This document shows, in pieces, positions 1 to 27,500 of a stretch of 27,500 bases of DNA. The stretch is from Pseudomonadota bacterium (GTDB lineage: Bacteria > Bdellovibrionota > Bdellovibrionia > Bdellovibrionales > SG-bin7). Made by a program: the position numbers and the translations under genes. The stretch is from NCBI GenBank assembly GCA_034439715.1, contig JAWXAY010000024.1:1-27500 (forward strand), given 5' to 3'. Below the pieces are notes generated by a model, which saw only the letters and a list, made by a program, of their open reading frames with translations, did not search any database and was not told where the DNA came from. How positions within the stretch are numbered: position 1 is the stretch's first letter; each line of letters starts with the position of its first letter.

Positions 1-379
1 GTCCTTGAAAGGGAAAGTCTTTGCTCATGTCGAGGTGTTCTTTCGCCTCTGCAATATCATTCTGTATGAGTTGTTTTGCGCCTGGTAGATTTGAATACCA
101 GGGATAGTTGGTGTTGGAGCTGTGGCAATCAAAGCAGCTCTTTCTAAAGACTGGCTTCACCGTTGCCAGATAAGATTCGTTGATCGCTCTCGTTATCTCT
201 TCAGCCTCTTTATTCGGATGAAAAACGTGATGCTTCTCCTTCTTGATGTTGTGCGACTCGCCCTCGTGAGCAACAGCAAACGGGAGCGCCGCCACCTGAA
301 GAATTAACGCAATGGCTACTATGGCTGATTTTCTCAAGTCGATTTGAAAACAGAAAATAAGCAGCCATCTATTTTTCAT
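1..379 (-). CDS. Exported c-type heme-binding protein (Haem_bd-like), runs off the left edge
   Basis: Manual translation from ATG 379 (ATGA overlap with upstream stop): MKNRWLL...signal/TM...AHEGESHNIKKEKHHVFHP...KSCFDCHSSNTNYPWYSNLPGAKQLIQNDIAEAKEHLD; CxxCH plus YPWYS motif. Missing from the ORF track. Confidence 0.85.
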   Translation of the reverse strand, partial: MKNRWLLIFCFQIDLRKSAIVAIALILQVAALPFAVAHEGESHNIKKEKHHVFHPNKEAEEITRAINESYLATVKPVFRKSCFDCHSSNTNYPWYSNLPGAKQLIQNDIAEAKEHLDMSKDFPFQG

Positions 380-750
380 TTTTCCATACCCGCTAAAGTT
401 GAGACGTACTTCTCAAAATTGGCACGATTTTCAAAATAGAGAACCGAACCCGCTTCATTCGCAGCAATAACTGCCTTTGATTTGTCGATTGATTTCTGGG
501 TCTGCGGATCGGTTGCCAACCTAGAGGAAGCATCATTTTTGATGGTTGCCTTACAATTTTCGCAGCAACCGTAGTAGGTCTTTCCCGACTGTTCTACCGG
601 AATCTGTAGTCTTGAAAAGTGCATGTTAGTCACCATGCAGACTTCTTTGTTAGGTACGATTTTCCAATTCTCAATTGCGTGAGCGGGTCCTCCAAACAGG
701 AGAATGCTTGCCGTGAAAACCAGGAAAAACGATGCGAGAGCCTTAGTCAT
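376..750 (-). CDS. Exported YHS/TRASH-type metal-binding protein
   Basis: ATG 750 with AAGGA SD; signal peptide; VCMVTN...GKTYYGCCENC motif and a second DPQT...LYFEN half-repeat. Confidence 0.8.
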   Translation of the reverse strand: MTKALASFFLVFTASILLFGGPAHAIENWKIVPNKEVCMVTNMHFSRLQIPVEQSGKTYYGCCENCKATIKNDASSRLATDPQTQKSIDKSKAVIAANEAGSVLYFENRANFEKYVSTLAGMEK

Positions 751-776
751 AAATTTAATCCTTTCGTAAGTCCGTT

Positions 777-3086
777 CTAAAATTGTATTTGAGCACCAAC
801 TCCTACGGTCTTCTCTGTCGCCATTAAACCGGCAGCCCAATGCCACGAGGGGCCATACATCAGTGAAATTTCAAACTCGGAGTCGCGTTCTCCACCCCAG
901 CCCGGACGCCACGTAAAATCGGCCTCGGTAAAGACGTTCTTCGTCCATTGAAAACGCTTTTCTACATCAAATCTGAATTTTCCTTCGTGGCTAATGTAGA
1001 GATTGGTTTCAATTAGCATTGGAAGAATGTAGCCAACGCCCGCCATTGCAAAACCTTCTTCGTCGTAGAGCGAGCCGCCAACCGACACATTGATGAAGTT
1101 AGAAAACCACCTTCGGTACGTCATATCTCCCTCGGTCTCCCAAGCACGGTTGAAGGAAAAGTTTTTCCCTTCAATGTTTGCCGACTCTAACTTCAAATTG
1201 AGTTCGTCCCAAGTACGCATGAGCTTGAATTCGGCCTTGGCGTGGTTGCTTGAGGCTTCAAGAAGGCTGTAGTTATAAATGTGATCGTGCAAATGCGGGT
1301 CTTGCTTATCGTGCTTGGCCATCTCAGGTGTAAGTTGAAAGTCCTTGTACCGCACCACGCGCGCCATGCCGGTCTTCATGTGATAAAGATTATGACAATG
1401 GAGCATCCACTGGCCGGGTTCGTTTGCGTAAAATTCGATTGCGCGAGTTCCGTGCGGCGGAACATCGACGGTATGTTTTAAGGGCGACAAGTCTCCATGC
1501 TGGTTTATGACTCGGAAGAAGTGGCCGTGCAAGTGCATCGGATGATGCATCATCGTGTCGTTTTGAAATGTGAAGCGAACGACCTCGCCTTTGTTGATCT
1601 CGATGAATCGGTTTTCGTAGATAGCCTTACCGTTAATATGCCAAATGTAGCGTTCCATATCGCCGCCAAGAACGAGCTTGAGGTCGTGAACTTTTGCATC
1701 TTTGGGCAATGCTGTTGATTCGATCGCCTCTAAACTATCCACACTGAGCGTCTCGATAACCGGAGGTTTTGAGTTTAGATCACGTGGGGATTCGTTTTGC
1801 CTCAGCATTGCATCCGACTGCGTGTTGAAATCAACTGGTTGCTTCGGCTTCGAGGGCTCTTTATGTTTCGAGTGCTCATCGGTCGAATGGACTTTGGGTG
1901 ACGCCTTCATCGCGCCGCCATGCTTGCGATGCGCGGCATGGGGGTCAGTTGAGGCAGCTTCCGCTTTCCGTATCGTGGCCTTTCCATCTTCATGATCGGC
2001 ATGGGCGCCGTGATCCATTCCGCTCATTCCGCTCATTCCGCCGTGACCCACGTGATCCATTGATGAATAGAGATCAGGAAGTGGTTTATCAGGAGCCCTA
2101 ACCTTTTCGCCCATGCCGATCCAACCCGAGGCAAAGCCAGTCACGTCTTGAACGGTAGCTCTGAGTTCATAATTTTTATGCTCGGAGGGCGTGAAAAGGA
2201 CATCGTAAGTTTCTGCCATGCCCATCAGAATTTCTTTAGCCATGACGGGCTTGATGTCTACGCCGTCTGCCGAAATTACCTGCATTGGGGACTGGCCTAA
2301 AGAGACGTAAAAATAGCTAGAGGCCGCAGCATTGATGATGCGAATACGGATTTTCTCGCCAGGATGAGCGGTTAGAAGCTGGGAGTCGCGTTTTCCATTT
2401 ATCAAGAAGGCGTCGTAGCCAACGTCTGAGAGGTCCATTCCACCCATACGGTCCCATTCATTTGCAAGATGAGTTTTTAATCCCCCGGCTCGCAATGCGC
2501 CAAAGTAGGAGCGAACGGAATCTTTTTTGTAAAGGTAGTAGTCGCCGTCCTTGCGAAGATTTCGAATGATCTGGTCGGCATCCTCATCTGACCAATCGCT
2601 TAAAACGATAACAAGGTCTTTATCGTACTGAATGGCTTTCTTCTTTGGGTGGATGATGAAAGCGCCGTAGACGCCCTTTTGCTCCTGAACGGCCGTATGT
2701 GAGTGATACCAGTACGTGCCATTTTGTCGGATTTTGAAGCGGAACGTGTGCGACTTTCCTGGAAAGATTGGCGGAGTGTTCACGTAGGCAACTCCGTCCA
2801 TTTCTGGAGGGAGCAAGATTCCGTGCCAGTGTATCGAAACCTCCTCATTGCCAGGAATATTGTTGGTCACAATAATTTCGGCGTCATCGCCTTCAGTGAA
2901 CTCTAGCGTTGGCGCAGGAATGCCGCCATTGACCATCAGGGCAAAATCAACATTCTTTTTGCCACTCATGTTTATGGGTTGTTTTGAAACGGTCAGCGCA
3001 TAGCGCACGGTTTTGGCGAGTGCGGGAGATGAAAAGAGAAGAACACCAAAAAGTGTGGCAAGAAGTGACGGCACGGCGAGCTTCAT
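777..3086 (-). CDS. copA: CopA-family multicopper oxidase with C-terminal outer-membrane beta-barrel-like domain
   Basis: ATG 3086 with GGAGG SD; HWHG, WYHSH, HPMHLHGH, HCHNLYHM copper ligands; His/Met-rich linker; about 170 C-terminal residues with amphipathic beta pattern ending in Phe. Confidence 0.92.
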   Translation of the reverse strand: MKLAVPSLLATLFGVLLFSSPALAKTVRYALTVSKQPINMSGKKNVDFALMVNGGIPAPTLEFTEGDDAEIIVTNNIPGNEEVSIHWHGILLPPEMDGVAYVNTPPIFPGKSHTFRFKIRQNGTYWYHSHTAVQEQKGVYGAFIIHPKKKAIQYDKDLVIVLSDWSDEDADQIIRNLRKDGDYYLYKKDSVRSYFGALRAGGLKTHLANEWDRMGGMDLSDVGYDAFLINGKRDSQLLTAHPGEKIRIRIINAAASSYFYVSLGQSPMQVISADGVDIKPVMAKEILMGMAETYDVLFTPSEHKNYELRATVQDVTGFASGWIGMGEKVRAPDKPLPDLYSSMDHVGHGGMSGMSGMDHGAHADHEDGKATIRKAEAASTDPHAAHRKHGGAMKASPKVHSTDEHSKHKEPSKPKQPVDFNTQSDAMLRQNESPRDLNSKPPVIETLSVDSLEAIESTALPKDAKVHDLKLVLGGDMERYIWHINGKAIYENRFIEINKGEVVRFTFQNDTMMHHPMHLHGHFFRVINQHGDLSPLKHTVDVPPHGTRAIEFYANEPGQWMLHCHNLYHMKTGMARVVRYKDFQLTPEMAKHDKQDPHLHDHIYNYSLLEASSNHAKAEFKLMRTWDELNLKLESANIEGKNFSFNRAWETEGDMTYRRWFSNFINVSVGGSLYDEEGFAMAGVGYILPMLIETNLYISHEGKFRFDVEKRFQWTKNVFTEADFTWRPGWGGERDSEFEISLMYGPSWHWAAGLMATEKTVGVGAQIQF

Positions 3087-3168
3087 TATTATTCCTCCGA
3101 AAGAGGCTCCTTGAAGCCGCATGGTTTTAAGAGCGGGGCTTTCTTCGGGGGCATCTCTTCCTAATATA

Positions 3169-3187
3169 ATATATATATATATATATA
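3169..3187. repeat. (AT)9 dinucleotide tract
   Basis: Perfect AT run about 85-100 bp upstream of the copA start, with imperfect TA-rich flanks. Confidence 0.9.
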
Positions 3188-3601
3188 CTATATACGACCG
3201 AAACGGCTATTTTGTGACATCAACTGAAAGAGGGACGGTTTTTAAAGTTCCCCCATCATTAAACTGTACCCGGCTCTTTATTATTTTCTGGGTAACTTCG
3301 CTAGGTTGGATTTAGAAACATAAATTCTTATTTTGAGATTTTCTTAATTTGATGGTCCCTTTTTAGATCAAACATTCTATTTGTGAATCGTGAAATCGAT
3401 GGCTCCTGTGACGTTAGCCCGATAAATCTAAGCTTAAAATGCCTTCAAAGCCATGGGAGAACCATCGGACACTGAAAACCCTGTCTCGCTCATTTAAGTC
3501 TCCAATTCTAAAGTTCGTATGAATTGGTTACGGAGATGATTCAAAAAAAAGATTCCCTTGTTGGCGTCGTGCCAGAGATGAAAGGAATCATTGGCCTCGA
3601 T

Positions 3602-3772
3602 CTATTTGGAGGGTGGCAACAGCATAGCTTGGCCCCAATTCGATGCCTGTGATTCTTTGATAAGATGAAGCTGCGCCATGTGAACGGCATAGATAATCTT
3701 TGGAAGATGACCAGTTGATGCCGCCAGAATAGCGAGAGCCGCTGCTAACGAGATGAGTTTTTCGAGTCCCAT
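3602..3772 (-). CDS. 56-aa small membrane/secreted protein
   Basis: GAGGAGG SD; MGLEKLISLAAALAILAASTGHLPKIIYAVHMAQLHLIKESQASNWGQAMLLPPSK*; below the ORF-track cutoff. Confidence 0.75.
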   Translation of the reverse strand: MGLEKLISLAAALAILAASTGHLPKIIYAVHMAQLHLIKESQASNWGQAMLLPPSK

Positions 3773-3908
3773 AAATACCTCCTCAAGGTTTGTAGATCAT
3801 TATTGTTTTTGTTTTAGAAACAGGGTGTCGGGCTTGTAGAAGTACGCTCAAAAAGTCCTAGTCCGAAGGACTCGTGAGTTTAGAAATGATGTGGTTTCGC
3901 TCTAGAAA

Positions 3909-3938
3909 AAGTAGCAACGAAGTAGCAAAAAAGTAGCA
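3909..3938. repeat. Three direct AAGTAGCA repeats, 11-bp period (integrase arm-type-like sites)
   Basis: AAGTAGCA at 3909, 3920 and 3931, about 130 bp beyond the tRNA 3' end. Confidence 0.7.
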
Positions 3939-4004
3939 GAGCTACGACATTTCAAGACGTTTCGTGAAAGATTCAAGCTGAGTCTGTCAGGTGCTTTTCA
4001 GTGT

Positions 4005-4017
4005 TATTAATTAGTTA
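4005..4017 (+). promoter_or_regulatory. IHF-like binding site
   Basis: TATTAATTAGTTA vs consensus WATCAANNNNTTR (1 mismatch), lying between the tRNA end and the arm-like repeats. Confidence 0.4.
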
Positions 4018-4064
4018 CGATCCTTAGGTTTTTTGCTTTTCTTACTCAAACAGTATTCGAAAAT

Positions 4065-4141
<77 letters not shown>

Positions 4142-4160
4142 AGCATTGGTCAGACGCGTC

Positions 4161-4189
4161 AACCTACTGATCAATGGGTACACTGTCAA
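4161..4189 (-). promoter_or_regulatory. sigma-70 promoter of tRNA-Pro
   Basis: TTGACA-N17-TAGGTT followed by GC-rich discriminator GACGCG. Confidence 0.7.
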
Positions 4190-4286
4190 TTCTCGGGATT
4201 GTTTTTTGCGTGACGTAATTTTTATTGCTTTATTGTTCCCCTCGGTTAAACAACAGAAGGTTTTGTTTAATATCGCGAGGTCGAAA

Positions 4287-5646
4287 ATGGCAGCAATTCT
4301 GACGGTTTTATCAGCACTTTTATTTTTCGAAACCACACATGCCCGTGATGCTGAGTTTTATAACGAAGCCCAAATCCGAACTCGTTACGAAAATCGAAAA
4401 ATGATAAATGGTAAATCCATTAACGCCGACAACCGCGAGGGAGTCTGAGCAGGATTTCACGACCCGCACTCAGCTGGGCGTTAATATGCGAAAAGGTGAG
4501 AGTGTTAAGGCCAAACTTTTATTTTCTCATAATTTTCAGTGGGGGAGTGATGTCGACGCAACTACTGGCGCAGAGGGTACCGACAATACCGAGCCTTATC
4601 AGCCGGACGGCATTAATAATAACGAGAATATTCCGCTCGTTAGCGAAGCCTGGCTATGGTGGAAGCTCAACGAGTCCATGTCCCTTCGCATGGGCCGTGG
4701 CCCCTTTTCATTGGGCGATGGCAAAGTTATTTCAAATAATGACTATTTGAAAGTGCCTTATTCGTTGGACGGCGTAGTCATCGGTTGGAGTGGCGAGCTT
4801 TCACATTCAGATTTTTTTGCGCTCAAGCTTATCGAAAACGTAAAGCCAGGTTTTGTGACTAACGATTCGGAAATGAATGTCTACGGCCTTAGTTTTAATG
4901 TTAAAAATCCACCTGAAATTTTTAAAATTATTCATTTTCATGTAATGCAAGTGGTAAAAAATGCGATTGATAAGGGCGGAAATGGGATTGGTGAGGACCC
5001 CATTTATGAACGCGGTCTCAATTACGGTCGCTACGGTTTGGCCTTTGTCGGTGGAAAGTTTTTTCAGTATGCCATCTCCTACGCCGCCCACTCAGGCGAA
5101 ATCCAGTTGGGTACGAGCACTAAGGTATGGAGTGGCTCAATGATTGACGCCGAACTGGCCCTCAGGCCCACATGGAAAAATGCCAAAATTTACTATGGCT
5201 ATCATCGAGACACCGGCAATGAACAGGTGAATGGAGAGAAAGAGGCAAAGTACGACAGTTTTCTATATGAAAAACATGGGACTTCGGGTGCGATGGATGT
5301 TTTGGGCTGGGGTAATTTAACTTTTTGGAAGGCTGGCCTACACGCCGATATTCTTGAGGACCTCCGACTTTACATTGATTATTATTCTTTTTTACGTTCT
5401 GAAACTCGGGATACTGTCACAGCGGGCCCAAATGGTACTTCCATGTTGGCCTCTCAACTGGGTGACGTTTCTGATGAATCAGAAATTGGCAGTGAGTGGG
5501 ATGTCTCAGTCGACCATACTTACGATACCGGCCTCAACATGCTTTTACGATTCAGCACGTTTATTCCTGGACCTTATCTAAGTGAAAACTCAGGACCCAA
5601 CAAAAATTTTTCTCAGGTTTTTTTGCAGGCAAAAATCCAGTTTTAA
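4287..5646 (+). pseudogene. Alginate-export (AlgE-like) outer-membrane beta-barrel split by a +1 frameshift
   Basis: ATG 4287 (GAGGT SD), signal peptide and IRTRYE strand end at TGA 4446-4448; the barrel body (EAWLWW, RMGRG, LDGV, IGSEWD, terminal QF) is in the 4408 frame, which has no signal peptide. Confidence 0.7.
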
Positions 5647-5704
5647 TACACGACCCGACCTTGGCCTCTTGAGCCAGATCAATACGCTGTCGATAGTGTT
5701 ATTG

Positions 5705-6235
5705 ATGAGCAGAAAATTTCTAAAAGCTAAACTCTCAGTTACTTTTTTTGTCCTTTTGCTGTGTTGTCTTTCAGGTTCAGGCGCTCAGGCATTTCGCGGC
5801 GAAAAAGTTCAACTTAAAACTCAGCTCCAGACTTCTTTAAATCACCTTTTAGAAGGAACAACGTCTATTCACGAAGCTTTTTTTAATCAAGATGAAAGCC
5901 AAATTGAGTCTAACACGCGAAAAGTCCTAGCGGACGTTCAAAGCGCTCAACAGAAGACCAAATACGAAAGATCTAATGGCTTGCATGTCGAGCGAATACT
6001 CCAGGTTGTGAGTAATCATTTGGCGCAGCTACTCGGTTCGACGGGGGAGGATCGCAAAAAGTATTTGCGACTGGCATTTGACCAGGTCGTGCACATCGCT
6101 CAGACGTATAAATTGGATTCCTATCGTATTTTCTACTGCCATTCGAGTAATGGCATTTGGCTTCAAAAGAGTTGGAAGGCACAAAATCCCTATAATCCAC
6201 AAACGCTCGCTAATTGTGGCATACCGGTAAGATAA
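5705..6235 (+). CDS. Exported DUF3347-like protein
   Basis: Signal peptide from ATG 5705, helical body, C-terminal FYC...WLQ...NPY...CG motif. Confidence 0.65.
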   Translation: MSRKFLKAKLSVTFFVLLLCCLSGSGAQAFRGEKVQLKTQLQTSLNHLLEGTTSIHEAFFNQDESQIESNTRKVLADVQSAQQKTKYERSNGLHVERILQVVSNHLAQLLGSTGEDRKKYLRLAFDQVVHIAQTYKLDSYRIFYCHSSNGIWLQKSWKAQNPYNPQTLANCGIPVR

Positions 6236-6236
6236 A

Positions 6237-6842
6237 ATGTTAGACAGATTTTTCGCAACTCTATCTCGAAGGGCGCTTGCGACCAGTGCGATTGCCTTCG
6301 GTATTTTATTTATCTTAGTTGCAAATCCCCCCCGAACTGCCTGCGACAGTCAGTATGAGGAATTTCAGAAAGATCAAGTCGGTCGACTAACGATCGACTC
6401 AAAATTAACGGTAAAGCCGAGCAAAACGACATTTCACCTTGCGGTGGAGCAGTGTCGATTTTCTAACAACATTGGCGGATGTTTAGAATTTTTTAGCATT
6501 CTCAAAACTGTGCTTCGCGAATTGGATGCCACGACCCAAAAATGTTTCGCCGACATGGGCGGGAGAAATGAAGTTAAGGATACGTTGTGGGTGAGTTTTG
6601 AACTCATCACGCGTTTGGCGTGGGGTGAGGCGCCGCCGCGATCCTATCGCGAAGCGGTCGGTTGGCTAGACACTCCTAATATTGCGATTTTTTGCGAACT
6701 AAAAGAAGTCATGTCCCAATTTTACGGCCCCGAACGTATGGCCGCGTTTTCCCGCGACCTCATCCCCAAACTTCCGGGAGGGTCTGGACTACGGTTCACT
6801 GATGCCTGGCCTCGGTCCATTTTGAGTAAAGGTTGTCGTTAG
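6237..6842 (+). CDS. Membrane-anchored Cys-rich hypothetical protein
   Basis: N-terminal TM, six Cys, starts 1 nt after the upstream stop. Confidence 0.75.
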   Translation: MLDRFFATLSRRALATSAIAFGILFILVANPPRTACDSQYEEFQKDQVGRLTIDSKLTVKPSKTTFHLAVEQCRFSNNIGGCLEFFSILKTVLRELDATTQKCFADMGGRNEVKDTLWVSFELITRLAWGEAPPRSYREAVGWLDTPNIAIFCELKEVMSQFYGPERMAAFSRDLIPKLPGGSGLRFTDAWPRSILSKGCR

Positions 6843-6843
6843 A

Positions 6844-8283
6844 TTATGCGGCTTTTATTATCGTGGGCCTGTTAGGTTGACCTGCGACATTTCCGCAGCC
6901 TCGGCATTTAAAAACAAAGAAACCGCTATCATCATTGTCGAGGTACATAATTGTGCTGCAGGTCGGGCATTCGTGGAGGCCGACGGTATCTCCTTGGGTG
7001 ACTATGTCCTTCAATTGGTAACATTTTATTATGTCGCTTTCAAAGCCTTTAAGTTTTAAGTCGCCTACAAATTCAAACTTAAACTGCTCTTTGTCTCGTA
7101 AAGCATCCATCAGATCATGATCTACAACAACTCCATCTACCGGTCCGGCGCCGCAGAGCCTTGAAGACAAATTTACGGCAGGCCCAATCGCCGTGTAGCT
7201 GTGAAAGTGTTTACGGGGGCCGTAGAACCCAATGTTGGCATAGCCCACAGAAATGCCAATTCTTATCTCGAGTTTTTGGTGCCAATTCTTTTCGTACTCA
7301 AAACTTCTTTCTCGAATCGCGGCCAGAATTTCCCAGCTTGCCTTTAAGCAGCGGTCCGCATAGTCGTCATATTTTATAGGTGCGTTCGAAAATGCAAAAA
7401 TGCCATCGCCCAAAAATTTATCTATAGTGATATCATATTTCAGCAGGTATTTTGTCGTATCCTCTAAAAACATTGTAATGACCTTATTTACTTTTTCTTG
7501 GTCAATTCGCACAACTCTTTCTGTCGAATTTACGATATCAATAAACATAGCGCATATTTTATTACGCTTTATCCCATCGGTAATTTTAATTTCCCCCGAC
7601 TTGATAGAATTTACGACCTGCGGACTAAATTGTTGGCTTAAGAGTCCCAGGTCAATGGCTTCTTTACTTTTTATTTCTATAATTTTGTCCCGGTTGGTGA
7701 CTTCTTGATTAAGTGCCATTCTGCTCTTGATTTCTTCTGTGCGGAGTTTTTCGTTGAACAGGCGAGTTAGAATCGAAATCAATATTGTCGAAAAAACAAA
7801 GAATGAATTAATTGCCATTGCTTGCCAGTTTCGGTCTGCGGGGGCAACAAAGATTGCGAGCAGATAAAATGGTGCGTAAATTATTATTGGGTTGATAAAG
7901 TAGAAGGCTTTACTCCATGGAAAAAATGCTAGAGCTGCAATGGAAACTAAATTTAGCCCCGCGTAATAGGGTGAAGACATACCTTCTGCGCGGTAAGCCA
8001 TTATAGAAATAAACAACGCGGCCACAAACATGAGAAAAGCTACATTGGCTTGTTGTCCAATATACGACTTGAGCCGCCTCGACAGCAACAACGTTTGGTA
8101 AGCGACTAGCGCTGTAAAAAGGCGATAGGCTAAAAACTCAAACTTTTTGTCAGGCACATAAATATAGTCGCATACCCAAAAAAGTAAATAGAGTGGCAAT
8201 GCAATTTTGCCGCTGATTATTTCGACAACTTGCTTGATTTCTTGAATTCGTTCTTTGTTTCGAACTTCGTTAATAGTTAAAAT
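6844..8283 (-). CDS. 6-TM class III adenylate cyclase with C-terminal zinc ribbon (start uncertain: ATT 8283 or TTG 8199)
   Basis: MFIDIVNST, DKFLGDG, RIGIS.G, YTAIGPAVNLSSRL motifs; Lys/Thr specificity residues suggest ATP; six hydrophobic segments; CPTC-x17-CRGC. Confidence 0.9.
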   Translation of the reverse strand: MLTINEVRNKERIQEIKQVVEIISGKIALPLYLLFWVCDYIYVPDKKFEFLAYRLFTALVAYQTLLLSRRLKSYIGQQANVAFLMFVAALFISIMAYRAEGMSSPYYAGLNLVSIAALAFFPWSKAFYFINPIIIYAPFYLLAIFVAPADRNWQAMAINSFFVFSTILISILTRLFNEKLRTEEIKSRMALNQEVTNRDKIIEIKSKEAIDLGLLSQQFSPQVVNSIKSGEIKITDGIKRNKICAMFIDIVNSTERVVRIDQEKVNKVITMFLEDTTKYLLKYDITIDKFLGDGIFAFSNAPIKYDDYADRCLKASWEILAAIRERSFEYEKNWHQKLEIRIGISVGYANIGFYGPRKHFHSYTAIGPAVNLSSRLCGAGPVDGVVVDHDLMDALRDKEQFKFEFVGDLKLKGFESDIIKCYQLKDIVTQGDTVGLHECPTCSTIMYLDNDDSGFFVFKCRGCGNVAGQPNRPTIIKAA

Positions 8284-8303
8284 TCAATCCCCCAAAAAGC
8301 CAA

Positions 8304-9746
8304 CTAGGCCGCATCTTTTTTTGTGCAATAAAAAAGATTAATGCCGGTGCCCTCGTGCTCGACCGTCGAAGTGCCTTCGAGATGTGAGAAAAGGCCCTTC
8401 ATTTGCTCAATCGATCGATAAATCAGGTGCCAGTCCAACGCTATAGCCATAATAAATTTATTAGGATTGCCAGTATTAAAGTTGCCGATAATTAGCTCCC
8501 CACCCTTTTTTAAACTTTTAAAGAGGCTGGATCCCGCCATTTGAGCTACAGGATCTGTTAGATAATCAAAAAGACCTGCGCTATAAATAAGATCATACTT
8601 TTCATCAAGGCCACGAGTTATTACGTTCTTGATTGCTGAGTGTACCATCCTAATGTCGATTTTTAAACTGTGTTTATTGGCGAGGTTTCGAAGCGTCCGT
8701 TGGGTAAATTTTAATGCCGACTCATCTTGGTCAAGTAAATGAATAGAAATATTCTTATTAGCTAATAAATCTGAGTTCTCATTTATGATTTTTTGTATCT
8801 CCATGGCAGGACCACATGCTACGGATAGAATTTTCAAATCTTTGGTGGAATTTGTTTTGATGATATTGACTATTTTATCTTGCAAGTAATCTGCCCTATT
8901 CTTTACGGCAACGGCAGAGGGCTCGTTAACTAAATAGTAATGCAAACATTTTGCAAATAAGGACTCTCCAATCACTTCAGATCGATAGATCAGATTCATC
9001 ATTTCGTAATCACCCGCGTAGCCCAGCGGCTTGCTGTAGACCCTGTTGGCAAAGGGAGCCTCATAAATGAGTTTCCTCATGTTTTCGCGAAAAAATTTGA
9101 ATGAGGCAGATTTTTGTATTTCGTCGCAGCCTTGTAGCTGTTGAAACAGCCGGTCATAAACAGGCACAAAAAACTTAGTAAAGTAATTCGAGAAAAACTG
9201 GCAAATGGTCATTTCGTAGTTTCGATAATCCATGGCCGACGATTTGTTGGCCGATGTCTCTAGATCAGTGATTTTTTGCTTGAGGGATTCTAAGTAGTCT
9301 TTTGTTCGCCATACGCCTTCTCGAAATGGTACGGGCACTAGGTCAGAAATTTTGAGATCTTCTTCTAGTGATTTTATTATTTTAAAGCTTTCAAAAAGTG
9401 CGAATACCTGTTCGACGGGGACCGGCATACTTAAAACTTCAAACCCAACGATGTAGCCATCGTCTTCGGTGAGTTCATTTCTTACAGCCTTTAGATGGAG
9501 GCTTGCGATTTCGAATTGGTCTACCATGAAGGGGCATTCTTGATACTCGGAATTTGTAAACCATTGCGTCTTAGAATTTATGGCGAGCCCAAAGGCGCTA
9601 AAGTTTGAAACCACATGGCGCTGACCATCTATTTCAACGAAACAAGGAACATCATTTATATGGATTCTGTCTTGCCTTAAAATTTTTACTCGATTTTTTT
9701 CGGGCTCATTAATAAAAAAATCTTGATGGGCAGTTGCTAACTTCAT
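8304..9746 (-). CDS. PhcB-like class I SAM-dependent methyltransferase with PilZ-like N-terminus
   Basis: AAGGAG SD; KPLGYAGDYEMMN, LSVACGPAME, YSAGLFDYL, GGELIIGNF, LDWHLIYRS motifs; N-terminal RQDR...NFSAFGLA PilZ-like pattern. Confidence 0.8.
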   Translation of the reverse strand: MKLATAHQDFFINEPEKNRVKILRQDRIHINDVPCFVEIDGQRHVVSNFSAFGLAINSKTQWFTNSEYQECPFMVDQFEIASLHLKAVRNELTEDDGYIVGFEVLSMPVPVEQVFALFESFKIIKSLEEDLKISDLVPVPFREGVWRTKDYLESLKQKITDLETSANKSSAMDYRNYEMTICQFFSNYFTKFFVPVYDRLFQQLQGCDEIQKSASFKFFRENMRKLIYEAPFANRVYSKPLGYAGDYEMMNLIYRSEVIGESLFAKCLHYYLVNEPSAVAVKNRADYLQDKIVNIIKTNSTKDLKILSVACGPAMEIQKIINENSDLLANKNISIHLLDQDESALKFTQRTLRNLANKHSLKIDIRMVHSAIKNVITRGLDEKYDLIYSAGLFDYLTDPVAQMAGSSLFKSLKKGGELIIGNFNTGNPNKFIMAIALDWHLIYRSIEQMKGLFSHLEGTSTVEHEGTGINLFYCTKKDAA

Positions 9747-9781
9747 AGTTGCTCCTTAAAGTGAATTAATTCATCACCTTA

Positions 9782-9808
9782 CTATCGGCAAATTAACGAA
9801 ATCATTTA
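9782..9808 (-). promoter_or_regulatory. sigma-28 (FliA) promoter
   Basis: TAAA-N15-GCCGATAG vs consensus TAAA-N15-GCCGATAA, 35 nt upstream of the methyltransferase ATG. Confidence 0.75.
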
Positions 9809-9882
9809 GGAAAATGTAAATTATGCGACCGACAATTCGACCAAGGTCGAGACCGGAATGGCTCTTAATTTACCAAATAGAA

Positions 9883-10176
9883 TTAATAACTAAAAGGCTG
9901 AGGGCTAATGGCTTCTGGACCATGCCAATTGTCATAGTGATCGGTAGCTACGGGTAGAAGACAAAGGGTGCGGGCAATTTTTATGGCGTGCGCGACTGTT
10001 CGCTGTTGGGCCTGGCTCATTTTGCTAATTCGAGCTGGCACTACCTTGCCACCTTCCATTACGAAACGGCCTAAAGTTGTAGGATCTTTATAGTCAAATT
10101 TGAATTTTCCAGGGTATTCCTGGCGGTATTTTAAGCGTACACCTGATTTCTTGTTATCTTTTGCGATGGTAGACAT
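9883..10176 (-). CDS. rpsR: 30S ribosomal protein S18 (no zinc-ribbon Cys)
   Basis: ATG 10176 with AAGGAG; FDYKD..L.RF..EGGKV.PARI...QQR.VA.AIK.AR.L.LLP signature. Confidence 0.92.
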   Translation of the reverse strand: MSTIAKDNKKSGVRLKYRQEYPGKFKFDYKDPTTLGRFVMEGGKVVPARISKMSQAQQRTVAHAIKIARTLCLLPVATDHYDNWHGPEAISPQPFSY

Positions 10177-10337
10177 AGTACTCCTTGAAAAAGCCCTTAA
10201 AAAAACACAGCCAAATACGACAAAATTCGATTGCCAACAAGCGTCTGTTTCACCTATATCTACCATTTGCGCTTTTATTTCAATAGTTTTATTGGATTAC
10301 AGCTGCATTTACCACAGCACTACACCGGAGGATTTTA

Positions 10338-10640
10338 ATGGCCAAATGCGAACTATCAGGGCGCGGACCGACAGTAAAGAATCTAGTCAGCCATTCCAAC
10401 ATCAAAACTAAGTCCACGGCATTTCCAAATATTCAAAAAAAGAGCATTTTTAGTAGATCATTAGGATCTTCGGTAAAGCTTTCAATCTCAACTGCCACGC
10501 TGAAGAGCATTGAGCATTGTGGGGGGTTAGATAAGTTTATTCTTTCTCAGCCCGACATTAAACTTTCAAAAAGAGCCAAAACCGTCAGACAGCGAATTCG
10601 CAAAGTTCTTAACAGAAAAAGCAAAGGGAAGGCAAAATGA
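10338..10640 (+). CDS. rpmB: 50S ribosomal protein L28
   Basis: MAKCELSG...NLVSHSNIKTK...PNIQKK...GGLDKFIL; GGAGG SD. Confidence 0.93.
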   Translation: MAKCELSGRGPTVKNLVSHSNIKTKSTAFPNIQKKSIFSRSLGSSVKLSISTATLKSIEHCGGLDKFILSQPDIKLSKRAKTVRQRIRKVLNRKSKGKAK

Positions 10641-10957
10641 GCCGAAAATTTCCAAAATTGAAAATAAAAAAAGGTGCTACGGTTAAAGTCATTGCGGGCA
10701 GTGATCGGGGTCGCGAAGGTGCGGTACTAGAGATCAATCGCGATAAAATGAGAATTAAAGTCCAGGGAGTCGCCGTGAAGACTCACTTTGACAAAAAAGA
10801 TGGAATGAAAAAGCTTGAAGGTATGATTTCTTATTCAAATGTTGTCCTTGTAAAACAGGCAGAAAAGAAGGCGCCAGGTACTAAAAAGGGGCCCAAAGAG
10901 CCAAAGGCAACTAAAGGTAAGAAAAGTCAGGCTCAACCCTCAACCTATAACCGCTAG
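10637..10957 (+). CDS. rplX: 50S ribosomal protein L24-like KOW protein
   Basis: KIKKGATVKVIAGSDRGREGAVL KOW motif, EGMISYSNV; ATGA overlap with rpmB. Confidence 0.75.
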   Translation: MSRKFPKLKIKKGATVKVIAGSDRGREGAVLEINRDKMRIKVQGVAVKTHFDKKDGMKKLEGMISYSNVVLVKQAEKKAPGTKKGPKEPKATKGKKSQAQPSTYNR

Positions 10958-10958
10958 A

Positions 10959-11294
10959 TTGAGCGCAAACTTGTTAAATAAATCCCTTTTTTATTTCATT
11001 ATTGCCGTTGCCCCATTGGCTTTAGCCGAGGTCGCTGCAGCAAATGTTATTGTTTGCAAAAATCAAAAAATAGTACGCACCATTCGGGTCATTAAAGTGG
11101 ATGACGAGGCCAAAGAAAATAAGTGTGTCACCATGTATTCAAAAGGCGGCATTGATAAAATTGTGGGGGGCGGCAGAAGTCTTGTCACTTGCACGAGTGT
11201 AGCGGCCAACATCCGTATCAATCTCGAAAAGGCCGCTTGGCAATGTAAAGATATGGTTCCTGCGGGCATTGAGTCCCATTATAAGTTTGAATAA
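10959..11294 (+). CDS. Small secreted 4-Cys hypothetical protein
   Basis: Signal peptide and four Cys; co-oriented in the cluster. Confidence 0.7.
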   Translation: MSANLLNKSLFYFIIAVAPLALAEVAAANVIVCKNQKIVRTIRVIKVDDEAKENKCVTMYSKGGIDKIVGGGRSLVTCTSVAANIRINLEKAAWQCKDMVPAGIESHYKFE

Positions 11295-11300
11295 ATCACC

Positions 11301-12116
11301 ATGAACCCCACACTAAACGTCGTTGTCCTCCAAATGACTTCAGGGGACATCGTTGAAAAAAATATTGAGCAAGCCCTTAGTGTGTTGGGCCAGCCCTCCC
11401 TAAACAAAGTTGACCTTATCTCGTTACCAGAGAACTGTTTATTTTTAAGGGTCGAGGGTGAGGATAAAGTCAAAGGTTGGGACGCTACTTCGCCTTACTT
11501 TGAGCCTTTTAAAGACTTTGCTAAAAAAAACAATCTGTTTATTCACTTGGGTTCTATTCCCCTCAACAGAAATTCTCAAATCTATAATTCGAGTATTATC
11601 ATTGAGCCGACTGGTAATCTTGTTGCTGACTATTCAAAGATTCATTTATTTGATGTGGACGTGGACGGTGAGCGAAGTCACCGAGAGTCTATGACATTTG
11701 CGCACGGCGAACTCCCGACAGTAGTCGATATTAGAGGATGGAAGGTCGGCCTCACCATTTGTTATGATTTAAGGTTTAGTGAGTTATTCTTGCATTACGC
11801 GAAACAACCTGTGGATTTAATTTTAGTTCCTGCCGCGTTTACGGTACCTACAGGGCAGGCTCATTGGGAAATACTTTTAAGAGCCCGCGCTATCGAAGCG
11901 CAATGCTATGTTGCTGCAGCAGCCCAATCAGGAACACATGTGGGGCACAAAGGTGGAAAACGACAAACCTACGGTCATTCGGTAATAATTGACCCCTGGG
12001 GCACAAAATTGGTTGAAGCGCATGAGGGTTTAGGGATAATTAAAGCTGGGCTTGAAAAATCTGAGATTGAAAAAGTTCGTCGGCAGATTCCGATGAAGAA
12101 TCACCGCCGGCTTTAG
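11301..12116 (+). CDS. Carbon-nitrogen hydrolase (Nit1/deaminated glutathione amidase-like)
   Basis: E-K-C triad: LPEN, YSKIHLFDV, ICYDLRF; RARAIEAQCYV; TYGHS.IIDPWG. Confidence 0.92.
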   Translation: MNPTLNVVVLQMTSGDIVEKNIEQALSVLGQPSLNKVDLISLPENCLFLRVEGEDKVKGWDATSPYFEPFKDFAKKNNLFIHLGSIPLNRNSQIYNSSIIIEPTGNLVADYSKIHLFDVDVDGERSHRESMTFAHGELPTVVDIRGWKVGLTICYDLRFSELFLHYAKQPVDLILVPAAFTVPTGQAHWEILLRARAIEAQCYVAAAAQSGTHVGHKGGKRQTYGHSVIIDPWGTKLVEAHEGLGIIKAGLEKSEIEKVRRQIPMKNHRRL

Positions 12117-12147
12117 TGAGACTAGTTAGATAATGATTAGGTAGAAA

Positions 12148-12471
12148 ATGATTAGGCAGATAAGGCAAATATTGGATAAAAATATGAAAAAAGATATGAA
12201 AAAAAATCTATGTTTATTTTATTTATTGATGACTTTGATTTCTCCCATTTCAAGTGCAGCCACCGAGGACGCCGAGGATATTGATGCCGATCTATTAGTT
12301 CAGCCGGAATTACTCATTTTAAAGGATGAAGATCCCCTAAGGGTTAATCCGAACCTTAGTGCCCCCGAAAAGATTGTGAATTTGCGAGCCGTACAAAAAG
12401 AAGTTTTAAGTATCGCCTTGCCCGAAGAGTCACCCGAAGAAACCGAAGAACGCGCGCCGGTCGAAGAATAA
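12148..12471 (+). CDS. Acidic secreted hypothetical protein (start may be a later ATG)
   Basis: MKK-hydrophobic signal peptide and acidic body; stop 3 nt before next gene. Confidence 0.6.
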   Translation: MIRQIRQILDKNMKKDMKKNLCLFYLLMTLISPISSAATEDAEDIDADLLVQPELLILKDEDPLRVNPNLSAPEKIVNLRAVQKEVLSIALPEESPEETEERAPVEE

Positions 12472-12474
12472 AAT

Positions 12475-13599
12475 ATGCCCCAATTTATCGCCTTTACTGC
12501 CGAGGGTCTTGATGGTGTTTTAGAAAAAGAACTCCTGGACCTAGGTATTGTAGTTGTTCGAAAAATTACGGGCGGTGTCGTATTTGAGGGAGCTTGGGAA
12601 GACTGTTACCGAGCGAACCTTAATCTTCGCACAGCCTCAAGAGTCGCTCTCCCGGTGTTGGAATTTGAAGCCAGATCCCCAGAAGAGCTTTACGAGGGGG
12701 TTAAAAAGCACGACTTTACCCAGTACATAGAAGTGACAGGAACCGTGGCTGTGGACGCCTCAGTGCAAGAGAGCGTATTTCATGATCAAAGATTTTTTGC
12801 TCTCAAAATTAAAGATGCCATTGTTGATCAGTTTCGCGAAAAGTTTAACGAGCGGCCAAATGTCGAAAAAGACACACCTGATTTACGAATTATGGCTAAG
12901 GCCATAGGTAACAGAATGTTCCTGAGCATTGATACCTCGGGCGACCCACTATTTAAACGGGGTTACCGAAAAGAATCAACCGAAGCGCCTCTCAAAGAAA
13001 CTCTGGCCGCCGGGTTAATAAAACTTTCTGGCTGGGATGGCGTTACCAACATTATTGATCCGATGTGTGGATCGGGCACATTCTTAATTGAGGCAGCTTT
13101 GATGGCGACAAGTGTGGCGCCAGGTACATTGAGAAAGCGTTTTGCTTTTCAAAAGTTTAAGAATTTTGATAAAAATGTTTGGTCCCATTTGGTTCAGGCA
13201 GCTATGGACTTGGAAAAAGAAGAGATCACCGCGCAGTTTTTTGGTTATGACATTAACTCGAAAGCCATTAGTATCGCAAAGGCCACAGCTCGAGAAGCCG
13301 GGGTTGATCACCTCATTAAGTTTAGCCGCATAGATGCAAGAATGTTAACGCCCCCCATCGATAAGGGAATAATTATCGTCAATCCGCCATTTGGCGAGAG
13401 AATGGGACTTTCGGAACAACTTAAAGATGTCTACCGGGACCTGGGGCATACCTTAAGAACGAACTTTAAAGGCTGGGAATGTTTTTTACTCTCCGGAAAT
13501 GCAGAGCTTACACAAGAGCTAAAGTTAAAGGCCAACGAAAAACACAGAGTCATGAATGGGCCCATTCAGTGTCGATTTCTTAAATACCATATCAACTGA
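12475..13599 (+). CDS. THUMP-domain rRNA methyltransferase (RlmL/YpsC-like)
   Basis: THUMP N-terminus, LFKRGYR..EAPLKETLAAG, DPMCGSGTFLIEAA, NPPFGERM. Confidence 0.92.
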   Translation: MPQFIAFTAEGLDGVLEKELLDLGIVVVRKITGGVVFEGAWEDCYRANLNLRTASRVALPVLEFEARSPEELYEGVKKHDFTQYIEVTGTVAVDASVQESVFHDQRFFALKIKDAIVDQFREKFNERPNVEKDTPDLRIMAKAIGNRMFLSIDTSGDPLFKRGYRKESTEAPLKETLAAGLIKLSGWDGVTNIIDPMCGSGTFLIEAALMATSVAPGTLRKRFAFQKFKNFDKNVWSHLVQAAMDLEKEEITAQFFGYDINSKAISIAKATAREAGVDHLIKFSRIDARMLTPPIDKGIIIVNPPFGERMGLSEQLKDVYRDLGHTLRTNFKGWECFLLSGNAELTQELKLKANEKHRVMNGPIQCRFLKYHIN

Positions 13600-13782
13600 T
13601 TCCGAAACGGCCCGCTGAGCTATAGATAATATTAATACATTCAAAAACACAAACTAAGTGCTGTCCCGCATTTAATAATTAAGTCTAGTTTTTTCTGACT
13701 GCACTCGCTATATTTATTTGTGAGTGGCACAAAAAAATCTCGAAGCGTAAGCTGGTAAAGAAGAAAAAGAATAGGAGGTACA

Positions 13783-14970
13783 ATGAATATATTTAGAATC
13801 ATTTTAATTACCCTGTTGGCGTTGCCGGTTTCAGCCAAAGTGGATTCGGTTGGCTACTATATCATTGAAAAACAATTTCTGGTACTTGTACCTAATGCCA
13901 AAAACAAAGTGATCGAAGAGCTGGGCACAAAAGTTGTTGTTAAATTATCCGCCGATGAACGTGACAATCTTGTTGAAAAAATTCACGACGTTTCTAAGTT
14001 TTGCGGTGGAGTCATTGACGTTACCGAAGACTATAGTAAAAAACCCAAAGGATTTTTAAAAGAGTATACGAAGGCAGCGCCCGTGCGCTTATTCAAAGAA
14101 ACCTACTCAATAAATTTTGATAAACAAGTCAAAACGATTCTAGGAACCGTAAGTTCAGACCGTTTTGATCAGTATATTCGAAAGTTCATTGCCTTTCCAG
14201 ATCGCTATAGCAACTCTGAAAACGGCAAAAAGGCTCACGAGTTTTTACGGGACAGTATGAAAGAGATTGCTAAAAATCACAATCGTAGTGATGTGACCGT
14301 GATTGAAGTGGAGACAGGCACTGGCTATACACAAAACTCTATCGTCGTAAAAGTACCAGGTAAAAATAGCAGTTTGCCAGCCGTACTAATTGGTGGCCAC
14401 ATGGACACGTTGAGAAATAATAAACCCGGCGCCGACGACGATGCCTCCGGCACTGTGGCTGTTGCCGAGATTTACCAAAGCGTCCTTGACACCGGTTTAA
14501 AGTTTAATCGCGATATTTACTTTGTATATTACGCTGCCGAAGAAGTGGGTCTAGTTGGTTCTTCCTATGTGGCAAAAAAATTCCAAAAAGAGAATATCGA
14601 GCTCAGGGGAGTTCTGCAATTCGATATGATTGGATATAAATCTGAAGACGAAACAAACACCATTAGTTTTGTCGAGGATAACGTTGATGACTCATTGACT
14701 GATTTTGTAAAAAGCTTGGCTACCCATTATTTGGGCATTAATAAAAATGAAATGGGTAAGACCCTTTGTAATTACGAGTGTAGCGATCATGCTTCGTGGA
14801 ACCGTTTAGGTTATGCCACAGCCTTTCCATTTGAAGCAGGAATGGATACTATGAACCGTGACCTCCACACCGCGCGCGATACCATGGAAAAAGTGGATTT
14901 GAATCATGCTATCAAATTCATTAAACTCGGTGCCGCTTTTGTTGTTGAAATGGCAGAGCCAGTAAATTAG
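13783..14970 (+). CDS. Secreted M28 leucine aminopeptidase
   Basis: AGGAGG SD; signal and propeptide; GGHMDT, GADDDASG, AAEEVGLVGS, DMIGY, CSDHASW. Confidence 0.92.
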   Translation: MNIFRIILITLLALPVSAKVDSVGYYIIEKQFLVLVPNAKNKVIEELGTKVVVKLSADERDNLVEKIHDVSKFCGGVIDVTEDYSKKPKGFLKEYTKAAPVRLFKETYSINFDKQVKTILGTVSSDRFDQYIRKFIAFPDRYSNSENGKKAHEFLRDSMKEIAKNHNRSDVTVIEVETGTGYTQNSIVVKVPGKNSSLPAVLIGGHMDTLRNNKPGADDDASGTVAVAEIYQSVLDTGLKFNRDIYFVYYAAEEVGLVGSSYVAKKFQKENIELRGVLQFDMIGYKSEDETNTISFVEDNVDDSLTDFVKSLATHYLGINKNEMGKTLCNYECSDHASWNRLGYATAFPFEAGMDTMNRDLHTARDTMEKVDLNHAIKFIKLGAAFVVEMAEPVN

Positions 14971-14993
14971 CTAAGCTCGTAAAGAAGTTACCA

Positions 14994-15407
14994 GTGAATG
15001 TTAAAGTTCCAAATAATATTACAAAATCCTTTAAGTTAGCACTAGGGGCGCAGGCGAAAGCTTACTGCCCCTATTCGCGCTATAGTGTTGGTGCCGCAGT
15101 TGTTAGTCATAAGGGCAAGGTTTTTGTGGGCTGCAATGTTGAGAACGCCAGTTTTGGGGGAACCGTATGTGCCGAGCGGGTCGCCGTATTTAAGGCTGTC
15201 AGTGAGGGCCATGTTTGTTTAAAAGATGTGGTGGTGATCACAAACGAGAAAAAGCCAGCACCTCCCTGCGCACTGTGTTTACAAGTTCTGGCCGAGTTTT
15301 GTGGACCAGACACCAAAGTGTGGTTGGCTAACAAAAAGGGGATTGCCAAAGTTTTTACATTTAATGAACTCCTTCCCCATCCATTTGGACCCAGAAAGTT
15401 TAAGTAA
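14994..15407 (+). CDS. cdd: Cytidine deaminase, homotetrameric type
   Basis: AYCPYS.YSVGAA, GCNVENAS, CAER, PCALCLQ. Confidence 0.95.
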   Translation: MNVKVPNNITKSFKLALGAQAKAYCPYSRYSVGAAVVSHKGKVFVGCNVENASFGGTVCAERVAVFKAVSEGHVCLKDVVVITNEKKPAPPCALCLQVLAEFCGPDTKVWLANKKGIAKVFTFNELLPHPFGPRKFK

Positions 15408-15422
15408 TGGATATATTTAGAC

Positions 15423-16007
15423 TTGGATAGTTTAAGCGATTGGCTGCGCATGATTTATGGCCTACTTATGGGGACTTCAACGCCACTTATTCAGCCTGAA
15501 GAACGCGGCCTGGTAAAATTAGAGAAAATTAAAATTGATAATAATATGTGGGTTTTTAAAGGTGGCAGTGGCAATGGCTGTGTTTTGCGGTCTGGGTCAG
15601 AGTTATTGCTTGTAAATACAAACAGGGGCTCTGCCGCTGAAGAAATATATCATTTTTTACGTTCGGAATTCCCGGGATGTCAGGTTTCAAAAATAATTAA
15701 CACCCAATGCGGCGCTAATTTTTCCGGTGGTAACGACTTTTTTCCCGATTGTAAAGATATTACGGTGGGTGAGTATTCGCGCAGTTTTTTGGTGAATGAA
15801 ATGGGCGACCGCAAGTTGCCAACGGATGTGGTAACCGTCAGAAAACAAATTAGTTTTGGCGATGAGTTTTTGCATTTGATCCCACTCGGGGGTGGACCTC
15901 TTCTCGTTTTTTTGGTGAGTCGTAATATTTTATTAGGTGCTGACCCGAGGTTTGCGGATAAAATAAAAATTTTTATTAGTGAGATGAATCCTGTGGGGAT
16001 TTATTAG
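15423..16007 (+). CDS. Degenerate metallo-beta-lactamase-fold protein
   Basis: GGSGN...LLVNT...IINTQCGANFSGGN aligns by eye to MBL GGN...VDT...INTHxHxDHxGGN, with the ligands lost. Confidence 0.55.
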   Translation: MDSLSDWLRMIYGLLMGTSTPLIQPEERGLVKLEKIKIDNNMWVFKGGSGNGCVLRSGSELLLVNTNRGSAAEEIYHFLRSEFPGCQVSKIINTQCGANFSGGNDFFPDCKDITVGEYSRSFLVNEMGDRKLPTDVVTVRKQISFGDEFLHLIPLGGGPLLVFLVSRNILLGADPRFADKIKIFISEMNPVGIY

Positions 16008-16010
16008 TTA

Positions 16011-17537
16011 CTACTGAATCCTCGGAAACAAGGCCTCGGCTTTTCCCACAGCCGTACCCGGAGTCAGACGTGGCCAACCTTTAGCGCCATCCAATGTAAT
16101 GGGCTCACTCCAGCCTACAGATTCCAATAGCGACTGCATTTTTAGCGGCATAACAGGTGAAAGTAAAATTCCCGCAATACGAAGACATTCTAAAGAGGTG
16201 GCGAGAGACTCTCCAGCCGACTGTAAATCAGTCTTGGCTGCCTTCCAGGGCGCCATTTCTTCAAGATATTTATTGGCATCATTTAACATATCAATCACGT
16301 GCCCAATCGCGCGTTGAGGGGCCATGTTTAAAATTTCATCCTTCAGCTTATCTGCGACAAGCAGAGCGGTGGTTTTTAATTTTTTGGTTTCACTGTGAGA
16401 GAAATCTGACGCCGGGATTTTTCCGTCAAAGTATTTGGCGACCAGGTTAGTGCTGCGGCTTAAAAGATTTCCTAAATTATTTGCAAGTTCTGAGTTTATA
16501 CGACTCACAACGAGTTCTTGCGAAAACTGCGCATCATTGCCAAGATTGACGTCGCGAGTGAGGTAGTACCTGAGCGGCTCAACCCCAACAATAGCTTTGA
16601 CATCGAGCGGGCGAACGACTGGCCCTGCCGATTTACTTATTTTTTCGTTACTTTCTGTCAGCCACCAGCCATGGGCAAAGATCATTTTTGGCAGCGGTAT
16701 TTTAAGAGCTAAAAGCATTGTGGACCAATACACCGCGTGGGTAGTTAAAATATCCTTTCCCAAAAAGTGAATGGCCCCTGCGTCACACCACCATTTTTTA
16801 AAAAATTCTTCTTTGCCCTTTTGTTTAAAGCCCACACCTGTGGCGTAATTTAGTAAAGCATCAAACCAAACATAGGTCACATAATCTTTGTCGAATGGAA
16901 TTTCAACTCCCCAAGTAAGTCGTGATTTGGGTCGACTTATGCAAAGATCGTTGAGAGGCTGGCGCAAAAAACCCATGACCTCATTTTTTTTTGAATCAGG
17001 CTGAATAAATTTTGGATTTTTTTCGATATGATCAATCAGTTCCAGATGATATTTTGACATCTTAAAAAAATAATTTTTTTCTTTTAGTTTTACTACTTCG
17101 CGGCCGGTAGGACTTTTGCCATTTACTAAGTCTTTTTCTTGATAATAAATTTCATCAGAAACACAATACCAACCTTCATAGTCCTGCGAGTAGATTTCGC
17201 CCTTATCAAAAAGCTCCTGCAGACTGTCCTGCACCGCCTTTTTATGAAAGGCATCGGAAGTTCTAAAAAAAATGTCGTAACTGATTTCAAGTTCCTCCCA
17301 AATTCGCTTATAATTTTTTGACATTTCATCACAATGAACCTGGGGATCAATCCCGCGTTTTTTTGCGGCCTCAAAAACTTTCTGGCCGTGTTCATCGGTG
17401 CCTGTTAAAAACAAAGTATCGTGACCAAAAAGTTTATGATAGCGAATCAGCACATCGGCAATAATTGTAGCGTAGGCGTGGCCAATGTGGGGCGTGTCGT
17501 TTACATAGTAGAGGGGGGTCGTCAGGTAAAATTTCAA
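16011..17537 (-). CDS. metG: Methionine--tRNA ligase (short form)
   Basis: TTPLYYVN..PHIGHAY, TGTDEHGQK, YVWFDAL, KISKS; no C-terminal tRNA-binding domain. Confidence 0.97.
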   Translation of the reverse strand: MKFYLTTPLYYVNDTPHIGHAYATIIADVLIRYHKLFGHDTLFLTGTDEHGQKVFEAAKKRGIDPQVHCDEMSKNYKRIWEELEISYDIFFRTSDAFHKKAVQDSLQELFDKGEIYSQDYEGWYCVSDEIYYQEKDLVNGKSPTGREVVKLKEKNYFFKMSKYHLELIDHIEKNPKFIQPDSKKNEVMGFLRQPLNDLCISRPKSRLTWGVEIPFDKDYVTYVWFDALLNYATGVGFKQKGKEEFFKKWWCDAGAIHFLGKDILTTHAVYWSTMLLALKIPLPKMIFAHGWWLTESNEKISKSAGPVVRPLDVKAIVGVEPLRYYLTRDVNLGNDAQFSQELVVSRINSELANNLGNLLSRSTNLVAKYFDGKIPASDFSHSETKKLKTTALLVADKLKDEILNMAPQRAIGHVIDMLNDANKYLEEMAPWKAAKTDLQSAGESLATSLECLRIAGILLSPVMPLKMQSLLESVGWSEPITLDGAKGWPRLTPGTAVGKAEALFPRIQ

Positions 17538-18604
17538 TTGGGACCCTCTTTATGAACTTCATCAGGAAAAATCTTTTTCAAAAGCTTCATAATGTTTTTT
17601 TGCATTTCCGCGAGGTGGGGAGTCGTCAGGAGGTTTCGCATATAGGTTTGCATGGGGACTAAGGGGTAGCCCCCAAATTGACCGGGCTGGTGGTGACTTT
17701 GTCCAACCGTTGAGTGAGCAGCAATAGTGACATTGTCACTGACTTGTAGGTGGCCCGCAATTGTCGTTCTGCCGCCACAGACAAAGTTGTCACCGACCCT
17801 GATGGACCCTGCCGAAACAAAGCCTGCGGTAATCAAACAGTTTTTACCAAAGGTCGCGTTGTGGCCGAAGTGACAAAGATTATCAATCTTGGTGCCGTCA
17901 CCGAAATTTGAGTCGTCAATAGTGCCTCGATCGATCATCGTGCCAGCGCCAACTTCTACACGTTCACCCAATATCACGCGGCCCAAGTGGGGTTTATGAA
18001 TGTGACCGGCTTTATCGTGAGCGTAGCCAAACCCTTGGCTACCGATAGCCACGTGGGCTTGAATCACGCAGTCACGTCCAACCACGCAATTCATTCCGAC
18101 AAAAACAAAGGGGTATAATTTGCTATGGGCGCCAACTTTTGCGTCATTTTCAATCACACAATTTGACGAGATTTGGGCTCCCTCGCCTATTACGACATTT
18201 TCGCCAATAAATGAAAATGGGCCAATAGAAACGTTTTTTGAAATTTTTGCCGTCGAAGAAATATGCGCCCTTTCACTAATCGTGCCATTGCATGAACCCA
18301 TTAATTTAGGCGCAAAATATTCTCTTGAGATAAGCGCCATAGCCATTTCTGGATTAGGACTTAAGAGAAAAGTTTTTTTACTAGAAGGTGGCAGTTGGCT
18401 TTTGCAGTCGGATGGCACAACAATTGTCTGAGCTAAAGCGGCGTAAGCATCAGGCAACGCGGCAACTTTAAAAATAAAAAGGATATCATTGAGTTGGGAC
18501 TGCTGCAGGGAACCAATACCCGCTATGGTCGCATCAATATTTCCGATAACATCCAATATTAAATCAGGAAATTTTTCTCGTATTTCACGAACGCGTAATG
18601 CCAC
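17534..18604 (-). CDS. lpxD: UDP-3-O-acyl-glucosamine N-acyltransferase
   Basis: Hexapeptide repeats, IGSQGFGY, VEVGAGTMIDRG, TKIDNL.HFGHN. Confidence 0.93.
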   Translation of the reverse strand: MALRVREIREKFPDLILDVIGNIDATIAGIGSLQQSQLNDILFIFKVAALPDAYAALAQTIVVPSDCKSQLPPSSKKTFLLSPNPEMAMALISREYFAPKLMGSCNGTISERAHISSTAKISKNVSIGPFSFIGENVVIGEGAQISSNCVIENDAKVGAHSKLYPFVFVGMNCVVGRDCVIQAHVAIGSQGFGYAHDKAGHIHKPHLGRVILGERVEVGAGTMIDRGTIDDSNFGDGTKIDNLCHFGHNATFGKNCLITAGFVSAGSIRVGDNFVCGGRTTIAGHLQVSDNVTIAAHSTVGQSHHQPGQFGGYPLVPMQTYMRNLLTTPHLAEMQKNIMKLLKKIFPDEVHKEGPN

Positions 18605-18721
18605 CTGGGCCTCACTCTTATTTCAATGTCTGCACAGTTGATTCTAGTAAACAACAACTCTATCAGTTTTGCGAGCGACCAGTGAATAGCGCCATGCGCT
18701 AAGGCGTCCAAATCTTTAAAA

Positions 18722-18748
18722 TTGCAATCCTTAAGTTGTTGTTATAAT
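18722..18748 (+). promoter_or_regulatory. Extended -10 sigma-70 promoter
   Basis: TGtTATAAT at 18740-18748; TTGCAA 15 nt upstream of the -10. Confidence 0.5.
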
Positions 18749-18778
18749 TTGCTATTGCACAAAAGGGAGAAAATGCTT

Positions 18779-19153
18779 ATGAAAAAGGCAGTCAAAAAGA
18801 AGAAGATTTCGGTATCAGCTAGTACTGAGGTTATTAAAATAGAGCCCGTTTTGAAACCAAAAGTTAAGAAAGTAAGTCCGAAGGTAAGCAGAATTGGCCC
18901 CGACGGTTTAAAGTTGACCAAACCTTCAGTGTCCGCTGAAGAGCAAAAGCTTATTAATAAATGGACGCAACTTTTTGAAAAGGCGAAAGAAGAGAGCCCC
19001 GCCGCCTATGACATGACTCGTGATTTTCCTCCTAAGTCGGCGCTAAAGCATAAAATTCTCGGCTGGGGATATGTGCTTTCTAGTCATAACAATCGTATCG
19101 AAGTTTTATTTGAAAACGGCATTAAAACCCTCATTTCCAATTATAAGGAATAA
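18779..19153 (+). CDS. Basic hypothetical protein with C-terminal Tudor-like beta domain
   Basis: GGGAGA SD; Lys-rich N-terminus; Y.....F.....L.H..LG.GYV......IEVLF..G.K.L resembles PcrA/UvrD C-terminal Tudor. Confidence 0.7.
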   Translation: MKKAVKKKKISVSASTEVIKIEPVLKPKVKKVSPKVSRIGPDGLKLTKPSVSAEEQKLINKWTQLFEKAKEESPAAYDMTRDFPPKSALKHKILGWGYVLSSHNNRIEVLFENGIKTLISNYKE

Positions 19154-19156
19154 TTA

Positions 19157-19375
19157 ATGTCAAAAGAAGATCTGGCACAATTAGATGGAAAAGTAATGGA
19201 TGCTTTAGCCGGAGGAATTTATAAAATTAAGCTTGATAATGGAATTGAGATTACCGCCAAATTGTGCGGTAAGATGCGACGATTTAATATACGGGTCGTC
19301 CTGGGCGATAAGGTGACCGTGGGGGTTTCTCCGTATGATCCCACACATGGGCTAATCATGTACCGACACAAATAA
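19157..19375 (+). CDS. infA: Translation initiation factor IF-1
   Basis: 72 aa; GKMRRFNIRVVLGDKV.V.VSPYD..HG.IMYR. Confidence 0.97.
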   Translation: MSKEDLAQLDGKVMDALAGGIYKIKLDNGIEITAKLCGKMRRFNIRVVLGDKVTVGVSPYDPTHGLIMYRHK

Positions 19376-19385
19376 TATTTTTTAT

Positions 19386-21848
19386 ATGCTAGAACTAAAA
19401 TTCCAAGAATTTTCGAAAAAGTTTCTACCGGCCCTAAAGGCAAAATCAATTGCTTCAGTTTTGGATTTGGTAAAAGAAGGTGCGACCGTCCCCTTTATCG
19501 CTCGCTATCGAAAAGAAAAAACAGGAAATCTCGATGAAGTAAACATTCGTAGTATCCTAAAGGCGCATGAGAATTTTGAAGAACTCGAAAAAAGAAGAAG
19601 CCATATTTTAAAAGAGATAGAAGAGCAGGGAAATCTCACTGCGGAGCTTAAGAAAAGTATTTTAACGACGGACGATCTCATAGAGCTCGATGAAATCTAT
19701 CGACCTTTCAAGCGAAAAAAGAAGACAAAAGCTACTTTGGCCCGCGAAGCCGGACTTTTGGAACTCGCAGATTGGCTTTGGGAGTTGGGACATGGTGGGA
19801 CTGACAACACTGCCATTGAAGTTAAAGCAAAACAATATCTTAACGCTGCGGCGGGAATTGTAACCTACGAGTTGGCACTTAAAGGTGCTCAAGACATTAT
19901 TACCGAAAGGGCCACGAATGACCCGGGTCTACGAGCACTGGTACGTGAGCACCTATCTGAAAAAGGAAAGATATTTTCTAAAAAAACTAAAAAATTTAAA
20001 CCGCATTCTAAATTCTCTATGTACGCCGAGTTTAGCGATTCGGTTAAAAACCTACAAAATGAAAAAGCCTCGCATCGATATTTGGCACTCAGAAGAGGAT
20101 GGCATGAGGGCGAACTCACCGTAACACTCGAAGGTAACAGCGACTTCATGCTCGGGGAGTTTAACAAGTTTATTTGCCCTAAACCAACGGCTACCATTGA
20201 ACCTCTTTTGCATGAAGCGGCAAAGTTGTCGTTGACGGCTCATGTGGCTCCTTCAATTGTAAATCAAATTCATGGTCATTTAAAAGAAGTTGCTGATGAT
20301 CACGCCATTCAAGTATTTTCTGAAAACCTACGTAAACTTTTAATGGCGAGTCCCTTTGGTAATCGCTGTGTTTTAGGCGTTGATCCCGGATTTAGAACAG
20401 GCTGTAAAATCGCGCTAATTGATCCGCAAGGAAACTATATTTCACACACTATACTTCATACTGTCGGTGCCGACGCTGAGGATAAAGCAAAGGCATTACT
20501 GCAAGATGTCTTAAAGCAAATTAAAATAGAAGCCTTGGCCGTCGGTAATGGTACCGGCGGACGTGAAGCCGAAATTTTCTTTCGAAAAATACTAAAGGAT
20601 TTGAATTCTGAGGTTCCCGTAGTTTTGGTCAGTGAAGCGGGGGCAAGTATTTACTCGGCAAGTGAAATTGCCCGTGAGGAATTTCCAAATCTTGACGTGA
20701 GTGTCCGGGGAGCGGTGTCAATTGCGCGAAGACTTCAGGATCCTCTTGCTGAACTCGTCAAAATTGATCCTAAAAGTATTGGTGTGGGCCAGTATCAGCA
20801 TGATGTTAGCCAAAACGAACTTAAAAAAACTCTGCATGGCGTAGTGGAGTCGAGCGTTAACCAAGTGGGTGTCAATCTTAATACCGCGTCAGCGGCGCTA
20901 CTAAGCTATGTTGCGGGAATTGGCCCGGCTATTGCGCAAAATGTGGTACAGTTTAGAAAAGAGCATGGGCCATTTTCAGAACGAACTGATCTCCAAAAAG
21001 TACCGCAGTTTAGCTCTAAAACTTTTGAACAATCTGCTGGATTCTTAAGAATTTTTGGCGGGAAAATTTTTCTCGACGCCACAGGTATCCATCCTGAGCG
21101 CTATTCGGTTGTTCGCGACATGGCGAGCGACGTGAACTTAACTCCTACCCAATTGGTGGGAGAAAAAACGCTAGGCCTTGTTGAAAAAAGAGATAAATGG
21201 ATTGGTCTCATTGGTGAATTTACCTTTGATGATATCGTTAATGAATTAAAGAAACCTGGTCGCGATCCCCGTCCTGAGTTTAAAACCGTGGCGTTTAGAG
21301 AAGATATTCACGAAGTGAAGGATTTAAAACCCGGCATGCTTTGTCCGGGTGTTGTGACCAACGTTACTAACTTTGGTGCGTTTGTGGACGTGGGTGTAAG
21401 GCAAGATGGTTTGGTGCATATTTCAGAAATCAGCCATCAGTTTGTCAACGACCCGCGAAAATTTTTAAGCCCTGGCGACGTGGTGAAAGTAAAAGTACTG
21501 TCCATTGACCTAGATAAGCCACAAATTTCGCTCACCATGAAACTGGAACCAATGCCACAGGTGCAACAACCACCGCGCCAAGAGCGCCCTCGTGCTCCAC
21601 GGCCCCAACCACCACCACAACAATCGCGGCCGCAAGGACCACAACAGCGTCCGCAGGGGCCACGACCGCAAGGTGATGGTGGTGGTAGACCTACCCAAAA
21701 ATTTTCTAGAAATAATGATAGGAATGGTCCGCGTCGCGATAATCGTCAAGATTCGCGCCGACCTCCGCCAAGGCCGGCTCAACCCAAGATGATCTTGAAT
21801 AATCCCTTTGCGGAATTGGCTGCACTTAGAGATAAACTTAAAAAGTAG
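19386..21848 (+). CDS. tex: Tex-family RNA-binding protein
   Basis: GATVPFIARYRKEKTG, GVDPGFRTGCK, EAGASIYSAS, HhH motifs, S1 domain; P/Q/R-rich tail. Confidence 0.96.
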   Translation: MLELKFQEFSKKFLPALKAKSIASVLDLVKEGATVPFIARYRKEKTGNLDEVNIRSILKAHENFEELEKRRSHILKEIEEQGNLTAELKKSILTTDDLIELDEIYRPFKRKKKTKATLAREAGLLELADWLWELGHGGTDNTAIEVKAKQYLNAAAGIVTYELALKGAQDIITERATNDPGLRALVREHLSEKGKIFSKKTKKFKPHSKFSMYAEFSDSVKNLQNEKASHRYLALRRGWHEGELTVTLEGNSDFMLGEFNKFICPKPTATIEPLLHEAAKLSLTAHVAPSIVNQIHGHLKEVADDHAIQVFSENLRKLLMASPFGNRCVLGVDPGFRTGCKIALIDPQGNYISHTILHTVGADAEDKAKALLQDVLKQIKIEALAVGNGTGGREAEIFFRKILKDLNSEVPVVLVSEAGASIYSASEIAREEFPNLDVSVRGAVSIARRLQDPLAELVKIDPKSIGVGQYQHDVSQNELKKTLHGVVESSVNQVGVNLNTASAALLSYVAGIGPAIAQNVVQFRKEHGPFSERTDLQKVPQFSSKTFEQSAGFLRIFGGKIFLDATGIHPERYSVVRDMASDVNLTPTQLVGEKTLGLVEKRDKWIGLIGEFTFDDIVNELKKPGRDPRPEFKTVAFREDIHEVKDLKPGMLCPGVVTNVTNFGAFVDVGVRQDGLVHISEISHQFVNDPRKFLSPGDVVKVKVLSIDLDKPQISLTMKLEPMPQVQQPPRQERPRAPRPQPPPQQSRPQGPQQRPQGPRPQGDGGGRPTQKFSRNNDRNGPRRDNRQDSRRPPPRPAQPKMILNNPFAELAALRDKLKK

Positions 21849-21879
21849 TTTGTGTAGGTAAGTCGAGATACCGACGCAA

Positions 21880-22371
21880 CTAAAACCCACAACGCATATT
21901 CGCCATTAAATTTTGAACAGCAGTAAGTTTGTCATTTAACGACTCATTTAAATAATACTCTAAACAGGTAGTAAGATTCTGACAGGTTTTAGCCTTAATC
22001 TCTACCGGGGATAATATAATTTTCTCAAACGTGGCAGGAATAGTTTTAGTGCCTTGAACTAGAGTTGTTCCTTGATAGTCAAAGTTGCCCCTACGGCAGA
22101 AGGATCTTTCTGAAAGGATTTTGCAACTAGTGTAACCCTTTGCATAACAAAAATTTAATGCTTCCTTATGTTCATATGCACAGTGAACCGGGACATCCTT
22201 AGTTATAATTATCTCTTCTGAAATCTTGATGGTCTCAACTGCTTCGGGTGCAAATTTACAATTTCCGTTTAAATCGATCACTCCAAATCGATCGTTACTA
22301 TATGCATTGGGTGGTATTAGGAATACCATACAAATCAGTGCGACACTGTTTATTAATAATAATGCTTTCAT
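21880..22371 (-). CDS. Secreted Cys-rich hypothetical protein
   Basis: AAGGAG SD, signal peptide, many Cys. Confidence 0.75.
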   Translation of the reverse strand: MKALLLINSVALICMVFLIPPNAYSNDRFGVIDLNGNCKFAPEAVETIKISEEIIITKDVPVHCAYEHKEALNFCYAKGYTSCKILSERSFCRRGNFDYQGTTLVQGTKTIPATFEKIILSPVEIKAKTCQNLTTCLEYYLNESLNDKLTAVQNLMANMRCGF

Positions 22372-22443
22372 GTTAATCTCCTTTTAAAAATTAATTGTAA
22401 CGGTTCGTCTACTTGTTCAGCTCGCGGCTGTGGCCGGTACTTT

Positions 22444-22812
22444 CTAAAGTTGGCACTGAATTTTCACGCTCGCCGAAACATAGGTTTCACGTTGGTATTT
22501 AAGGCTATCAACGTATAAACATCTGGATGAACCTTTAATTTCCGCACACGCTGCTTCTGCATCATCTATGGCTCGATTAGCCGAAAATCGCAAGAAGCAC
22601 TCCGGACTCTCAAAGCACTCAATCATTAAATCAAGGCCAGGCTTAAAATACGTTTCACCCGACACATCCTTTATGTTACTCGATCCTGCAGGGATTTCAT
22701 GACAATAGTCAATAGCATGAGCCGTGCTATTTAAAATTATCAACCCCAAAAAAAAGACAGTAGACGAACTTAAAACGCGAGTGAAGCTAGATACTTTTAC
22801 AAAGTTTTTCAT
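22444..22812 (-). CDS. Secreted Cys-rich hypothetical protein
   Basis: AAAGGA SD, signal ending AHA, six Cys. Confidence 0.7.
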   Translation of the reverse strand: MKNFVKVSSFTRVLSSSTVFFLGLIILNSTAHAIDYCHEIPAGSSNIKDVSGETYFKPGLDLMIECFESPECFLRFSANRAIDDAEAACAEIKGSSRCLYVDSLKYQRETYVSASVKIQCQL

Positions 22813-22961
22813 AATTATTCCTTTCGTTGTTTGTTACAGCTCTATTTTTACAATAGTTGATAACGTAGGACAACTTACTTCAAATTACTTGTGTGGGCCT
22901 ATAGGGTTGTGACAGGTCTTTTGGGCGTATAGTTTTGCAGCCACACAGGCCTCGTCGGCCG

Positions 22962-23255
22962 TCAGCCTTTCCGAGTCAAAGATGAAGGGGGGACTTTAAA
23001 TTGTTTCTTAAAGGCTCGCGAAAATGCCGCGAAATCCGCGTACCCAACGAGAATCGCCACATCACTCACCTGTTAATCACCTGACTTGAGGAGACGATAA
23101 GCTTCGTCCAAGCGCCGCCTTTTGATAAAAGCATAGGGGCTACATTTGTAGGATTTTCTGAAACTGACCCAAGACCTGCTCGACGGAAAACCCGCCTATA
23201 CGCCAGTAGAATTTAAAAAATCAATGCTCCCTGAGGGTTAGATTCGATGATGTAA
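22962..23255 (-). pseudogene. AraC-family regulator remnant (HTH domain)
   Basis: Manual translation FRKSYKCSPYAFIKRRRLDEAYRLLKSGD*QVSDVAILVGYADFAAFSRAFKKQFKVPPS; internal TAA at 23073-23075; upstream part frameshifted, 5' limit approximate. Confidence 0.8.
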
Positions 23256-23289
23256 GATGAATTTAACCAAAGCTGACGTTGGGCGAGAG

Positions 23290-23835
23290 AAATTGAAAAC
23301 TGTCTAAAAAATGGGATAGGGTCACCGTCACTGTCAGTGGCAAAAACTCCGCCGGGAGCGAGAGAGTGAAAGTGCACGTTAAGATTACGCTCCCACCAAA
23401 TCTTTGAATGGCGGTAACGGCGGCGCAGTTTATTTTGCCGCTGATTTCATTTGTTCTCGCCTGCGCGATATAGAATCCATCAATGACTCGTAAATAGATC
23501 TGATGGCTTTTAGTAATATGCTTGGGGTTTTTGGCAAGGATAAACCGAATCGGAAACGGAAAGCTCAAAACCCACTGCCTGATTGGGAGTTTTGGGAGGA
23601 CGTGGTCGACTAAGAACACGGCGGTTTCGTTCATCCGGCGCCCCATACAGGCGGGGCAAAACCCACGGCCTCGGCATGCGAAGGCCACAAGTTTTTCGTC
23701 GTGGCATTTCGTGCACGCAACTCTTAAAAATTCTTTTACGACGTGCGCGGGTAAGGGTTTATCTTGCAGCTCAATAATCTTGAGAAATGTGTTGAGGTTA
23801 TCCTGAACCACTTTGTAGAGGACGGTGTGATCCGA
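23290..23835 (-). mobile_element. IS91/ISCR-family (Y2/HUH) transposase pseudogene, 5' part; ends approximate
   Basis: HTVLYKVVQDN, C..C..EKLVAFACRGRGFCPACMGRRM zinc motif, P.RQWVLSFP, IQRFGG; after a frameshift NLNVHFHSL..GGVF (HUH motif). Confidence 0.88.
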
Positions 23836-23892
23836 AGCCGCCCAAAAGGGGGACCTTGCCGGCCACGAGGCAAATGCTGGTTACTTTTCCTG

Positions 23893-23925
23893 TGGTTAGG
23901 TGGGCAAGCGGAGGCAACCTAACCA
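23893..23925. terminator. Inverted repeat TGGTTAGGT...ACCTAACCA
   Basis: 9-bp perfect arms just after the stop of the 23929-24441 ORF; no U-tract, so it may instead be an IS-end structure. Confidence 0.35.
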
Positions 23926-23928
23926 GTA

Positions 23929-24441
23929 TTACTTTGCCGTAGGGGTGAGGCTAGTCCCATCAATCTCGTATTGAGGTGCCGGAGGACTATTAGGTCTTTG
24001 AGCCGGATCAATTACATTTGAAATAGCTTCTGTGTTGTGTTTTGAACCTGAATTATTACAGGTGGCCTTCTGAATTTGCAATTCCTTTTTTAGGTCACTA
24101 ATCTTTGATACAAGCTTTTTTCTTTCAGTTGAGTTTTTCGAAATCTTTACTATAAGCTTTCGACGAGTTTCTGCATTAATTTCTCCAGCAGGTTCTCTAC
24201 ACAGGGTATCTATTTCCTGTGTGCTAAATCTATATTTTTTTAATTTAGACTTATCTTCTTTTGTACAATTTCCTTCATTTTCATTTCGGTCAGATTCAAG
24301 TTTGCATAAATCACTTATTGCCGTTGCCGAAAACCCCTCGTCCAACAGGTCCCTAATTTCATCGCCGCTGCAGGACCCGATATCCGCATATAGCTCTCCC
24401 GAGAAAAATATAAAGAATAGAACAGGAAGATACCTCATCAT
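23929..24441 (-). CDS. Secreted protein with two Cys-bounded helical repeats and a coiled coil
   Basis: Signal peptide; CSGDEIRDLLDEGFSATAISDLC and CTKEDKSKLKKYRFSTQEIDTLC. Confidence 0.7.
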   Translation of the reverse strand: MMRYLPVLFFIFFSGELYADIGSCSGDEIRDLLDEGFSATAISDLCKLESDRNENEGNCTKEDKSKLKKYRFSTQEIDTLCREPAGEINAETRRKLIVKISKNSTERKKLVSKISDLKKELQIQKATCNNSGSKHNTEAISNVIDPAQRPNSPPAPQYEIDGTSLTPTAK

Positions 24442-24757
24442 GATTTCTTTTTCGTCTTTTGCCTTACAATTCTTTAATGAGTCTCTATTTACGCTAGGCT
24501 AATGTCGTGTCTTCAATGTGGCCGCGAGCCAAATCCTTGTAACATGCCACCAGATCAATTTTATGAGGACTTGTGTTGGTAAAAACTCTTCAGTCCTAGA
24601 AGGCTCAAAATAATGGCTTTTTGGATTAATTTGGAAAATTCTTGAGAAGCAAAACATGGCCATAAAGCCCTTCCCCCGAATATCAGGCCAGAGTAGTAGC
24701 AAGATTTTTACGGGAGAAGTCACACGCTTTGGCCACTATCGCGGGCCTTAAATGTCA

Positions 24758-24785
24758 AAAGGCAAACCGAGGTTGGTTTGCCTTT
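24758..24785. terminator. Terminator-like hairpin
   Basis: AAAGGCAAACC-gaggtt-GGTTTGCCTTT, 11-bp stem about 150 bp downstream of the 24937 stop. Confidence 0.55.
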
Positions 24786-24936
24786 GCGATGCTACTTAGA
24801 TTTTAGCCGTTTTTGAAGTGACTTATGGCCGAAAAATCCTGCGACAACTAAGAGCCTAATTTAACTTGAAAAGTAATTTCGACTACGATTCAAGATTTTT
24901 TAGTCTGAAACTTAAGAAAAATAGTGGAACGATCCA

Positions 24937-25581
24937 TTACATTGGGGTGTTTTGAAGTCCACTCATTATTTGATAGTCTCCCCCCCTTTCATAGGCGGAT
25001 TCGATGAGTGATCGTTTCATTTCGTAAATCTTTCCATCAATTGATTTGAAAAGAAATCCATCCTTGGTTTTAGAAATCTTAGCAACCATGTTAATATCAT
25101 CTCTTTTCAACCGAATATTAAATTGAATAAAGTCATTGGGGTTTTCTGCTGTCAACAAATCGAGTCTTATTAGAAAGTTACTATAAACAAGGGGTATCCT
25201 CTTCTCTGGATGAATATTCGTATTGAACAGCACAATATGGGAGATATTTATTTTCGAATTTGTAATAGTGCGTATTCCACTTTCAGTTAGAATAGTCATC
25301 GAATCGTAGTCCTGTTTTAAAATGATACCCTCAACCAATTGCTCTCCATTTTCTTTTGAGGCAAGCTTAATAGAAATGCCCCTCCCTTCCTGCACATTGA
25401 GAGCGTCAATATCCAACAACTTAGAAACAAACATAACGCTTGAACATTGACTAAAAAAACAAAACTTTCCCGATTCTACAGGCGTTTGTCTTTCAATATT
25501 TGAAAACGAATCAGAACAGGTAAGTGCCGCAACTTGTGACCCAGTGGCTAATATATATACAATTATTATCAATATACGCAT
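24937..25581 (-). CDS. Secreted hypothetical protein
   Basis: ATG 25581 with GGAG SD; signal peptide, then LTCSDSF. Confidence 0.7.
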   Translation of the reverse strand: MRILIIIVYILATGSQVAALTCSDSFSNIERQTPVESGKFCFFSQCSSVMFVSKLLDIDALNVQEGRGISIKLASKENGEQLVEGIILKQDYDSMTILTESGIRTITNSKINISHIVLFNTNIHPEKRIPLVYSNFLIRLDLLTAENPNDFIQFNIRLKRDDINMVAKISKTKDGFLFKSIDGKIYEMKRSLIESAYERGGDYQIMSGLQNTPM

Positions 25582-25606
25582 AACGTCTCCATACGGTGGG
25601 AGAAAA

Positions 25607-25622
25607 TGCAAATACTATGCCT
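25607..25622 (-). promoter_or_regulatory. sigma-54 (-24/-12) promoter candidate
   Basis: AGGCATAGTATTTGCA: GG-N10-GC, 25 nt upstream of ATG 25581. Confidence 0.5.
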
Positions 25623-25929
25623 AAAGTTCGTCCCGAATTGCTTTATTGAAAATCGTCCAATAAGGAAATCTCCATGAGACTAATTCAGCTCAATTTTACG
25701 CTGGGTTATGGCGATAATAAGGCCCCTGTCCTAGATAAGTGCGCTTTAATGGTTTTTAAGAGTAAGCGAGATTTGAGTGATCGGTGGCTATAACCAAAAC
25801 CGCAAAAAGCTAACGCTGAGAATTCGGTTTATTTTGCATTGTATTGTGCAATTCTGTAAGCAAAATAGATAGTACGATCTTTAAATGCAAAAGCCCCAGA
25901 AGGATTTGATTCTAAGTGTTTGATGAAAT

Positions 25930-27279
25930 TTAGTTCGGAAGAAACGACCGATGAATATTTGAGTTTCCACCCAATCCATCACGAAGAAATTCAACGACTT
26001 CAGGGTCGAAGTCAAGATCTCTTAGCCCCCCTTGAATAAGACGCTCAACGGGCATATCATTTACTGAGCGCCACATAAAAAATTCCATTCGAGCAACGTA
26101 TAAGCGCAAAAGTTCCAAGACAATCTCTCGGCTGCGCGCTAAAGGGTGGAGAGTTTTAGTAGGCACCTGGTCCAAATCCTGTTTGGGACCAAAAAGCTCA
26201 GGGAAATCAGAACGCACTCCTGCAGAAAAAAGATTAGTAAGATAACTTGCATACTCTACTGGTGAAAGCTTCAATGTTTGTACCAGCTCTAAGAGAGTTA
26301 CAGAAAAGTGAGTCGGTGATTCTCGCCACATTCGATCAAGACCATGCCCTTTTGATTTTTCCAGCAACATATAAAAATAATTGTCACCACCAGTGAAATG
26401 ACGATTATTAATCTTTTCATTGGTTTTGGTCACTCCACCGCCAAAATCAACTAAAAAGTGGGAATAATTTGTAGCCAATTTTTCAGCGTGAGCTAGGAGT
26501 GCATCTTCCGATAGTTGATCAATGACAAATTTATAGCCTGCAAAACTCTTAGGATTTCCCGATAATTTTTTTGGTGTCAGTAAAAAATTTAGTATTTCTG
26601 ATTTTTTAGCGAGATTGCCAGTAGAAAGAAACTCAGCGAAAAAATTTGCTCTTAATAAATTTTTTCCTTCCACCAATGGGTGTTTGATGCTATCGATTCC
26701 TTTTCTGAGAGAAATCATATAGTCCGGATTATTTAAAAAAGATACAAAGTGAAATAAGTCATGTGAATCTCTGGTTAAAGGGAACCGACCTCTTCCCATT
26801 TCTGGAATGACATACCTTCCAAGAGCTTGGCTGTCCCCCCATAATTGGTAATCAGCTGGCCACTCATCCACCCCAGGAGTGATAAGGCGCACATCAAGTT
26901 GTCCCTTCTCGTTAATCGCGTGAAGAGCCAATGCCGGCAAAATGGCTTCGTCTAAGGCGATATTGCGTTTTTTAATTTCGCTTAAATAATTTTTAACGAA
27001 TTCTCTGTAGGTGGGAGCACTAACTTTTCCGTGTTCGAAACTAAAACCAAGTACGTTCAGTGCCGAGATTTTCTCGCTTCCCAGTGATGGATCAGTCTGA
27101 ATTTTTATCCACTCTTTTTGAAGGGCGTCGCTCCAACGCTCTTGGGCCTTAGAATCATATCTGTCAAATTCCTTTATAAATTTAGTACTGGAATTAAAAA
27201 TGTCGGCACACGTAAACGCTTTCCCAGAAACGCTTAAGAAAACCGTGGTTAAAATGAAAAAGAGGTTTACCAAAGACAT
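25930..27279 (-). CDS. Secreted 449-aa hypothetical protein with HDxxH motif
   Basis: Long ORF, signal peptide, then FTCADIF; SHDLFHF...NFFAE. Confidence 0.8.
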   Translation of the reverse strand: MSLVNLFFILTTVFLSVSGKAFTCADIFNSSTKFIKEFDRYDSKAQERWSDALQKEWIKIQTDPSLGSEKISALNVLGFSFEHGKVSAPTYREFVKNYLSEIKKRNIALDEAILPALALHAINEKGQLDVRLITPGVDEWPADYQLWGDSQALGRYVIPEMGRGRFPLTRDSHDLFHFVSFLNNPDYMISLRKGIDSIKHPLVEGKNLLRANFFAEFLSTGNLAKKSEILNFLLTPKKLSGNPKSFAGYKFVIDQLSEDALLAHAEKLATNYSHFLVDFGGGVTKTNEKINNRHFTGGDNYFYMLLEKSKGHGLDRMWRESPTHFSVTLLELVQTLKLSPVEYASYLTNLFSAGVRSDFPELFGPKQDLDQVPTKTLHPLARSREIVLELLRLYVARMEFFMWRSVNDMPVERLIQGGLRDLDFDPEVVEFLRDGLGGNSNIHRSFLPN

Positions 27280-27500
27280 ATAGGCCTTATTACAATTATC
27301 GGGCCACTTAAAAGGCTATTCTAATCGATATAATCTAGCCAAACTGTCTAATTTTCAAACGAATGGACTCGTTTACAGCGTGTAAGCCTTAAAACACTTC
27401 AAAATAAATTGGGGACATCGGCGGGTATTTTTGAGTATCTCGCTGTACTGACTTGGATTTTAGTACTGGTATGGGCTTCGCAGTGGAGAAAAGAGAGACA

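What the first reader, a model, noticed from the sequence alone, without database searches (positions are those of the whole stretch)
6844..9808. Candidate quorum-sensing circuit: PhcB-like signal synthase paired with a 6-TM receptor adenylate cyclase
Seen: two co-oriented genes, 20 nt apart if the ATT 8283 start is used. The first is a 480-aa SAM methyltransferase (KPLGYAGDYEMM, SVACGPA, SAGLFDYL). The second is a cyclase with six TMs (PLYLLFW, SPYYAGLNLV) and intact catalytic motifs. Established: Ralstonia PhcB is a SAM methyltransferase that makes 3-hydroxy fatty-acid methyl ester signals, read by the adjacent membrane kinase PhcS; 6-TM CqsS/LqsS sensors can control class III cyclases in engineered chimeras. 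Inference: a natural synthase-receptor pair in which the His kinase is replaced by a cyclase, turning a self-made lipid signal directly into cAMP, possibly density sensing in a predator.
Basis: partly seen in the sequence, partly recalled or inferred. Interest (0 to 1): 0.9.

Follow-up and report, generated by a model that had tools for sequence, protein, structure and literature searches.

The report
Phc-type signal synthase with receptor cyclase
Two adjacent genes encode a relative of the enzyme that makes Ralstonia's fatty-acid methyl-ester quorum signal and a membrane sensor of the matching receptor type fused to a cAMP-making enzyme; the pair recurs across predatory Bdellovibrionota, including a laboratory predator described as having no quorum sensing, so a self-made lipid may control cAMP directly, although no chemistry has been tested.

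Summary
The 480-aa methyltransferase (8304-9746, -) aligns with Ralstonia PhcB orthologues over residues 103-474 (hhalign P 100, E 6e-52). The cyclase (6844-8283, -; ATT start likely, junction confirmed in contigs of two other runs) has six TMs homologous to PhcS (P 99.3 against at most 0.66 for shuffled controls), but not detectably to an LqsS-type sensor. All seven class IIIb cyclase residues are intact. In 51 of 69 phylum loci the synthase is followed directly by this sensor-cyclase; elsewhere the same sensor carries a His kinase. B. bacteriovorus HD100 appears to carry the pair (bd3071-bd3072), higher in attack phase. Against: product, ligand and density dependence are untested; some orthologues lack a catalytic Asn or the substrate Lys; some genomes have only one partner. 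It is not a member of the Phc system (no kinase, PhcR or PhcQ) but probably works like one: a new variant.

The parts
8304..9746 (-). PhcB-family SAM methyltransferase gene, 480 aa (P0001), putative signal synthase
   Evidence: model pLDDT 93.7
9423..9692 (-). N-terminal PilZ-fold domain (aa ~19-108): R24xxR27 plus (N/D)48-x-S-x-x-G53; no match to the PhcB N-terminus
9066..9416 (-). Helical middle domain (aa ~111-227); aligned with PhcB in the full profile alignment, not significant on its own
8313..9056 (-). Class I methyltransferase core with the PLGYAGDY, xNR, ACGPA, AGLFDY and WxLxYR motifs shared with PhcB
8284..8303 (-). 20-nt junction with a GGGGG ribosome-binding-like run before ATT 8283
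6844..8283 (-). PhcS-type 6TM sensor fused to a class IIIb nucleotidyl (adenylate-type) cyclase and a zinc ribbon, 479 aa (P0121)
7765..8229 (-). Six-helix PhcS-type membrane sensor (aa 19-173); D39, R54, Y106, G109 and F162 conserved across cyclase and kinase versions
7579..7764 (-). Continuous signalling helix and transducer-like motif (SQQFSPQVV; the name 'cyclase transducer element' is recalled)
6997..7578 (-). Class III cyclase catalytic domain, closest solved structure P. aeruginosa CyaB (Z 27.2, rmsd 1.5, 190 residues)
6895..6969 (-). C-terminal four-Cys zinc ribbon (C439, C460 and C463 invariant in 119 of 119; C442 in 105 of 119)

Best explanation
A Phc-type make-and-sense module whose output is cAMP. 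Step 1 (homology shown, chemistry inferred): the PhcB-family enzyme uses SAM to methylate the carboxyl group of a long-chain, probably 3-hydroxy, acyl substrate, giving a diffusible fatty-acid methyl ester. Step 2 (homology shown, binding inferred): the ester partitions into the membrane and binds the PhcS-type six-helix sensor. Step 3 (architecture shown, regulation inferred): the sensor signals through the continuous helix to the class IIIb cyclase dimer, raising or lowering cAMP with no phosphorelay. Step 4 (inferred): cAMP acts on cNMP-binding proteins (five in this genome). Step 5 (fold shown, binding speculative): the PilZ-fold domain may let c-di-GMP gate signal synthesis. The likeliest role is population or life-stage sensing among free-swimming predator cells.
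For: L104 (Ralstonia chuxiongensis) is phcX-B-S-R-Q, with R22, L161 and R154 at the positions published for GMI1000 PhcB, PhcS and PhcQ. Synthase versus that PhcB: 30% over 267 aa, E 6e-40; profile versus profile P 100, E 5.8e-52, 359 columns; same SH-aLRT-100 clade, excluding 4 of 6 more distant methyltransferases. Sensor versus PhcS: 27% over 198 aa, E 2e-14; hhalign P 99.3, E 1.6e-20 against at most P 0.66 in 30 column-shuffled controls. A profile built only from Burkholderiales PhcS membrane domains hits just this cyclase among 12,590 ORFs of the genome (E 2e-12). Synteny: 51 of 69 phylum loci sensor-cyclase; 79 of 81 Burkholderiales-type loci sensor-kinase; 61 of 79 metagenome loci have the sensor directly downstream, 10 end at the contig edge and 8 have none. 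The sensor is kept while the output changes. Wider family context is lipid chemistry: terminal domain after KS-ACP in a plasmid PKS and next to fatty-acid desaturases. Fatty acids regulate mammalian and mycobacterial six-helix cyclases through the membrane domain (abstracts). HD100 bd3071 and bd3072 lie 17 nt apart; RPKM attack/growth 41/9.7 and 194/85; Bd3071 protein log2 7.3 in attack phase, 5.0 at 3 h, 7.4 at 6 h.
Against: No biochemistry. Identity to PhcB is only about 30%, and distant methyltransferases with no such sensor keep 22-26 of the 30 invariant residues (PhcB keeps 24), so the motifs do not fix the substrate. The N-terminal domains of the two enzymes do not align (P 0.17). With single-sequence queries, 9 of 65 genomes with a strong synthase hit had no sensor hit, and 26 of 82 genomes with a sensor hit had no strong synthase hit. 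N371 is Pro in 27 of 119 close orthologues, including HD100; 20 of 71 cyclases examined (some near-duplicates) lack the substrate Lys; three loci have a sensor with no output domain. At least one synthase (L168) has swapped partners, and the tree congruence (Mantel rho 0.67, n 107) may reflect shared ancestry. Putative 109J orthologues show no predation defect in Tn-seq (W 1.5-2.0). In the HD100 RNA table bd3071 is flagged 'silent' (below the authors' threshold). A review states that B. bacteriovorus lacks quorum-sensing systems.
Confidence: 0.58

Rival explanations
1. A functionally coupled lipid-sensing pair, but not an autoinducer system. The sensor reads a free (3-hydroxy) fatty acid or other membrane lipid, for example one released from prey envelopes or the cell's own acyl pool, and the methyltransferase resets or converts that ligand.
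For: Free fatty acids are the ligands reported for related six-helix cyclases (abstracts). Sensors without a detected synthase, and synthases beside desaturases without a detected sensor, both occur. Expression follows life-cycle stage.
Against: The only characterised members of this gene pair form an autoinducer loop (passages). The ligand-side residues are conserved between PhcS and this sensor. Bd3071 falls during intraperiplasmic growth, when prey lipids would be most available.
Confidence: 0.22
2. A CheR-like protein methyltransferase that methylates its partner sensor (or chemoreceptors) for adaptation, gated by c-di-GMP through PilZ.
For: Weak CheR hits: Pfam E 5e-4, below cut-off; the only PDB sequence hit is chemotaxis methyltransferase 5FTW, E 4.5e-5; the eggNOG label of Bd3071 is MCP methylation. 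The genes are always adjacent.
Against: Far closer to PhcB, which makes a small molecule (E 6e-52). The best structural matches are 3OCJ (Z 20.9, rmsd 3.2, 252 residues) and mainly small-molecule methyltransferases. The same domain terminates a PKS. The partner's cytoplasmic part changes freely between cyclase, kinase and nothing.
Confidence: 0.09
3. The ligand-sensor link is real, but the cyclase domain is not a working adenylate cyclase; it makes another cyclic nucleotide or signals through protein contacts or its zinc ribbon.
For: The Asn-to-Pro change in Bdellovibrio-like orthologues, Lys-to-Thr/Ser/Asn clades and sensor-only genes.
Against: The window's protein keeps all seven canonical residues, and K289 and T364 are invariant in 119 close homologues. 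It superposes on CyaB at rmsd 1.5.
Confidence: 0.08
4. The linkage is incidental or vestigial, and the two proteins have no shared function.
For: Each partner is found without the other in some genomes.
Against: Tight or overlapping spacing across many families and with different output domains.
Confidence: 0.03

Closest known systems
Phc quorum sensing (phcBSRQ) of Ralstonia, Cupriavidus and Paraburkholderia
   Same: PhcB-family methyltransferase directly upstream of a homologous six-helix sensor, in the same order
   Different: Output is a class III cyclase with a zinc ribbon, not a His kinase with PhcR and PhcQ; the synthase has a PilZ-fold N-terminus that does not align with PhcB's; different phylum. 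PMC10653808 (passages) describes the phc cluster within Proteobacteria as restricted to Betaproteobacteria.
Cqs/Lqs alpha-hydroxyketone systems and the engineered CqsS-Rv1625c chimera (PMC4821796, abstract and passages)
   Same: A six-TM receptor for a lipophilic autoinducer can regulate a class III cyclase directly
   Different: That coupling was engineered. The synthase there is PLP-dependent. No similarity was detected between this sensor and an LqsS-type sensor from Paraburkholderia xenovorans; CqsS was not compared.
Six-helix membrane adenylyl cyclases: mammalian mACs and M. tuberculosis Rv1625c/Cya (abstracts of PMC11606603 and PMC12505454)
   Same: 6TM + helix + class III domain; the model's residues 1-214 superpose on human AC5 223-437 (Z 13.8, rmsd 3.2, 210 residues); fatty-acid ligands act through the membrane domain
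   Different: No sequence similarity was detected in the membrane part. Class IIIb-type catalytic domain. Here a candidate ligand synthase is encoded next door, which those abstracts do not report.
P. aeruginosa CyaB (PDB 3R5G)
   Same: Closest solved catalytic domain (E 4e-31; Z 27.2)
   Different: Only the catalytic domain matches; its MASE2 membrane domain (recalled) is a different family
MASE8 membrane sensor domain (PF20968)
   Same: Precomputed hits on many homologues and on the window's protein; Atlas neighbour cluster with MASE8 in 11% of members
   Different: Not reproduced with the held Pfam copy; only a sub-threshold hit (E 0.004) on a PhcS-like kinase

Membership tests
Phc quorum-sensing system | PhcB-family SAM methyltransferase | tested here: met
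   JGI names many homologues '3-hydroxypalmitic acid methyl ester biosynthesis protein'
Phc quorum-sensing system | PhcS-type six-helix sensor directly downstream of the synthase | tested here: met
Phc quorum-sensing system | His-kinase output with PhcR and PhcQ receivers in the operon | tested here: not met
   The sensor is fused to a cyclase and the next gene is convergent
Phc quorum-sensing system | Makes and responds to (R)-3-OH MAME/PAME in a density-dependent way | not testable with these tools
   Needs GC-MS and activity assays
Phc quorum-sensing system | PhcA LysR-type master regulator | not tested
   No search run
Cqs/Lqs systems | PLP-dependent alpha-hydroxyketone synthase | tested here: not met
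   The partner is a SAM methyltransferase
Cqs/Lqs systems | CqsS/LqsS-type sensor domain | tested here: inconclusive
   No match to one LqsS-type sensor (hhalign P 0.85; HMM E at least 1.6). A single sequence was used and CqsS was not available.
Class IIIb adenylate cyclase | Two metal Asp, substrate Lys and Thr/Ser, transition-state Asn and Arg, phosphate Lys (roles recalled) | tested here: met
   D249 K289 D293 T364 N371 R375 K412; fold
Class IIIb adenylate cyclase | Converts ATP to cAMP | not testable with these tools
   Needs an assay
PilZ c-di-GMP receptor | PilZ barrel fold | tested here: met
   Atlas: 29 of 30 named feature hits are PilZ (0.90); TM 0.76-0.79 to PilZ models; weak Pfam PilZ on homologue P0003
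PilZ c-di-GMP receptor | (D/N)xSxxG motif (recalled) | tested here: met
   N/D in 115, S in 109, G in 116 of 116
PilZ c-di-GMP receptor | RxxxR motif (recalled) | tested here: not met
   Invariant R24xxR27 spacing instead (116 of 116)
PilZ c-di-GMP receptor | Binds c-di-GMP | not testable with these tools
   The capture-proteomics paper (PMC4686195) was not held
CheR protein methyltransferase | Pfam CheR above cut-off and grouping with CheR | tested here: not met
   19.9 bits against a cut-off of 27; PhcB profile E 6e-52; no CheR sequence was included in the trees
MASE8 (PF20968) | Profile match above cut-off | tested here: inconclusive
   Precomputed hit not reproduced (the control rang nowhere)

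The most novel reading that the evidence does not exclude
This is a quorum-sensing system of predatory Bdellovibrionota and a natural case of a six-helix adenylate cyclase gated by a self-made lipid, with a membrane fold like that of mammalian adenylyl cyclases. c-di-GMP gates the synthase through its PilZ domain, and the cAMP produced feeds back on c-di-GMP through cNMP-activated phosphodiesterases such as Bd1971, closing a loop that times attack-phase behaviour. The acyl substrate might even be prey-derived 3-hydroxy fatty acid.
Probability: 0.25. Interest if true: 0.92.

Novelty: new variant of a known kind. Interest (0 to 1): 0.78.

Why it matters
It makes three open questions testable in a culturable, genetically tractable, non-pathogenic organism. 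First, whether Bdellovibrio has quorum sensing: a 2023 review says it has none (PMC10225642, passage). Second, what controls cAMP in B. bacteriovorus: four cyclases, including bd3072, are listed as uncharacterised sources of the cAMP that activates Bd1971 (PMC6717892, passage). Third, whether six-helix cyclase anchors have dedicated endogenous lipid ligands: the evidence I saw comes from a chimera and from added fatty acids (PMC4821796, PMC11606603, PMC12505454), whereas here a candidate ligand synthase is encoded next to the receptor. It would also show the PhcB-PhcS pair to be a portable module with exchangeable outputs far outside Betaproteobacteria.

Tried and rejected
Assembly frameshift at the cyclase start: rejected. 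TTG 8199 as the true start: unlikely, since it cuts TM1 and orthologues start earlier. LqsS-type sensor: no match. NCBIfam: no family for the sensor alone. PDB sequence search with the sensor profile: nothing significant, best E 0.22. Profile match of the N-terminal or middle domain alone to PhcB: not significant. PDB sequence search with the PilZ part: 0 hits; the whole-model fold searches were filled by the methyltransferase core and did not test the PilZ part. Promoter scan: 10 sites against 8.8 expected, uninformative; no terminator-like site listed between rpsR and the synthase. Sequencing runs: no RNA holder listed. The synthase-cyclase complex prediction never ran, so there is no verdict. 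A deeper profile search for other output domains on this sensor was not completed. Literature: 10 full-text searches listed no paper whose title, abstract start or read passages describe a PhcB-like synthase with a cyclase receptor or Phc homologues in Bdellovibrionota. The library lacks most subscription journals; the MASE6-8 paper and the c-di-GMP capture paper were not held; supplements of PMC11656739 and of bioRxiv papers were not readable and could bear on novelty.
Full report
OBSERVATION. The two genes are as described. The methyltransferase (MT, P0001) runs 9746-8304 on the minus strand, 480 aa. The cyclase frame (P0121) runs 8283-6844 and opens with ATT directly after an in-frame TGA, 20 nt after the MT stop. 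The first canonical start (TTG 8199) lies inside TM1. A GGGGG run 5 nt upstream, the length of the 72%-identical orthologue P0124 and start positions in orthologous loci favour an ATT start. Contigs of runs X4 and X5 cross the junction with no differences or gaps; X6 and X8 do not cover it (4 of 10 listed runs were laid). The genome (G000, 3.26 Mb, 95.7% complete) has one such MT, one such sensor and one other class III cyclase. Close homologues are named as Bdellovibrionaceae and Bdellovibrio proteins, so I treat its phylum as Bdellovibrionota; predation by this organism itself is not shown.

REFERENCE FOR PHC. A Paraburkholderia plasmid hit (L001) led to 80 Burkholderiales-type loci. L104 (Ralstonia chuxiongensis) has the order receiver / MT / 6TM kinase / receiver-kinase / receiver. 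It has R22, L161 and R154 exactly where GMI1000 PhcB, PhcS and PhcQ carry the published mutations (PMC6989110, passages). I used it as the phcXBSRQ reference; an R. solanacearum sequence itself was not obtained.

THE SYNTHASE. BLASTP to the L104 PhcB gives 30% over 267 aa, E 6e-40. Profile against profile gives P 100, E 5.8e-52 over residues 103-474. In a 32-row tree the window's MT and PhcB share an SH-aLRT-100 clade that excludes the Rhizobium, Roseateles, Pantoea and Deinococcus relatives but includes two long-branched rows, a PKS domain and a Pseudanabaena protein (quick search). The motifs alone are not diagnostic: PhcB keeps 24 of 30 invariant residues and distant relatives keep 22-26. 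The AlphaFold model (pLDDT 93.7) has three parts: a beta barrel, a helical bundle and a class I MT core whose best match is the uncharacterised Bordetella protein 3OCJ (Z 20.9, rmsd 3.2, 252 residues). The barrel is PilZ-like by language-model features and by structure. It carries (N/D)xSxxG and an invariant RxxR instead of RxxxR (116 sequences), and it does not align with PhcB's N-terminus. The wider family sits in lipid contexts: after KS-ACP in a PKS and next to desaturases.

THE RECEPTOR-CYCLASE. There are six hydrophobic segments in residues 19-173. They align with PhcS at 27% over 198 aa, E 2e-14, sharing EGxSSPYYxGLNL. Profile against profile gives P 99.3, E 1.6e-20, against at most P 0.66 for 30 column-shuffled controls. 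A PhcS-only profile finds this protein alone among 12,590 genome ORFs. D39, R54, Y106, G109 and F162 are conserved in both cyclase-type (65 rows) and kinase-type (36 rows) sensors, and PhcS L161 aligns next to F162. An LqsS-type kinase beside a curated-cut-off alpha-hydroxyketone synthase in P. xenovorans is not matched (P 0.85); PhcS does not match it either (P 0.37). MASE8 is a lead only. The catalytic domain is closest to CyaB and keeps all seven canonical residues (their roles are recalled). A four-Cys zinc ribbon ends the protein. The model's residues 1-214 superpose on human AC5 223-437 at Z 13.8, rmsd 3.2, 210 residues, and whole-chain alignments to Rv1625c and AC9 span the membrane part at high rmsd. 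The tool warns that Z under about 13 for helical bundles may be a common arrangement, so this is suggestive only.

SYNTENY. 71 of 401 sampled phylum genomes have an MT match. I examined 69 loci covering 70 of the 74 matches outside G000; the 4 weakest (E at least 5e-5) were left out. 51 have sensor-cyclase directly downstream, 3 a cyclase without a sensor hit at E 1e-4 (two gain one at a looser threshold), 2 a sensor only and 13 none; of those 13, 8 form a separate clade, 3 have the sensor nearby on the other strand and 2 are weak fragments. Of 81 Burkholderiales-type loci, 79 have sensor-kinase and 2 are cut by contig ends. Of 79 metagenome loci (L152, identical to the window, left out; some are near-duplicates), 30 have sensor-kinase, 16 sensor-cyclase, 13 a sensor cut by the contig end, 2 a sensor with other or no output, 10 no room and 8 none. 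At genome level, 56 of 65 genomes with a strong MT hit also have a sensor hit, and 26 of 82 sensor-positive genomes lack a strong MT hit with these single-sequence queries. MT and sensor trees are broadly congruent (rho 0.67, n 107; permutation maximum 0.10), but kin are not independent and L168 shows a partner swap.

MODEL ORGANISM. The cluster of P0208 (42% identical to the window's cyclase) contains P0242 = CAE80837.1, a 480-aa 'probable adenylate cyclase' of the B. bacteriovorus type strain. The HD100 table lists bd3072 as an adenylate cyclase of 1,443 nt, 17 nt downstream of bd3071, a 'regulatory protein' of 1,467 nt (PMC3627812 supplement rows). I infer from length, adjacency and annotation, not from an alignment, that these are the pair. 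RPKM attack/growth is 41/9.7 for bd3071 (flagged silent by the authors' threshold) and 194/85 for bd3072. Bd3071 protein falls from log2 7.3 in attack phase to 5.0 at 3 h and returns to 7.4 at 6 h (PMC12546842, passage and supplement rows). The putative 109J orthologues EP01_RS00655 and RS00660, assigned by locus order and annotation, have W 1.5-2.0, with defects defined as W below 0.1 (PMC6561027). They are therefore not needed for predation in pooled culture; cross-feeding could mask a synthase mutant but not a receptor mutant. bd3072 is listed among the uncharacterised cyclases that may supply cAMP to the phosphodiesterase Bd1971 (PMC6717892, passages). A review states that HD100 lacks quorum-sensing systems (PMC10225642, passage). 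The HD100 cyclase has Pro for the catalytic Asn, so its activity needs testing.

MECHANISM. Shown: homology of both halves to PhcB and PhcS, conserved tight linkage, an intact cyclase site, a PilZ fold and a zinc ribbon. Established for Phc: PhcB makes 3-OH PAME/MAME, sensed by PhcS (passages of PMC10653808, PMC11298618, PMC9102662). Established for six-helix cyclases: regulation through the membrane domain by CAI-1 in a chimera (PMC4821796, abstract and passages) and by fatty acids (abstracts only). Inferred: that this enzyme makes an acyl methyl ester, that the sensor binds it, that binding changes cAMP and that the purpose is population or stage sensing (0.58). Rivals: lipid sensing without autoinduction (0.22), CheR-like protein methylation (0.09), a non-cAMP or non-catalytic output (0.08) and incidental linkage (0.03).

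KNOWN OR NEW. It is not a member of the Phc system as defined, because the kinase and receivers are absent, but it most likely works like its input half. Ten literature searches showed no description of this architecture (limits in Tried and rejected). Other papers seen: 10.1101/2021.11.05.467447 (passages, names MASE8 only) and PMC11656739 (passages, not informative). Earlier unchecked AI notes from this scan report the same synthase-cyclase idea in another genome, PilZ-fused synthases, and phosphatase outputs; they are not independent support, and they show the module has been noticed before within this scan.

VERDICT. A real, conserved, new variant of a known kind, with a direct experimental route in a laboratory predator. 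Interest 0.78; the boldest reading has probability 0.25 and interest 0.92 if true.

Noticed in passing
L129, L131-L133, L135-L143, L145, L185, L187-L189, L196, L215: Two clades of synthase-linked cyclases replace the adenine-specifying Lys with Thr, Ser or Asn while keeping the other catalytic residues; they may make a different cyclic nucleotide.
   Followed up: partly
L007, L009-L024, L027-L031, P0242 (HD100): Bdellovibrio-like orthologues replace the transition-state Asn with Pro; four others have Ser and one Arg.
   Followed up: partly
L112, L114, L218: The synthase is followed by a 204-227-aa sensor-only gene with no output domain; the three group together in both trees.
   Followed up: partly
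L115, L117, L120-L122, L124-L126: A second synthase clade with no adjacent sensor; in the two loci inspected (L115, L122) it follows a co-oriented fatty-acid desaturase. A Deinococcus relative also lies in a desaturase operon.
   Followed up: partly
L232:6733-9870: An Enterobacter ludwigii plasmid PKS ends in KS-ACP plus a PhcB-like methyltransferase, a possible ester-forming release domain.
   Followed up: partly
L149:3256-6759: A synthase followed by a PilZ-FeeM(N-acyl amino acid synthase)-GAF-cyclase fusion, another possible lipid-to-cAMP link.
   Followed up: no
L139, L143, L153: A second PhcS-type sensor with a kinase output sits beside the synthase-cyclase pair, so both outputs can coexist.
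   Followed up: partly
G000:C43:30525-33380: The genome's only other detected class III cyclase (952-aa frame, CHASE2-like by eye). The genome also has 5 cNMP-binding, 12 PilZ and 6 GGDEF matches.
   Followed up: partly
window 9883-10266 (-): Ribosomal protein S18 gene with extensions at both ends (127-aa ORF, S18 domain at 55-104), 136 nt upstream of and co-oriented with the synthase, separated from rpmB/rplX-like genes on the other strand.
   Followed up: no
window 2-3122 (-): Multicopper-oxidase (CopA-like) gene with a His-rich linker, a small YHS/TRASH-like gene and a haem-binding-like gene; names are by eye and recalled.
   Followed up: no
window 23263-23811 (-): Fragment resembling an IS91-family transposase zinc-binding region (recalled, not searched), at the edge of a mostly lower-GC stretch of hypothetical genes at 21.9-27.3 kb.
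   Followed up: no
window ~4050-4340: A tRNA-like sequence appears within spurious ORFs; the tRNA scan was not run.
   Followed up: no
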